64,000 nt of DNA from an uncultured Gammaproteobacteria bacterium (GTDB lineage Bacteria > Patescibacteriota > Microgenomatia > Levybacterales > UBA12049): NCBI GenBank assembly GCA_964424775.1, contig CAYRJZ010000004.1, forward strand, positions 3,262 through 67,261, written 5' to 3'. The translations under genes and the position numbers were made by a program. Position 1 is the stretch's first letter. Every line of letters starts with the position of its first letter. Below are positions 1-64,000 of the stretch, one piece after another. The notes beneath the pieces were generated by a model that did no database searches, was not told where the DNA came from, and worked only from the letters and a program-made list of their open reading frames with translations.

Positions 1-93
1 TTGGTTTTGATAAAAAAGTTCCACCATTAGGATACATTCAATAAAACCTTCCTCTTTCTTTATTTATTCTGCCATTTCGATATAATAACGTAT

Positions 94-1245
94 ATGAAGA
101 TTGCTATTATTAACCCACTTGAGAGAAAAGTATTACCCAAAACTTCAGGTGGTGGAGAAACGTGGACTTCACAATTCACACTTGAACTTACAAAGCGTCA
201 AACATTTGTTGACCTATATGCAGTAAAAGGCTCATTAGATAATCCTCCATTAATAAATCTCCATATTCTTCTTGATCAAGGTACTGATGACATTACTCAA
301 ATAGAATTTTTTAAAGAAAAAAATGATTTTGATCGTAAACTCACTAAGTTTGTTGCAACTCATACGACAAAAGCATTACTGATGATAAAAGAGAAAGAAA
401 AAAATTATGACCTTGTAATCGATAGTTCAACTAATTTCCAAGTCTCAGCAAATTGGCCACTTTTCAATCCTCCACTTATTGTCATTGGACACCTACCAAC
501 AACGTATACTTATATTGATTATTTCAATTCTTTTCAACTTCCACCTAATGTTTATTTCGTATTCCCAAGCATGTACCAATTTAGAAGGGCAACAAATATT
601 CCTGATAAACAAAAATTTTTTATTCCTCATGGAATTGATATCACAGACATATCACCACAATTAGATAATGCAGGAAACTCAATAACATGGGTAGGAAGAA
701 TTCTCAGAAAAAATAATAAAGGACTTCGTGAAGCAGTACTAGCTTGTCAGGATTCCGATAAACCAATGAATGTTTATTGCTACATAGAAGACCAAGAATA
801 TTACCAAGAAATAAAAAACTTAATTCATAAAAATAATATTACTTTTATTGAAGGCGAATCGGATAAAAAATTAATGTATCAACACGCAAAATTATTTATA
901 TTCCCTACACAGTGGGAGGAAGCCTTTGGGCTCGTCCTCCTTGAAGCAATGGCATCAGGTACTCCAGTTGTCGCTTTTGCGCGAGGAGCTATTCCAGAGA
1001 TAGTGAAAGACGGTGTAACTGGATTTATTGTGAATCCGACAGATGATGATATTCGTGGGGATTGGATCGTTAAAAAAACAGGCATTGATGGATTAAGTGA
1101 GGCTATTGAAAAAATTTATTCTATGTCCAAAGACGAATATCGCTTGATGAGACAGAATGCGAGACAACATGTGGAAGATAATTTTACTATTCAAAAAATG
1201 GTCGATAATTATGAAAATATTTTCAAAAAGATATTAAAAAGGTAA
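94..1245 (+). CDS. Glycosyltransferase family 1 (GT-B, GT4-like)
   Basis: Complete 383-aa ORF. C-terminal EAFGLVLLEAMASGTPVVAF motif (E-x7-E) is typical of retaining GT1/GT4 enzymes. Confidence 0.8.
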   Translation: MKIAIINPLERKVLPKTSGGGETWTSQFTLELTKRQTFVDLYAVKGSLDNPPLINLHILLDQGTDDITQIEFFKEKNDFDRKLTKFVATHTTKALLMIKEKEKNYDLVIDSSTNFQVSANWPLFNPPLIVIGHLPTTYTYIDYFNSFQLPPNVYFVFPSMYQFRRATNIPDKQKFFIPHGIDITDISPQLDNAGNSITWVGRILRKNNKGLREAVLACQDSDKPMNVYCYIEDQEYYQEIKNLIHKNNITFIEGESDKKLMYQHAKLFIFPTQWEEAFGLVLLEAMASGTPVVAFARGAIPEIVKDGVTGFIVNPTDDDIRGDWIVKKTGIDGLSEAIEKIYSMSKDEYRLMRQNARQHVEDNFTIQKMVDNYENIFKKILKR

Positions 1246-1279
1246 AAAAGTCTAAGAATATTTTGTCGTATGAGTGTAA

Positions 1280-1981
1280 TTATTTAGGAGTTACGAAATA
1301 CTCGCCAGTTGCTTCAGTATATACTCCATACTGATCTACAGCGTGTACCCACCATGCTATACCTCGTCCTCGTGCTGCTTTGAACTGAAAAAATGTTTCA
1401 GTCATTTTGTTGCGAAGGTGATCTCCATCATTAAGATTTTCTTGGTCACCATTCCAAGGAGTTGCGGTATTATCTACACGAATTGCATAATATTTTGCAC
1501 CTGGAACGGGGTCCCACTTGAGAGTAACAGTTGGATAATCATAACTATGTGAAAGATTAGAAGGTTTTGCGATTTTTTGAACTGGGCATTGAAGATAACC
1601 ACTTTGTGCTGGTCCATAAACGCCATTTGCATCTACTCTATGGAACCACCATGCATACCATCGACCGGGAACGGGATTATCATAGATATATGCTGATCCT
1701 TTTACTGAGTTTTTGATATCATCTCCTGGAAGTGGTGCTGTAGGATTCCAGCCATTTGAAAGATCATCAAGTCGAACTGCAATAGTGCTACTTACTCCAC
1801 GTGGGTTCATATAAATGACAAGACGAGTACTTGTACATGAAGCATTTGGAAGCGGATCTTCATATCCTGCATATGCAGACGGTGTAGCGACCGCGATTGA
1901 AAAGACAGCTAACAGACTCAATAAAATTGCCTTTATCATAAGATTGAAAATCTTATAGCATATACTATGCGGATGTGTCAA
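1280..1981 (-). CDS. Secreted hypothetical protein with internal duplicated WW-H-VD-x-x-GVYG motif
   Basis: N-terminal signal-like hydrophobic segment ending AYA. Two copies of a WWxHxVDxxGVYG motif (GRWYAWWFHRVDANGVYG and GIAWWVHAVDQYGVYT). Confidence 0.5.
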   Translation of the reverse strand: MTHPHSICYKIFNLMIKAILLSLLAVFSIAVATPSAYAGYEDPLPNASCTSTRLVIYMNPRGVSSTIAVRLDDLSNGWNPTAPLPGDDIKNSVKGSAYIYDNPVPGRWYAWWFHRVDANGVYGPAQSGYLQCPVQKIAKPSNLSHSYDYPTVTLKWDPVPGAKYYAIRVDNTATPWNGDQENLNDGDHLRNKMTETFFQFKAARGRGIAWWVHAVDQYGVYTEATGEYFVTPK

Positions 1982-1985
1982 GGGA

Positions 1986-2567
1986 TTATACGGCTAATTT
2001 TTTAATTTTAGTGAAGTCCTCTAGCATTAAATGTTTAAATTTTCCGGGAAACCGCAAGACTGCAGCAGGATGATAAGTGAGAAAATATCTAATACCATCT
2101 CTCTCCTCTATTACTTGCCCGTGATCTTTCACAACAAAAACTTTCTTCTCAAGCACTCCTTCAGCAGCAACGCGGCCTAACAGAACTACTAGTTTTGGTT
2201 CTATTACAGCAAACTGTTTCATCAGATGATGCCTGCCATGCGAAATATCTGCTGATGTAGGCGTTCCACGATCTGGGAGATATTTAACGGGACTTGTTAT
2301 ATATACCTCATGTTCTTTGAGACCTATATCTCTAATAAAACCACGCAGTAATTGTCCTGATCTTCCGATAAATGGTCTTCCAATCAATGCTTCCTGCTTT
2401 CCTGGTGCTTCTCCAATGAAAACGACATGTGCGTCTGGATTACCTTCACCAGCAACAGCAACTCCACTCTTTCCCACCTTACATTCTTCACATCTCCTAA
2501 TTTCTTCCGTAATTGCATCAAGTTGTTGCTGTTTATCCATGTAAGTTATACTAACATAAATTAGCAC
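1986..2567 (-). CDS. Uracil-DNA glycosylase, family 4 (Fe-S type)
   Basis: GEGNPDAHVVFIGEAPGKQE...GRPFIGRSG motifs and N-terminal CEEC cysteines are characteristic of family-4 UDG. Confidence 0.8.
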   Translation of the reverse strand: MLIYVSITYMDKQQQLDAITEEIRRCEECKVGKSGVAVAGEGNPDAHVVFIGEAPGKQEALIGRPFIGRSGQLLRGFIRDIGLKEHEVYITSPVKYLPDRGTPTSADISHGRHHLMKQFAVIEPKLVVLLGRVAAEGVLEKKVFVVKDHGQVIEERDGIRYFLTYHPAAVLRFPGKFKHLMLEDFTKIKKLAV

Positions 2568-2636
2568 TCATATCACTGTTACAGATTGTCCTATTTACTC
2601 AAGATTTTTTGCTTGTTACAATACCCTCGAATACTC

Positions 2637-3695
2637 ATGCCAGAACGACAAGATCATTATCCTCTTCCAAGATCTACTCAAGAACTTTATGGCTCATTTC
2701 GTCGAAATCATATAGACTCCTCTTGTTTTGTTGTTCTCTCAGGACGAGGAAATGAATTACTTTCACGCCAAGTTGGTGGTTTACTTGATGTTGATGTTGA
2801 TTTTCCCTGCACTGATTTTAAAAATGGTGAGACCCGTGTAAAAATCGGTCCAAATGTTCGTGGTAAAGAAGTTTTCGTCATTAATTCCCTCCAGCCAAAT
2901 CCAAATACAGGAGTTCAGGAGACAGTCCTTATAGGAGATGCTATCAAAAGAGCTGATGCAAGACAGGGCAAAATTACTGCTATGTTACCAAAAATTGCCT
3001 ATGACCGACAGGACCGTAAACCTGAATCACGCACGCCTATAAGTATTGCTGCAGTTGCCGCACAACTCAGATATGCAGGTGAATATAGCAGACTTTTTAC
3101 CATTGATGTCCATGCAGAACAATCCGTTGGATCATTCCCAAATGCCTGGGACAATGTTTATGGGAGTAAAGTTCTTATTCCAGCTATTCAAGACTTACAA
3201 CTTGAAACTCCAGTCATTCTAGCTCCGGATGCCGGAAGTGGAAAAAGAGCTGAGGTGTACGGTAAAAAATTAGGCAGTGAAGATCTCGCTTTTGTTCATA
3301 AAAGACGAGATAAAGATGATCCGTCAAAATCTGAATCTCTCAAACTTGTCGGGGATGTGCAAGGACGTGATGTCCTCATTGTGGATGACGTTATCGGCTC
3401 AGGTAGTACACTTGTTGATGCTGCACGCCTTGCTAAAGAAAGTGGAGCTCAGCGTGTTATTGCTGCTGCCACTCATGCTGAATTTGTACCAGATAAAGAG
3501 GGTATTACCTTGCCTGAGAAGTTAAAAGCTCCAAATGCACCAATTGACCGACTCCTTATAACTGATACTATTTTTCAGGCTGATGAAATAAGAGAAAATG
3601 ACAGAATTGATGTCGTAAGCGTGGCCCCTGTTCTTGCAGTAGCAATACTCTGTTACTTAACCGATAATTCAATTAGTCAAAGACTCATTAAATAA
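2637..3695 (+). CDS. prs: Ribose-phosphate pyrophosphokinase (PRPP synthetase)
   Basis: DVHAEQ, RQDRK and PRPP-binding VLIVDDVIGSGSTLVDAA motifs. The ORF opens at 2586; the in-frame ATG at 2637 (MPERQ) is the more plausible start. Confidence 0.8.
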   Translation: MPERQDHYPLPRSTQELYGSFRRNHIDSSCFVVLSGRGNELLSRQVGGLLDVDVDFPCTDFKNGETRVKIGPNVRGKEVFVINSLQPNPNTGVQETVLIGDAIKRADARQGKITAMLPKIAYDRQDRKPESRTPISIAAVAAQLRYAGEYSRLFTIDVHAEQSVGSFPNAWDNVYGSKVLIPAIQDLQLETPVILAPDAGSGKRAEVYGKKLGSEDLAFVHKRRDKDDPSKSESLKLVGDVQGRDVLIVDDVIGSGSTLVDAARLAKESGAQRVIAAATHAEFVPDKEGITLPEKLKAPNAPIDRLLITDTIFQADEIRENDRIDVVSVAPVLAVAILCYLTDNSISQRLIK

Positions 3696-4235
3696 TTATC
3701 TCTTTGGCAGATGTCTCATGACTTCATAGAGAACTATCCCCAATGAAACCATAACATTAAGAGATATATTTACACCCCACATTGGTAACTCAACAATTGC
3801 ATCAGAAACAGCCATTGCTTCCTCACTCACACCATCTGATTCATGTCCGACAACAATAGCTACTGGCAAGGAATACTCTACTTCATCATAAGGAACACTT
3901 CTATTATCTAACTCTACTGAATATATTTTTATTCCTGGCACTTCTGATCGCAAGTCATCAATCGCTTTTACTGCTGATTCTTTATATTCCCAAGGTACCC
4001 ATTCGGTTGTGTTAATAGATGCTTTTTTAATTCGAGTATGTGGAGGTGTCTCAGAGTTTCCGCATAAAATTACTCGCTCTGCTGCCACCGCATCCGCAAG
4101 TCTAAAGATTGCCCCAATATTGTACGTATCCAGAACATTGTCAATTATTATATAGACAGGATTCCTTTTAATTTTTTTTACTTCAACTGGATCAACTTCT
4201 GTTGTCCGAAGATCTGCTGCACCAAGTTTTATCAT
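3696..4235 (-). CDS. SpoU/TrmH-family RNA 2'-O-methyltransferase
   Basis: NIGAIFRLADAVAAERVIL and C-terminal SLNVMVSLGIVLYE SPOUT-knot motifs. Confidence 0.75.
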   Translation of the reverse strand: MIKLGAADLRTTEVDPVEVKKIKRNPVYIIIDNVLDTYNIGAIFRLADAVAAERVILCGNSETPPHTRIKKASINTTEWVPWEYKESAVKAIDDLRSEVPGIKIYSVELDNRSVPYDEVEYSLPVAIVVGHESDGVSEEAMAVSDAIVELPMWGVNISLNVMVSLGIVLYEVMRHLPKR

Positions 4236-4236
4236 A

Positions 4237-4953
4237 TTACTCTGCTCTGAATTCTCTTCCCCCTCTCTTGAGATTTTCTAATGACAAATCATACAATTCC
4301 TTGTACCTCACTGCCAAATGGAATGCCTGACTTTCGGCTCGGGTAGGCTGAGCAATATGTGAGAGAAACTGCATTACTTGTCTTACATCAAATCGATCTA
4401 TCTCAAAAAACAATACCGTATCTTTCTCCTCATTCAGGCAGTAATCAGTTGGGTCATCTGCAGGAAAACCAACTCCAATTTCAGAAGCTCCTCTTGCAAA
4501 TGCCAATGCACGTTTCTCAAGAGAGTTATTGAGATGATATTCTCTATGGTTTCTACATACCTCGCATTCACACACATTATTTTTTTGATGATTTACATCT
4601 ACACCAGTATGTTGAGAAAAGATAGCATGATCAGAAGATACTGGAGCCATCTGACTTATTTGTCGAATTGTGGGAGATATATGTGGACCTTCATCCACTT
4701 CAGGTCTATCGATAACTGTCCCGACAACAGTAATTGTATTATCTGGCAAAAGAAGAGATGCAATTTTATGTTTATAAAAAAGTCGGGCAAATAATAACTC
4801 ATCCCTACTATAATCTACCTTTACTAAATCACCATTCGGGAAAGCTATCCTCTCTCTTTTTGATGAATAAAAAACATCATTTCTTAAACCATGACTGAAA
4901 AGCTCATATGACATAGGAGAGGTATTATACAAGATTCTACTGTGTTGCTGCAT
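4237..4953 (-). CDS. Hypothetical protein with CxCxxC metal-binding cluster
   Basis: 238-aa ORF tightly packed between neighbours. CECEVCRNH cluster. No family recognised. Confidence 0.45.
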   Translation of the reverse strand: MQQHSRILYNTSPMSYELFSHGLRNDVFYSSKRERIAFPNGDLVKVDYSRDELLFARLFYKHKIASLLLPDNTITVVGTVIDRPEVDEGPHISPTIRQISQMAPVSSDHAIFSQHTGVDVNHQKNNVCECEVCRNHREYHLNNSLEKRALAFARGASEIGVGFPADDPTDYCLNEEKDTVLFFEIDRFDVRQVMQFLSHIAQPTRAESQAFHLAVRYKELYDLSLENLKRGGREFRAE

Positions 4954-5902
4954 CTGAGGACTCTATTTCGCGTTGTTCTCTCAAGGCTTTCAATTCTTCT
5001 TTACGTGCCTCTTGTAATTTCTTTGCTGCCTCTTGCGCTTCTTTTACTATTTTTCTCACTTCTTCAATTTGTTTTTTACGTTGTTCCTGTAATTTTTTGA
5101 GCTGAGCCTTTTTCTGTTCTAATACCTTCTCACGCTCAAGTTGATACTTACTTTTTATTTCTTTTTTGACAGTTTTGTTTTTCTCTTTTAACTCTTTCTC
5201 TGCTCTCTTTTCTGCTGAACGGCTCGCATTTCGTTCAAATGTTGTAAGTCTTTTTTCAAGTTTTTGGGATTGTGTTGAGACACCAAGAACTGTTCTATCT
5301 AACTCATCCTCAATTACTTGTGCAATTTCATTCTCCTGATCTTCAGCTGGCAACACTCCCACTGCAAGCAATTGAGCATCACGAACTGAATTCGCAGTAA
5401 TATATATTTTTTCACCAATACTTGTTTCAGTCATTTGAGATGCAACATCATACAGAACACTCTGATGTCGTCGTAAAGTTTCGTTTATGTCACTCGCTAG
5501 TTGCTTGATATTTCTTCCTTGAGCTGATGCATCTTTTAACTCATTCGCAGCAGCTAAAGACTCATGTGAAAGTTCAAAAAGAGCTGAATCTATACCTTTC
5601 GTATTATTACGGTGCATCATAACTCGAAGCTCAGCCAATCGTTCTCCAGCAATCTGATTATGAAGTCTCGCACGATTATCAGCGGTAAAAATAAGTGCAA
5701 GTCGAATACGCTGATAGACTTTATCTAATGAGTAAAACGGACTATCAGGGAGAATAAATCCTGGACCTGAGGTAACTGATGGAAAGTTAATGTCTTGTTG
5801 CCCTGTACTATCTCCAAGTACTTCTGAGATTGGATTGGCATAAACGGAGGTTGGAAGAATAAGAACAAATGCTAGAGAAATAACACCTATAAGCGTTTTC
5901 AT
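4937..5902 (-). CDS. Secreted coiled-coil protein (Lys/Glu-rich C-terminus)
   Basis: Internal start MKTLIGVISLAFVLILPTSVYA looks like a signal peptide. C-terminal about 120 aa is a K/E-rich heptad-like coiled coil. Start placed at the ATG at 5902 rather than the ORF start at 6073. Confidence 0.5.
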   Translation of the reverse strand: MKTLIGVISLAFVLILPTSVYANPISEVLGDSTGQQDINFPSVTSGPGFILPDSPFYSLDKVYQRIRLALIFTADNRARLHNQIAGERLAELRVMMHRNNTKGIDSALFELSHESLAAANELKDASAQGRNIKQLASDINETLRRHQSVLYDVASQMTETSIGEKIYITANSVRDAQLLAVGVLPAEDQENEIAQVIEDELDRTVLGVSTQSQKLEKRLTTFERNASRSAEKRAEKELKEKNKTVKKEIKSKYQLEREKVLEQKKAQLKKLQEQRKKQIEEVRKIVKEAQEAAKKLQEARKEELKALREQREIESSDAATQ

Positions 5903-5987
5903 AATTAAATTGTGTACTTGTTTTGAAGAGTTGTCAAGAGAGAGTGATGACCTTGTTACTGCTGTTCTACATTTGTATACTATTACT

Positions 5988-6437
5988 ATGACAGCAACTG
6001 GACACGCACTTATTGGACTTGCACTTGCTGCACAAATTCCAAATCCAGTCATTGGTATTCCTCTTGCTATCATTTCTCATATTGCAGCGGACGCTTTTCC
6101 ACACTGGGATACTGGAACCAACATTAAGAAAAAATCAAAATTAAAATTTGTAGCTGGATCATTTCTCGATCTTGGGATTAGTTTTTTCCTTCCATTCATT
6201 CTCCTTTTCCTCTTCTTCCCGACAGTCAATCCACTTTATGCATTTATTATGATCATTGCTGCACAAGGATTTGATTGGGGTACTGCGCCGTATGTTTTTT
6301 TGAAATGGCATTTTCCACCATTCAGTTGGATTTATACTGCACAAAAAGCATTTGATCATAGACTTGATAAACCCTGGGGAGTTATTGGACAAACCGGAGT
6401 TGTTTTGAGTTTTCTCGCTCTTGCCTATTTTATATAG
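5988..6437 (+). CDS. Membrane-bound metal-dependent hydrolase (YdjM/DUF457-like)
   Basis: Multi-TM protein. HIAADAFPHWD motif near the N-terminus. Start placed at MTATGH, the internal ATG at 5988. Confidence 0.45.
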   Translation: MTATGHALIGLALAAQIPNPVIGIPLAIISHIAADAFPHWDTGTNIKKKSKLKFVAGSFLDLGISFFLPFILLFLFFPTVNPLYAFIMIIAAQGFDWGTAPYVFLKWHFPPFSWIYTAQKAFDHRLDKPWGVIGQTGVVLSFLALAYFI

Positions 6438-6438
6438 T

Positions 6439-6690
6439 ATGGAAAAACATCCCTCTAGACCTCATCATTTTTTCACACACCGAATCTGGGTACTTCTCAT
6501 TCTTTTTCTCGCGACAGCTCTCTTTTCACTTATTTATGCTGTTATGGTGCTTCCTAATGCACAAGAGGTTAAATACAAAATAAAATCATCTCATAACGCC
6601 AAAGCATGTACCGAAGAAGCAAAAATATGTCCTGATGGATCAAGTGTTGGAAGAACTGGTCCGACGTGCGAATTTACTCCTTGTCCATAG
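6439..6690 (+). CDS. Small membrane protein with Cys-rich C-terminal tail
   Basis: One TM helix followed by CTEEAKICPDG...PTCEFTPCP (4 Cys). Confidence 0.35.
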   Translation: MEKHPSRPHHFFTHRIWVLLILFLATALFSLIYAVMVLPNAQEVKYKIKSSHNAKACTEEAKICPDGSSVGRTGPTCEFTPCP

Positions 6691-6864
6691 GCCTTACTAA
6701 CCTCATTAACATTATGGTAATAAAAATTTTAAAATCCAAACTAATACCGACAATTTTATGGATATAAGGTTTTTTTCTCGCTTCAGTTAACCTTTTTTAC
6801 CCTGCTTTTAACAGGAATTTTGGAGAAATAATATCAATTGGACAATATAAAACTCTCTAAAAAA

Positions 6865-8940
6865 TTAGATTGTCCCACTTCCTGGTGTATCTGTCTCTAT
6901 AGATGTAGCACTTTTTTCTCCTTTTATATCTTCCAATTTCCAGGCAGCAAATGTGCAATTTGGATAATTTGAGCATCCAAAGAACTTTCTCCCCTTTTTC
7001 GTTTTTTTAACTATAACTTTTCCTTTATCTTTCGGGCACAAAACATCAGTCTCTTCGACATAAGGCTTGGTAAATTTACAGTCTGGGAATCTATTACACG
7101 AATAAAATTTTCCAAATCTTCCCGTTCTCACCACTAAATGACCTTCTTTACAATCAGGACACTCTTCTGTTGTCTCCTCTACTTCTATTTTCACTCGCTC
7201 TGCACTTTTCACCGTTCCTAATTTTTTTTCAAATGGTGAATAAAATTCCTTCATCATACTCACCCAATCCTTTTCACCTTGCGCAACAGTATCAAGACTG
7301 TCTTCCATTTCTGCAGTGAAAGGAATGTCATCAATATCGGAAAAGTTTTTTACTAAAAAGTCATTCACTGCATTTCCAATTGCTGTTGGTATAAACTTTC
7401 TCTCAACTCTCTCAACATAGGCTCTATCGACAATAGTTGAAATAATCGCAGCATATGTTGATGGACGTCCAATTCCCTTTTCTTCAAGCGTTGCAATAAT
7501 AGATGCGTCATTGTATCGGGGTGGAGGCGGAGTTTCATGTTCATCGCTCTTCACATCATTCAGATCAAGATTCTCTCCTTCTACAAATTTTGGTAACTTT
7601 GTATCCTGAAGTGCTTGAGGATTTATCTTCAAAAACCCATCAAAAATAAGCACTGACCCATTTGCTTTCAGTCTATAGTGCTTACCTTCTTTATCAGAGT
7701 CAGCGTATACAGTTGTTGATTCAATGATCGCATCTGCCATCTGTGACCCAACAGCTCTTCTCCAGATAAGTTCATAAAGCTTGGAGCAGTCTCGCCCTAA
7801 CTCTGCCTCAACTTTTTTTGATTGACCTGAGGAGAGTGAGTCAAACTTCGTTGGTCTAATCCCCTCATGAGCTTCTTGTGCAGACTTTTGTTTGGCTGAG
7901 TAAACTCGATTTGATACAGGGACGTATTTCTCCCCATACTCGCTTTTTATAAAGGCGCGAATTTGATTGACGGCAACGGGAGAAAGTGTGACCGAATCAG
8001 TTCTATGATACGTAATGTAACCTTCTTCATATAACTTTTGTGCGAGACTCATTGTTCTTTTTCCTGAATACCCAAACCGCCGAGAAGCATCCTGTTGCAG
8101 CGTTGATGTTGTAAATGGTGGTAGCGGAGCTCTCTTTCCTTGCTTTTCAAGAACCTGTGCAACAATATAACTCTTCATCTTTAGATCAGCTACTACTTCT
8201 TCTGCTTTCTCAAGAGTATCAAGTAATGTTTTGGAAATTTTATAAGTCCCGTCATATAACTCGTATGATTCCGAAAGCTCGATTCTCTTTGCATCAATCT
8301 CAATGAGTTCAAAAGGAGTTTGAAGTTGGTCTCCTTCTCTTTTACTCATCAAAGTGAGGATCTTCCAGTATTTACTCTTTTGAAACTTCTCTATCTCACG
8401 TTCTCTCTCAACAATGAGTCTAAGTGCAATACTCTGGACCCGTCCAGCAGAAAGACCACGGCGAACTTTCTGCCATAATAATGGAGAAAGTTTATAACCA
8501 ACTAATCGGTCAAGAACACGACGCGCAGTCTGCGCATTAACTAAATTTTCATCAACATCACGAGGATGCTCAACAGCAGCTTTTATTGCTCCTTCTGTTA
8601 TTTCATGAAAGACAATTCTGGAAAATTTTTTCTGATTTTTCGTATTCCCTAAAATTTCTTTTATGTTAGCTGCAATTGCTTCACCTTCACGATCAGGATC
8701 TGTTGCGAGAATTATTCTATCTGCGTTTTTGGCTGCATTTCGAAGTTCAGTAATAATTTTTTTCTTGTCACCAATAACTTCGTATTGAGGAGTGAAATCT
8801 TTCTCGACATCTACCCCAAGGGTACTTTTGGGAAGATCCATGATATGACCCATTGAAAATTTAATATCAAAATCAGATCCAAGATACTTTCCAATTGTCT
8901 TAGCTTTTGTAGGTGATTCAACAATGACTAGATTTTTCAT
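6865..8940 (-). CDS. topA: DNA topoisomerase I
   Basis: N-terminal Toprim MKNLVIVESPTKAKTIGKYLG. Catalytic Tyr region (YITYHRTDS). C-terminal zinc-ribbon repeats (CPDCKEG..., CNRFPDC, CSNYPNC). Confidence 0.9.
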   Translation of the reverse strand: MKNLVIVESPTKAKTIGKYLGSDFDIKFSMGHIMDLPKSTLGVDVEKDFTPQYEVIGDKKKIITELRNAAKNADRIILATDPDREGEAIAANIKEILGNTKNQKKFSRIVFHEITEGAIKAAVEHPRDVDENLVNAQTARRVLDRLVGYKLSPLLWQKVRRGLSAGRVQSIALRLIVEREREIEKFQKSKYWKILTLMSKREGDQLQTPFELIEIDAKRIELSESYELYDGTYKISKTLLDTLEKAEEVVADLKMKSYIVAQVLEKQGKRAPLPPFTTSTLQQDASRRFGYSGKRTMSLAQKLYEEGYITYHRTDSVTLSPVAVNQIRAFIKSEYGEKYVPVSNRVYSAKQKSAQEAHEGIRPTKFDSLSSGQSKKVEAELGRDCSKLYELIWRRAVGSQMADAIIESTTVYADSDKEGKHYRLKANGSVLIFDGFLKINPQALQDTKLPKFVEGENLDLNDVKSDEHETPPPPRYNDASIIATLEEKGIGRPSTYAAIISTIVDRAYVERVERKFIPTAIGNAVNDFLVKNFSDIDDIPFTAEMEDSLDTVAQGEKDWVSMMKEFYSPFEKKLGTVKSAERVKIEVEETTEECPDCKEGHLVVRTGRFGKFYSCNRFPDCKFTKPYVEETDVLCPKDKGKVIVKKTKKGRKFFGCSNYPNCTFAAWKLEDIKGEKSATSIETDTPGSGTI

Positions 8941-9029
8941 AATTTTGCCGTTCTCCTATTGTTACATTCTCAGAAAAGAAAAAGCAATCAATAAACAGCA
9001 TTCCATTATACAAGCGCTGTCAAGAGATC

Positions 9030-10100
9030 TTAGAAATTTTTTAGTAAAAATGTTCCCTTTGACGTTCTCATGATGAGTTGTTTAATCTCCATTTGAGATA
9101 AAACAAGCGAAAGCGCTCTGAGGGAAATATGTGTTTCTTTAACAAGCTGATCTACAGTCCTCTCTTCAATAATAAGCAAATCAACTATTCTTTTTTCTTC
9201 AGGTGACAATTCCGGTAAATTATTCAATCTGATTTTATTTGTGAGAGTAATATCTTCGGGTTTGGTTACAAGACGAGCGCCTTGTTGAATTAAATAATAA
9301 GGACCTTCAGAAAGAGATGATGTTATGGGGCCAGGCACTGCGAATACTCTTCTCTTCAGACTAAGTGCAATCTCTGCAGTAATAAGTGAGCCACTTTTTC
9401 TCATGCCTTCCGTTACTAAAAGAACATGTGAGAGAGCGGCAATTATCCTATTTCTTGCAGGAAAGGAGCCCACACTTGGCTGAACATTGAGGGGGTATTC
9501 AGAGACGATTGTTCCACCGTTTTCAAGAATTCTGAAATACAACTTTTCGTTTGCTCTTGGAAAACAAATATTTACCCCATTCCCAAGAACAGCAATTGTT
9601 TTACCAATAGAATTCAGTGACGCTTCATGCGCAGCTGCATCTACTCCAAGTGCAAGTCCAGAAATAATAGTATAACCAGCTCTTCCCAAATACTCTGCGA
9701 AATGCTGTGTTACAGTCCTCCCATAACTACTCATTTTCCGTGTACCAACAATGCCAGCAATTTGTGAGGAATGCAGAAGCTCTTTATTTCCTTTTCCGAA
9801 AATGACAAGGGGTGGATTTTCTAAATCCTTTAACTGTACTGGATAATCCTTATCACAAAATGCTAAATACCATACATCGCTCTTTGAAAGTGTTGAGATA
9901 TAATGCTCTATTGAGAAATTTGTACGAAATTTTATAAACGACTCTCTAAGTCGTTTTGGGAAACCCAACTCTTCTAACTCTCGCTCACTAGCTCGCCATA
10001 AAAAGTCCACACTACCATTTTCTTTTTTAATTTTTTGAATGGTGACAGGACCGACTCCTGGAAAAAGAGAAAATCCTAAATAAACTTCACGCTCACTCAT
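9030..10100 (-). CDS. dprA: DNA processing protein DprA (Smf)
   Basis: GIVGTRKMSSYGR and LALGVDAAAHEASL Rossmann-like DprA motifs. C-terminal winged-helix region. Confidence 0.85.
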   Translation of the reverse strand: MSEREVYLGFSLFPGVGPVTIQKIKKENGSVDFLWRASERELEELGFPKRLRESFIKFRTNFSIEHYISTLSKSDVWYLAFCDKDYPVQLKDLENPPLVIFGKGNKELLHSSQIAGIVGTRKMSSYGRTVTQHFAEYLGRAGYTIISGLALGVDAAAHEASLNSIGKTIAVLGNGVNICFPRANEKLYFRILENGGTIVSEYPLNVQPSVGSFPARNRIIAALSHVLLVTEGMRKSGSLITAEIALSLKRRVFAVPGPITSSLSEGPYYLIQQGARLVTKPEDITLTNKIRLNNLPELSPEEKRIVDLLIIEERTVDQLVKETHISLRALSLVLSQMEIKQLIMRTSKGTFLLKNF

Positions 10101-10150
10101 AATTCAAATATGACATTGCTTAGATCTTTATCATTTACTAGAGTTGAAGT

Positions 10151-11467
10151 ATGTACAAATTTCTTCTGGTATTTGTATTCCTTGCTTTTTTTATTGCTCT
10201 CCATATATTTATTAACACAGTTGCCTATCCCAACACAAAAGTTGGAACGATGGATGTATCGTTTAAAAATAAAAAGGAAATTCAAAAACTTTTGGAGAAA
10301 GAAGAAAAAAAGAACATCGTACTCTCAGCAAAAGAAAGAAAATATACTATTCCACTTCTTTCAATTGGTGTCCACCTTAATAAAAAATCTATACTTGATA
10401 CAGTCTTTACAGAAAACAACAAGCCTTTTCCACGGAATTACCTCTCTTTTTTCAAATCTTTTTATAAAAAAAGAATTATCTCCCCTACACTCACATTTAC
10501 ACCTGAATTTAGACAACGACTTGATATGATGACTTTTGATTTTACAAAAGAAGATGATGTGATCACATTTAATGAAAGTGAAAAATCCTTTGAATTATTC
10601 GACAATCAACAAAAATACAAAATAGATACAACAAGATTTCAGTTCGATATAATTTCAGCCTTCGGAAAAAGTAATACGATAATTACAGCATATTTAACGA
10701 AGATTCCATCAAATAGCAAATTTGAACAAGTAGCAGAATATAATAAAAAACTAGCTTTAGTCTACAGCAAACCTGTATCAATCACCATTGATGGAACTGA
10801 TAAAAAAGTTGAGCTATCACCTCCTGAACTTAAAAGTGTCTTAGGAGCAAGTTACAAAGTAGAAGAAAAAAATATTGATTTGGCAATTGATGAGAATAAA
10901 GTATCAGAACTTCTCAAAAATAAGGAACTAGAAAGAAGAAATGGTGATAGAAGTATTGATCTTGAAAAAGTTAAAACATCTCTCCTTTCTCTTCTTAAAG
11001 AAAGATTTGCTGGACAAGAACAAAATAGTGTAACTGCTTCAATGACATTCTCACCCAACACAGATGGAAGTGTTGCTAGAAAATATATTGAAGTAGATAT
11101 CTCTCAACAAAGAATGTATCGTTTTGAAAATGGCAAAATTATTGCAGAACATGTTGTATCGACAGGACTCTATTATCCAACTCCGACTGGAAAATTTAAA
11201 ATCCTTAATAAAGCAAAAAATGCTTTTTCCGATATTTACAATGTTTGGATGCCTTACTGGATGGCAATTTATTTTGACCCTAAAGTGAAAGCATATATTG
11301 GTATACATGAGCTCCCCTACTGGTACTCAGGAGGTGGAATACAACGAAGACCGCGTGAATTTCTTGGCACCCCTCGAACAGGTGGGTGTATTTCACTTGA
11401 CATGGGCACTGCAAAGGAAGTGCAGGACTGGTCGGAGATAGGCATGCCGGTTCATGTTTACAACTAA
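10151..11467 (+). CDS. L,D-transpeptidase domain protein (YkuD family), membrane-anchored
   Basis: N-terminal TM. C-terminal GIHELPYW...TGGCISLDMGTAKEV catalytic Cys motif of L,D-transpeptidases. Confidence 0.65.
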   Translation: MYKFLLVFVFLAFFIALHIFINTVAYPNTKVGTMDVSFKNKKEIQKLLEKEEKKNIVLSAKERKYTIPLLSIGVHLNKKSILDTVFTENNKPFPRNYLSFFKSFYKKRIISPTLTFTPEFRQRLDMMTFDFTKEDDVITFNESEKSFELFDNQQKYKIDTTRFQFDIISAFGKSNTIITAYLTKIPSNSKFEQVAEYNKKLALVYSKPVSITIDGTDKKVELSPPELKSVLGASYKVEEKNIDLAIDENKVSELLKNKELERRNGDRSIDLEKVKTSLLSLLKERFAGQEQNSVTASMTFSPNTDGSVARKYIEVDISQQRMYRFENGKIIAEHVVSTGLYYPTPTGKFKILNKAKNAFSDIYNVWMPYWMAIYFDPKVKAYIGIHELPYWYSGGGIQRRPREFLGTPRTGGCISLDMGTAKEVQDWSEIGMPVHVYN

Positions 11468-13246
11468 TTATCGCTTTCGTGAAAACCACTCATCCAAAAT
11501 TTCTTTTGCAACAGGACCTGCCTCAGCTGACCCTTCTCCTCGTTCTTCGGCAAGAACTGTCACAATAATTTCTGGATCAAAGGCTGGTGCCATGAGCGTT
11601 ATCCATGCATGAGGAAGTGTTTCTTCACCCCCATGTTGTGCCGTACCTGTTTTGCATGCAACTGTAATTTTCTTCATACCAACTTTAGCTGATCCTGATG
11701 ATTCTTTCACATCAATAATGTTTTTCCCGTCTGCCTTCAGCGTGTCATTCTTTACTGCAAAATTGAAAAGTGGATATGCTGTTCCCCCATCACTACACGC
11801 ACGAATCATCCCCTCTCGAATAAGAGCAACTGTTTTGTCTTGTAATTTACTATCTACTACTAATTGCGGATCTGAATCTTTCACAAGATGAGGAGAATAA
11901 ATCTTTCCCTTATTGGCAATTGCTTGAGTGAACGCATTTACTTGAAGTGGCGTTGTAAGGAGGTATCCTTGTCCAATTCCATAATGATAATTATCTCCCA
12001 AATACCACTGCTCCCCAACATTTGTTATTTTCCACTTTTTTGTCGGAAGAACACCTTTTGCTTCTCCTGCTAAATCAATTCCCAAAACTCGTCCAATACC
12101 CATCTGCCCAGCTGTTTCTGAAAGTCTGTCTACTCCAATTTTCCCGGCAAGTAAATAATAAAAGATATCATTTGAACGAGCCAGTGCTTTCACAACATCT
12201 ACCTCGCCATCCGTTCTTCCATACTGAGTATAAAACCAGTTTGCAAAACTGAATTCACCTATCCGCACTACTCCTGTATCTTCTACTTTATATCTCTCAT
12301 CAATTATTTTTTGATTGAGTCCTGCTGCTGAAGTGATAATTTTAAAAGTTGATCCGGGAGGATAAACACCACTGATTGCCCTATCCAGCAACGGTAAATT
12401 CTTCCCATCCAGAACAACTTCCTCTGCTGATTGATAGCCACTTGTTGATGCTTTATATGATTCATCAAGAGTAAAAAGATTTGGATCAAATGAAGGTTTG
12501 GAGATAAGAGTGAGAACTTCTCCTTTTGGATTGGTCACAATAACTGCACCTTTGGGATTGTCGCGCATTGCATTGAAAGATGCTTGCTGTAATTTTACAT
12601 CAAGTGTCAGTGTTATATTATTTCCTGGAATTGGATCTGTCTGTCCTAACACCCGCACTTCCTGCCCAGTGGCATTTACTTCGATAAGCTGTTTGCCATT
12701 GATTCCTTTTAAGAATGGCTCATACTGCCACTCCAAACCTGTCTTACCTACCCAGTCAGTAATAAGATACTCTGCATACCTTTCACTTTCTAACTCTTCC
12801 TTTGTTATCTGTCCAACATACCCGAGCACATGAGCAAATGCATCTTTATAGGGATAACTTCGCATGGAATCAATAAGAATACTTTCATCTCCATTTGCAA
12901 TTCCTTCGAGTGCTTTTTCCCGACTTACAAGTGCAGTTTTCTCTCCTTGAATCTTTCTAAATCCAGGAGCATTAATTACTAATGGAACATTATTTCTATC
13001 AAAAAGAACTCCACGGGGTGCGAAAATTATCTTTGTTCTAATTCTATTTGAGTCAGAAAGAGTTCGATAATATGCTCCTTTCACAACTTGAAGATTAATG
13101 AGTTGGAATGAGAGTATCAACAATCCTATTCCTAATATAATAAGGAGAAAAAAGCCACGAGGTTTGTTATTCTCTTCTTCAGTATATTTTCGACGATATA
13201 CTTTTTCTGTCTTGATATGATCCCCAAACGCAATTCCAGTTTTCAT
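11468..13246 (-). CDS. mrdA: Penicillin-binding protein 2 (peptidoglycan D,D-transpeptidase)
   Basis: N-terminal TM. STFK (PPGSTFKIITSAAGL) and KTGTAQ motifs. Located downstream of mreBCD. Confidence 0.85.
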   Translation of the reverse strand: MKTGIAFGDHIKTEKVYRRKYTEEENNKPRGFFLLIILGIGLLILSFQLINLQVVKGAYYRTLSDSNRIRTKIIFAPRGVLFDRNNVPLVINAPGFRKIQGEKTALVSREKALEGIANGDESILIDSMRSYPYKDAFAHVLGYVGQITKEELESERYAEYLITDWVGKTGLEWQYEPFLKGINGKQLIEVNATGQEVRVLGQTDPIPGNNITLTLDVKLQQASFNAMRDNPKGAVIVTNPKGEVLTLISKPSFDPNLFTLDESYKASTSGYQSAEEVVLDGKNLPLLDRAISGVYPPGSTFKIITSAAGLNQKIIDERYKVEDTGVVRIGEFSFANWFYTQYGRTDGEVDVVKALARSNDIFYYLLAGKIGVDRLSETAGQMGIGRVLGIDLAGEAKGVLPTKKWKITNVGEQWYLGDNYHYGIGQGYLLTTPLQVNAFTQAIANKGKIYSPHLVKDSDPQLVVDSKLQDKTVALIREGMIRACSDGGTAYPLFNFAVKNDTLKADGKNIIDVKESSGSAKVGMKKITVACKTGTAQHGGEETLPHAWITLMAPAFDPEIIVTVLAEERGEGSAEAGPVAKEILDEWFSRKR

Positions 13247-13677
13247 AGCCGTTGAAATGAAGTATGACTCTTCTTTTGTTGCATTTTTTTAATAAATGAA
13301 TATCCAGCCAGTGTTAAGGAAAATGTTACGAATATTTGAAATATAAGCGACGGAGTATCAAAATAAATTGCATAGAGAATATTTCCAACTACACTTAGGG
13401 TGAGAACAAAAGGTAAAGATAAAACTTCAAACTTTCGATCATATAATAAAACAATGAGGAGAAAAAGCAAATAAAAAATACTCGTACTCCCCATCATTCG
13501 CAAGAGCATTGAATCAAGTAAAATACCGCAGATAAAGGCAACAAAAAAAACATAAGGTTTTTTCGTAAATACAAAAAGTAATAACATCCCCGTTAATAGA
13601 AATGGAATAGAAGTAATCGAACTTTCCAGAAAAAGCGCTACTAAGAATAGGACGACAACAATTATTTTTTTAATCAT
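13243..13677 (-). CDS. mreD: Rod shape-determining protein MreD
   Basis: 144-aa polytopic hydrophobic protein between mreC and mrdA with a 4-nt overlap. Called on position and hydrophobicity. Confidence 0.55.
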   Translation of the reverse strand: MIKKIIVVVLFLVALFLESSITSIPFLLTGMLLLFVFTKKPYVFFVAFICGILLDSMLLRMMGSTSIFYLLFLLIVLLYDRKFEVLSLPFVLTLSVVGNILYAIYFDTPSLIFQIFVTFSLTLAGYSFIKKMQQKKSHTSFQRL

Positions 13678-13679
13678 TT

Positions 13680-14459
13680 TTACGGGAGTAAAACAAAAAC
13701 CATAGTTACTCGTGAAGAGTCTAAAAGAGGCGCAACTTCTGCTGTCTGAAACAAACTGCTAGGTTTTTTGTCAACAGACACAATTTTTCCTAGTACAAGT
13801 CCAGGCGGACTGCCAATACCTTCGCTATTTAATGAACCTTTCGTAACTACAAAATCATCTTTTTTTAAAGATTCAGATAAGATGACATTATCTAAGAGAA
13901 GAGACGAACCTTGCCCTTTTATCACCCCAAGTGCATTGGTGCCACTTGTGCGGGCAGTGATTGAAAATCCTTTTTTTGTCGATACCTCAACTATACTTAA
14001 GTTATGTGAGGTCTTTACTATTTTCCCAAAGAGAATATCTCCCACGACGACCATTTGCCCCACCTTTACACCATTCCTACTCCCTTTATCTATCGTGATT
14101 CTTTCCGGATTACCTACACCTGAAACAAATGATTCATATCCTACTATTTCGGCTGGTAAAAGGTTTTGGGATGGAGGCTCGCTTATTTTGAATTGATCTC
14201 TTAGTGCTTTAATTTCTCTCTCTTGTTCATCAATTTTTGTTTGTAGCAACCGCACTTGTTCATCTTCCTTCACCAGACTTTTCTCATTCGAGTTCACATC
14301 TGCATACGCTGTAAAAATTGCTCGTTGAAATGGAAGCAAGGTGGATTGAAAAATTGATCGTAGTGGTTCAGTTGCACCTGCAGTCGATAACAAGAGAAGA
14401 AAAACAGAGAGTACACTTAAAAAGAAAAAAGAGGAAAGATAAGGTGACCTTTTCTGCAT
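13680..14459 (-). CDS. mreC: Rod shape-determining protein MreC
   Basis: N-terminal TM, coiled coil (LQTKIDEQEREIKALRDQF), then beta-rich domain. Immediately downstream of mreB. Confidence 0.7.
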   Translation of the reverse strand: MQKRSPYLSSFFFLSVLSVFLLLLSTAGATEPLRSIFQSTLLPFQRAIFTAYADVNSNEKSLVKEDEQVRLLQTKIDEQEREIKALRDQFKISEPPSQNLLPAEIVGYESFVSGVGNPERITIDKGSRNGVKVGQMVVVGDILFGKIVKTSHNLSIVEVSTKKGFSITARTSGTNALGVIKGQGSSLLLDNVILSESLKKDDFVVTKGSLNSEGIGSPPGLVLGKIVSVDKKPSSLFQTAEVAPLLDSSRVTMVFVLLP

Positions 14460-14496
14460 GCAAGTATTGTAGCGCCGGTCATCCTTACAAGCAACC

Positions 14497-15633
14497 CTAC
14501 TTCAGTCCGCCAATAACTTTCACACGATTTAAAAGTGCTTCATCTTCCAGAGCCTTTCCTGTACCACGCACAACTGATGTTAATGAGTCATCCGAAACAA
14601 TAACAGGCATGTGTGTTCTCTCTACTATTAATTGATCAAGACCCGCTAAGTTTGCACCGCCACCTGTCACAAGGATTCCGCGTTCAAGAATGTCTCCTAG
14701 TAATTCAGGTGGTGCTTCCTCAATCACATCCGCTATTCCTTCAATAATCTGTCTGAGTACTGGAGCGAGTGCTTCCCTCACTTCTGATTCAGTAACTTTT
14801 ATACTTCGTGGTAGTCCTGTCTCGATGTCTCGTCCTCTTACAATAGCCATTTTCTCTGATCCTTCATACCCTTGATCTACTATTTCTCCATTTTCTTTAT
14901 TCTTCTCTTCTTTTGACGACTTTAATTTTGCCCTGGACTTGGCTGTTTTTTGATATGCGCTCCCGATTGTCATCTTCAAATCTTCTGCTGTCCGTTCTCC
15001 AAGAAGGATGCCATGTTTGAGTCTCATATAATGAAGAATTGCCTGATCCATATCATCTCCTGCTAATTTAATTGACCGGCTTACAACAATCCCTCCCAAT
15101 GAAATAACTGCAATCTCGGTCGTTCCTCCACCAATATCAACGACCATCACACCTGCTGACGCGTCTACGGTTACTCCTTCTCCTATTGCTGCTGCCATTG
15201 GCTCCTCTATAAGAAATGCCTCTCCTGCACCTGCACTCAATGCTGCTTCCCACACTGCCCGACGCTCAACTTCAGTGACTGATGAGGGGATACCTATTAC
15301 GACACGAGGTCTACTTAATAATGACTGAAAAGGTGATCCCATAGATAGGACTTGTTTCATATAGTAAGTAATCATAGCCTGGGTAGCATCAAAATCTGAA
15401 ATAACCCCCCCTTTCAAAGGACGAATTGTGAGAATACTCGCAGGTGTTTTTCCAACCATTTTTTTCGCTTCACTTCCAATGGCAATGACTTCCTTTGTCT
15501 TTTTTCGCATCGCGACAACAGATGGCTCACGAATAACTATTCCCTTTCCCTTAACAAAAACGAGTGTATTCGCAGTTCCCAGGTCAATTCCAACGTCAAC
15601 TGCGAAAAAACGAAATAACGAGGTGAGTCTCAT
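14497..15633 (-). CDS. mreB: Rod shape-determining protein MreB (actin homologue) with Lys-rich insertion
   Basis: IDLGTANTLVFVKGKGIV phosphate-1 motif and DIGGGTTEIAVIS phosphate-2 motif. About 25-aa K-rich insert (KTAKSRAKLKSSKEEKNKENGE) not present in canonical MreB. Confidence 0.9.
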   Translation of the reverse strand: MRLTSLFRFFAVDVGIDLGTANTLVFVKGKGIVIREPSVVAMRKKTKEVIAIGSEAKKMVGKTPASILTIRPLKGGVISDFDATQAMITYYMKQVLSMGSPFQSLLSRPRVVIGIPSSVTEVERRAVWEAALSAGAGEAFLIEEPMAAAIGEGVTVDASAGVMVVDIGGGTTEIAVISLGGIVVSRSIKLAGDDMDQAILHYMRLKHGILLGERTAEDLKMTIGSAYQKTAKSRAKLKSSKEEKNKENGEIVDQGYEGSEKMAIVRGRDIETGLPRSIKVTESEVREALAPVLRQIIEGIADVIEEAPPELLGDILERGILVTGGGANLAGLDQLIVERTHMPVIVSDDSLTSVVRGTGKALEDEALLNRVKVIGGLK

Positions 15634-15755
15634 ACCACCACTATTCTAACAACTCTATGCTCATGTGACTAGTGTTTCTATCCGATCCTTGTTCGTACAA
15701 TTTTGATGTGATAGGATGAGTACACTGAGCTAGTTCGATAACCTCAGATAATGAC

Positions 15756-17993
15756 ATGAAATCATCTTTCATTAATCTTTGCGAAAAAATAATCACCTTT
15801 TCCTTTTATGCACTTTTTGCACTCATCCCCATTGTGATGACAAATACCACATCAGAACTTTTTGAACTGAATAAAATGTGGCTCACCTGGGGACTTTCAA
15901 TTGTCATTCTTGCGTCATGGATAATAAAGATGATCCTTCAAAGAGAAATCTTTGTTCAGCGTACTCCTCTGGATATACCAATTATACTTTTTCTTCTCTC
16001 TCAAATAATCTCTACCATATTTTCTCTTGACTCTCGTGTCTCATGGTGGGGGTATTATTCACGTTTTAATGGTGGTCTTCTTTCTTTTCTCTCCTATGCA
16101 GCACTCTACTATGCATATGCGTCAAATATGTCACGGGGACAAATGTACACAACTATAAAAGTCATTCTAGCAACTGCAGTATTTGTTGCACTTTGGGGAT
16201 TACCATCACATTTTGGAGCAGATCCTTCATGTCTCTTATTTAGAGGGACACTTGACGTTTCATGTTGGACAGAAGCATTCCAACCAACAATTCGTATCTT
16301 CTCTACTCTCGGTCAGCCAGCTTGGCTCGCTGCCTATCTTGCGGCACTAATCCCACTTGCAGTCGCTTATTCCATTTCTCATGCAGAAAAAGAAAAACAG
16401 TCATCACCTATCTCCTCATTTACAGACTGGAAATTTATTTCCTATGTCATAATTACTGCAATTTTTTATCTTGATCTTGTTTATTCAAATACGAGAGGTG
16501 GATTTTTGGCATTCTGGGCAGCAAATATTCTTTTTTGGGGAGTTCTTTTTATACGACGAACATTTCATCTCAAAAAATTTATCCAATATGCACTTCTTTT
16601 TAATGTAATTTTTCTCATCATTAACTTTTTCTCTGGAACACCCATTCCACAACTTGATTCTTTTACTTTCTCCGGTATACAAAAGTTAGCTACACGCTCT
16701 GCTACTAACCCAACAACACCCCCAACAAATACTCCTGCCCAACCAGCAGCAGGAGGTACAGAATCAGGTAATATCAGACTCTATGTCTGGAAAGGTGCAA
16801 TTGATGCGTGGAAGGCAAATCCAATTTTTGGAACAGGAGTCGAGACGTTCGCTTTTGCTTATTACAAACACCGACCTGCTGGACACAATCTCACATCAGA
16901 ATGGGATTATCTCTATAACAAAGCACATAATGAGTATCTCAACTACCTCACAACAACTGGTATTGCCGGCCTCATTACTTATATCTCTATAATTACACTC
17001 TTTCTCTTTTATGCAACAAAATCTATGCTTCGTAAAAATGACGATGAAGAGACTAAAACTCTTATGCCTACTCTTTTCTCGCTTGCATTAGTAACTGGAT
17101 TTGTGAGTATTCTTATCTCAAATTTCTTTGGATTCTCAGTCGTCATGATGAACGTTTTTCTGTTCTTTTTCCCTCTTTTCTACTTTTTTATCAATAAACA
17201 CATCCAAACTAAAAAAGCATTAAACTTCTCTTTCACTTCTCACAAATACGACAAAAATTATATTGATCCATATCAGTGGACTGGAATAATTCTTATATTT
17301 CTCGTTTCATTTTATTCACTTTTTCTCTTGATGAGATTCTGGCAAGCTGATAAGGCGTATGCACTCGGATACAATCTCTCACGAGCAGGTGACATTCAAG
17401 GTGCTTACACAAACCTCACTGAAGCGGTACGACTCCGTTCAGCAGAACCAGTTATAAAAGATGAATATGCGGTCAATCTTGCAACAATAGCCACTGCACT
17501 CCAACAGAATAATGAAGCAAGTAATGCCGCTCAATTTGCGCAGCAGGCAGTTCTTCTTTCAGACGAAATCGTTTCGAACCATCCTAATAATGTTACATTC
17601 TGGAAAAGCCGAGTCCGCATTTTCTATCTATTAAGTCAAACTGATCCACGCTATAATACGGAATCTCTCAAGGCAATTGAAAAAGCATCCGAACTTGCCC
17701 CAACAGATGCAAAGGTCTTGTATAATCTAGGAGTCATTGCAGGTCAAAATGGTAACCCGAAACGAGGAATAGAAGTACTTACAAAAACCATTCAACTCAA
17801 ACCTGATTATAGAGATCCTTACTATGCTCGAGGATTATTTTATAGACAGCTTGCAGTAGATCAAAATGATAGAGTGATTAATAACGATATGCAACAGAAA
17901 GCTATAAATGATATGAAATATATTTTAGAAAATATGAGCAAAGATGATGAAGCTGCTCAAACCGCCCTGAAAGGATGGGGTGTTACTCTCTAG
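15756..17993 (+). CDS. O-antigen ligase (Wzy_C) domain membrane protein with C-terminal TPR repeats
   Basis: Polytopic N-terminal region. HNEYLNYLTTTGIAGL matches the O-antigen ligase H-N-x-[YF]-L signature. C-terminal about 250 aa are TPR-like. Confidence 0.65.
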   Translation: MKSSFINLCEKIITFSFYALFALIPIVMTNTTSELFELNKMWLTWGLSIVILASWIIKMILQREIFVQRTPLDIPIILFLLSQIISTIFSLDSRVSWWGYYSRFNGGLLSFLSYAALYYAYASNMSRGQMYTTIKVILATAVFVALWGLPSHFGADPSCLLFRGTLDVSCWTEAFQPTIRIFSTLGQPAWLAAYLAALIPLAVAYSISHAEKEKQSSPISSFTDWKFISYVIITAIFYLDLVYSNTRGGFLAFWAANILFWGVLFIRRTFHLKKFIQYALLFNVIFLIINFFSGTPIPQLDSFTFSGIQKLATRSATNPTTPPTNTPAQPAAGGTESGNIRLYVWKGAIDAWKANPIFGTGVETFAFAYYKHRPAGHNLTSEWDYLYNKAHNEYLNYLTTTGIAGLITYISIITLFLFYATKSMLRKNDDEETKTLMPTLFSLALVTGFVSILISNFFGFSVVMMNVFLFFFPLFYFFINKHIQTKKALNFSFTSHKYDKNYIDPYQWTGIILIFLVSFYSLFLLMRFWQADKAYALGYNLSRAGDIQGAYTNLTEAVRLRSAEPVIKDEYAVNLATIATALQQNNEASNAAQFAQQAVLLSDEIVSNHPNNVTFWKSRVRIFYLLSQTDPRYNTESLKAIEKASELAPTDAKVLYNLGVIAGQNGNPKRGIEVLTKTIQLKPDYRDPYYARGLFYRQLAVDQNDRVINNDMQQKAINDMKYILENMSKDDEAAQTALKGWGVTL

Positions 17994-17994
17994 T

Positions 17995-18555
17995 ATGCTT
18001 AAAATTGTTCAAGCTCCTCTTCCAGTTCTTGCTAAAAAGGCCGAAAAGATAAATAAAATTGACCAAAGTACTTTAGATTTGATTGATGAGATGACTGTGA
18101 CTCTTGAGAACGCTCGTGATCCAGAGGGAGTCGGGCTTGCAGCGCCACAGGTTGGAAAGTCTCTCCAACTCTTTATTGTTAAAGAGTCGAAAAAAGCCAA
18201 GCTTCAGGTATTTATAAATCCTGTTCTTTCAATACCAGCAGGACAAAAATTGTCATACACTGAGACACCGAAAAATGATGAAAAAAAAGAAGTAAAACTT
18301 GAAGGGTGTCTGTCCCTTCAAGATATTTGGGGAATTGTTGAAAGATATGAGAAAGTTCAGCTTACTTATCAAGATGAAAAAGGGACAACTCATACCCAAC
18401 ATTTTGATGGTTTTCTTGCAACCATAATTCAACATGAAGTTGACCATTTGAATGGCATCCTTTTCCCACAGAGAGTTTTAGAACAAAATGGCAAACTCTA
18501 CAAATCCCATGTTAATAAAGATGGCGAGATGGAGTTTGATGAAATTACCGTATGA
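17995..18555 (+). CDS. def: Peptide deformylase
   Basis: EGCLS and HEVDHLNG metal-binding motifs. Start placed at MLKIV, the ATG at 17995. Confidence 0.85.
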   Translation: MLKIVQAPLPVLAKKAEKINKIDQSTLDLIDEMTVTLENARDPEGVGLAAPQVGKSLQLFIVKESKKAKLQVFINPVLSIPAGQKLSYTETPKNDEKKEVKLEGCLSLQDIWGIVERYEKVQLTYQDEKGTTHTQHFDGFLATIIQHEVDHLNGILFPQRVLEQNGKLYKSHVNKDGEMEFDEITV

Positions 18556-19415
18556 TTCGTATAGTCTTTTTTGGGACACCTCACTTCGTTGTTCCGATTC
18601 TCACATCACTCGCAACACAATTTGAAATTGTCGGCGTGGTCACAGCCCCAGATGCACCAGTAGGAAGAGGAAACAACATGACTCCTTCACCTGTGAAAAA
18701 AGCTGTATTAGAAATATCCCCAGATATAAAAATATTTACACCAGAAAAATTAAATACTTCGATTATTTCTGACCTTAGCAGCCTTAATCCCGATTTATTT
18801 GTCGTTGCAGCATATGGAAAAATAATTCCTTTAAATATCCTTTCTATTCCTCGTTTTGGCTCTCTTAATGTTCACCCCTCTCTCCTTCCAGAACTTCGAG
18901 GACCCTCTCCTATCCAAACCGCAATTCGTGATGGAAAAAAAATCTCAGGAATCTCAATTATAAAAATGGATGAGAAAATGGATCATGGTCCACTCATTGC
19001 TCAGTGGGAATTTCCTCTATCGTCAGAAGATACTTTCGAATCACTTCAGAAAAGCATGTTCGCCTTTAGTGCAGAAAAACTTCCAGAGACTATTACACGA
19101 TATATAAAAGGGGAAATCGTACCAATACCTCAAGATGAATCAAAAGTGAGTTTTTGCGAGTTAATTAAAAAAGAAGATGGATATATTGACCTTCAAAAAG
19201 ATATTGATCCTGAAGAGTTAGATCGAAAAATAAGAGCGTTTTTCCCATGGCCAACTGTCTGGACAAAAGTAAAAACCAAGACGAATGAAGAAAAAATCCT
19301 CAAATTACTCCCAAATAAAATGATACAGATTGAAGGAAAAAATCAGATGACCATGAAAGACTTTTTTAATGGATATCCTGAACTTAAGCAGATACTGGAG
19401 AGACTTCTGGTGTAA
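18552..19415 (+). CDS. fmt: Methionyl-tRNA formyltransferase
   Basis: IVFFGTPHFVVPIL and NVHPSLLPELRGPSPIQTAI motifs. Overlaps def by 4 nt. Confidence 0.85.
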   Translation: MIRIVFFGTPHFVVPILTSLATQFEIVGVVTAPDAPVGRGNNMTPSPVKKAVLEISPDIKIFTPEKLNTSIISDLSSLNPDLFVVAAYGKIIPLNILSIPRFGSLNVHPSLLPELRGPSPIQTAIRDGKKISGISIIKMDEKMDHGPLIAQWEFPLSSEDTFESLQKSMFAFSAEKLPETITRYIKGEIVPIPQDESKVSFCELIKKEDGYIDLQKDIDPEELDRKIRAFFPWPTVWTKVKTKTNEEKILKLLPNKMIQIEGKNQMTMKDFFNGYPELKQILERLLV

Positions 19416-19617
19416 TTACTTCTTCTTCGATAGCAGTAACTTTCTTATACATTCTCAAACACTTTGTGCAGAGTTTGACTCTTTTTGCTGTTCCATCCAC
19501 AACAACACGAGTCGAATGGAGATTGGGTTTGAAAACCCTTCCAGTTCGTCGTTTTGAGTGAGAAACGTTGTGTCCATATAGAACACCTTTTCCACATGAT
19601 GCACATTTCATTGCCAT
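19384..19617 (-). CDS. rpmB: 50S ribosomal protein L28
   Basis: MAMKCASCGKGVLYGHNVSHSKRRTGRVFKPNLH matches L28. Converges on fmt and overlaps its 3' end. Confidence 0.8.
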   Translation of the reverse strand: MAMKCASCGKGVLYGHNVSHSKRRTGRVFKPNLHSTRVVVDGTAKRVKLCTKCLRMYKKVTAIEEEVITPEVSPVSA

Positions 19618-19724
19618 ATTTACCTCTTTGAATTGCTAGTATACTAAAAAATAGCTATAATTACAAATAGATAATACTCAAAGCTTCTCAATCATCAAAT
19701 TAAAGCTTTGAGATTTATTGTATT

Positions 19725-20378
19725 ATGGATGGAATTTTTAGCCCTGTAGGACTGTTAACCCTTGGTATACTCATTTATTCAGCTATTCTTCATGAGATAG
19801 CGCATGGATACGTAGCTGAGCGACTCGGCGATCCAACAGCACGACTTTTAGGAAGACTTACCCTCAATCCTCGACCACATATTGATCTCTTTATGAGTAT
19901 CATTCTTCCTCTTCTTCTCTTCCTTTCAAATACTGGTATCATCTTTGGAGGAGCAAAACCAGTTCCAGTTGATCCGTTCAATCTTAAAGAAGGACGAAAA
20001 GATATTGCTCTTGTCTCACTTGCAGGTCCTGCAACAAATATACTTCTTGTACTCATTGGAACAGCTATCTTTAAAGTGTTTAGTCTTGGCGATCTCCAAA
20101 CTTCAACTCTTGGTCTGATCTCATCTCTTGTAGTTGGAACAATAATAAAAGTAAACCTCTCCCTAGCTATCTTTAACTTACTTCCAATTCCTCCTCTTGA
20201 TGGATCAAAGGTATTCGCACTTCTTCTTCCTGAAAAAATGGCAGATACCTATCTTTCCCTCAGTTCAATCGGTACTTTACTCCTTCTTATTCTTCTCATG
20301 TTCCCAATTGGTGGCTTTTCACTTATGAACCTTGTGAGTAGTCTTTACATTTTCTCACTCAACTTACTCGGCTTTTAA
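19725..20378 (+). CDS. Site-2 protease family zinc metalloprotease (peptidase M50)
   Basis: HEIAHG zinc motif in a TM helix. Polytopic. LPIPPLDGSKV second motif. Confidence 0.75.
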   Translation: MDGIFSPVGLLTLGILIYSAILHEIAHGYVAERLGDPTARLLGRLTLNPRPHIDLFMSIILPLLLFLSNTGIIFGGAKPVPVDPFNLKEGRKDIALVSLAGPATNILLVLIGTAIFKVFSLGDLQTSTLGLISSLVVGTIIKVNLSLAIFNLLPIPPLDGSKVFALLLPEKMADTYLSLSSIGTLLLLILLMFPIGGFSLMNLVSSLYIFSLNLLGF

Positions 20379-20412
20379 TTTAACGAGATTTTCACGATAA
20401 AAGACTATATAC

Positions 20413-20447
20413 CTTGACACTCCTTAATGATCCACATATACTGAGGC
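20413..20447 (+). promoter_or_regulatory. Near-consensus sigma70 promoter (TTGACA-N17-TATACT)
   Basis: ttgaca ctccttaatgatccaca tatact read directly from the sequence. No protein gene follows on this strand before the terminator at 20634. Confidence 0.6.
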
Positions 20448-20453
20448 TGCTCT

Positions 20454-20662
20454 TTGATACTTGAGTTGATCGTAATATTTTTTCTCTACAAATTTTCATA
20501 ACTTTGAGGTATCCGTCATTGACGGAGACAAGGTGGGGTTCTTAAGCCTGCGGGTAAAAGACAGCCTCCCTATTTTTTTACTCAGAGGAAATGAACGATC
20601 TATGACTCGGTATTCAAAGAGCAGAATTTATTAAAAAGCTACAGAATTCTGTAGCTTTTTAA
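20454..20662 (+). ncRNA. Candidate small non-coding RNA (about 200 nt) between consensus promoter and palindromic terminator
   Basis: Bounded by the promoter at 20413-20447 and the terminator at 20634-20662. Contains internal hairpins (e.g. ccgtc-att-gacgg). No ORF over 10 codons. Confidence 0.4.
20634..20662. terminator. Bidirectional rho-independent terminator (A-run, perfect palindrome agctacagaattctgtagct, T-run)
   Basis: aaaaagctacagaattctgtagcttttt. Lies between convergent units. Confidence 0.7.
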
Positions 20663-21435
20663 ATATTTCTCCTTAAATAATTAGCAATAGGATTGACTAC
20701 AGGTAGCAAAGTAGTTCTAATCGTTTGAGGTAAAACAGCTCTGTAAATTGACTGCATCTCTCTCAAACGCCTTGCTCCGGGATATTTTTTAATACTCAGT
20801 TCTGACAACTCATGAAAAGGCTCAAAAAGATCATCTGGTAAGTGGCTTACCTTTCTCATTTTTCTTCCAAAATCTAACAAATTAAAAAAATCTTTTTTCC
20901 TCACATAGCCAAATAGTAATGTAAGGTGAAATTGTGTCATTGGATCAAAAGTTACTACTTCACTATCATATAAATTTCCTTTTACAGGCTTCAGAACATC
21001 GGGAGATACTGATATCTCAATATCTCTATATGATATTTCTGCCTCATTTCCATCATAAAACAAAGCATTTGGACAAAGAATATCTACTTTTTGATCTGAC
21101 ACATGTGCGTTAGCATAACTCTCAATTTTTTTAAATGACACTGGCTCTTTATTTGAACGAACAATAGCTATATCAATATCCCGCAAACTTGCTGGCTCAC
21201 CTGAATATGCAGACAATGTTCGATCAGAAATAGAAGATGCTCTCCCGTATGATCCAACAAGTCTTGTATCATAACCCACATTTCCTAAAGTAGATTGTGC
21301 CTGTAATACATTTTTTGTAACAATGAGTCTTGCTTCATTTTCCGGAAGTCTTCTATTTTCCATGCGCAACATTATACAATTGAAAGGGGTTGCTGGTGAA
21401 GAGGAAGTTTTGATACAATGAGGCGTACTATTCAT
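20659..21435 (-). CDS. Hypothetical protein
   Basis: 258-aa ORF. Weak resemblance to a nucleotidyltransferase fold (GSYGR...DIDIAIV), not convincing. Confidence 0.4.
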   Translation of the reverse strand: MNSTPHCIKTSSSPATPFNCIMLRMENRRLPENEARLIVTKNVLQAQSTLGNVGYDTRLVGSYGRASSISDRTLSAYSGEPASLRDIDIAIVRSNKEPVSFKKIESYANAHVSDQKVDILCPNALFYDGNEAEISYRDIEISVSPDVLKPVKGNLYDSEVVTFDPMTQFHLTLLFGYVRKKDFFNLLDFGRKMRKVSHLPDDLFEPFHELSELSIKKYPGARRLREMQSIYRAVLPQTIRTTLLPVVNPIANYLRRNI

Positions 21436-21437
21436 TT

Positions 21438-21511
21438 GCCGACTTAGCTCAGCGGTAGAGCAGTTGTTTTGTAAACATCAGGTCGCCAGTTCAAATCTGG
21501 CAGTCGGCTCA
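21438..21511 (+). tRNA. tRNA-Thr (anticodon UGU)
   Basis: Cloverleaf folded by hand. Acceptor GCCGACT/AGTCGGC. Anticodon loop TTTGTAA. T-loop TTCAAAT. CCA not encoded. Confidence 0.8.
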
Positions 21512-21528
21512 GATTCCCATTATTCCAA

Positions 21529-21612
21529 GCTGGGTTGGCAGAGCAGCAATTGCACGTGGCTGTAGACCACGCGGTCGAAAGGCCTCCGGGGGTGCAAGTC
21601 CCTCATCCAGCA
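21529..21612 (+). tRNA. tRNA-Tyr (anticodon GUA), long variable arm
   Basis: Acceptor GCTGGGT/ATCCAGC (one G-U). Anticodon stem CGTGG/CCACG with loop CTGTAGA. Long variable arm. T-arm GGGGG-TGCAAGT-CCCTC. Confidence 0.75.
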
Positions 21613-21672
21613 CATTTTCTAAAGCGTATGGCAATGGCATATGACCATAGCTATACGCTTTTTTTTGAAGCT

Positions 21673-21744
21673 GCCGATGTGGCTCAGTGGTAGAGCACGT
21701 TCTTGGTAAGAACGGGGTCACGGGTCCGATTCCCGTCATCGGCT
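21673..21744 (+). tRNA. tRNA-Thr (anticodon GGU)
   Basis: Acceptor GCCGATG/CATCGGC. Anticodon stem CGTTC/GAACG with loop TTGGTAA. T-loop TCCGATT. Confidence 0.8.
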
Positions 21745-21801
21745 CACGTATTTCATTTCTGCCTCAAATCATGTATAATATGGCTCTGAAGGAAAAAATC
21801 T

Positions 21802-21978
21802 ATGGCAAAAAAGGGTGAACATCGAATAACTTTGGGTCTCAAATGCTCTGTTTGTAAAAACAGAAATTATGTTACGACAAAAAATAAAATGGAGACTCCA
21901 GAGAAATTAAAACTCAAAAAATTCTGCAATACATGCCGAAAAGTGACTGAGCACACTGAAGTTGAAAAATTAAAGTAA
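21802..21978 (+). CDS. rpmG: 50S ribosomal protein L33
   Basis: 58-aa ORF, below the ORF-track length cutoff. MAKKGEHRITLGLKCSVCKNRNYVTTKNKMETPEKLKLKKFCNTCRKVTEHTEVEKLK. Two CxxC pairs typical of L33. Confidence 0.85.
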   Translation: MAKKGEHRITLGLKCSVCKNRNYVTTKNKMETPEKLKLKKFCNTCRKVTEHTEVEKLK

Positions 21979-21997
21979 TTTAAATTCAACTTAGCAG

Positions 21998-22030
21998 GCG
22001 TAGAGAAAGCTGTTTTCTCTACGCTTTTTT
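21998..22030 (+). terminator. Rho-independent terminator after rpmG
   Basis: gcgtagagaaagctgttttctctacgc followed by tttttt. Confidence 0.6.
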
Positions 22031-22048
22031 AGTATAATGGGTCAACAA

Positions 22049-22119
22049 AGGGGTGTGGTGAAATGGTATCACAGCAGTCTCCAAAACTGCTTTTCACGGT
22101 TCGAGTCCGTGCGCCCCTG
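22049..22119 (+). tRNA. tRNA-Trp (anticodon CCA)
   Basis: Acceptor AGGGGTG/CGCCCCT (with G-U pairs). Anticodon stem GCAGT/ACTGC with loop CTCCAAA. T-arm CACGG-TTCGAGT-CCGTG. Preceded by a TATAAT box. Confidence 0.75.
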
Positions 22120-22166
22120 CACATCTCTCTGAACCCCACATCTTTAGGCTCTGTTACAATTACATC

Positions 22167-22592
22167 ATGAACTCCTCTATTACTCTTGTTCCTGAACTCA
22201 GTATAAATGACTTTGAAAAAAGTCTTCATTTCTATACAGAAATTTTAGGATTTAGCATTAAGTATCAAAGACCAGATGAAGGATTTGCATATTTATCTCA
22301 CGGAAATGCGGAAATTATGATAGATCAGATAGGTAAAGGACGTACGTGGCAGACAGGAAATTTTGAGTATCCATTGGGTCGTGGTATCAACTTTCAAATT
22401 GAAGTTGAGAGTATCTCTCCTATCCTTTCACGGCTGAAAGAAAATAACATTCCTCTTTTTCTTGAAGTCGAAGAAAATTGGTATCGAAAAGGCAATAAAG
22501 AAGCCGGAAATAAGCAATTTCTCGTCCAAGATCCAGATGGCTATCTCCTCCGCTTTACTGAAAATTTAGGTGAAAGACCTCTAGAAAAATAA
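22167..22592 (+). CDS. VOC-family (glyoxalase/bleomycin-resistance fold) protein
   Basis: LHFYTEILGFSIKY and HGNAEIMIDQ segments typical of the VOC superfamily. Confidence 0.7.
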   Translation: MNSSITLVPELSINDFEKSLHFYTEILGFSIKYQRPDEGFAYLSHGNAEIMIDQIGKGRTWQTGNFEYPLGRGINFQIEVESISPILSRLKENNIPLFLEVEENWYRKGNKEAGNKQFLVQDPDGYLLRFTENLGERPLEK

Positions 22593-22642
22593 GATCTATC
22601 TTACAAATAACAAGTAAAAAATAAGGTACTATTTACATAAGT

Positions 22643-23284
22643 ATGAATAAAAAGATACTAATACCGTTAACTATTATTTTCCTTGCAGCGATTGGATTCT
22701 TTGTTTTTACCCAGACTAAAACCACCCAATCAACAAATTCATCAACTGTCACTGATTCAGAGTCTACAGAAACTTCTTCTAACTCCATAACTCCAGCATC
22801 ATCTGATGCAGTAGCAGAGCTACGAGCTGGTGGAAGTAGTTATATAGACCCTAAAGGTGTATTTAGTTTTATCTATCCTAATGACTATCAACTAGACACT
22901 CAAGATAAACAACATATAAGAATCTTTAAGCAAGGTGCAACACAAAGAGGACAAACTGAGATGTATGATGGAGTTTTGATTGTATTTGAAAGTATAGATT
23001 TAGGAGAAAAAACCTTAAGTGAGCATCTTGATAAAGTAATTGAGGATGCGACCTCAAATGGAATGTCTCAAATAGTAAAAGAAAAAACTCAAACCACTCT
23101 TAATAGCTATCCTGGATATGTTTATTCGCTTCAAGGATTAGGAACAAGTGAATACATTGTTATCCAAAAAGACGCATCATCCAAATCCGCTGTAAGTATA
23201 AGTATGTCTATACAAGATCCAGAAAATGTAGGATTTCAAGAAGAGGTTAACGCAACAATTAGCACACTCCAATTATTGAAGTAA
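22643..23284 (+). CDS. Membrane-anchored hypothetical protein (Ser/Thr-rich linker)
   Basis: N-terminal TM. S/T-rich low-complexity segment followed by a globular domain. Confidence 0.45.
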   Translation: MNKKILIPLTIIFLAAIGFFVFTQTKTTQSTNSSTVTDSESTETSSNSITPASSDAVAELRAGGSSYIDPKGVFSFIYPNDYQLDTQDKQHIRIFKQGATQRGQTEMYDGVLIVFESIDLGEKTLSEHLDKVIEDATSNGMSQIVKEKTQTTLNSYPGYVYSLQGLGTSEYIVIQKDASSKSAVSISMSIQDPENVGFQEEVNATISTLQLLK

Positions 23285-23608
23285 TCAAGAAGATTCAACA
23301 ATACTCATCTCTCCCCATTTCCTTCCCATCTTTACATCAACTGGAACGCTAAAGGATAAACATAACACATAATATCCTTATCCTTAATAACTTGCTCGTT
23401 ACATGAGTCTCATCTGGGTTGTCATTTACTTCAAATACCAAATCATCTTGTATCTGGAGTAGTAATTTAATGAAGTATATTTTTGGTTATTACTTCTTTC
23501 TGTACTTCTACCATCCCCTTTTCATATTCCATCATTACATATCTCAAGTACAAAAATATTTTTCTCCTTAACTTTCAAAGAAAGAATAGACGCCACAAAT
23601 TGGGAGGA

Positions 23609-24151
23609 TTAATAAGGATACCCTTTAAGGCCTTGTATTCCTTTAAGGACTGAGACCTCACCAATTATCTGGTTCATATGACTGATTAGCATTGCATGTA
23701 TCACAGATGCCACAGTTCTTTTTCCCATTCCGAACATACTCATATCGATATCTTTTGTTAAATCCTCATCTGTTAATGACTCAAGATATTTTTCACTTTC
23801 TGCATAGACTGCCTTGGCATATTTTCCCATTTGCTCAATATCTACATTTACTTCTCGCAGCCACTTCGGGTATGCTGTTTCCCACTCAGTTGGCTGAATT
23901 TCACTCGCACCTGTTTTATCTTTCCATCGCGTATCAAATAAAGTTGGTTTTCCTTGAAGAAGTCCATGGACAAAAAAATCTTCCGACATGACAACATGTG
24001 CATATGTTCCAGCAATGGGATTTGCCTTTCCTTCTGGCTGATATGCAGCAATTTCATTTGTGACGCCATCGAGTGTCTTGTCTAAATTACTGTGGGCTTC
24101 TTTTAATTGGTCTAGAAGAAGTGTAACAGCAAAATTATTATTCATTACCAA
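23609..24151 (-). CDS. DinB/YfiT-like four-helix-bundle protein (tentative)
   Basis: 180-aa ORF with His-containing helices (AHVVMSEDFFVHGL, HAMLISHMNQ). Assignment weak. Confidence 0.35.
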   Translation of the reverse strand: MVMNNNFAVTLLLDQLKEAHSNLDKTLDGVTNEIAAYQPEGKANPIAGTYAHVVMSEDFFVHGLLQGKPTLFDTRWKDKTGASEIQPTEWETAYPKWLREVNVDIEQMGKYAKAVYAESEKYLESLTDEDLTKDIDMSMFGMGKRTVASVIHAMLISHMNQIIGEVSVLKGIQGLKGYPY

Positions 24152-24214
24152 CTTACTTTAATGAATATACATACAAAAATCAATATTGACTTACTTATTT
24201 TGAAATGAAATACT

Positions 24215-25246
24215 TTGCGAGTGACTCATAGAATTTCCTGGATAGACATCTGTAAAGGGATTGGCATACTCTGTGTTCTCTATGCTCACGGACTTGATTC
24301 AAATTCAATTCGATATCTTTTTTATTCATTTCACATTCCCCTCTTTTTCTTTCTATCGGGTGTTGTATTTCACCATAAAAACCACGAGAACTTTATTTAC
24401 AGTTTTAAAAAAGCACTTAAAGGAATAATCAAGCCATATCTTTTATTTACTCTCGGAAGTTTAGCAATTTGGTACATCATGAGAGGGCTTCCAATTCTCA
24501 CGATTGATTTTTTTATTGAACAAATTAAATACATCACGTACGGAAACGGGAGTTCAAATCAATATTTTTATAATGTCGTCCTCTGGTTTCTTCCTTGTCT
24601 TTTTGCCACTCGACTTCTTTTCACCTCCTTCCTTTCGCTAACCCAACAAAAAAAACATTTGCTCGCTCTTGTTGGAATATCTGCCGTAACCGGATATCTA
24701 CTATCAATAATTACTCCTGAGCTCAAACTCCCTTTAGGGCTTGAAACAGCTTTTAGCGCAGTTGTATTTTTTGGTACCGGATATTTATGGAATAGTAATC
24801 ACGGACAAATCAAAAATATGATCCATCCGAAAGCAGCTAGGATTTTTATTTTTTCACTCATTCTTTGGATAATTATTGCATCGATTAATTTCCATCTATC
24901 AGGACGTCAGATTGATATGCGGCTCAATTATTTCAGTAATATTTTCCTTTTTTACCCAGCAGCATTTTTAGGAATACTCTCCTCAATTTCTCTAAGTCAT
25001 TTACTTGAAGAAAACAAATTTCTTGAATATCTAGGCAAACACTCTATGCAGCTTTTTATCTGGCACTTATTCATCTTTTCTTTCCTCAGTAAGATACTTC
25101 TTATTTTCATGTCATCAAATTTTCTGGAAGAAATTCGAAATACACTTTTGGCACCATTTTATACAGTGATTTCAAGTGTCATAATATTAATTCTCTATAA
25201 AATGATTAGACGAGTAAAAGAAAATATTGCTAAACAAGCGGTGTAA
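24215..25246 (+). CDS. Acyltransferase family 3 (OafA-like) membrane protein
   Basis: ISWIDICKGIGILCVLYAHG motif. About 10 TM segments. Confidence 0.75.
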   Translation: MRVTHRISWIDICKGIGILCVLYAHGLDSNSIRYLFYSFHIPLFFFLSGVVFHHKNHENFIYSFKKALKGIIKPYLLFTLGSLAIWYIMRGLPILTIDFFIEQIKYITYGNGSSNQYFYNVVLWFLPCLFATRLLFTSFLSLTQQKKHLLALVGISAVTGYLLSIITPELKLPLGLETAFSAVVFFGTGYLWNSNHGQIKNMIHPKAARIFIFSLILWIIIASINFHLSGRQIDMRLNYFSNIFLFYPAAFLGILSSISLSHLLEENKFLEYLGKHSMQLFIWHLFIFSFLSKILLIFMSSNFLEEIRNTLLAPFYTVISSVIILILYKMIRRVKENIAKQAV

Positions 25247-26732
25247 AACTCTTGAGGCTTCCCCATTTTTTTCCAACTTTTACGCCTACTTCGACTGGAA
25301 CAGAAAGAGGAAAAACATCAATCATAACTTTCTGTATCTCATGCACTGTTTCATCTACTCTTTTTTCATTATCTTCATCAATCTCAAAAACAAGTTCATC
25401 ATGAATTTGCAATAATAATTTAAGGTCGTCTCTATTTTTAAGAACTTTTTCATACACTGCGATCATTGCCATTTTAGTTAGCTCTGCTGCACTTCCCTGG
25501 ATAGGATAATTCATCAGGACGCGTCGTGTTGCATTATCAAGGAATTTTTGTCCTGGATAAGCAAATACAAATCGTCTTCTCCCAAGCATAGTTTCAGCAT
25601 ATTTTTGTACCTGAGCATTTTTCATATATGTATCATAGTATGATTTTATTTTGGGATATGTTTTATAAAATTCCTTAATGAACTTTTCTGCTTCCTCAAT
25701 TGGAATTTGTAATCCTTCACTCATTCCATAACTACTCATGCCGTAGACAATACCGAAATTTATTGTTTTTGCGATACTTCGTTGTTCTTTGGTAACTTTT
25801 TCATAATCAACTTTAAAAATTTGTGACGCTGTTGTTTTATGAATATCCTGATTATTGTTAAAAGCATCTATGAGACGTTCTTCCTGAGACAAATGAGCCA
25901 GAATTCGAAGTTCTTGTTGTGAATAATCAAATGACAGAAGTATTTTTCCTATACTTGCAACAAAACATTCTTTTATTTTCCTTCCTTGTTCAGTAGCAAC
26001 GGGAATATTCTGAAGGTTTGGATTTGATGATGACAATCTTCCCGTGTTAACACCAACCAGACTGTATGTCGTATGGACACGGCTGAACTCATCAACTTTT
26101 GAAATCAAACTATCTATATACGTTGATTTAATTTTTGTTAACTCTCTATAAGTTAGAAGGGTTTCAATAATCGGGAACTGTCCCTGGTATTTTAGTAGCT
26201 CCTGTTCATTTGTTGCATACTGACCTGTTTTTGTTTTTGCAAGTGGTACCCCTTCTTTTTCTGCAAGGAATGTACCCATTTGTGCTGGTGAAGAGATATT
26301 TATTTCGTACCCAACTACATCTAAGATTTTTTCTTTAATCTTGACTAATGCAGTATCGATGTCTGCGCCAACTTTTTTAAGACATTCACAATCGAGTTCT
26401 ATACCGTTTTTCTCCATGGTAATAAGAATGGGTATAAGTGGAATCTCAATCTCATGAAGCAACTTTGATAAAGTGGGTAAATCTTGTAGCAGAAGTTGTT
26501 GCTTCTTACCCAGCTCTTCAAGCGTAGAGACTTTGTATTTCTCAAGTGTCTTTTCTTTCTCAGGTGTCCCTCTTCCATCACTCAAAAGATATTCAGCAAT
26601 AAAACAATCGAAAATTTCTTTTGGATCTTCATTTTCGTATGATTGCTTCCAGTCCCAAACGTATTTCATACCAGCTCGATTATACCCAGTGAAATCAATT
26701 CTGTACAGGAAGACATTATTTGCCAAGCTCAA
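25230..26732 (-). CDS. polA: DNA polymerase I (family A) polymerase domain without 5'-3' exonuclease domain
   Basis: Motif B KTINFGIVYGMSSYG and motif C LLLQIHDELVFE. Only 500 aa, so it lacks the N-terminal 5'-3' exonuclease domain. Confidence 0.85.
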   Translation of the reverse strand: MSLANNVFLYRIDFTGYNRAGMKYVWDWKQSYENEDPKEIFDCFIAEYLLSDGRGTPEKEKTLEKYKVSTLEELGKKQQLLLQDLPTLSKLLHEIEIPLIPILITMEKNGIELDCECLKKVGADIDTALVKIKEKILDVVGYEINISSPAQMGTFLAEKEGVPLAKTKTGQYATNEQELLKYQGQFPIIETLLTYRELTKIKSTYIDSLISKVDEFSRVHTTYSLVGVNTGRLSSSNPNLQNIPVATEQGRKIKECFVASIGKILLSFDYSQQELRILAHLSQEERLIDAFNNNQDIHKTTASQIFKVDYEKVTKEQRSIAKTINFGIVYGMSSYGMSEGLQIPIEEAEKFIKEFYKTYPKIKSYYDTYMKNAQVQKYAETMLGRRRFVFAYPGQKFLDNATRRVLMNYPIQGSAAELTKMAMIAVYEKVLKNRDDLKLLLQIHDELVFEIDEDNEKRVDETVHEIQKVMIDVFPLSVPVEVGVKVGKKWGSLKSFTPLV

Positions 26733-26762
26733 CTATTTAAGATACTATGTTTATGAAAGGAG

Positions 26763-27170
26763 GTGAACTTAATGAACATTTTACCTATTATCATTTCAGT
26801 TGTTTTAAGCATGGTTATTGGTTTTATTTGGTATGGACCACTTTTTGGCAAATCATGGATGGAACTTGTCGGTCTTACAAAAAAAGATATTGAAGACGCA
26901 AAAGATAAAATGCTAGTAACATATGCTGGTATGATGCTAACAAGTCTTGTACAGACAGTTATTCTTTCCCAATTTATTTCTTCACAGAACGCAGTCGGAG
27001 TTTTGGGAGGAATTATGGTGAGTTTCTTTGCCTGGCTTGGATTTACTGCAGCATTTGGCTTTAGTTCTGTCCTTTTTTCAAAAAAACCATTAAAGCTTTT
27101 TGCTATTGAAGCAGGATATCAACTCGTCTTTCTCATAGTAGCTGGGTCACTCATAGCGTCTTGGCAGTAA
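26763..27170 (+). CDS. Small membrane protein (DUF1761-like)
   Basis: 4 TM helices. GFIWYGPLFGKSWMEL N-terminal motif. Confidence 0.45.
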   Translation: MNLMNILPIIISVVLSMVIGFIWYGPLFGKSWMELVGLTKKDIEDAKDKMLVTYAGMMLTSLVQTVILSQFISSQNAVGVLGGIMVSFFAWLGFTAAFGFSSVLFSKKPLKLFAIEAGYQLVFLIVAGSLIASWQ

Positions 27171-27326
27171 ACATTTAAGAATAGTCTGTGATATAGTTTT
27201 AAGGTGGAAAAGAAGAAATTTAACTTTACTGAATTACGCATTATTGCAATCAGTTTGAGTATTCTTTCTTTTGGACTTGCGATTGCCTATATTGGCCTAC
27301 TCCTCTTTTTAAATAAATAAAAGTAA

Positions 27327-27845
27327 CTATGGCCGAATTGAATTTCTTTTCAGTTCTAGGATCTCTTTCTTTAAAAGGGCCATATCGTCAGTAATTCGAG
27401 ACAAATGATTCTCAATGACATTCATCGGATCCTCAGTTGACTCAACAAAATTTACATCACTTATTTTATCCTCCACCTGCATTCGTTCAAGGTCATCTGA
27501 AATGTCCTCTACCTCTTCCTGAATCTCAACAAAGTCACCTTCAATTCCTTCTACATCTTCCTGAATTTCATCAATATCCTGTTCGACATCTTTCAAACTT
27601 TTTGTATTTCTGTTAACCGTAATTTGTATAAAAAGGGAAAGATATATTGCTTCAAGTGAAACAACTGTTGTCAGTATGAGCATAACTTGATCCGGTTCTA
27701 TACCAAAAATCGTTAAAACAAATATCCCAATAAAAAAGACCGTATGAAGCAAAAGAGATTCAGTTGTTCCCAACCAATTAGGGGCAATTATTGCTAATTT
27801 CTCAAGAAAGGATGTTTTGTTTTTCTTTACGTGAAGTTCTGCCAC
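27327..27845 (-). CDS. Membrane protein with acidic coiled C-terminal tail (DUF1003-like)
   Basis: Two TM helices followed by a D/E-rich repetitive tail (EDVEGIEGDFVEIQEEVEDISDD). Confidence 0.45.
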   Translation of the reverse strand: MAELHVKKNKTSFLEKLAIIAPNWLGTTESLLLHTVFFIGIFVLTIFGIEPDQVMLILTTVVSLEAIYLSLFIQITVNRNTKSLKDVEQDIDEIQEDVEGIEGDFVEIQEEVEDISDDLERMQVEDKISDVNFVESTEDPMNVIENHLSRITDDMALLKKEILELKRNSIRP

Positions 27846-27948
27846 AACTCCATTGTTTCACTCCTTTCATAATTAAGTCAACAGTGTTAAAAGTAAGAAT
27901 ATGCTTGTCAAACTTGACCAAATTGTAATTTACTGAAATACTAAAAAA

Positions 27949-28629
27949 GTGCTTCAGAAAAAAAACATCTATACCGTTGGATTTGCAAAAACAGTAACAC
28001 TCCTTATTCTTGCATTGCTCTTTCTCGTCTTAGGAGCGAGTGCCTATTTCCTCTCTAAGAACAATCAGACAAATTCTCCTCAGTCTCCTACACCAATAAG
28101 AACTATTCAAAATACCTCTCATGAGACATCATCAGATCATCTTATCTACTCAAACACCAAGCAAAATTTTAAATTTACCTATCCATCAGACTGGGTAGTT
28201 CGTATTACAGCCGAAGAAGAAAACTATATAACTGGAGTTGTTAGTAGTCCTTCGAATTTAAGTGTTGCTTTTCTTGTTGGCCCCCCAGGGGTTGGAGGTC
28301 GATGTGAAGTAAATCCAAATGCTGACCAAGGCCATGAACAAATTAAAGTATTTAACTCAGATCTTTACCTTCATTATTATGGAGACAAAAAAAATAATAC
28401 TATCTCTTATGCGTATATCATCAAAGACAATTTCCAGTGTCCAAATATCGCTTTTTTCACGATACCTGATACTTTCCAAACACCTGATGGGATGAGTTTG
28501 GAAAAGTTAGCAAGCTTCAAGGTTACCCATGCAACTTCGAATCTTAAAGTATCTGATTTTAAATCATCAGAATTTCAAGTCGCAAAAGAAATCATTAAGT
28601 CTTTTTCGCTTTTATCCTCACAAAAATAG
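27949..28629 (+). CDS. Membrane-anchored/secreted hypothetical protein
   Basis: N-terminal TM and a PGVGGRCE-containing globular domain. Confidence 0.45.
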   Translation: MLQKKNIYTVGFAKTVTLLILALLFLVLGASAYFLSKNNQTNSPQSPTPIRTIQNTSHETSSDHLIYSNTKQNFKFTYPSDWVVRITAEEENYITGVVSSPSNLSVAFLVGPPGVGGRCEVNPNADQGHEQIKVFNSDLYLHYYGDKKNNTISYAYIIKDNFQCPNIAFFTIPDTFQTPDGMSLEKLASFKVTHATSNLKVSDFKSSEFQVAKEIIKSFSLLSSQK

Positions 28630-28769
28630 TCTTATAGTTTCACATTTCCCTTCAGTTGTGTTATAGTTCCTGCATCAGAAATGGAAAGTGGCACGAGCGC
28701 CTCTTCTCCAGTTCTCACTCTGTGCCACATGGTACAGAATCGCACCTTAACTCTAGGAGGATGGTCGTG

Positions 28770-29306
28770 ATGACCGACAGTCTCAAACCCTTATACGGTG
28801 AAGTGAATCCTTTTCTGGCTGTCATGATCAGCCTGCTCTTCGGATTCGCTGGGGTCATGCTCATGCGGATCGTGGTTGAGCAGGACTTCTACCTGCTACG
28901 CTGGAAAGCGTTCGTGATCGGCGATTCAATCGCCTTCTCTCTCTTCGCTTTCTTCGCATCTCGCGGTTTACAAAGGTATACTCCCCAAGGGAGATGGTAT
29001 GACCAACGCTGGTTCATACTCGTTCTCATGCTGCTCGGAGTCCTCATCGGCATCTACCTATTGCGTGATGCGATGCAGACCCGGCAAGTATCTTGGGAAG
29101 AGGTAAAAAAGCCGAGCGAACTCTTCCACACGTTCATCACCTACCCCGCGCTCATGGCATTGATCGCCCGAAGCGCCATCATCCTCTTCTTCGTGTCCGA
29201 CGCACCTCGCGTCGACAAGATAGGAGCAGCTGCTGGCCTTCTCATCTACGCTGCTGCGCTTGCTTATGACATGAGTCCTCTTCAGGACCATGGACCGGGG
29301 CGATGA
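28770..29306 (+). CDS. Hypothetical 4-TM membrane protein encoded in a high-GC island
   Basis: Local GC about 55% against about 35% in flanks. AGGAGG 9 nt upstream of ATG 28770 (the ORF opens at 28656). Four hydrophobic helices. Confidence 0.5.
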   Translation: MTDSLKPLYGEVNPFLAVMISLLFGFAGVMLMRIVVEQDFYLLRWKAFVIGDSIAFSLFAFFASRGLQRYTPQGRWYDQRWFILVLMLLGVLIGIYLLRDAMQTRQVSWEEVKKPSELFHTFITYPALMALIARSAIILFFVSDAPRVDKIGAAAGLLIYAAALAYDMSPLQDHGPGR

Positions 29307-29317
29307 CCTAGAGTCAA

Positions 29318-29345
29318 CGTTCTGGCGTCCCGCATATGCGGGACG
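29318..29345. terminator. GC-rich perfect hairpin (ctggcgtcccgc-atat-gcgggacgccag) between convergent genes
   Basis: 12-bp perfect stem. Lies between the + gene ending 29306 and the - gene ending 29363. No strong U-tract. Confidence 0.5.
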
Positions 29346-29362
29346 CCAGACACACAAAATTC

Positions 29363-31657
29363 TTATTTATATAACGGCAGAGAAAAGAAAAATGTAGATC
29401 CATGTCCTTCTTTACTTTGTACCCACATCTCTCCTCCATTCCTTTTTATAATCTCGTTTGAAATATGAAGACCAATTCCGAGACCACCTGCTGACTTCCC
29501 GTTTTCTTGTATTTGATAAAATCGATCGAATATTTTGTTTATATGCTCCTTACTTATCCCTTGACCATAATCCCGAACACTTACAATGACACTGGATTCT
29601 TGTACTTTAAAAGTAATTACTATTTTTTCTTGAACAGGAGAATACTTTACTGCATTCGTTAACAAATTAATAAGTACTTGTGTGACTCTTTCCTTATCAG
29701 CATAGACGGTGATATTTTTCGTCACTCTAAAAATAAGCTGATGAGATGTAGTTGCTTGAATGCTCTCTACCACTTCTTGTGTGACTTCCGTTAATGAAAA
29801 TACTGCAGGACGAATATACAACTTCCCTGCTTGAATACGAGAAAGATCAAGAAGATCTCCAATCAAATTCGTTAATCTATCAATTTGATTATTCATCTTT
29901 TCAAGAGCGTGCTCTGCACCTTTTTCATTTAGGTTTGAGAACTGTTTTTTCAGCAATTGTGTATACAGTTTCAAACTCGTTACTGGAGTCTTTAACTCGT
30001 GTGAGGCCATACTGATAAAATCATCTTTTCTTTTTTCAAGTTCAATTCGTTCCGTAATATTTCGCCCTATTCCAATAAGTCCTATTAAGTCTCCATTCTC
30101 AAAATACGGAGTACTTCTAAACTCACCTATAATTACTCGTCCTCTTTGTGTCATGATCCGGATATGATATGGCTCTTTCAATGGTATTTTTAATCCAGAA
30201 ATAAATCTTTCTTTGGCATACTCGACATCATCTGGATGAACAAGTCCCAAAAAGTGCTTCCCAACCCAATCCTTCACTTTCCATCCAGTTAATACCTCAA
30301 AAGATGGGCTGAGGGAGACAAGCTTTCCTTCAAGATCAATACTATAAATGACATCAGGTGCTAACTGAACAAGATTTCTATATTTTGCCTCACTAATTTG
30401 AAGTGCATCGTCAGCCATTTTGCTTTGAGTGATATCCATCGTTACTCCACGCATACCTATCGCCTTCCCTGAGCTATCAACGATAACTGAAGAATGAGCA
30501 TCTACCCAAATCACTTTCCCTTTTTTTGTTATCCAACGAAATCTATTGATACCACTTTGTTTTTTCTCAAATTTATCATTTGCAACTGCTGCTGCTTTTT
30601 CACGATCTTCTGGATGTACTATCTTCAACCAAAAATTTGGAGTATTCAACCAATCACTCACAGAATATCCAAGCATTTTTTTCACATAGCCACTCACAAA
30701 ATTTATTCTTTGACTTTGTTGGTCTGGCTTTCCATACGCCTCCCAAATTATTCCAGGGACATCATTGATAATATCGTTAAGACGCTTTCGTTGATATTGA
30801 ACTTCAGAGAGGAGCCAATTTCTTTCATCTTCTGATTTCTTTTTATCAGTGACATTTCTATTTAAAGCAACCACACCAATCATTTCTCCTTTATCATCAG
30901 TTACCGTACTCACTGTTCCTAAAACATGAATAGCAACCCCATCTTTATTATGTTGAATTACTTCACCACTCCATTTTCCTATTTTTTTTAAAGACTCTCT
31001 ATATTCTTTTAGTGAGGAGGTAACAAATTCTTTAACAGGAATAACATCTGATATGAATTTCCCTATGACATCATCTTGTTTCCACCCGTAAAGTATTTCA
31101 GCGCCTATGTTCCAACTCATTATTTTCTTATCTAGATCAATTGAGATGACAGCATCAGTAATATTCTCAAGTAGCCGAGAATGATGATATAACCGTTCTT
31201 CAAGGATACGCTGTTTGGTAACATCTCGCTGCGTCCCCCATGCTCGAAGTATCTTGCCGCTTTCGATAATTCCGACTAAATTATTTATGAAGTAATGCAC
31301 CTCACCATGTCGGTCATACTCTTTTGTCTCCGCCTCAGTTAGTCGATACCCAGACTGAATAAAATGTGTTAAATATTCAACATTTGCTTTTTCAGATCGA
31401 GGAAGCATGTCACCTAAACGTGTACCCACCATTTCTTCACAGCTTTTCATTCCATACATGTGGGCGAGTGCATCATTGCACTCTGCAAGATAAGCATATT
31501 TGTAAATGAGATTTATTTGTTTACGAATTGAAAGGCTGGTGGAAATTGGTTCATCCAGCTCAAATCGCCAGATTGCCTCACTACTTGTTGCAAGAAAAGC
31601 CTTATATCTTTCAATCGCAATATCCGCCTCTGATACCACTGTTTTCTTTTTCTTCAT
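29363..31657 (-). CDS. Multi-PAS sensor histidine kinase (cytoplasmic)
   Basis: H-box SHELKTPVTSLK. G-boxes GGLGIGLHIS...GHGSTFFFSLP. Several PAS/PAC-like repeats (e.g. NRNVTDKKKSEDE, GRNITERIELE). No TM segments. Confidence 0.85.
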   Translation of the reverse strand: MKKKKTVVSEADIAIERYKAFLATSSEAIWRFELDEPISTSLSIRKQINLIYKYAYLAECNDALAHMYGMKSCEEMVGTRLGDMLPRSEKANVEYLTHFIQSGYRLTEAETKEYDRHGEVHYFINNLVGIIESGKILRAWGTQRDVTKQRILEERLYHHSRLLENITDAVISIDLDKKIMSWNIGAEILYGWKQDDVIGKFISDVIPVKEFVTSSLKEYRESLKKIGKWSGEVIQHNKDGVAIHVLGTVSTVTDDKGEMIGVVALNRNVTDKKKSEDERNWLLSEVQYQRKRLNDIINDVPGIIWEAYGKPDQQSQRINFVSGYVKKMLGYSVSDWLNTPNFWLKIVHPEDREKAAAVANDKFEKKQSGINRFRWITKKGKVIWVDAHSSVIVDSSGKAIGMRGVTMDITQSKMADDALQISEAKYRNLVQLAPDVIYSIDLEGKLVSLSPSFEVLTGWKVKDWVGKHFLGLVHPDDVEYAKERFISGLKIPLKEPYHIRIMTQRGRVIIGEFRSTPYFENGDLIGLIGIGRNITERIELEKRKDDFISMASHELKTPVTSLKLYTQLLKKQFSNLNEKGAEHALEKMNNQIDRLTNLIGDLLDLSRIQAGKLYIRPAVFSLTEVTQEVVESIQATTSHQLIFRVTKNITVYADKERVTQVLINLLTNAVKYSPVQEKIVITFKVQESSVIVSVRDYGQGISKEHINKIFDRFYQIQENGKSAGGLGIGLHISNEIIKRNGGEMWVQSKEGHGSTFFFSLPLYK

Positions 31658-31669
31658 AGGCAGTAATTA

Positions 31670-33829
31670 TTAGGATCCTGTAGGTAACTCAACAATAAAT
31701 GTTGATCCTTTTTTAGGTATACTTTGAAGCTGAATTGACCCACCATGAGCTTTTACAATCGAATTGACCATATAAAGTCCGACTCCAAGTCCTTTTTGTG
31801 ATGATCGAACATCACCTCGCTCAAATCGATCAAAAATCCTCTTTTGTTGATCTTGCGCAATACCCATCCCGTTATCCTTGACTGCAAGCTTAGCAATTTT
31901 GTTGCTATTTGATAATCGAACTTCAATCGGCTTGCCATTACCATACTTAATAGCATTCGTAATGAGATTAATGATGACCTGTTCTATTCTGACTTTATCG
32001 AATGATCCTTTGATAATCTTTTCTGCATGAAATTCTATCGAACTTCCTGCTTTCTGTGCTTGTTCTTCCATCCTTGTTATCACATCTTTTACTATTGGAT
32101 TGAGATCAATTTCCTCTTTCTCTAAATTCATTCGACCTGTTGTTATAAGTGAAATATTCAATAAATCATTAACTAATTTTGTTAAACGTTTACTTTGATT
32201 TATCGTACTCTCAAGCATTGTTACTGTCTTATCAATCGAAAAGTTGGCAAGAGATTCATTTTTTATACTATGTAAAACACTTTGTAGTTGTAATAACATT
32301 GATGTTAAAGGCGTTTTCAATTCATGTGATGCTATCGAGAGGAATTCATCTCTCGCCTGTACGGCTTCACGTACCTCTTCATAGAGGCGTGCATTCTCAA
32401 GTGAAATAGAGACACGTCCTGCTATTTCTTTTGCAACAAGAAAATCATTCTCTGAATAATAATGCTCTTGTTCGCTGAGTCCGAATGTCATTACACCAAT
32501 AGTTTCTCGTCCTATCTTTAACGGAACAACGATAAGTGAGTGCACTTGCAATCGACTTAATAATTTTAAATGCGTTTGATCAACCGTTACATCCTTTACC
32601 CAATCAGGCTCTAATTGTTGTGACAGGAGGGCTTTTCCTGATTTCATTACCTGTCCACTGGGACGCTTTATTGCTTCATGGGGTGGATATTTTTCTGCAA
32701 TTTCACGAAGTATCCTTTCTTTCTCCTTTCGAACCGCAGCGACTTCAACTAACTGAGTCTTACCACCTTTTCTCTGTACGTATATTTCGCTGAGATCAGC
32801 AAATTGTGGAACGAGAGACTTCACGACATTGGAAAGCGCTTTCTTCGGATCAAGGGTTGAAGAGACTTCTGTACTTGCAGTGGCGATGACCTCAAGTGCT
32901 TTTCGTGATTCCTTTCTCTCAATTGTAGTTTGAAGAACATTTGCTATTGATTCTACAAAAGTAATTTCATCTCTTGAAATTGATCGTTTTTCCTTTGAAT
33001 ACACACTTAATACTCCATAATTTTGAGGTGCTCCTCGAAGTGGAATACTTATCCCGCTGTAAATAGAATATTCTTCAAGAAAATTCTTATCACTGAATGT
33101 ATTAAACTTTCTCCCACGATTGAAATGAACTATTTCTCCTTCTTCTAACACTGCTCCTACATGTGAGTCAGATGTGTTTTGTACTCGGATTTTTTTATTT
33201 CCACTTCCCCATCCCGCACCTGTTCTGAGTCTAATTGTCTGACCACTAGGCTCAATCTCCCAAAATGCAACGTAGTCTACCCCAAGTGTTTGTTGTATAG
33301 CTCTTATACTTCTACTCAGAAGGAGTTGAAGTGATTGATGTTCAAGACCAAACTGACCAAGAGTTGCAATTACAGCTTGCTGTGCTGTTTGGCGCTTCAT
33401 ACGAGCATAGGCAGTATTCTTTAAATGAATTATTCCAGTGATGAATATTCCTTCTACGCAGTAAAGAAATAGTCTAAATAGTTCATTTAAATTCTGTGTG
33501 TTAAACGAATTAACGGGAGAAATAAAAAGAAAAACAAAAATAAAAGCAGTAACAACAGTCGTTAAAATACCTGGCCCAAACCCAGCAAACCAGGCAACAA
33601 TAAATATTGCTGGAAGTCCAATCATAAATTCTGGATCCTCATTCAGGAATGGAATCAAACTTGTTCTTAAAAGTAAAAAAAGAAGACTTATTACAATTGC
33701 AAAGAGGTATCTTACTATACCTGATCTACTCCGAGTTAAAGCTATAGCATCATCAAGACGCGTAAAAAAAGAATTTGTTTTTTTTCTTTGAGGTTTTAAT
33801 CTTTCTTTAATGCTTAAATTCTTTACCAT
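31670..33829 (-). CDS. Membrane sensor histidine kinase with GAF domains
   Basis: N-terminal 4-TM sensor module. H-box SHELKTPLTSM. N-box NLITNAIKYG. G-box GLGVGLYMV...GSTFIVELP. Two GAF-like regions. Confidence 0.85.
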   Translation of the reverse strand: MVKNLSIKERLKPQRKKTNSFFTRLDDAIALTRSRSGIVRYLFAIVISLLFLLLRTSLIPFLNEDPEFMIGLPAIFIVAWFAGFGPGILTTVVTAFIFVFLFISPVNSFNTQNLNELFRLFLYCVEGIFITGIIHLKNTAYARMKRQTAQQAVIATLGQFGLEHQSLQLLLSRSIRAIQQTLGVDYVAFWEIEPSGQTIRLRTGAGWGSGNKKIRVQNTSDSHVGAVLEEGEIVHFNRGRKFNTFSDKNFLEEYSIYSGISIPLRGAPQNYGVLSVYSKEKRSISRDEITFVESIANVLQTTIERKESRKALEVIATASTEVSSTLDPKKALSNVVKSLVPQFADLSEIYVQRKGGKTQLVEVAAVRKEKERILREIAEKYPPHEAIKRPSGQVMKSGKALLSQQLEPDWVKDVTVDQTHLKLLSRLQVHSLIVVPLKIGRETIGVMTFGLSEQEHYYSENDFLVAKEIAGRVSISLENARLYEEVREAVQARDEFLSIASHELKTPLTSMLLQLQSVLHSIKNESLANFSIDKTVTMLESTINQSKRLTKLVNDLLNISLITTGRMNLEKEEIDLNPIVKDVITRMEEQAQKAGSSIEFHAEKIIKGSFDKVRIEQVIINLITNAIKYGNGKPIEVRLSNSNKIAKLAVKDNGMGIAQDQQKRIFDRFERGDVRSSQKGLGVGLYMVNSIVKAHGGSIQLQSIPKKGSTFIVELPTGS

Positions 33830-33898
33830 TCTATCTCTTCAAGGATGCGTACCATACTAGCTTTTTTCTTACGAAAAAACAATATGTTCTCTCACAAT

Positions 33899-34591
33899 TT
33901 ATGAGGCAGGTTTACTATGCGGTAAAATTTTTTTCATGTAATGAAGAGTCGATTTTGATAAAACAAATGAGAGACCAAGAAGTGAAAGACCAAGAGCAAG
34001 AAGTGTACCGCCAATGACATCTGTCATCCAATGTTCTCCAAGATATGGCCTTGACATGAGCATTATACTCACAAAGACAAAAACTCCTCCACTCAGTATT
34101 CCTTTAAGAAGTAATGGAAGCCGTTTGCTATGCCATATAATATAAAGAACAATAACAGAAATAAAAACAGTTCTCCCACTATGTCCTGATGGATATGATG
34201 ATTCTGATCGAACATGGAATTGAGGAAATTCAAAAGGATGTTCTGTCCTCAGCATAAATTGAGGTGGAGGTGGATGATCGACATAAAACTTTCCAAATAG
34301 CTCAATGATATGAAATAAGCCAAAACTTCCAAAAAGGACTATACCCGCAACTAATTTACGAAGTCCTAAAAGAAGAATAACAAGAACAACAGTCAGTACC
34401 TCAAAGTTCCCCATGATACTGAAAGTAGAAAAGAGAGAGTCAAATCGTCTGCTAATGTTATCCTGCAGCCTGACAGTGACATCAAAATCATTTTGTGTAA
34501 AAACGTTTTTATGAACTAAATAAGAGTAACCAATGAAAAGAAAGACGAAGAATATTCCACCAATTAAATACCAAAAATTCTTTTTGGACAT
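33899..34591 (-). CDS. PAP2-family membrane phosphatase
   Basis: PSGHS and SRPYLGEHWMTD (SR-x5-H-x3-D) PAP2 motifs. Polytopic. Confidence 0.75.
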   Translation of the reverse strand: MSKKNFWYLIGGIFFVFLFIGYSYLVHKNVFTQNDFDVTVRLQDNISRRFDSLFSTFSIMGNFEVLTVVLVILLLGLRKLVAGIVLFGSFGLFHIIELFGKFYVDHPPPPQFMLRTEHPFEFPQFHVRSESSYPSGHSGRTVFISVIVLYIIWHSKRLPLLLKGILSGGVFVFVSIMLMSRPYLGEHWMTDVIGGTLLALGLSLLGLSFVLSKSTLHYMKKILPHSKPAS

Positions 34592-34628
34592 ACATTACAT
34601 AATACAAGAGAAGAGTTATGGGAGCAAA

Positions 34629-35510
34629 TTAAAGGGAGAGACTTTTAAGATAATTTCGGAATTCTTCACTAATCTCAGGATGTGTCAGTGCAAGATCCAC
34701 TGCAGTTTTCATATACTCCAATTTATTGCCAGTGTCATAATATTTTCCATTTTCAATTTCAACTGCATATATCGGAACACCATCATCTCGAAGTAAATTA
34801 ATAGCATCAGTTAGCCAGATCTCTCCACCTTTTCCTGGCTTAAGACTCTTCAGCGCTCCAAAAATCTCCGGTGGAACAATATATGCCCCATGAGTTGCCA
34901 AGTTTGATGGTGCTGATTCAGGATCAGGCTTTTCAACTATTGATTTAATCTTTGAAACATTACCTTCCACAGGTTCTATGTCTGCAATACCGTATCGCTT
35001 CAAGTCCTCCTTCTTCTCGATTTTTACTCCTGATATAACTACTCCACCATATTTCTCATAGACAGCTTTCATTTGTGCGAGGCGTGGTGGATTGGAATAG
35101 ATAAATTCATCTCCCCATAGCACAGCAAATGCCTCATTCTCAATGACAGGCTCTGCTGCAAGAACAGGTGTCCCGTTCCCATAAGGGCCTTTCTGTCTCA
35201 CATAAATAAAGTTCGCCATCTCTGAAATTTTTCTTGTTGCTTCTAGAAGAGCTTGTTTTCCACCTGCTTCCAAGTTTTGAATAAGGTCTGCGTTTGGAAC
35301 ATCAAAATGATCTTCAATTGCTCTTTTGAGTGCTCCTGTGACGATAACAACATCTTCAATTCCTGAATTCACTGCCTCTTCAACGACATACTGAATAACT
35401 GGCTTATCAACAATTGGGAGCATTTCTTTGGGCATTGCTTTTGTCTGAGGAAGAAATCGAGTACCAAATCCGGCTGCGGGGATAACTGCTTTACGAATAG
35501 TATTTGCCAT
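34629..35510 (-). CDS. galU: UTP--glucose-1-phosphate uridylyltransferase
   Basis: N-terminal KAVIPAAGFGTRFLPQTKAMPKEMLPIVDKPVIQYVVEEA nucleotide-binding signature. Confidence 0.85.
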   Translation of the reverse strand: MANTIRKAVIPAAGFGTRFLPQTKAMPKEMLPIVDKPVIQYVVEEAVNSGIEDVVIVTGALKRAIEDHFDVPNADLIQNLEAGGKQALLEATRKISEMANFIYVRQKGPYGNGTPVLAAEPVIENEAFAVLWGDEFIYSNPPRLAQMKAVYEKYGGVVISGVKIEKKEDLKRYGIADIEPVEGNVSKIKSIVEKPDPESAPSNLATHGAYIVPPEIFGALKSLKPGKGGEIWLTDAINLLRDDGVPIYAVEIENGKYYDTGNKLEYMKTAVDLALTHPEISEEFRNYLKSLSL

Positions 35511-35678
35511 AGGATGTGATTATAGGAGTGGATTTCCTAAAATGCAACTGTACTGTCATTGTAGAGCCCTCCTCTTTACATGTCAATGAGGATTTGGTAG
35601 AATACTTTGAGGCTATCTTGATCCCAACTAGCTTGGGATCTTTCTCTTTTTGAGAAAAATGAAGACTTTGCATCATTT

Positions 35679-35861
35679 ATGAGTTCACCTGTAACATTTT
35701 TTCAACAAACATATGATGAACTCAAAAAAGTTACCTGGCCGAGTAGAAATGATATTATTCGCTTAACAGCAATAGTTCTATTCATCAGCGTTGCAGTAGG
35801 ACTTTATATAGGAGCGATAGACTTTATTTTGACAAAGATAACTGAAGTACTATTAAAATAA
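35679..35861 (+). CDS. secE: Preprotein translocase subunit SecE
   Basis: 60 aa with one C-terminal TM helix. KVTWPSRNDI motif. Immediately upstream of nusG. Confidence 0.75.
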   Translation: MSSPVTFFQQTYDELKKVTWPSRNDIIRLTAIVLFISVAVGLYIGAIDFILTKITEVLLK

Positions 35862-35863
35862 TT

Positions 35864-36457
35864 ATGGATCAACCAACAACACCTCCACAGAATGGAGCAA
35901 CTGAAGAACAAATTAAAGAAGCTGCAGCATCACCCGATGCGAAGTGGTACATCGTACATACGTATGCTGGTCACGAGAATAAAGTTGCTCGCAACCTCAA
36001 ACAGCGACTTGAAACAATGGGTTTTGAAACTCGAATTTTCGATATTATTGTTCCAACTCGCAGTACTATAAAAGTACAAGGCGGAAAGAAAGAAGAAGTT
36101 CAAGAAAAAATATTTCCAGGATATGTTCTCGTGAAGATGATCCTTGATGATGAATCTTGGCTTCTCGTTCGAACAACTCAAGGAGTTACTGCTTTTATCG
36201 GCGCAGGAAACAAACCAACTCCGATCTCTGAAAAAGAAGTTGAAGCGATTCAACAATTCATGAAGCAAGAAGAGCCTCTTTACAAGACAGCATTTGTCGT
36301 TGGTGAAGCTGTTAAGATCGTTGATGGTCCATTTGCAGATTTCTTAGGCACTATTGATAATATTGATGAAACTCGAGGTAAACTCCGGGTCCTCGTCAGT
36401 ATTTTCGGTCGTGAAACCCCCGTTGAGCTTGATTTCCTTCAAGTTCAGAAGATCTAA
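35864..36457 (+). CDS. nusG: Transcription antitermination factor NusG
   Basis: NGN domain KWYIVHTYAGHENKV. C-terminal KOW (GEAVKIVDGPFADFLGTI). Confidence 0.9.
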   Translation: MDQPTTPPQNGATEEQIKEAAASPDAKWYIVHTYAGHENKVARNLKQRLETMGFETRIFDIIVPTRSTIKVQGGKKEEVQEKIFPGYVLVKMILDDESWLLVRTTQGVTAFIGAGNKPTPISEKEVEAIQQFMKQEEPLYKTAFVVGEAVKIVDGPFADFLGTIDNIDETRGKLRVLVSIFGRETPVELDFLQVQKI

Positions 36458-36594
36458 AGCTAATCAGCTTGTATTTAGGGGAAAAATTGATATAATGAGT
36501 TGAATCATATGGGAGAGTGAAACTCGATTGTACCTGTGATTGATAGATATACTTCTTCGAAAGTTCCTCTTTCAATCCATCTCCCTTTAAAAAT

Positions 36595-37017
36595 ATGGCA
36601 AAAAAAATAAAAGCATTAGTAAAAGTTAATATTCCAGCTGGAGCAGCAACTCCTGCACCTCCGGTTGGTACTGCGCTTGGACCTCATGGAATCCAGATCA
36701 TGGAATTTGTGAAGGCTTTCAATGATAAGACAGCTGATCAAAGAGGAAATATTATTCCTGCAGTTATTACAATCTATGAGGATAGAACATTCTCATTCAT
36801 TACGAAAAAACCACCTATCTCAGAGATGATTAAGAAAGCTCTTGGTCGTGGAGGATCACAAAAACCAGGAAAAGAAAAAGCAGGGACACTTTCTGCGTCC
36901 CAAGTTGAACAAATCGCAAAAGACAAGCTGGAAGATCTTAATACTGACGATGTTGCGGCTGCATCTAAAATTGTTGCAGGGGTTGCACGAAGTATGGGCG
37001 TGGAGGTAGCAAGTTAA
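36595..37017 (+). CDS. rplK: 50S ribosomal protein L11
   Basis: KVNIPAGAATPAPPVGTALGPHGI matches the L11 N-terminal domain. Confidence 0.9.
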   Translation: MAKKIKALVKVNIPAGAATPAPPVGTALGPHGIQIMEFVKAFNDKTADQRGNIIPAVITIYEDRTFSFITKKPPISEMIKKALGRGGSQKPGKEKAGTLSASQVEQIAKDKLEDLNTDDVAAASKIVAGVARSMGVEVAS

Positions 37018-37018
37018 T

Positions 37019-37831
37019 ATGGGAAAAATTAGAGTTAAAGCAATTGGAGATGAAGAATTAGAAAAACAGCAAGCAGAGGAAGCAAAAAAAAGATCTGCTG
37101 CAAAGAAAGCTGATAAAGAAGAAACTCAAGTCGAATCTCCTGATAATCAGGGAGAGGAAGCTGTTGACGCTCCAGTTAAAAAGACAAAAAAAGAGAAATT
37201 CCAAAAAGAAGCATTAAGTAAAAGATCTAAATCTTATACTGCAACAGCACAACTCATCGACAAAACTAAAAACTACACCCTGTCAGAAGCAGTAAAAGTA
37301 CTCCCAACACTTAAACGGGCTAAATTTGACGAAACAGTTGAACTTCACTTTACTCTCACTGAGGGAAGTATGTCTGGAAGTGTTGTTCTTCCACATGGAA
37401 CAGGCAAACAAACTCGCGTTGCAATCGCAGATGGAAGTGACGCAAAAGCAGTTGAAGACTTAGTTAAAAAAATTGAAGGCGGAACACTCGATTTTGATGT
37501 TCTTATCGCAACACCTGATGCTATGCCAAAACTCGCTCGAGTCGCTCGCGTTCTTGGACCACGAGGTCTTATGCCAAATCCAAAAAATGGGACAGTTACA
37601 CCAAAGCCACAAGAGGCTGCTGAAAAGTATGCTGGTGGACAAATGAATTATAAAAGTGAAGCAAAATTCCCTCTTCTTCATGTCGCAATTGGAAAAGTTT
37701 CATTTAGTGAAGATAAGATATTAGATAATGCAAAAAGTCTTATTGCATCTCTTGATAAGAAAAAGATTAAAAAAGCAACTTTAAAGAGCACTATGTCCCC
37801 TGCTCTCCATCTGGATATCACAAGTCTCTAA
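37019..37831 (+). CDS. rplA: 50S ribosomal protein L1 with about 70-aa K/E-rich N-terminal extension
   Basis: Core L1 motifs (FDETVELHF, GPRGLMPNPKNGTV). Canonical L1 is about 230 aa; the extra K/E-rich N-terminal segment makes this 270 aa. Confidence 0.85.
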   Translation: MGKIRVKAIGDEELEKQQAEEAKKRSAAKKADKEETQVESPDNQGEEAVDAPVKKTKKEKFQKEALSKRSKSYTATAQLIDKTKNYTLSEAVKVLPTLKRAKFDETVELHFTLTEGSMSGSVVLPHGTGKQTRVAIADGSDAKAVEDLVKKIEGGTLDFDVLIATPDAMPKLARVARVLGPRGLMPNPKNGTVTPKPQEAAEKYAGGQMNYKSEAKFPLLHVAIGKVSFSEDKILDNAKSLIASLDKKKIKKATLKSTMSPALHLDITSL

Positions 37832-37870
37832 TTTTGACTTCGTTTACCCCTTTTCATACAATATCTGTGT

Positions 37871-40210
37871 ATGTCTGAACAACTAAAATCCATTGAAAAT
37901 AGACCTAATCATGCTACTGCTTTTGATGGAGGTGTATTTACTATTGAATACTTCACCTCTGATCCCAAAGGACTTGAAGTCATAACTCGAAATAGTCTTC
38001 CTAGACGTGACAGAGTTCCTGAAGGTGATTCCCAACTTGCCGGAAGAAATGTTCGACCACTCGATATGAGTCAAATTGACAAAGAATTACTCAAAGAAGG
38101 CATGCAATCAGAAGCAGGAAAATTTGGATATAAGGCTGATTTTCCTCGTGAGCTAGTAAGACCAGAGTCAAGCCCTCTTGCAAAACTCCGCAGACAGCAA
38201 CTTAAAGGCGCAACGACAGAAGATCCACTTAAACCATACGTTCCAACAGAAGCTGAACTTCCTTTACTACAACAACGACAGGAATTAATTGAACAAGCCA
38301 AACTCCGCGATACTCTTGGTCTAAAAGTTGGTATTGAAGCAGCCCAGCTTATTGGAAATGCTCTCCATATTGACACTCGGCCGGTCAGTTATCCAGCATA
38401 TGGGAAACTTTCCCGTCCTGGAATGAATTCAGAAGTTGAAGATATTAGTAGCGCAACTGGTGTATGTGCCATTGTGAGAACTGCTGATAATAAATTTCTT
38501 TTGCAATATCGAGCAGAATTAAAAGTAGAAGAAATAGATGGTGTAAAAAAGACTTCTGGAAATGCTTCATATGGCGGAATACCAGGTGCGAGTGTAGCGG
38601 GATTATTGGACGGAAAGTTGGATCATGATAAAACACGAATCGATAGTCAAGGACAAACTGTTCATGACCGAGGCAAACTTCAGCCTGTAACGACACAGAC
38701 AATTCATCAGCGTATTACTGAAGAAGGATCACAAGAAATTGGACTTGGAGAAGGTCAAGTTGAATATAGAATTGTTGGACTTGCCCATGATAAAACCAAA
38801 CCTCACCATGAATTCCTTCTCCTTGGTTCAACAAAACTTACTGCTGAAGATGTATTAAAACAAGCTCGTCAAACAAAAAAAAATCAAAAACTCTCGGAAA
38901 AAGATTTCGAAGAAAAATTTGTCCCAATTGATGCAACAGCAGAAGCAATCGAAATTCTGCTTACAAAAGTGAAATGCCCACTTCCTCCTACCCATTTGGC
39001 AGCCTACGTTGCTGCAGGGTATGCATTGGTCCTTGAACAAGGAGGAAAAGAAGCAGCCGAAGTATGGAAAAAAGAGATGCAAGTAAAAATTGCTGAGAAC
39101 TATACTGATATAAATAAACAAGTTATGACTCACTATCAAAAACATCCAGAACTTCTTGAAAAAAAAGATGATAAGAGACCTCCTCGTAATTCACAAGGAT
39201 ATTCTGCTGATTACACACCATCCGAACAAGGACTTCCGACATTTGATGCAGAAGTTATTCGTACAAGACTTGTCAAACCTGAAATGTCTGAACAAATAGA
39301 AGTAGATAAATTCGAAAAGACATCCAAGCCAGATAAAATATGGATGCTCGATATTGACGGTGTTATTACTAACGCAACTTCTCACGAAATTGAGCAGCCA
39401 ATTATCATTGACACCATACTCAAGTCTCTCCGCAATGGTGAGCCCGTTGCACTCAATACAGGACGCACATTGAATTTCGCTCTCCAACATGTTGTACCAG
39501 AACTTCTGAATGCAGGACTTACAGATGAAGAATTTGCAAATTTTTACGCAGTTGGAGAAAAAGGAGCTACGACACTTTGGTATAAAGATGGAAAATTCCA
39601 TATGTGGCGTGATAAAGATCTTGTCGTCGATGAATCACTCCGGGGCGATCTAGATAAATTTGTTACTACGCTAGTTGGAGATACTATGTTTCCTGGTGAA
39701 CCCAAACCTTCAATGTTATCTCCACAGCTCAAAGAAAAACTTTCTCCTGATCTCGTAGAAAAATTCGATAATGAAGATCATATGAAGGTCTATCTTTATG
39801 CCAAAGCACTTATTGAAAGTAAAGGACTTCAAAATATTTATAGAGTTGATAAGACAAAGATTGCAGTAGATATTGAACACGCTCGTATGGGAAAACAATT
39901 AGGAGCACAAAGGATACTTGATTGGCTCTCAAGACGAAATATGGAGCCCAAGCATTTTATAGGAGTTGGAGATAGTGGCTCTGATGCACAAATGGCAGAT
40001 GAAGTATATAAAGAAATGCAGAAAAGAAGTCGATTTGGGAGACCGACAGTTCAATTTATTTTTGCAGGAAATAGAGAGTCATTCACCAAATATCTCGTCA
40101 GCCAAGACATACCTACTCCTCAATATTCCGTTGTCTATACAGCTCCAGATAGTGAAAAAAAGCCGGTAACAGATAAAAGTTTTGCAGACTATCTTGCTTC
40201 TCAACACTAA
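37871..40210 (+). CDS. Large multidomain hypothetical protein with C-terminal HAD-superfamily phosphatase domain, inserted between rplA and rplJ
   Basis: HAD motif I DIDGVIT (about 39350-39370), motif II LNTGR, motif IV GVGDSGSDAQ (about 39962-39997). A middle region has a weak Nudix-like signature (FLLQYRA...GGIPG...QRITEEGSQEIG). N-terminal about 200 aa unassigned. Confidence 0.6.
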   Translation: MSEQLKSIENRPNHATAFDGGVFTIEYFTSDPKGLEVITRNSLPRRDRVPEGDSQLAGRNVRPLDMSQIDKELLKEGMQSEAGKFGYKADFPRELVRPESSPLAKLRRQQLKGATTEDPLKPYVPTEAELPLLQQRQELIEQAKLRDTLGLKVGIEAAQLIGNALHIDTRPVSYPAYGKLSRPGMNSEVEDISSATGVCAIVRTADNKFLLQYRAELKVEEIDGVKKTSGNASYGGIPGASVAGLLDGKLDHDKTRIDSQGQTVHDRGKLQPVTTQTIHQRITEEGSQEIGLGEGQVEYRIVGLAHDKTKPHHEFLLLGSTKLTAEDVLKQARQTKKNQKLSEKDFEEKFVPIDATAEAIEILLTKVKCPLPPTHLAAYVAAGYALVLEQGGKEAAEVWKKEMQVKIAENYTDINKQVMTHYQKHPELLEKKDDKRPPRNSQGYSADYTPSEQGLPTFDAEVIRTRLVKPEMSEQIEVDKFEKTSKPDKIWMLDIDGVITNATSHEIEQPIIIDTILKSLRNGEPVALNTGRTLNFALQHVVPELLNAGLTDEEFANFYAVGEKGATTLWYKDGKFHMWRDKDLVVDESLRGDLDKFVTTLVGDTMFPGEPKPSMLSPQLKEKLSPDLVEKFDNEDHMKVYLYAKALIESKGLQNIYRVDKTKIAVDIEHARMGKQLGAQRILDWLSRRNMEPKHFIGVGDSGSDAQMADEVYKEMQKRSRFGRPTVQFIFAGNRESFTKYLVSQDIPTPQYSVVYTAPDSEKKPVTDKSFADYLASQH

Positions 40211-40257
40211 AATTTTACTTGTATCCTCCGCTGTAAAGATTAATAATAGATATATTC

Positions 40258-41397
40258 ATGTCCGCTTTTTGCATTTTTAAATGTCTTTCTGGACGAGCAG
40301 ATGCATATGTACTTCTTCTCGTTGGAGCTGCGATGGCAGCTGGAGCATTTATGGTAGGGGGAGTTCTGCCGGAGAATAGAAAATCTGCTAATCAAGCCGC
40401 TACAATTACCCCCTCACCTATTTCTCAAGAAATAGAAGATTCAAATACGTATGAGTCGGATATTTTCCTTCAAGAAAACCTGTCTACTGTCTCTTCTGGA
40501 GAAGCTGATCTTGTAGTCGTAAATTTTTCACTTACCGACCGCAATGGTATCGTTAAAACAACTTTTGATCCCGGTGAACGGATTTATCCAAAAGTTACAT
40601 ACAATAATATTGGATCAGCTCGTATTCTCTCTGAATCAGGATATATCAATAGTCAAATATATGATAATCAACAGACTCCTGCACAGCAAAATCAACAATC
40701 AGATGTCAATGTCTGGATGAGGAATGGTAGATATGGTGTTCAGTACATAAAAACCTATGAGGCTCGACCCGATGGGCTCAACAGCGCTTTTTACAAGGGA
40801 GAAAGGTACTGGATAAGAAATCGTTCTGGGACATTTACCGCCCGAGTGTATTTAAATTATGATCACGGTGGAATAGAAACAAACTTTGAAAATAACCAAC
40901 GTACTGTTACGTATACTATCCGCAATCTCCCTTCACCTACTCCAACAAAAAAACCTACCCCAACGCCAACAAAAACAGCAAGTAATGTAGGAGATGTAAA
41001 TGCTGCACCGAATAGTAATAGCTGTGGTGGAAAATATAGTTTTAACAACCCGATTGGATTGAACTTTGGTGACCCAGCTTGTACTTTCACAAAAGACAAA
41101 CTCTATTCCCTCCTCAAACAACACGATTCACAAAATGCTGATTACTGGTTTTACACTGTTATCCCTTGTGAAAGTCCAGGATACAATGCTAATTTGTATT
41201 ACCGATGCGGACCGGCAGGATGTACACCTGATCCCTCAGGTGCATGGGGACTTTTCCAAATGGGACGAGGAAGAAACGGTCAATATGATCATGGTGATGT
41301 CGCTTGGCCAAGACAAGTTACAAATGCAACAACTTATAGACAAAATATTGGCTGGGGCGGCTGGAGGTACTGGGCGTGTGCTCAATCTCGGTGGTAA
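40258..41397 (+). CDS. Secreted protein with PT-rich linker and C-terminal lysozyme/transglycosylase-like Cys-rich domain (tentative)
   Basis: N-terminal TM/signal. PSPTPTKKPTPTPTKT linker. C-terminal CESPGYN ... GAWGLFQM resembles the catalytic E-S ... G-L-x-Q arrangement of SLT/Rpf-like transglycosylase domains. 8 Cys. Confidence 0.45.
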   Translation: MSAFCIFKCLSGRADAYVLLLVGAAMAAGAFMVGGVLPENRKSANQAATITPSPISQEIEDSNTYESDIFLQENLSTVSSGEADLVVVNFSLTDRNGIVKTTFDPGERIYPKVTYNNIGSARILSESGYINSQIYDNQQTPAQQNQQSDVNVWMRNGRYGVQYIKTYEARPDGLNSAFYKGERYWIRNRSGTFTARVYLNYDHGGIETNFENNQRTVTYTIRNLPSPTPTKKPTPTPTKTASNVGDVNAAPNSNSCGGKYSFNNPIGLNFGDPACTFTKDKLYSLLKQHDSQNADYWFYTVIPCESPGYNANLYYRCGPAGCTPDPSGAWGLFQMGRGRNGQYDHGDVAWPRQVTNATTYRQNIGWGGWRYWACAQSRW

Positions 41398-41930
41398 TTA
41401 TGAATATATTTAATAAAATACGATCATACCTTTTGACACTGAATCCATTTATTTGGATAGGGATTTCACTCCTTCTTCTTGGTGGCATTTTTTTCTTTTC
41501 ATTTCAAACAGATATACCAACTCCTATAACAGAGACAAAGACCATTTCTCCTTCTACTTCTTCTCCTCTTATCTATCCTCGTGACAAGACAGAAAAGTTA
41601 CTAGAAATTGTTGGAAAAAGAAAATCTCTTGACGCAGTAGATCAGGAAATACGAGATGAACTTATATCGTCTCTTGGTTCCGTGTCAGGTATTCTTTATC
41701 AGACAAAAGAATTCAGTATTGAATATGTAAAAGAGCCGGATACTTTTATGGTCGGCATACTCACAACAAATATTATTCCTGCACAACAACAAGCAGTTGA
41801 ATGGCTGAAAGAAAAAGGTATAAGTTATCAGGGCATTTGCCACCTCCCTGTTATTTTCTACCCTTCTTTTCCAAAAGAAGACATTAAAGTTGATTCTCTT
41901 TTATTTAATCCAATTCCTGAGGGATGTTGA
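41376..41930 (+). CDS. Membrane-anchored hypothetical protein
   Basis: N-terminal TM, then a globular domain. Overlaps the upstream gene by 22 nt. Confidence 0.4.
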   Translation: MCSISVVIMNIFNKIRSYLLTLNPFIWIGISLLLLGGIFFFSFQTDIPTPITETKTISPSTSSPLIYPRDKTEKLLEIVGKRKSLDAVDQEIRDELISSLGSVSGILYQTKEFSIEYVKEPDTFMVGILTTNIIPAQQQAVEWLKEKGISYQGICHLPVIFYPSFPKEDIKVDSLLFNPIPEGC

Positions 41931-41940
41931 TCGTTCCGCG

Positions 41941-41969
41941 TTGACTCTCCCTTACTTTTCTGGTATGAT
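41941..41969 (+). promoter_or_regulatory. Sigma70-like promoter (TTGACT-N17-TATGAT) for rplJ-rplL
   Basis: ttgact ctcccttacttttctgg tatgat read from the sequence. Placed just after the inserted genes. Confidence 0.55.
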
Positions 41970-41985
41970 ACGTGAGTCCTAAGAC

Positions 41986-42136
41986 AGTAAGCATACAAAT
42001 AAGTCTTACCGAGGAGAAGCATCTATTTACTTGCACTCCTCGTGGAGTGTTTTTTTATGGAACGGAGACCGAAGGTCGAGTTCACTTGCGAATAAAATGA
42101 GACAAGTGTGGATAGAAAAATAAAACATTTTTCTTA
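41986..42136 (+). promoter_or_regulatory. rplJ (L10) leader with attenuator-like hairpin plus U-tract
   Basis: cgaggag-N19-ctcctcg followed by tggagtgttttttt (42010-42057). Autoregulatory L10 leaders occupy this position in many bacteria (established knowledge). Confidence 0.45.
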
Positions 42137-42700
42137 GTGAGAAAAATATACATTATGAACAACGATACAAAAAAAGTCAGTCAAAATAGACAAAAGAAAG
42201 AAACCCTTGTAGGTGAACTTTCTGAGAGAGTTGAGAGATCAAAGGCATTTGTTTTTACAAATTACCAAGGTCTTACTCATCAGCAAATTGAAGGTCTTAA
42301 AAGAGCCTCAAAGAAAATTAATGCTGAGTATGTTGTCGTCAAAAACACCCTCATGCTTCGAGCTCTTGATAAATTTAACTTATCACCGGAGGACAAAAAA
42401 CATTTTGAGCAACCAACTGCAACTCTCTTTATTTATGACGATGTCATTGAACCTCTTAAGGAGCTTCAGAATGTCGTCAAACAATTCCAACTTCCAGCTG
42501 TAAAAATGGGAATTTTTGAAAATCACCCAATTTCTGCAGAAGAGGTTGTAAAATTATCCAATCTTCCACCACTTCCAGTTCTTCGTGGACAACTTCTCGG
42601 CATGATGATGTCACCAGTACAAGGACTTCATCGAGCACTTACCTGGAATATGCAATCTCTCGTTATGACACTGAATGCAATCGCCCAGAAAAAGGGTTAA
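42137..42700 (+). CDS. rplJ: 50S ribosomal protein L10
   Basis: [22 protein letters not shown]10 N-terminal signature. Precedes rplL. Confidence 0.85.
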
Positions 42701-42719
42701 AGGAGGTGAACAGATACAT

Positions 42720-43109
42720 ATGGCAAAACTAACTAAAGAAGAATTAATGCAAGCAATTGAAGAAATGTCTGTTCTCGAACTTTCTGATCTCGTTAAAGCG
42801 CTCGAGGAAAAATTTGGCGTTTCTGCAGCAGCAATGGCTGTAGCAGCAGCACCAGCAGCAGGTCCAGCAGCAGATGCAGCACCAGCTGAAGAAAAGACTT
42901 CATTCAATGTTGTTCTTGCTAGTGCAGGTGGAAACAAGATCGCAGTTATTAAAGCTATTCGAGAACTCGTTCCAACACTTGGTCTTAAAGAAGCTAAGGA
43001 TCTTGCTGACACAGCACCTAAAGAAGTTCTTACAGGCGTTAATAAGCAGACTGCTGATGAAGCAAAGGAAAAACTTACTGCAGCAGGCGCAACTGTTGAA
43101 CTCAAGTAA
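42720..43109 (+). CDS. rplL: 50S ribosomal protein L7/L12
   Basis: [34 protein letters not shown], an Ala-rich hinge, and C-terminal [20 protein letters not shown]. Confidence 0.9.
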
Positions 43110-43110
43110 C

Positions 43111-43167
43111 AAAAAACCTCGTCCTCATTATTATCTCAGATATAAGAAGGTCGAGGTTTTTTTTGTG
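43111..43167 (+). terminator. Rho-independent terminator after rplL
   Basis: aacctcgtcctc ... gaaggtcgagg followed by ttttttttg. Confidence 0.6.
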
Positions 43168-43209
43168 GTTAGTTGACGATGAATTACCAATCATTTAGGC
43201 TAAATATAC

Positions 43210-44532
43210 ATGATATTTTTTCACAAAAAAGAAATTTATATTATCGTATTTTTTGTCCTTTGTATTGCATTGTTGACTTTATTAACAAAAAATTCACTAG
43301 AGACTCGAAGCAAAGCATCCGACTCAACTCACATACTTGAAGCAGAGTCTGGCATTATTTCTTCCTCCTCCGAACTTATTACTGACTCATCAGCTTCAGG
43401 AGGAAAAGCAGTGAGATTTTTCGGTCAACAGATAACATCTACTCCCACTCCATCTCCTTCTTTGCCTACATCATATGGGCCACAAGGAACACCGATCTCA
43501 TGTGACACCATACCTCATTCCCGTAGAGTTCCAGTTACAACGTTTGAATCTCTTCAGTCATCTATCAACACCGCTCTCCCAGGCGACCTTATCGTTCTTG
43601 CTCCCGGCACATATACAGGTCAATATCTCCGTATTAGTGGTAAAAAAGGTACCGCAACCCAACCCATAACAATTTGTGGAACAAAAAATGCAACAGTTGA
43701 GGCAACTGCCCAGGAAGGAAATTCGCATGGTATATGGCTCCAAAATTCAGCAAATATAACTTTATATAACTTCAATATTCGTAAAGGAAATTTTAGTATC
43801 TTTATCGAATGGAGTGATAATATAACTCTAAATTACATGGATGTAGGATTCTCAGGACTTGCCCTCATTCATGCATGGAAAGATAGCAAGAATTTGAAAG
43901 TTACTAACTCTATTCTTCATGACGCAGGGATAAAAGATTCAGAAGTTGGTGAAGGAATATACCTTGGTTCTAATAATTGGTGGTGGGATGATCCAGGATT
44001 TGAGTCACCTGATAAAAATGATAATTTTGAATTTATGTATAACAAATGTTTTAACATCACAGCTGAGTGTGTTGATATCAAGGAAGGAGTAACCGGAGGA
44101 ATAATAAAAGGGAATTATTTCGATGGATCAGGCATGATAGGGATGAATGCTCCCTCCTCCTGGTCTAGAGATGGAACGAGTGATGACAATTATATTGACT
44201 CTTGGGTAGATATTAAAGGAAATTCTATTATTATCTCAGAAAACTATGGTGACTGGCTCCCCTTTTCTGATACCAATAATGATGCAAAAACAGAATCAGA
44301 TGGCTTTGAAGTTACCGGTAGTATTTCCGGTTGGGGCCAAAAAAATATATTTTCAAAAAATTATGGGAATGGTCGAACTATTACTCAGTATAGAAGTGGC
44401 CTGACACGTCCAGCAGGACCAAGCCGAACAGGAGTCTGGTATACCGATAATGTAACAAATGTCGGGAATAAGATTACCTGTGACAATATTTTTGTAAATT
44501 TCCAAAATAGTTCACGAATACCTTGCCAATAA
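43210..44532 (+). CDS. Secreted right-handed parallel beta-helix (pectin-lyase-fold) protein
   Basis: N-terminal TM/signal. Successive NITLYNFNI / NITLNYMDV / VTNSILHDAG beta-helix repeat pattern. Confidence 0.55.
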   Translation: MIFFHKKEIYIIVFFVLCIALLTLLTKNSLETRSKASDSTHILEAESGIISSSSELITDSSASGGKAVRFFGQQITSTPTPSPSLPTSYGPQGTPISCDTIPHSRRVPVTTFESLQSSINTALPGDLIVLAPGTYTGQYLRISGKKGTATQPITICGTKNATVEATAQEGNSHGIWLQNSANITLYNFNIRKGNFSIFIEWSDNITLNYMDVGFSGLALIHAWKDSKNLKVTNSILHDAGIKDSEVGEGIYLGSNNWWWDDPGFESPDKNDNFEFMYNKCFNITAECVDIKEGVTGGIIKGNYFDGSGMIGMNAPSSWSRDGTSDDNYIDSWVDIKGNSIIISENYGDWLPFSDTNNDAKTESDGFEVTGSISGWGQKNIFSKNYGNGRTITQYRSGLTRPAGPSRTGVWYTDNVTNVGNKITCDNIFVNFQNSSRIPCQ

Positions 44533-45629
44533 TGAAAAAAATATTATTCTTTTTCCTTTTACACCTTTTTCTATTTGTACCCTTTTCTCATACTCCTGTA
44601 TTTAGTCAAACTACTTGTCCGCAAGTGTCTTCAGCAACTGGATCAGTACTTTTACATTTTAATATCACAACATCAGGTCAATATGCATTCTGGAGTAGAT
44701 TAAAAACAGATAGTAACTTGAATAATTCTTACTACCTTCAAGTGGATAATCAGTGTGCAATAAATGTTGGAGATGGTTCTCTTTCGTCGACTGAATACAC
44801 GTGGATTAACTTTAAAGATGGCAATCCTGCCAGTAAAATACTCCTTTCACTCACCACCGGTTCACATACACTCAAATTAATAGGAAAAGATCCTGGAGTT
44901 ATTGTTGATAATGTTCTAATTACTTCTGATCTTAAGTGTACACCAACTGGTCTAGGTGGAAATTGCCAGCAAATTACTACTACACCAACAGTGTACACCA
45001 CTCCGACACCGACACGCACACCGACTCCAACTCCTGCTATTATTCCAACAAGCACCCTCGCTCCCACACCTACTCCGGTAGTAAATGGAATAACTTTCAA
45101 TCTCGAACTCAAATTACAAGGGATAGGTAAAGGAGGTGATAACGCCAATCCAGTGTCTATTGGAAATATGAATCCTATTCATCCGCAAAGAAATATCACA
45201 ATTCAACTTTTTGATGCCAACGGAAAAAAGATTTCAGAAGGAAGCGGAACAGCAAATTTTATTTGGGATAACGGATCTTTCTTCGGGAGAATTTCACTTG
45301 TTCAACGTCCCCCAGTTGGTAATTACCTTGCTGTCATTTCCAGCCCTCAGTTTTTAAATAGACGCTATCAAAAAATAATTTCATTAACTCAAAATCAAAA
45401 CGACGTTTATCTGGACACTGTTACTCTTATTGGCTCAGATGCTAATAATGACAATTCCGTTAATATACTTGACTATAATGTAATCGCTAGTTGTTACAGT
45501 GATCTTCTCCCTCCTATTGATTGTGATAATCTACGAAAATTACAAGCAGATATCACAGACGATGGAATTGTAAATCAATTCGATTACAATTTCTTTATGA
45601 GAAATGCTGGAAATTATCGAGGCGAGTAA
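44523..45629 (+). CDS. Secreted protein with TP-rich linker and C-terminal dockerin-like domain
   Basis: N-terminal signal. TPTPTRTPTPTPAIIPTSTLAPTPTP linker. Two dockerin-type Ca-binding repeats DANNDNSVNILDYNVI and DITDDGIVNQFDYNFF. Confidence 0.5.
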   Translation: MPIMKKILFFFLLHLFLFVPFSHTPVFSQTTCPQVSSATGSVLLHFNITTSGQYAFWSRLKTDSNLNNSYYLQVDNQCAINVGDGSLSSTEYTWINFKDGNPASKILLSLTTGSHTLKLIGKDPGVIVDNVLITSDLKCTPTGLGGNCQQITTTPTVYTTPTPTRTPTPTPAIIPTSTLAPTPTPVVNGITFNLELKLQGIGKGGDNANPVSIGNMNPIHPQRNITIQLFDANGKKISEGSGTANFIWDNGSFFGRISLVQRPPVGNYLAVISSPQFLNRRYQKIISLTQNQNDVYLDTVTLIGSDANNDNSVNILDYNVIASCYSDLLPPIDCDNLRKLQADITDDGIVNQFDYNFFMRNAGNYRGE

Positions 45630-45791
45630 TGTATTTATGAATGCTTCATTTTCTGCAAACATCATCAAAAACATCCGTCTTATGTGAGATTATATCTCCC
45701 TATTACACAATGTAAATTTCACTAATAGTGCAATTTAATTGACTAGTATTTTCTTGTTGCATATTTTACACTTTACTGTTATTCTTCATGT

Positions 45792-46802
45792 ATGGCAGCC
45801 CGAGTAGAACACCTACTCCCGCCCCCCGTTGAAACCAAACACCATCCACTTGGATTTTCTTTTGCCCTTTATGAACCGACGAACATCGTATGGAACACAG
45901 ATGATGTAAAAGCGAAAATTGGTGTAAGAAAAGTCAGACGAGCAAACTCTTTGGAAACGCCTGAGTATATGCTCGCTCACGTTGCAAAAAAATTATTCCA
46001 TTCAGATGAACAAATAGACCTTCTTGGGGTAGCATCAAGTTTTCCAGTTGGTGAAAATTTATCCGGCCTCATGATAGATGTTCTTGACCTAAACGTCAGG
46101 AATAATATTGATATTTATGCTGCATGCTCTGGCTATGCCCGTTTTCTTCTTCATATTGCTGAACTCGCACAAGACCAAGATCTTAATGGGTGGAATATTG
46201 GCTTTGCCTCCACTGAAAGATACTCACCTTTTCTTAAAAAAGGTACATTCGATACAGGGATCTTCACTGATGGAGCAATTGGCCTAAGTAATTTAAGATA
46301 TGGCGAGAATTTCCGTATCTTAAGCGCAGTAGGAAGATCTCTTGATCCTGAGACAAGTACTTCTTTGACAATGCCAGTTGATAGAACATTGATGGAACCT
46401 CCCTTTATTGAGGAGCCGGTTCCTCCTTCCTCTACTGGAATGTTTGAGATGAATGGCCCTGTTGTCTACAGAAACATCATCGATCCACAGCGCGGAGTGC
46501 CAACACTCATTAACGATGTACTTGAGGTAGCCGAGTGCACACCTGATGATATTGATTATCTTATTCCACATCAAGGGAGCAGTAAGACCAATAGAGGATT
46601 AATTCATGCTCTTCCTGAATTCGAAGGTAAAATCATAGAAGATATTACAGACGGCAATCTTTCCAGTGGATCAATTCCAAGAGCATTAAGTAGACTTACT
46701 CCGTCTCATGATCCTGTTCGAATACTCAATGTTGGTTTTGGTGCTGGCCTGTATGGTGTAGCAGCTATTACTGAGCACGGAAACCTTGCTTCACAAAGGT
46801 GA
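45792..46802 (+). CDS. Beta-ketoacyl-ACP synthase III (FabH)-like thiolase-superfamily enzyme
   Basis: Active-site AACSGY (Cys). FTDGAIG, IPHQGSSKTNRGLI (His), GNLSSGSIP (Asn) and NVGFGAGLYG segments match the FabH/KAS III pattern. Confidence 0.65.
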   Translation: MAARVEHLLPPPVETKHHPLGFSFALYEPTNIVWNTDDVKAKIGVRKVRRANSLETPEYMLAHVAKKLFHSDEQIDLLGVASSFPVGENLSGLMIDVLDLNVRNNIDIYAACSGYARFLLHIAELAQDQDLNGWNIGFASTERYSPFLKKGTFDTGIFTDGAIGLSNLRYGENFRILSAVGRSLDPETSTSLTMPVDRTLMEPPFIEEPVPPSSTGMFEMNGPVVYRNIIDPQRGVPTLINDVLEVAECTPDDIDYLIPHQGSSKTNRGLIHALPEFEGKIIEDITDGNLSSGSIPRALSRLTPSHDPVRILNVGFGAGLYGVAAITEHGNLASQR

Positions 46803-47212
46803 TACACTCTGACATAGAAATAATTCCCGACTTTTCCCCGTAACAACTCATCAATACGTCGTAGAAAATCTGAGAAATGACGCGTTATTTTTAAAGAAGC
46901 AAAATTCCCGAATGAACACATTTAATATCCAGAGATACGGCAAGTTGTGAAAAAATGATCAAATTTGCAAAATCTAAAATTTTAGATCTCCGAATTTCTT
47001 GTTCAAATTACTATAAAATGCGTCCGCATAATTCAAAAAACTTTTCAACATTTTGCATTTTATATGTGGAAATCCCCATTTTATCCACATACTTCAGGCT
47101 CCACTCCCCCAACCTTATAATGACAGACTATAGGGGAAACATATGAATGCATAGAGTATTATAGTATTTTACTTAAAGTCTCCCCTTCTCTCTATTCATC
47201 TTATATTAAATA

Positions 47213-47247
47213 AGGCCCTTGCAGGGCATCGTAGGGCCTCGTTTTTT
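47213..47247 (+). terminator. Terminator-like hairpin plus T-run in a 450-nt non-coding gap
   Basis: aggccct-tgcagggcatcgt-agggcct then cgtttttt. Overlaps the nominal TTG start of the next ORF. Confidence 0.4.
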
Positions 47248-47272
47248 AATAAGTTTTGCTATAATTCACTTA

Positions 47273-47677
47273 TTGGATTCTGTGTATATCGATAAAATTG
47301 CATTAGTTGATTTAAAAAACAGAAAATTTCTTGGAACACTCAGTCATGGAAAGGATGTATGGTATGTACCCGGTGGAAAAAGAGAAAAAGATGAGACTGA
47401 TGAAGCAACACTTGTACGGGAAATTCACGAAGAACTTGGAGTAGAAATTATTCCTGACACGCTCGAATTATTTGGTATTTTTAAGGCACAAGCACATGGA
47501 AAACCAAAGGGGACGTTCGTACGAAATACTTGTTATAGAGCTCAGTATAATGGAATTCCGCAACCTATGAGTGAGATTGCTAAAATTGGTTATTTTAACT
47601 CAAATGATGCCTCAAAATTCTCAGAGGTAAATCAGCAAATGATAAAAGACCTCTTATTAAAAGATCTTATCGACTAA
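47273..47677 (+). CDS. NUDIX hydrolase
   Basis: Complete Nudix box GGKREKDETDEATLVREIHEELGVEI (G-x5-E-x7-REUxEExGU). The start is uncertain (TTG at 47273 or GTG at 47282); the ORF-track start at 47219 lies inside the hairpin. Confidence 0.7.
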   Translation: MDSVYIDKIALVDLKNRKFLGTLSHGKDVWYVPGGKREKDETDEATLVREIHEELGVEIIPDTLELFGIFKAQAHGKPKGTFVRNTCYRAQYNGIPQPMSEIAKIGYFNSNDASKFSEVNQQMIKDLLLKDLID

Positions 47678-48058
47678 CTCTTTTTAGCACTCTTTTCCCA
47701 CCACTGTGAAAATTTTATTTTAAGTTTGGCTTTTCACACCAATCTTTTTTACTTTCAAGAACAATTATCAGAGACAGGTCCTTACTGCTAAAACCCCTCT
47801 GTTAATGCATTTTTTCTTTCAACTTTCAAAAGGGTGACACTTTATTCCATTTAATGACAGCATCCTCTCATATCTCATCATATTTTTCTTTCCAATCTTA
47901 CGTCACCATTTAAGAGATTGACTGTCACAACTTCTCATCACAGAGCAATTTACTTATAGGTTATTGACACTGATGTTCTAGTTTGTTACTTTAATAGAGG
48001 GTAATAATCACATTGATTAGAATAAGTCTTAAATGACCATCTAAGACCCACTTAACCT

Positions 48059-48274
48059 ATGGCAGAACAAAAAATGTCTATCAATGACCTTCCAGATCTT
48101 CTCACAGTTCGTGAAGTAGCTGAAGTACTTCGTGTTTCACCTCTTACTATCAAACGTTGGGGGAAAAGAGGAAAATTACCTGCAATTCGTATTAACAGTC
48201 GTGGTGATAGACGATATAAAAAAGAAGCCGTCCTCTGGCTTCTGGGTATTCAGGAAAAAGGCGGAACGGTTTAG
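48059..48274 (+). CDS. Excisionase/MerR-type helix-turn-helix DNA-binding protein
   Basis: 71 aa. LLTVREVAEVLRVSPLTIKRWGKRGKLPAIRI matches the HTH_17/Xis-like motif. Confidence 0.6.
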   Translation: MAEQKMSINDLPDLLTVREVAEVLRVSPLTIKRWGKRGKLPAIRINSRGDRRYKKEAVLWLLGIQEKGGTV

Positions 48275-48331
48275 CCTCATCTTTCTTGTTTTATTTCTCG
48301 ATGGCCTCTATAATCAAACACAATTCTCCCT

Positions 48332-49072
48332 ATGGTAGAACACCTTTCCAATTCTCTAGTAGTACAAGAAGAAAAAACAATACCAAATGAAACCCTTCCG
48401 ACCCACCCTGATGCAATAGCAATCCTCAGTGGAGGCATTATGAATCGTCCACGCTTTGGCAGCGATTGGTTTGAGCCTACTAACTTTGCCCACGGACTTG
48501 GTGGAAAAGCCCGCGTCATTGCTGCAACAGAACTTGCCAACCAATTCCCCAAAGCCAAATTACTGACTCTCAGCCATGTCAATCCTGAAGTTCCCTCTCA
48601 GGCAGATATCTACGCTTCAACTCTCACCCGCTTCGGTGTCAAACCTGAACGAATAGTGAAAGACTCACACGCACATAATACGTTTTCAGAGCTCGTTGCC
48701 ATTCATAATCAAGCCGTTGAACAAGGGTGGCAACATATTTATGTTGTGAGCAATTCGTATCACAAAAGGGCACCGTATATGATAGAACATCTCAAAGAAA
48801 TCATCGACCACTATCATGTTCATGATCCTCAACTTATAGGAAGTGTACAAAAAACTCTGACATTTATCGCAGCAGAAGATTTACTCCAAGAACGAAATAA
48901 CCGATATAGAAGATTGATTGATCAATGGAAAGAGTCTCCATCTTACGAACGGCTTCTTCAACTGGAAGCAAAAGGCTTGCAAGATCTTCAAAACGGAGTA
49001 TATCATTTCTCTTCCCGAAGCGAAGCTGTAAGGACAGGTATCCTTATAAAAAATGTTCTCACATCCCTTTAA
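48332..49072 (+). CDS. DUF218 (YdcF/SanA-like) domain protein
   Basis: DAIAILSGG ... motif and size typical of DUF218. Confidence 0.55.
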   Translation: MVEHLSNSLVVQEEKTIPNETLPTHPDAIAILSGGIMNRPRFGSDWFEPTNFAHGLGGKARVIAATELANQFPKAKLLTLSHVNPEVPSQADIYASTLTRFGVKPERIVKDSHAHNTFSELVAIHNQAVEQGWQHIYVVSNSYHKRAPYMIEHLKEIIDHYHVHDPQLIGSVQKTLTFIAAEDLLQERNNRYRRLIDQWKESPSYERLLQLEAKGLQDLQNGVYHFSSRSEAVRTGILIKNVLTSL

Positions 49073-49099
49073 CCGCACTTTTCATCACAAATTATTCTG

Positions 49100-49145
49100 A
49101 TGAAAAGAACGCGGCCCAGTCCTCCTGAACTGGGCCGATTCGTCT
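49100..49145 (-). terminator. Terminator unit 1 of high-GC island (hairpin with GGAGG loop plus U-tract on minus strand)
   Basis: Minus strand reads agagacgaatcggcccagttcaggaggactgggccgcgttctttt. Confidence 0.55.
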
Positions 49146-49171
49146 CTGTTTGGAATTTGATGAGACCAAAC

Positions 49172-49444
49172 TCATCCCATCACACTTCGGACCCGGGTAG
49201 TGTATGCATCTACCCGGCCGATGGCAAGACGTACGACTTTACCGTCATACGACTCAACATCCCTTTTAGAGATGAGATAATATCTATACGGCTCAGGTTG
49301 GACCCAAAAGTCCTTTCTGATAACAAGGTACGAATCTGTTGTGCGGGAAACTATCCCGACTCCCCAGAATCGTGCTCCTTTTGGCAGGACTTTTGTCCCT
49401 TTCGGTATCTGAGTGAGGTCAATTTCACATTCCTGACCGAACAT
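49172..49444 (-). CDS. Small hypothetical protein (high-GC island)
   Basis: 90 aa. AAAGGAGA RBS 5 nt upstream of ATG. High GC. Possible small beta-barrel, uncertain. Confidence 0.45.
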   Translation of the reverse strand: MFGQECEIDLTQIPKGTKVLPKGARFWGVGIVSRTTDSYLVIRKDFWVQPEPYRYYLISKRDVESYDGKVVRLAIGRVDAYTTRVRSVMG

Positions 49445-49627
49445 GAGATTCTCCTTTTCCTAAGCCTCCCCCTACACAATGCAGAGAGAATTCGCTAAGA
49501 GACGATCTCAAGACAATAAAACAGATGTCTAAAACGCCATTGTTTTTTATCCATGAAATTGTCTTGAAGTCCCTCTTAATGAATGAAAATAGTATTCCCT
49601 CTTTCATCATTATGCCTATTACATAAT

Positions 49628-49668
49628 GACAAAAGAACGGCCCCGATCCTCCGATCGGGGCATTCGTC
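49628..49668 (-). terminator. Terminator unit 2 of high-GC island (homologous to unit 1, with compensatory stem changes)
   Basis: Minus strand reads agagacgaatgccccgatcggaggatcggggccgttctttt. Confidence 0.55.
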
Positions 49669-49698
49669 TCTCGCCTTTCGGCCAAACTACTCAGGACG

Positions 49699-50433
49699 TC
49701 AGGCGTCCATCTTTCCCTTCGAACCGAACAGATTCAGCAGGTCGCCGAAATTTGGCAAGCTGCCAATCTTTCGGTCTCTCGCCGACGAAAGCACTCCGAT
49801 GATGATCGGACTCGTCTCGTTGCGGAGCAGGTCGTCGATCTTCTGGTTCAGCTGCCCGCGAACGTCCTGTTCTGCCTTCTTGATGGCAGCAGTATACTCC
49901 GCCGTTGCGAACTCAAAGCCGAAACCTCTCCTCTGGTCCAAGACGCTCCTCCGGATCTCATCCAGAACAGACATGACTGCCACACGGATTGAGGTGTCAC
50001 CGACAACCTCAAGATACTTCACGATCGCCTGCCTTGCAGGAAGCTCATACTGATCGATCTCATGAGGGTACGGCATCGTCATGCGTACGATGACGAAGCC
50101 GAATTCCGGCGCCTTCTTCATCACATACGCTGCAAGCTCCTCCTGCGTCAGCACGAGCTGACTCGAAGGAGTGAGAAGCCGCCGCTCACCCGCAAGTTCC
50201 ACCTCATGCCCGTTTATGAGGACGGACGTGACGTACTGATGGAAAGGAGTGGTATTCCGGAACGTAAATCCCGGCACCATTCCCTTTTGTGGGATCACAA
50301 CGAACGGATGACCAGATCCGCAGGCTGGACAGTTGTTCAGCTCCAGGACTGCATCATCCGCGGTCACGACGAGATCGAAGGTGTTCACGCCTGTGAAAGG
50401 CGTAAGAAGTTGATCCTTTTCGGACTCGGTCAT
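49699..50433 (-). CDS. Hypothetical protein, paralogue A with CPxCGxxHP motif (high-GC island)
   Basis: 244 aa. GGGAGA RBS 8 nt upstream. NNCPACGSGHPFVV motif shared with the neighbouring gene. No family recognised. Confidence 0.5.
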   Translation of the reverse strand: MTESEKDQLLTPFTGVNTFDLVVTADDAVLELNNCPACGSGHPFVVIPQKGMVPGFTFRNTTPFHQYVTSVLINGHEVELAGERRLLTPSSQLVLTQEELAAYVMKKAPEFGFVIVRMTMPYPHEIDQYELPARQAIVKYLEVVGDTSIRVAVMSVLDEIRRSVLDQRRGFGFEFATAEYTAAIKKAEQDVRGQLNQKIDDLLRNETSPIIIGVLSSARDRKIGSLPNFGDLLNLFGSKGKMDA

Positions 50434-50775
50434 TGAATTGTTCTCCCTTTCAAAAATGATCGGTCTACTCCCATTTGCTGCAAATGCAGCAGACTTGCCA
50501 TCCGGGCAAAAGTCATCAGAAATGGAAGGGTCTGGCTAACGCCCTTAAAAAGAGACAACTTCCCTCCTTAAGGCCATTAGCCAGTGTGTAGTTTCGTAAA
50601 GAGACGATTTCAGGACAACATCACATCAATTCAGAACGCAAATGTTCTTTCTCTTCATGAATTATCCTGAAATTCCTCTTTACGATTAATTGTTAAAGTA
50701 CACTCTAGAAATATTTTTTTCGAGAGGCCCGGAGAGATTCCCCGGGCCTCCTGTTTTGTCTTGTACGACTTGTAG

Positions 50776-51453
50776 CTAGTTGCCCAGAATCCTGGCCAGG
50801 AAGGAACGTCGCTCCGACCGATGAGGTGGGAGCTCACCCATGTTGTTCGCGATGGTGGTCATGGTCATCACCATCGTGATCTCGAAATCCTCGCCGAAAG
50901 GAACTTCGGCAAGAGCTTCTTCGTAGGCTTCCTCGCTCATGTAGCCGAGGTTGATCTGAAGTGGTCCCCTTGAGACCAACTCTTCGATCGCCTGGTCGGC
51001 TCCCTCGTCGGGGGACTGATGGCCGAGTGCGCGGTAGAGCTCTGCGAGAGCACTCCCGGCATTCATCTGAATTTCCGCGAACTCCTCGCTCTCGACCGGA
51101 TGAAGGACCACGGTTATGGGTCCAGCAAAAGGCAGCTCCCCGTCGGAGGGGCCAAGGTCTGCCGGAGAGACCTCTACGACCTCACCGGGTTCGACGATCC
51201 GCTCTGGCTCTCCCTCGAGATCTGCAGGGAGATCGTAGTGATACACGCTGATTGTAGCGCGCACACTGAGCGGATTTTGAACGAGGAGCGTGGGAACTTC
51301 ACCTGTCACGTAGACAGGATGATCCCCACACCTCGGACAGACAACTGCAGGAATTTCCTGACGATCAGGACCGAGCACCTGGATCCCATACGTGGGACCT
51401 TCGTATGCTCGACGCTCATCGCCTTCGGTCTGGGACATTTCCTCGTCGGTCAT
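50776..51453 (-). CDS. Hypothetical acidic protein, paralogue B with CPxCGxHP motif (high-GC island)
   Basis: 225 aa from ATG 51453 (GGAGG RBS upstream); the ORF opens at 51528. VVCPRCGDHPVYV motif. Very acidic. Confidence 0.5.
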   Translation of the reverse strand: MTDEEMSQTEGDERRAYEGPTYGIQVLGPDRQEIPAVVCPRCGDHPVYVTGEVPTLLVQNPLSVRATISVYHYDLPADLEGEPERIVEPGEVVEVSPADLGPSDGELPFAGPITVVLHPVESEEFAEIQMNAGSALAELYRALGHQSPDEGADQAIEELVSRGPLQINLGYMSEEAYEEALAEVPFGEDFEITMVMTMTTIANNMGELPPHRSERRSFLARILGN

Positions 51454-51722
51454 TTTCTTCCTCCGAAACGAAAAAACGAGAGAATCACACAGCGTGACTC
51501 TCCACCGATCTTCACCAGCTCTTTCCAAGCATGGCTTATAACCGGCTTTCTAGACACAATTATGTCCAGAAAACCAGCTATAAGCACTTATAATCTAGTC
51601 GTTATTCCTTATTGAGAAAAAATAAATTCGCTTTTGAAGAATTAGCTTTCACTAATAAGGATTTTTAATGAGCAAAACGATTAAAATTATACTCTTCGAG
51701 GCTAGGAAAGTCAACTATAGGA

Positions 51723-52610
51723 CTAAGAATGAGTGTGATACTCTGCTCTGTGATTTTCTTTGATCTTTTTATAATCAGGATCCTGGAAGTGGTCTTTCAG
51801 AAATGCCATCGTCTCTTTCGGTGGCTGAGTATTAACGAATACGCCAGTCCCCACCTCAAACCCTCCTGTTGTTTTCTCCCGCGGAATAAGCCGGATATAC
51901 CAGTCCCCTCCTGGGTAAATATAGAAGTTATATGGGAATTCATCACCATGTCGTGCACTCATTATTTTTATGAGTTTGGAAAAAATACCAGCAAAATCAT
52001 GGATCTCATCATCTGTTATTTCGCCAAAGAGACGTCCATGTCGTTTTGGTGCTATCCACACCTCATCCGGCCATGAAGAGTACTGAGGACAAAAAATTGA
52101 GAAATGGGAAGTCTGCACTCCTTTTTCATCATCATGTGCAACACTTTGAAGTCGTGGGATCTCCAGAAGGACTTTCTCCGGCACAACTGCTATCTGTGTA
52201 TGTGAATGCGGAATACTCTCCCCTGCTTTTGGGCCGTGATTGTGGAAAATATAGACCTGACCTTTGTGGGCATGTTCATTATATCGCTGCCTATAAACCT
52301 GAAAAATTAGCTCAATTTGTTCAAGTGAAAAAGCATCAAATGAGGTATGGTGATCAGGAGTATTGAGAACAAGCTCATGATGAGTGGTAAAGGGAAATTT
52401 GTTCGGAATAACCCGGACTTGCCAATGCATATCTCCTTTCTCTCCTCCTATCCGATAATATTCTTCCTCCCGGCTTTCCCGTCCGGGACAAAAAGGACAT
52501 GCTGGCTCTGTTCCATTGGCTACATCTGGTCTTTTTGCTCGCCTTGGAGCAGATATTACCCATTTTTTCGAAATTGGATTTTGAAGGAAAGAAAAGGACT
52601 TATCACTCAT
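51723..52610 (-). CDS. galT: Galactose-1-phosphate uridylyltransferase family (HIT-like nucleotidyltransferase)
   Basis: SAPRRAKRP, zinc-site ACPFCPG and active-site FHNHGPKAGESIPHSHTQI align with GalT's SPHRAKRP / C-x-x-C / HPHGQ motifs. Confidence 0.7.
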   Translation of the reverse strand: MSDKSFSFLQNPISKKWVISAPRRAKRPDVANGTEPACPFCPGRESREEEYYRIGGEKGDMHWQVRVIPNKFPFTTHHELVLNTPDHHTSFDAFSLEQIELIFQVYRQRYNEHAHKGQVYIFHNHGPKAGESIPHSHTQIAVVPEKVLLEIPRLQSVAHDDEKGVQTSHFSIFCPQYSSWPDEVWIAPKRHGRLFGEITDDEIHDFAGIFSKLIKIMSARHGDEFPYNFYIYPGGDWYIRLIPREKTTGGFEVGTGVFVNTQPPKETMAFLKDHFQDPDYKKIKENHRAEYHTHS

Positions 52611-53326
52611 TCTCTCTCCTCTACAAAATTAGTCATATCAATATTTCCCCACTCTGGTTCTGGAAGCCAAGCATTTCGAAAATGCTTCCACTCATTCCAC
52701 CCTACACCTAAAATTCGTACGTCTCTTCCATTTTTTCGAAGAATAAAAGCTACATCCTGTGTTATCTGTGAATCACGTGAATGAGCATAAAGAACGAAAG
52801 GCTTTTTCTTATCAAATGTTTTAATTTTTTCTTTTAGCTCTTTCTCATCTATCTTCCCATCTCTCATTTGATGGAAAGATGCATACATTGGAAGACTCAT
52901 AGCTTGACGAATATGCCCTTTTTCATATTCATCATCTGATCGAAGATCTACTAATGTATAAGGCAGATCTCCCTTCTTCAAATCCAGTAATAAAACATAC
53001 GGATCATGAACCATTGATGAATTTTGAGCAAAAAGAGAACCTGGAAAGCGTAAAAGTCCAGAAAAAATTGCAGATTGAGGAAGAATACTTCGAGTTGATG
53101 GGAGTGAAATATTAATAACAGATATTTGAAATAGAAGGAAAAGTGTTAGAGCAAGAGACACACACATGGGTATAATAAAGAATTTGAAAAATTCACCTTT
53201 TGTGATCTGCTCACGATTAGTCGTATATCTTTGCAACTTTCTCCTCCACTTTACAAGGAAAAGATGGTACTTTGAGGAATTCTCAAGAGAAGACTTCCTA
53301 TGTTGGGCAGTTTTTCGAGTCATAGA
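52607..53326 (-). CDS. Membrane-anchored rhodanese-like domain protein lacking catalytic Cys
   Basis: TM helix. VDLRSDDEYEKGHIRQAMSLP and VLYAHSRDS...GVGWNEWK rhodanese fold, with Ala/His where the catalytic Cys sits. Start placed at MTRKTAQ to avoid overlap with the upstream permease. Confidence 0.55.
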   Translation of the reverse strand, partial: SMTRKTAQHRKSSLENSSKYHLFLVKWRRKLQRYTTNREQITKGEFFKFFIIPMCVSLALTLFLLFQISVINISLPSTRSILPQSAIFSGLLRFPGSLFAQNSSMVHDPYVLLLDLKKGDLPYTLVDLRSDDEYEKGHIRQAMSLPMYASFHQMRDGKIDEKELKEKIKTFDKKKPFVLYAHSRDSQITQDVAFILRKNGRDVRILGVGWNEWKHFRNAWLPEPEWGNIDMTNFVEERE

Positions 53327-53342
53327 TTTATTGTACAAAATA

Positions 53343-55451
53343 TTATTCGTAGCGCAAAGCGTTGAGTGCTGATATTTTCTTCGCACGTCGCGCAGGATAG
53401 AGTCCAGTGAGGAGTCCAACAAAAAAAGATGATACAAGAATAAATATAATTAAAAAGGGCGGAATATAGGTGAGATTGAGAATTCCTTGCCCTTGTGTCA
53501 AGGCGATAAATGAGACAAGGAGTGAAAGAAATTTACCAATTATGTATCCAAGGATGAGTCCACCTATGCCACCTGTGAGCCCCATGAACATCGCTTCAGC
53601 TAAGAAAAGATCCTGAACTTCATCTGAGACCATTCCCATTGTTTTCATTCCTCCTATCTCTCGAGTTCTCTCCAAAAGTGAAACCGTTAGCGTATTAAAC
53701 ATACCAAGTGAAGCAACTCCAAGTGCTACAAGACCAAGAAGCCCTAGAACTATTCTCAGATTGGCAAAGAGTGACTCAATTTGCGCAACCGTATCAGCAG
53801 TACTTGCGGTTCTGAGTCCCAATGCTTCAACTTGTTTTCGTACCTTTGCTACATTTTCAAGACCAGCAAGAACAATTTTCATCTGTGAATAATTGTCTGC
53901 TCCTAATTTTTGTATATCTGATATAGGGACATAGAAATATGGCTGATCCACATCATCAATTACTCCAATAATTGTATACTCAACTTCTCTAGTCTTTGCT
54001 TTACCTTCAATCTCAGGAAAAAGATTTTTTGAAACAACAAAAGACACTTTGAATTTTGAATTTAGTGCTTTATCTTCTTTCATTCCTAATAAATTTAACA
54101 TTGATTGTGAGACGAGAGCCTGATAACTTGGTGTCCCTTTAAAATCAATTTCTTTTTGAGTTGTTACTTTTGCAGCAGTTGAGGCTTCAAGGTCAATGAG
54201 CTCAATTGATGCTGCAGAACTCGCTTCATCAAACTCAATAAGTTCTGCTGACTCTGAAGAGACAGCTTGGACTTCTTCATTAAGTGATGCACTTTCTGTT
54301 GCTTCGCCCAACACCTGTTGAAATGAAACTATATCCAAAATCTGAATACTACTTTTCTGAAGACATGCCTCTACCCATAAATGTCGTCCAGTGTCATCTA
54401 AGGCTGGTCTGTAAGAGTCTTCTGTGTTTTGGTAATATAAAGCCACTTTTCCTCTCACCCATTTTCCTAGAAAATCTCCGCGTTCAGTATCATACGCTGA
54501 TGCACCATCACCTGTGAATGGAGAATAATCACTTCCCCAGAACTCTTTTCCTGAATAACCTCCTTCTACATGCTGGACAAAACCTAATACTTTCGAATTA
54601 GTTGAACAGTCACTCCACGCTACTTGAGGTTTGTCAGGTGAAATATTAAAAAGTACTGATGTTGGGAGGATCGGATCGTTATATTTCGCAGAAGGCAGAT
54701 CACTTCTCGCTCCTGCAACATCTTTTTTTCCGCCATACCCAATTTGCATCTCATTCTGAGCAAAAAGTTTTCCTTGTTTTAGCTTTATCTTTACTTGCTC
54801 AAGATAACTATTCGGTGCGGCGAATACAACAACATCAGTATTTGCATTGTTAAAGGTGACACGACCTACAATTGAAATAAGTGGGATAACATCTTCTACT
54901 TCTGCAATCTTACGAATCTTCTCTCTTAATGAATTACTCAATCTCAGACTTGTATTTCCACCTGTTGAGACATCAACTATCTTCAATTCATCAAGACTTG
55001 CGACCTGACTAATAATAAGTCGCTCAATTCCATAACCGAGAGAGAGTAAGAGAACAATGATTCCTACTCCCACTGACATTCCTGCAATGGTAATAAGTGA
55101 CCGTGTCTTTTTAGATAACAAATTTCTGTACGCAACTGTAATCAGATACGTTCTTTTAATCTCAGATGTTTTTGTTTTATCAATTTTTGCTAAAAATGTA
55201 GTAAGTGGTTTATCCAGAGTTCTCGTCCAAAGATCAAAAAGTTTAGCTATTGGGATCTTCAAAAAAGGTATGTGGAGTCCCAGAGACAAAACTTTCGCAA
55301 ACATAAAAACAAAAAGAAGAATAAAAAACTTTGAAAATGATAGGAAAGTCGATCCTGCTTTAGGCCAAAACTTCACAAATGCAGGACCCACATTCTTCCA
55401 AAATTGAGGGTCTCTTATCTTATTTAAAATAATACTCAGTATTTTTTTCAT
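53343..55451 (-). CDS. ABC transporter permease, MacB/FtsX-like with large extracytoplasmic domain
   Basis: N-terminal TM, extracytoplasmic domain of over 400 aa, C-terminal FtsX-type 3-TM bundle (GGIGGLILGYIIGKFLS). Starts 4 nt inside the ATPase gene. Confidence 0.8.
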   Translation of the reverse strand: MKKILSIILNKIRDPQFWKNVGPAFVKFWPKAGSTFLSFSKFFILLFVFMFAKVLSLGLHIPFLKIPIAKLFDLWTRTLDKPLTTFLAKIDKTKTSEIKRTYLITVAYRNLLSKKTRSLITIAGMSVGVGIIVLLLSLGYGIERLIISQVASLDELKIVDVSTGGNTSLRLSNSLREKIRKIAEVEDVIPLISIVGRVTFNNANTDVVVFAAPNSYLEQVKIKLKQGKLFAQNEMQIGYGGKKDVAGARSDLPSAKYNDPILPTSVLFNISPDKPQVAWSDCSTNSKVLGFVQHVEGGYSGKEFWGSDYSPFTGDGASAYDTERGDFLGKWVRGKVALYYQNTEDSYRPALDDTGRHLWVEACLQKSSIQILDIVSFQQVLGEATESASLNEEVQAVSSESAELIEFDEASSAASIELIDLEASTAAKVTTQKEIDFKGTPSYQALVSQSMLNLLGMKEDKALNSKFKVSFVVSKNLFPEIEGKAKTREVEYTIIGVIDDVDQPYFYVPISDIQKLGADNYSQMKIVLAGLENVAKVRKQVEALGLRTASTADTVAQIESLFANLRIVLGLLGLVALGVASLGMFNTLTVSLLERTREIGGMKTMGMVSDEVQDLFLAEAMFMGLTGGIGGLILGYIIGKFLSLLVSFIALTQGQGILNLTYIPPFLIIFILVSSFFVGLLTGLYPARRAKKISALNALRYE

Positions 55452-56263
55452 AATTTTAGTTTCTTCAAAAAGTCAGGGTCGCGAACATTTGACTCTCCTG
55501 CTTCATTCCCAGCAATTTCTTTTTTCCCAGTAAAATCCTTAAATTTGTTCTTGTCATTTGGTGTGTACTCCTCAACAACAAGTCCATCAACCATATGAAA
55601 AATCTTAGTTGCATATTTCAGATACTCCAGATCATGAGTAACCATAATAATTGTCTTCCCTTCTTCAACAAGAGAAGTAAAAGTCTGAATGAGTTCTTTA
55701 CCAGAAACAGTATCAAGATTTCCTGTCGGCTCATCAGCAACGATTATAACCGGATCTGTCATCATCGCACGGGCAAGACTAATTTTCTGCTGTTGTCCTG
55801 AAGAAAGCTCTGTTGGAGTATATTCTGCCCATTGAGCGAGTCCAACTTTTTCAAGTGATGCCATAGCTTTTTTATGAATCTCCTCAGTTTCTTTATCCAG
55901 AAGATGGAGAGGAAAGGTAATATTGTCAAAAACATTAAAAGACCCTACCCACAATGCCTGCTGATAAATCATACCGACTTTATGTCGTCTAAATAGTGCA
56001 CGCTCATCATCAGTCATTCCATAGAAATCCTGTCCCTCAACCATGACTTTTCCTGATGTTGGCGGCTCAAGGCCTAACAGTGTGTGCAACATCGTTGATT
56101 TACCACATCCTGAAGGACCAAAAATAATCACAAATTCACCCGTTTTAATAGTAATGTTAATCCCTTTCAATACTTCAACAGGTCCAGTCCCAACCGTAAA
56201 GGACTTTCTTAAATCTTTTGTCTCAATGAGTACTCTTTTTTCAGTTGTCATATTAATTTGCAA
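55448..56263 (-). CDS. ABC transporter ATP-binding protein (MacB/LolD-type)
   Basis: Walker A GPSGCGKST, signature LSGGQQQKISLARAM, Walker B IIVADEPTGNLD. Confidence 0.9.
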   Translation of the reverse strand: MQINMTTEKRVLIETKDLRKSFTVGTGPVEVLKGINITIKTGEFVIIFGPSGCGKSTMLHTLLGLEPPTSGKVMVEGQDFYGMTDDERALFRRHKVGMIYQQALWVGSFNVFDNITFPLHLLDKETEEIHKKAMASLEKVGLAQWAEYTPTELSSGQQQKISLARAMMTDPVIIVADEPTGNLDTVSGKELIQTFTSLVEEGKTIIMVTHDLEYLKYATKIFHMVDGLVVEEYTPNDKNKFKDFTGKKEIAGNEAGESNVRDPDFLKKLKL

Positions 56264-59200
56264 ATGGCGCTAAGAATCCAAATGTCCTCGCCAGATTCTC
56301 AATAACTAAATTAAGAGCTGCTTTTGTTGATTTAGGAGTAATGACTACCGTGTCAAAAGATTGTCCACGATTATTACCTTTATCTTTAGAAATTGCTTGA
56401 AGATGATATATTTTTGAAGGTGCAAGCCCTGTTATTGTTACGATGTGATTGGTAGTGAGGGTCGTATCTTCCTGTGTGGTTTGCGAATAATTTGTTCCGG
56501 TTCCTTCTCCATACTGAACTTGCGTTGTTGCAGGTTCATCTGTATCCCAACTTACTACTACCTGAGCACGCGCCTGGTCTCCTACACCAACAATTGTACT
56601 CTCAACATTCATATTTATAATTTCAGGTGAACGAAGATCAACAGCTGTTTTAAGTGTTTGGGCTGGATAAACTGCTTCATTCCCAGCTGCATCTTTTCCT
56701 TTCATGATAATTGTATAATCAGTATCATCACGAAGGTCTTTTAAGAGAACATCATGATTTCTCTTTAAGGCGAGATTTATTTGATCTTTTGCACCTGTTG
56801 AATCATTTGTTGGATAATAGGTAACTATTGTTGAAATCGGTGCATTAGTGTTCCACAGAAGTCTCACTGTTGCAGTTGCAAGGCCAGCAATTTGTTGAAT
56901 TCTCACATTGCCAATCTTTGGAACTGGAAGCGTCTGGAAAGTATAGTCATCACCAGCAAAAGTATTACCATCTTCATCCTCAGCTACAATTTGGAAATGA
57001 TAGAGTGTTCCCTCGGTCAAATCATCAATAACGACATTATGATCTGCTTCGTCTTTTCCAACAGAGACAACTTCTGTGCCTCCATATGAAAGCGTCTTCC
57101 CATACTTAATCGTTATTTTATTTGCACTCTTTGAAGTAAAACCAATGTATGCCGAATAGAGACTGATATTTGTTGCCTTTACTCCTGAGATAAATGGTGC
57201 CGGATCTGTTGTAAAGGTGTATTCTTTTGATTCTCCCTTGTTCCCGTCTTCATCAGTCCATATAGCTTTGTAATAATACGTTGCCCCTGGTGCTAAATTC
57301 AAAAGTTTGATTGAGTGAGCAGCTACCTGTTCTGATGATCCAACCTCTGTATCGTAACTACCTGATTTTGTTCCGTATTTCACAAATGTATTACTCGTTC
57401 GATCTGTGGACCAAGTAATTGTTGCTGTCTTTGTCTTCACAGTTGCAGAGGGACTTGCTGTAAGGCCAGGAGCTGCTTCCCATTTTCCATCTGGGTACAT
57501 AGTGACAGTACTTGAAGCAGCAGAACAATTATTCGTGCTATCACACGCTTTCACACAGTAATAATGATCTACCTGATCAATATCTGTATCTACATAGGAT
57601 TTTCCAGTTGTAGATGCTTTATAGGAAAAATCACTAAAGTTCGTAGTACATGAAGCTTCTGGGACAGTTGAGCTATATACTTTGTATGTTGAAACACCTG
57701 ACCCTGACGACTCCGGAGCTTCCCATGACAGGGCTAATTTCCAACTTGAAAGAGATTTAACAGAGATATCAGCAATGTCTAATTTTGTTGGCACTCCAGG
57801 TGCTGATGTGTCAGCAGTAAAGGTCACAGAGGCGTAATTATGATAATCAATGTTTCCTGCTTCATCTTTTGCAACAACATACATGATATTTGCACCAGGA
57901 AGTGTGGCATATGCATCTGTTGCTAAGTTCGTTGTTGAAAGTCCAACAACATTCACATTTTGGGATGTTGGAAGAGCATTTATAGAATAGTAATAACGAA
58001 GTGATGATTGCGCTCCAAAATAGACAGCTGGCGGATCCCAGGAGAATGAAAATTGGTTGACAGTATTACTACTTGGACTTACTTCCAAATTCTGTGGTGC
58101 ACTCGGTGCAGTTGCACTATAATAATATGAAACGCTGGAATATGTTGACGGTTTGTTCCCAGCTGTGTCTTCTGATCTCACATAGAAAGTGCTCGCTCCA
58201 GTTCCTCCTGCTAATACCCCACTGATAGATGCAACATTTACTCCACATGTTTCAGCTCCAGCAAGAGCAGTCTTATAACAATAACTTGCAACTCCAGAAG
58301 ATGCATCACTTGCACCACTCCAAGCAAAGGCAAAACTATTAACAGCAGTGTATCCCGAAGGATCTGCTGTCACTGTTGTTGGGTTTTCAGGCGCAACGTT
58401 ATCAAATTTATAAGTAAATGCTGCCCAGTTAGAGACGGAGGTATTCCCCGCATCATCAACCGTTTTGATGCGTAAATAGTAGGAATTTCCTGAAGTAAGA
58501 TCTGAAGCAGTGAAGTTTGTTGTTGTTTGGAGCGTTCCAGACGTAGATGCATCCGCATTCTGATCAGTCCCGAAATAGACATAGTAGCCTGTTATTCCAG
58601 ATCCTGCAGTACCATCTGTTGCTCCACCTGTTGCTTCAGCTGCTGGCCATACAAAATATGGAGCAGAGTAGTTATACCAGGTATTAGTCGTGAGCGACGC
58701 AGCTTGAGTTGCTGTCGAGTATACTGAAAGAACTGATGGATTAACTGGTAAAGATGTGTCTGAGTAATACTTGACTGCATAATCCTGAACAACACCTGAA
58801 TAAATTCCATCTGATGAGGTAAATTCAAATTGAACTTGAATGTACTGATTGCCAGGTGAATTTATCTTGTATTCATAATTGGAGCCATTTTGCTTTACCT
58901 CACTCGCCTGTGCCCATGAACTCCAAGTACTATTATCAGCTGATGTTCTTGTCTTCACCCCAAGAGTAGCATTGGTAGCGGAAGTATAAGTAACGCTTAT
59001 ATTAGAGAATTTATACACGCCTCCCAAATCAATTGAGGGAGTTATAAAATTACCTGTCTCTTCAAAAGATGATGAGTCGGTTTGGAACACATAACTATAG
59101 AGCCCATTATTAAATGTATTTGTCCCTGCCCCAGCAATAACATACATCCGATCAACCCCGTTGCTTGCTGCAGAACCTCCAGCTGTTATATTCGCAGGAG

Positions 59201-62200
59201 CATTGGTAATTGTTGACCATGTATTCGTTGAAATAATGTACTGAAAACAGGTGACCGTGTTTGCACCCCTGCAGGCAAATAACCTATCACTTCCCCCATC
59301 AGCTAGAAATCCATCTGCACCGACAGTATTCCCTGTTGCCAAATCTGCAACTGCTGGATCTGACCATGTATTTGCCGAGATGTCGTATCTATAAAATCCA
59401 AGCTGTGAGTTTCCTCGTAATGCATAGATGTACCCTCCTTTTATAACCATCGATCCTCCTGCTCCAATTGCTGCAGGAGCTACAGTAAGACTACTCCAAC
59501 GGTTTCCATTACTTCCCTGTGTATCGTATCTATAAAATGTTGTTGTATTTCCTCCTCGAAGAAGATAAAGATATCTTGTCCCGTCAAATTTCATTGCAGA
59601 GCCTGCACCAGGCGCTGCGGGAACTGGATCAGTATGGTCTTCATACCAATAGTTATTTGTAATGTCATACACAAAAAAGCGTTGAAGAAGTGAACTTGTG
59701 AGCGCATATACCCGATTATTAACACTATCAAATGCCATGACTGCCCCTGTTGTCATACCATTTGGGATATCTTGAAGGTGTGTGACCGTCCCACTCTGAG
59801 CATTATATTTAATAAAAAGACTATCTACTCCTCCACGTGTAATAAAGTAGTCGTTTCCACTTCCTTTTACTATCTGTGCTCCTGTGGTAAATGTTCGAAG
59901 GTCTGATCCTCTAAAATTAGTTCCAAATAAATTATTATTCGGGATCTGCCAGGATGATTTTGCAATATTATATGTATAAAAATTTTGAGTTCCACCACCT
60001 CTGAGAATATAGAGAATGCCATCAACATTTCGCATTGCTGCAGACGTCGTCAATCCGATTGGTGCATCCGATAGCTCACTCCAAGTTTCTGATCCAATAT
60101 CATACTTATAAAAAGCCGTCTTAGCTCCTGCTGGGATATAGTACACAGCGTTACTTGTTTCATCATACTCAATTTGAGCGCCTTCAGCAGATGCGGCTGC
60201 TGGCAGATTAGGGAGTGAGGTCCATGAGTTGGTTGATATTGTATAGCGAGAAAAACCAGTTCTTCCACCGCCCTGGATGGCAAAAATAGTATCATCATCG
60301 ACAGATGACAAATTACCACCTGCACCAACGACATTATTTATCTGATTTGTCGGTGCACCAAAATCAGTATTTGTTAATGTCTCCCATGTATCTGTTTGGG
60401 TATCATAACGAAGGAAAGTATCATCTCCATTTCCTTTCAGTCCGTATATGTAGCGTGACCCATCATAAATAAGTGATGATCCTGTTGAAAAAGGTTGAGG
60501 AGCATCTGCAGCTGCCCCATCATCCCAGGTATTTGTTGTTGAATCATATCGCCAAAATGATGAAGTATTATTTCCCCGTGCTCCAAAAACATAGCCAGAA
60601 GGACCTGCTGCCAATGCTCCACCTGTTGTAACTGCAGCCGGCGCTACTGCGAGTGTCGTCCAGGTATCAGTTGCGATATCATATTCATAAAAGGTGGTCG
60701 TATTTCCTCCTCTGAATGTATAGAGCGTATCTGAATCTCTATCGTATGCCCAACCAGCGCCACTATTAACACCTGCTGGCGGAATACTTAGCCTATACTC
60801 AGTCCAAAAACCGCTTTTTGATGCTAATTTAATTTCATCATTAGCAACTGAAACATTCGTTGTTGTCCCGCCAGTAAAATCTGCTGTTGATGATTTTACC
60901 GTCTCAGAGACATCTACTCCTGAATAGACATACGTAAATGCTGCCAAAGTACTGCTCATGTTATTTTCTGCATCAACAGTTTTCAAACGGAGATAATAAG
61001 TATTGCCTGATGTAAGTGGGGTTGTAACAGTATAGGTACTCGATGTTTGAAGTGATCCAGATACAGCAGGGTCAGCAGAACTTGACGTTCCAAAATAGAC
61101 ATAATATCCAGCAACTGATGTTTCACTATCACTTGCGCCGCTCCAGGTAAAATAAGGATTTGCATAAGAATAGGTACTTCCAGAATTTAATGTGACACCT
61201 GAAATTGATTGGGAGTGACCTGTCACTGTTGAAGGATTGCTCGGGCTTGCTGTATCTCCTGAATAATTTATTGTTATGTCATGAAGGGTAGGAGTTTGGG
61301 TTTGACCGGTTGAAGACGTAAGAGTTGCTCGAACTTGCAAATATCTTCTTGCCGGAGACTGAATACTTCCACTAGAAAGAGATTGCCATGATGACCAGGA
61401 AGATCTATCCGTACTACTTCTTGTTTGAAATGAAATACTTGTATCAGAAGGAGTTGATGCTGTGGATGTCAACGTACTAAAACTTGAAACATATTCAAGA
61501 TCAAGTGTATCACTCGTCCAGGTACCCGAAGCGGGATAATTAGTACTTCCTATTGCATATGTCTGCCACCACAAACTATTTGCCCCGAAGGTAGAAAAAA
61601 GATTTCCTCCGCCATCGCTAGCAAGGGAAGCTCCATTATATGGCCCTTGGTCATATGCATATAGTGTCGCAATATCTGGAAGTCTTCTCCATTCATTACT
61701 TGAGAGAGTATACTCCCAAAACTCCTTTTTATAATAACCTGCCTGAACATATAACTTCCCATTGTAGTAATTCATATCAGTTCCGTAATAAACAGAAAAT
61801 GGAATATTAGAAAGATAACTCCATGTATCTGTTGCGACCGTATATTTCATTAGTCTTGATGTTCCGTTACCGCTTAAAAAATATATATCTGTTCCGTCAC
61901 TGATCAATCGAGAACCAATTCCAGCTACTGCATCTGATGGAAGGTTCGCAGCCCCTGCATCATCCCAAGTATCACCAGAAATACTATATCTGTAAAATGT
62001 TGATGTATTAAGTCCTCTTGTGATATAGAGATAATTACCTGATCCTGGATAGACAACACTTGACCCTCCCCCAAGTGATGCTGGAGACACTGCTAACGTG
62101 GTAAAACTATTACCTACTGGATCATAACGATAGAATGCAGTGGTACTGCTTCCCCGTGGATAATAGAGATAAGCCCCTGCTGATGCACCTTTTGTATCAT

Positions 62201-63416
62201 CTGCACGAGTTGCAGGAAAAGCTGCTAGTAAACCAGACCAAGTTCCATTTGCCAAATCATATCGATACAAATTAGTTGTTGAATTACCACGAGCATAATA
62301 GAGATATCCTTGATGATTAATGACGTCAGATCCTGTTCCGGGAGTATTAGGTAAATCCGTATTCCCAACAAAAGTATCAGAATCTATATCATACTTCCAA
62401 AACTCCTGTGTGTTATTCCCCCGAAAAACATACAGGTATCCATCTCCTGAATGATAAACAACTCCTACAAAACCAGTTGTTTGAGGGGTATTGGTAAGCG
62501 TGGACCAAGCGTTCGTAGATATTTGATAACGGTAGAAAGAATTTGTTGTTGATCCTCTCAAAACATAAATATAATCTCCGTTGACAGATATGTTGCCATC
62601 ACTATTGAGTGTCGCTGGAGCATTAGCCATTGTTGACCACGAATTGCCTGAAACATCATAGCGATAAAAAGTATTTGTATTTCCTCCACGTGGGGTATAG
62701 AAATACCCACCACTATAAATAAGACTTCCTCCGATACTTATCGTTGCAGGAGTTGAAGATACTGCATTCCATGAATTTGATGAAACAGTGTATTTCCAAA
62801 AATCTGTTGTGCCTGCACCTCGGGTAACAAAAATATTTGTACCATCCGTTCCCACTGATGCTCCTGCATAGACGAGATCTGGGAGATCAGCCAATCTTGT
62901 CCAGGTATTAAGAGAAATAGAGTACTTATAAAATTCTTTCTGATATCCTCCAAATATTGCATAAATATTATCACCGAGAATTTTCATATCACTTCCCTGA
63001 TAGGAATAGTACGGTGCACGAGCTAATTGTTTCCAAGAATTTGTTTGGGGATCATACCTCAGGAAAAGATTATCGCCACTTACTTTGACATATAAATACG
63101 ACCCATCACTGACGACAGATGTTTGGTCTCCGAGCGCAATATGGGGAGTTTTCCAGACTCGTGTATTCCAGCTTCCTGTCGCCTGAAGCCGCAACTCTGC
63201 TGAGCGACTAGAAGCTTCAGTTCCACTAAAATTCCCAGAGTTAAATTGTGTCGTTGAATTGATACTCATTGAGGCTGCAAACGCGGGCTGTAGGGAAAAT
63301 GAAAAAGTTGGAAGAATAATAAAAATACAGAAAAGTACGGCAACAATCTTTCTCATATTAATACTCCTATGAGCAAATTCAGATTCCTGCCTACTGAATA
63401 CGCTATTAATTAACAA
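56253..63416 (-). CDS. Giant secreted surface protein (2387 aa) with kelch-like beta-propeller repeat blocks and FN3 domains
   Basis: Signal peptide MRKIVAVLFCIFIILPTFSFSLQPAFAAS. More than 25 repeats of about 50 aa of the form N/T-x-F/W-Y-R/K-Y-D/S-x-x-x-N/D-x-W-x-x-L (e.g. NTFYRYDVSGNSWSTM, TNLYRYDLANGTWSGL). Interspersed FN3-like modules (GYYVYFGTSSSAD...YYLRLKTVD). Confidence 0.8.
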   Translation of the reverse strand: MLINSVFSRQESEFAHRSINMRKIVAVLFCIFIILPTFSFSLQPAFAASMSINSTTQFNSGNFSGTEASSRSAELRLQATGSWNTRVWKTPHIALGDQTSVVSDGSYLYVKVSGDNLFLRYDPQTNSWKQLARAPYYSYQGSDMKILGDNIYAIFGGYQKEFYKYSISLNTWTRLADLPDLVYAGASVGTDGTNIFVTRGAGTTDFWKYTVSSNSWNAVSSTPATISIGGSLIYSGGYFYTPRGGNTNTFYRYDVSGNSWSTMANAPATLNSDGNISVNGDYIYVLRGSTTNSFYRYQISTNAWSTLTNTPQTTGFVGVVYHSGDGYLYVFRGNNTQEFWKYDIDSDTFVGNTDLPNTPGTGSDVINHQGYLYYARGNSTTNLYRYDLANGTWSGLLAAFPATRADDTKGASAGAYLYYPRGSSTTAFYRYDPVGNSFTTLAVSPASLGGGSSVVYPGSGNYLYITRGLNTSTFYRYSISGDTWDDAGAANLPSDAVAGIGSRLISDGTDIYFLSGNGTSRLMKYTVATDTWSYLSNIPFSVYYGTDMNYYNGKLYVQAGYYKKEFWEYTLSSNEWRRLPDIATLYAYDQGPYNGASLASDGGGNLFSTFGANSLWWQTYAIGSTNYPASGTWTSDTLDLEYVSSFSTLTSTASTPSDTSISFQTRSSTDRSSWSSWQSLSSGSIQSPARRYLQVRATLTSSTGQTQTPTLHDITINYSGDTASPSNPSTVTGHSQSISGVTLNSGSTYSYANPYFTWSGASDSETSVAGYYVYFGTSSSADPAVSGSLQTSSTYTVTTPLTSGNTYYLRLKTVDAENNMSSTLAAFTYVYSGVDVSETVKSSTADFTGGTTTNVSVANDEIKLASKSGFWTEYRLSIPPAGVNSGAGWAYDRDSDTLYTFRGGNTTTFYEYDIATDTWTTLAVAPAAVTTGGALAAGPSGYVFGARGNNTSSFWRYDSTTNTWDDGAAADAPQPFSTGSSLIYDGSRYIYGLKGNGDDTFLRYDTQTDTWETLTNTDFGAPTNQINNVVGAGGNLSSVDDDTIFAIQGGGRTGFSRYTISTNSWTSLPNLPAAASAEGAQIEYDETSNAVYYIPAGAKTAFYKYDIGSETWSELSDAPIGLTTSAAMRNVDGILYILRGGGTQNFYTYNIAKSSWQIPNNNLFGTNFRGSDLRTFTTGAQIVKGSGNDYFITRGGVDSLFIKYNAQSGTVTHLQDIPNGMTTGAVMAFDSVNNRVYALTSSLLQRFFVYDITNNYWYEDHTDPVPAAPGAGSAMKFDGTRYLYLLRGGNTTTFYRYDTQGSNGNRWSSLTVAPAAIGAGGSMVIKGGYIYALRGNSQLGFYRYDISANTWSDPAVADLATGNTVGADGFLADGGSDRLFACRGANTVTCFQYIISTNTWSTITNAPANITAGGSAASNGVDRMYVIAGAGTNTFNNGLYSYVFQTDSSSFEETGNFITPSIDLGGVYKFSNISVTYTSATNATLGVKTRTSADNSTWSSWAQASEVKQNGSNYEYKINSPGNQYIQVQFEFTSSDGIYSGVVQDYAVKYYSDTSLPVNPSVLSVYSTATQAASLTTNTWYNYSAPYFVWPAAEATGGATDGTAGSGITGYYVYFGTDQNADASTSGTLQTTTNFTASDLTSGNSYYLRIKTVDDAGNTSVSNWAAFTYKFDNVAPENPTTVTADPSGYTAVNSFAFAWSGASDASSGVASYCYKTALAGAETCGVNVASISGVLAGGTGASTFYVRSEDTAGNKPSTYSSVSYYYSATAPSAPQNLEVSPSSNTVNQFSFSWDPPAVYFGAQSSLRYYYSINALPTSQNVNVVGLSTTNLATDAYATLPGANIMYVVAKDEAGNIDYHNYASVTFTADTSAPGVPTKLDIADISVKSLSSWKLALSWEAPESSGSGVSTYKVYSSTVPEASCTTNFSDFSYKASTTGKSYVDTDIDQVDHYYCVKACDSTNNCSAASSTVTMYPDGKWEAAPGLTASPSATVKTKTATITWSTDRTSNTFVKYGTKSGSYDTEVGSSEQVAAHSIKLLNLAPGATYYYKAIWTDEDGNKGESKEYTFTTDPAPFISGVKATNISLYSAYIGFTSKSANKITIKYGKTLSYGGTEVVSVGKDEADHNVVIDDLTEGTLYHFQIVAEDEDGNTFAGDDYTFQTLPVPKIGNVRIQQIAGLATATVRLLWNTNAPISTIVTYYPTNDSTGAKDQINLALKRNHDVLLKDLRDDTDYTIIMKGKDAAGNEAVYPAQTLKTAVDLRSPEIINMNVESTIVGVGDQARAQVVVSWDTDEPATTQVQYGEGTGTNYSQTTQEDTTLTTNHIVTITGLAPSKIYHLQAISKDKGNNRGQSFDTVVITPKSTKAALNLVIENLARTFGFLAPFAN

Positions 63417-63653
63417 TGCAATAAACAGAATCCTAAGATCCTGTTATATTTAGTTTGATTTTACAATTAAACTATCTCAACCATCATATCTTACAATTCT
63501 TACAAATGTCAACAAAAATGAGTGTTTTCTGTAAGAAGAAAAAGGATGAAAAATTTTACAAATATGAGTATACAATTGTATACAATATATTACATACACA
63601 TATAAAATTTGGATAAAGGGAAATTACTAAACAGATGAGTAATTGAAGCTAAA

Positions 63654-64000
63654 TTAGTTAGTATCAGCAAAAGACTTACCAAGGATTATAAGCATGTCTG
63701 TATTTTCTGGCTTTTCTTCTCCTGCTGGAAGAGTTCCTACTTTTCCTTTTACTCCATTTGCTAATTGTTGAGCAGCCTGACCGTTCTTTCCAGTCAAATC
63801 AATAACAAGAGATTCTGCATATTCGGAGGATTTTGCATTTTCCTTAGCTACAACTTCAACCTGAAGAGATGAAAGTGCAAGAAGTTGTCCTTCTGCCCTA
63901 CGAGTCAAACCTGTTGTTGTTGTTCCATTATAGAGTGCTACTTTTACTTTGAGATTTTGAACTTGAGATTGAGATGCTTCTTTGGGCTGATCAATGTTAA
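63654..64000 (-). CDS. LytR/CpsA/Psr-family protein, C-terminal LytR_C domain (partial; N-terminus lies beyond the window end)
   Basis: In-frame translation through 64000 gives VKVALYNGTTTTGLTRRAEGQ...VEVVAKENAKSSEYAESLVIDLTGKNGQAAQQL, typical of LytR_C. Confidence 0.5.
   Translation of the reverse strand, partial: NIDQPKEASQSQVQNLKVKVALYNGTTTTGLTRRAEGQLLALSSLQVEVVAKENAKSSEYAESLVIDLTGKNGQAAQQLANGVKGKVGTLPAGEEKPENTDMLIILGKSFADTN

Follow-up and report, generated by a model that had tools for sequence, protein, structure and literature searches.

The 64-kb window, the whole stretch of DNA that was analysed, belongs to a Levybacteria (CPR) genome. Between convergent GalT-like and MerR-like genes it carries a small GC-rich island, with genes A, B and C on the minus strand among a series of structured elements:

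49103..49147 (−), gene A 3′ module, a predicted intrinsic terminator: AGAGACGAAU at 49147..49138, 11-bp GC stem-loop at 49137..49112, CGUUCUUUU at 49111..49103
49172..49444 (−), gene A, a 90-aa orphan ORF with AAGGAG 7 nt ahead of its ATG
49492..49582 (−), unit A, a 91-nt hairpin: P1 UCAUUAAGAG/CUCUUAGCGA, internal loop GG/CGU, then P2; 65.3 bits
49606..49629 (−), small 8-bp inverted repeat TCATTATG...CATAATGA between terminator B and unit A, within a segment missing in the relative L001
49631..49671 (−), gene B 3′ module, a predicted intrinsic terminator: AGAGACGAAU at 49671..49662, 9-bp GC stem-loop at 49661..49640, CGUUCUUUU at 49639..49631
49699..50433 (−), gene B, 244 aa, no Pfam family
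50532..50584 (−), second leader hairpin of gene B: arms 50532-50555 and 50561-50584; −35 kcal/mol
50594..50685 (−), unit B, a 92-nt hairpin: P1 UCGUAAAGAG/CUCUUUACGA, loop GA/CGU, P2 AUUUCAGG/CCUGAAAU; 71.2 bits
50691..50701 (−), M1 block GUACUUUAACA, directly upstream of unit B
50723..50752 (−), hairpin after gene C: −25.9 kcal/mol, no U-tract on the mRNA strand
50776..51456 (−), gene C, 226 aa, no Pfam family
51479..51585 (−), structured leader of gene C: long hairpin with 26-nt arms at 51534-51585, terminator-like hairpin and U-run at 51503..51479
51686..51714 (−), predicted island promoter TTGACT-17-TATAAT, directly past the GalT-like stop codon

GalT-like and MerR-like genes are neighbours in many Levybacteria, and other Levybacteria carry differing sets of GC-rich ORFs in between; the GalT–MerR gap is an insertion hotspot. 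The MerR-like protein that borders these islands (71 aa, MerR/HTH_17) is 85–96% identical across the phylum. Gene A is missing from the closest relative, L001, and a protein database search returned neither homologues of gene A nor gene A itself. Gene B matched itself, a 69% orthologue and a 33% homologue, the latter also adjoining a MerR-like gene. An exhaustive HMMER search with gene B added one further homologue and repeats in giant proteins, which gene B residues ~50–115 resemble; its AlphaFold model was poor (pLDDT 42.5). The sole homologue found for gene C was a 61% orthologue in L001, and no paralogy between B and C was detectable. Pfam and PHROGs searches over the island ORFs tested revealed no phage genes, returning only a DUF7918 match below threshold and a weak hit to a PHROG whose function is unknown, and no recombinase, integrase or transposase domain was found among 19 ORFs scanned from 37.9 to 63.4 kb (flanks of ~11 kb and ~12 kb). 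The context of the predicted island promoter, CCTATAGTTGAC, is kept in L001, L004, L007 and L011.

A sequence-only reading of this locus had described terminator-like units, further hairpins and a recurring word, AGAGACGA, all of which are present at slightly shifted coordinates. The word is enriched: AGAGACGA has 9 matches in the 64-kb window versus 1.46 expected, and at least 9 were seen in 0 of 100 shuffles. Four of them cluster in 1.5 kb of the island (49140-49147(−), 49498-49505(+), 49664-49671(−) and 50600-50607(+)); the remaining five fall within coding sequence and have no common flanks, one of them being a conserved codon run of the GalT-like gene. The two minus-strand copies are the 5′ flank of homologous terminators past genes A and B, and the two plus-strand copies are the complement of AUCGUCUC, an invariant word in the 3′ arm of units A and B that reads GAGACGAT on the opposite strand. 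Because the plus-strand copies complement minus-strand hairpin arms, all four true copies lie in RNA helices of one transcript strand. A fifth copy had been claimed, AGAGACAA at 50551-50558(+), which sits at the apex of the gene B leader hairpin; the surrounding inverted repeat is real (the −35 kcal/mol hairpin), but the word is a look-alike, since the orthologous sequence in L001 is AGAGGTAA. The suggestion of a stand-alone 8-mer operator acting on both strands was not supported: the copies are without dyad symmetry and without a fixed position relative to a promoter, no promoter was called beside any copy on the gene strand, and two copies are within 3′ UTRs. The AGAGACGA copies are one strand of RNA helices, not a free-standing DNA operator.

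The 3′ modules lie 25–30 nt past the stops of genes A and B (49172 and 49699), and the homology of the two 3′ UTRs begins exactly at the stop codons. Both were called as terminators by a consensus scan; the stems have 11 and 9 pairs, of which 8 and 7 are G–C, the tails are CGTTCTTTTC and CGTTCTTTTG, and the fold energies were −27.8 and −30.6 kcal/mol (z ~ −5.6). Terminator A faces a convergent DUF218 gene, whose end is at 49072. Consistent with the sequence-only reading, these are homologous intrinsic terminators whose stems were kept through compensating changes: when the alignment starts at the loop, two differences between the stems are double-sided (U–A/A–U and A–U/C–G) and one is one-sided (U·G/U–A), and when it starts at the base there are three double-sided differences. 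The orthologue of terminator B is kept in L001 with a C–G to U·G change, and the shared GGAGG loop that had been pointed out belongs to an apex, GGAGGA, common to all three copies (A, B and L001). The AGAGACG of AGAGACGAAU pairs with the U-tract side, lengthening the terminator stem. By themselves, compensatory stem changes show merely that both are still terminators; the informative conservation is that of the long 5′ hairpin and of the UCGUCUC/GAGACGA complementarity across the islands of several species, not that of the terminator stems.

The long hairpins, or units, lie upstream of genes A and B and share one build: a 10-bp basal stem of the UCAUAAAGAG/CUCUUUAUGA type, a fixed 2×3 internal loop with CGU on its 3′ side, a second stem beginning A–U and then a variable distal stem. 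The units are 91–125 nt long, and the 10 that were folded form ~34–49 pairs. A core-plus-pairing search of 1.87 Mb on both strands returned 7 units and no others, each of them in an island and on the same strand as the ORFs, and a metagenome scan added those of L073, L074, L075 and L076, giving 11 copies at nine loci in Levybacteria islands, on the ORF strand every time; these loci span seven lineages, several of them close kin. When a covariance model (R1) was searched against 966 kb, known units scored 65–108 bits and the best unrelated match 22.8 bits. The window holds 2 copies, both in the island, and no copy lay outside islands in the 966 kb. Rfam yielded no family match for the unit at or near a gathering score, only tRNAs, an L10 leader elsewhere and chance-level hits. 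The exact pattern of the window-type unit (TTGTCNTGNNATCGTCTCTTNNCGAA) had 0 matches in genome, viral and metagenome contigs; the L011-type pattern had 0 in viral contigs and five in metagenomes, one of these (L072) by chance. In the islands of L002, L029 and L040, scanning fold energies in sliding windows revealed ordinary terminators and no unit.

Unit copies are just ~70% identical, and their stems covary. Fold z scores were −5.7 for unit A, −7.9 for unit B and −5.8 to −7.2 for the units of L001, L004 (two), L007 and L011. At the tested stem positions 96.8% of cells were paired and 10 of 18 pairs had changed on both sides, figures that are inflated because the alignment behind them (A2) was trimmed and chosen partly by complementarity; controls with a slid partner strand were only 39–50% paired. 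RNAalifold, run on full-length units, independently recovered P1, the 2×3 loop and P2, with 7 of 14 pairs compensatory. In 10 of 10 units folded, the sense strand folded 4–22 kcal/mol better than the antisense strand, and the pair-count alignment holds 8 G·U cells. Strand-biased folding and G·U cells both indicate an RNA of the gene strand. The unit structures are real, and covariation shows that they have been conserved on the sense strand.

Other elements accompany the units. M1-like blocks precede the units of L001, L004, L007, L011 and L073–L076; unit A is without M1, and the M1–unit spacing varies. Promoter-like words within the unit were considered and rejected: for sigma-70 boxes (TTGTCC-17-GAAACT, or TTAACA as a −35) the −10 candidates are without the conserved T6 and the spacing to M1 varies, and an ECF-type AAC...CGTC promoter has no AAC at the right distance. 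The hairpin at 50723-50752, also noted in the sequence-only reading, is real; it follows gene C (226 aa) and precedes gene B (244 aa), and looks like a shortened form of the ~90-nt 3′ elements, with closing stem GAGAGGCAC/GUGCCUCUC, that end the ORFs of related islands. In the leader of gene C, the terminator-like hairpin at 51503..51479 abuts the ribosome-binding site.

The UCGUCUC of the unit is complementary to a GAGACGA past the last ORF. GAGACGA occurs shortly past the last stop in the window (twice), L001, L004, L011 and L076, and in the L007/L073/L075 lineage the unit carries AUCAUCUC and the 3′ end GAGAUGA, CAU and GAUGA having changed together. Against a role for it, this 5′–3′ complementarity covers just 7–8 nt, its covariation comes down to a single event, and the heptamer can also pair locally inside the 3′ module. 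CGTCTC is the BsmBI/Esp3I site, a reading that leaves both the placement and the covariation of the word unexplained.

Cassettes with unrelated ORFs have these modules in common. Within the window, the 5′ UTRs of genes A and B are homologous over ~90 nt and the 3′ UTRs over ~75 nt. In comparison with L001, the ~525 bp of cassette A, which comprise unit, ORF and terminator, form an indel bounded by the two terminator copies, and in L076 the complete module occurs in another genomic context. Between the window and L001, UTR identity is 82–90%, ORF B is 77% and ORF C 73% identical, and the ORF substitutions follow a coding pattern; the modules are better conserved than the ORFs. The earlier suggestion that the repeat belongs to a variable, island-associated module is supported.

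On balance, and with some reservation, we favour the explanation that variable orphan-gene cassettes carry conserved 5′ and 3′ UTR RNA scaffolds, namely a processing or stability hairpin and a terminator, the function being one that we infer. The island would be transcribed from its own strong promoter, and the long hairpins would be double-stranded RNA sites for processing or stabilization between cistrons, most plausibly RNase III-type substrates by analogy with those of the phage T7 early region. Their 34–49 pairs exceed the ~20 bp or more of mostly continuous, transcript-strand double-stranded RNA expected of an RNase III hairpin. The 3′ modules would terminate and protect transcripts, and the complementary heptamers may bring the two ends of a cistron together or alternate between a local and a long-range partner. 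Two ORFs lie behind one unit in L011; units are thus not placed between every ORF pair, and one processing site per cistron is not a strict rule. As a counterpoint, good U-tracts follow genes B and A; if these terminate efficiently, gene A would need its own promoter, and a promoter scan recognized none.

We considered whether the cassettes instead follow the plan of an rRNA operon, with GUACUUUAACA serving as a boxA that loads NusB/NusE, makes RNA polymerase resistant to termination and keeps the leader close to the exit channel, and with UCGUCUC–GAGACGA forming a leader–trailer helix round each cistron as a processing substrate. In the window, L001, L004u2, L073 and L075, M1 agrees with 10 of the 11 positions of GYTCTTTAANA, although this consensus is gamma-proteobacterial and may not be that of Levybacteria, and M1 retains C4 and U6, positions called critical in boxA. 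In L076, M1 follows a predicted promoter (TTGATT-17-TGaTAAAAT) by a few nucleotides, a second boxA-like word (GCUCAUUAAAA) lies downstream of the island promoter, the leader and trailer heptamers are complementary and covarying, and rrn operons likewise have a boxA followed by a trailer-pairing boxC. However, the AT-rich window shows no excess of words one mismatch away from the boxA consensus (25 versus 18.5 expected), unit A has no M1, the distance from M1 to the unit is variable, and the helix would be just 7–8 bp against the >17 bp reported to be required in 16S. A perfect GCTCTTTAACAA in L043 precedes an ordinary ORF. We regard this plan as unlikely, and similarly doubt the fuller proposal that orphan cassettes carry a boxA-type Nus site, a processing hairpin and a heptamer pair so that each horizontally acquired cistron is transcribed termination-resistantly, looped, and excised or stabilized as a unit. 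The insertion hotspot, the cassette A indel bounded by terminator copies and the complete module of L076 would also suit hairpins, or their conserved stems, recognized as folded single-stranded or double-stranded DNA by a recombinase encoded elsewhere (attC-like or dif-module-like), or a MITE/REP-like element, and the unit resembles attC in layout (basal helix, spacer, second helix and variable tip), P1 being a 10-bp terminal inverted repeat. Against such mobility sites, there is no RYYYAAC/GTTRRRY core and no adjacent intI (units have UCAUAAAGAG/CUCUUUAUGA at their base and terminators are flanked by AGAGACGAAU/CGUUCUUUU, and attC identity was rejected on these core sites), and none of the 19 ORFs around the island has an integrase, recombinase or transposase domain. 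The bounds of the A indel fall in terminators rather than units, units are not one per ORF, and the many dispersed copies expected of a MITE or REP are replaced by 2 in 64 kb, with none outside islands in ~900 kb of related DNA. G·U-rich, strand-asymmetric stems in a fixed sense orientation better suit a transcript, and we consider DNA-level mobility sites quite improbable. A retron or group II intron was rejected, there being no reverse transcriptase.

Plain paralogy, in which cassette A arose by duplication of the UTRs of B round a new ORF and the motif is shared by descent and serves ordinary termination only, would account for the homologous A and B UTRs and for a gene A that had no homologue anywhere in our search. 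It is hard to reconcile with a unit core and 3′ heptamer that are kept in other species' islands around unrelated ORFs, with UTR conservation exceeding that of the ORFs and with covarying stems, and we hold it to be very unlikely. Even less probable, in our view, is an operator at which a protein, for example the adjacent 71-aa MerR/HTH_17 protein, binds GAGACGA on both strands and controls the island. The 7-mer does not vary between species and is found in either orientation, and a highly conserved helix-turn-helix protein borders islands in the GalT–MerR gap; yet the sites are neither dyads nor direct repeats at a fixed position relative to one clear promoter, two of them lie past stop codons, and genomes without island and motif conserve the MerR-like gene just as well. 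RNA pairing, G·U pairs included, accounts for the flanks of every site, and the coordinated G to A and C to U changes fit base pairing, whereas a protein site would need a simultaneous change in specificity.

To our knowledge, almost nothing has been described of cis-regulatory RNA in bacteria of the Candidate Phyla Radiation, which are not yet genetically manipulable. This locus offers a covariation-supported RNA hairpin family without an Rfam match, in which hairpins appear as reusable 5′ and 3′ untranslated scaffolds round fast-evolving orphan genes at an insertion hotspot. Should processing, stability or read-through be under the control of these scaffolds, the expression of GC-rich foreign genes in an AT-rich reduced genome would be explained, and covariance model R1 together with the heptamer pair would be a sequence handle for finding such cassettes in metagenomes. 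Were the rRNA-like plan true, the modules would amount to a portable expression chassis, with unrelated foreign ORFs pluggable into one hotspot. For now, the locus yields a corrected annotation and an RNA motif, narrowly distributed (seven lineages) and amenable to testing, rather than a demonstrated new mechanism.

The 3′ modules resemble intrinsic terminators with paired A- and U-tracts, having the same GC stem-loop and U-run 25–30 nt past the stop and a purine tract, AGAGACGAAU, that pairs with the U-tract side; terminator A also lies between convergent genes, as bidirectional terminators do. Unlike those of ordinary terminators, the flanks here are specific, conserved across cassettes and species, and complementary to a 5′-UTR element, and the apex GGAGGA is kept in three close copies. 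In the icaR mRNA of Staphylococcus aureus, the 5′ UTR pairs with the 3′ UTR, and the island likewise has a short 3′-UTR motif complementary to a 5′-UTR motif of the same mRNA; here, the predicted 5′ partner is the internal loop and stem of a long hairpin, not a Shine–Dalgarno sequence. As in integrons with attC sites, same-strand, promoterless orphan ORFs of odd composition follow one promoter, and imperfect hairpins combine conserved basal boxes, an unpaired spacer, a variable tip and strand-specific folding. The island differs from an integron in having no AAC/GTT core and no nearby integrase, in units that precede the ORF leader instead of closing the cassette, and in indel breakpoints that fall in terminators. 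REP, Correia and MITE elements are, like the units, intergenic hairpins of ~100 nt that end in inverted repeats, are transcribed along with genes and may influence mRNA processing, but the units are undispersed, ~70% identical and fixed in orientation relative to genes.

In rrn leaders, a trailer-pairing boxC comes after boxA, and the 16S leader–trailer helix is reported to need >17 bp (PMC10250234, PMC5725501). The island similarly has an upstream boxA-like word and, after it, a leader stretch with a complement just beyond the 3′ end of the transcribed unit, but its modules bracket protein ORFs, the pairing covers 7–8 nt, and the boxA match is imperfect and unenriched. The units also resemble hairpins of the phage T7 early transcript. 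That transcript carries RNase III processing hairpins between its cistrons (R0.3 to R1.3). The units have far longer stems (~34–49 pairs) and lie in a chromosomal CPR island without phage genes. Like R0.3 to R1.3, they are long intergenic hairpins of the mRNA strand, each with an asymmetric internal loop and with conserved loop-proximal sequence in an otherwise variable stem, placed between genes behind one strong upstream promoter.

Nine matches to AGAGACGA occur in the window against 1.46 expected; no shuffle gave as many. Five lie within coding sequence and have unrelated flanks; the other four fall in the GC-rich block at 49.1–51.7 kb (the island), which holds the orphan genes A, B and C.

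Island features and neighbours (window coordinates)
48059–48274, plus: MerR/HTH_17 flanking gene, 71 aa
48332–49072, plus: DUF218 flanking gene
49140, minus: AGAGACGA
49444..49172, minus: gene A, 90 aa
49498, plus: AGAGACGA
49582..49492, minus (mRNA): unit A, −30.5 kcal/mol, z = −5.7
49664, minus: AGAGACGA
50433..49699, minus: gene B, 244 aa
50600, plus: AGAGACGA
50685..50594, minus (mRNA): unit B, −38.6 kcal/mol, z = −7.9
51456..50776, minus: gene C, 226 aa
51714..51686, minus: predicted consensus promoter TTGACT-17-TATAAT, immediately past the GalT stop
51723–52610, minus: GalT/DUF4931-like flanking gene

The sequence-only reading had counted five island copies; these four are real, and the supposed fifth, AGAGACAA at 50551 (plus), is not conserved, the closest relative (L001) having AGAGGTAA. 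Each minus-strand copy stands at the head of a terminator, one 3′ of gene A and its homologue 3′ of gene B; both run from AGAGACGAAU through a GC hairpin to CGUUCUUUU, and the stretch they have in common reaches upstream as far as the stop codons. Two or three double-sided substitutions, according to the register chosen, separate the stems, which bears out the earlier observation of homologous terminators with compensatory changes; the L001 orthologue has a C–G to U·G change in its stem; the terminator reading is right. Shine–Dalgarno-like GGAGG at the apex of both terminators (49112–49137 and 49640–49661, minus) is kept in L001, and the 3′ elements in the other islands lack it; a further copy lies within B's second leader hairpin (50540–50575, minus).

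The plus-strand copies are the complement of UCGUCUCU in the 3′ arms of units A and B, homologous 91–92-nt hairpins (around 70% identical) upstream of genes A and B. Degenerate searches with either arm found no further copies in the window. The units share a 10-bp P1 of the UCAUAAAGAG/CUCUUUAUGA type, an internal loop with 2 nt facing CGU, a P2 starting A–U and a variable distal stem. The same hairpin lies upstream of unrelated ORFs in L004 (two copies), L007 and L011, islands of other Levybacteria. When both strands of 1.87 Mb were searched for the core together with complementary stems, seven units and no others came up, each on the strand of its ORFs; a metagenome scan added four loci: L073 and L075 (L007-like), L074 (identical to the second L004 unit) and L076, a module with one ORF and a predicted promoter of its own that sits in another genomic setting. 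A covariance model of the unit (R1) scored known units at 65–108 bits and everything else in 966 kb at ≤23 bits; Rfam held no match for the unit.

In a trimmed alignment selected partly by pairing, 96.8% of cells were paired (39–50% in slid-partner-strand controls) and double-sided changes were seen in 10 of 18 pairs. RNAalifold recovered P1, loop and P2 independently from full-length units, with 7 of 14 pairs compensatory, and the sense strand folded better than the antisense by 4–22 kcal/mol in all ten units folded. Covariation and sense-strand folding together point to a gene-strand RNA rather than a symmetric DNA site. The shared operator for a DNA-binding regulator that copies on both strands had suggested is unsupported, the plus-strand copies being part of gene-strand RNA hairpins, and we consider it improbable. 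Paralogy alone would fit the similarity of units A and B; set beside the double-sided changes and the units preceding unrelated ORFs, it is also unlikely.

In the L004, L007, L011, L073 and L075 islands, a structure of around 90–180 nt comes after every ORF; Rfam gave no match for it.

Structures after ORFs in other islands (locus coordinates; also present in L073 and L075)
L004: 9505–9650
L004: 11313–11490
L007: 3236–3335
L007: 3833–3925
L011: 9400–9505
L011: 10344–10440

In L007, L011, L073 and L075 it is Y-shaped, around 90 nt long and closed by a CCGAGAGGCAC/GUGCCUCUCGG stem. The window hairpin at 50723–50752 looks like a shortened copy of these structures.

A search of 5.8 billion proteins gave one orthologue apiece for B (69% identity) and C (61%), both on a single Logan contig, L001, in the order GalT, C, B, MerR. 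L001 retains unit B and terminator B and has none of the three A elements (unit, gene and terminator); the sequence after its terminator B is that found after terminator A in the window, indicating that cassette A (around 525 bp) is an indel bounded by two terminator copies. L001 also lost most of the DUF218 gene, intact in the window, as it carries only the C-terminal 44 residues (9769–9900, 52% identity). The 70 related loci (L002–L071) retrieved through the GalT-like protein, which place the organism in Candidatus Levyibacteriota, contain no gene for A, B or C. In many of them (for example, L012, L021 and L050) GalT and MerR are convergent neighbours, and same-strand, GC-richer orphan ORFs separate them in the window, L001, L002, L004, L007, L011, L029 and L040. 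This convergent intergenic gap is an insertion hotspot in Levybacteria. The inserts in the last six loci carry differing ORF sets (1.4–6.4 kb), each beginning with a predicted TTGAC...TAYAAT promoter. Recombination sites acting at the DNA level would suit the indel and the hotspot; no att-like duplication was seen at the gap, nor any recombinase or transposase domain among 19 ORFs scanned around the island, and we give this explanation little weight. Of the 39 related loci with a match to the MerR protein, 37 give 81–96% identity, whereas its GalT-like neighbour is only 44–71% identical across related loci; upstream of the MerR gene, a promoter-like block of around 40 nt (47954–47993), TTATAGGTTATTGACA...TACTTTAAT, is also conserved in several species.

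No Pfam family was found for A, B or C, and Pfam and PHROG searches of the island ORFs gave no meaningful annotation. B and C have 55–60% G+C (genome, around 38%). Between the window and L001, UTRs are 82–90% identical, flanking core genes 85–91%, ORF B 77% and ORF C 73% (nucleotide); substitutions in B and C are distributed by codon position as is typical of coding sequence, with many first- and second-position changes. This pattern suggests fast-evolving proteins that diverge faster than the UTRs and flanking core genes. Around 60 residues of B (approximately 50–115) match a repeat that two giant proteins (1,911 and 2,275 aa) carry in 13 and 7 copies, and another B homologue (33% identity) again adjoins MerR. 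The window itself encodes a 2,387-aa Kelch/fn3 protein (56253–63416). The gene C leader (51479–51585, minus), 90% conserved in L001, has a long hairpin with 26-nt arms (81% complementary), then a terminator-like hairpin and U-run right before the ribosome-binding site, a predicted layout that looks like an attenuator.

On this comparative evidence, we interpret the motif as part of conserved untranslated RNA modules that lie 5′ and 3′ of the genes in variable orphan-gene cassettes. The island promoter would drive a transcript carrying the long hairpins, most likely as sites of double-stranded RNA processing or stability.

The two modules may also communicate. GAGACGA, complementary to UCGUCUC of the unit, comes after the final stop codon in L001, L004, L011 and L076, as it does at two places in the window; in the L007/L073/L075 lineage the unit carries AUCAUCUC and the 3′ end GAGAUGA. 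In L073 and L075, CAUCU or UCAUC is likewise found on the 3′ side of the terminal element, so the heptamer has two potential partners, a local one, with which it would close the 3′ module, and the unit. The heptamer co-change is a single evolutionary event, making 5′–3′ pairing suggestive only; such pairing may join both ends of a cistron. Most units are preceded by a block, G[U/C]ACUUUAACA, that matches boxA (GYTCTTTAANA) at 10 of 11 positions, a gammaproteobacterial consensus that may not be the host's. Near-matches to boxA are not enriched in the window, leaving its identity a lead, and an rRNA-like boxA and leader–trailer system has low probability. GCTCTTTAACAA in L043 (1170) is a perfect boxA word of the E. 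coli type; a small hairpin comes next, and both lie upstream of an ORF of 144 aa. The boxA-like words GCACATTAACAA and GTTCTTTGACAA occur in ORF leaders of the L002 (13571) and L029 (11574) islands. Of known systems, the heptamer pair most resembles rrn leaders, where boxA is accompanied by a leader–trailer helix.
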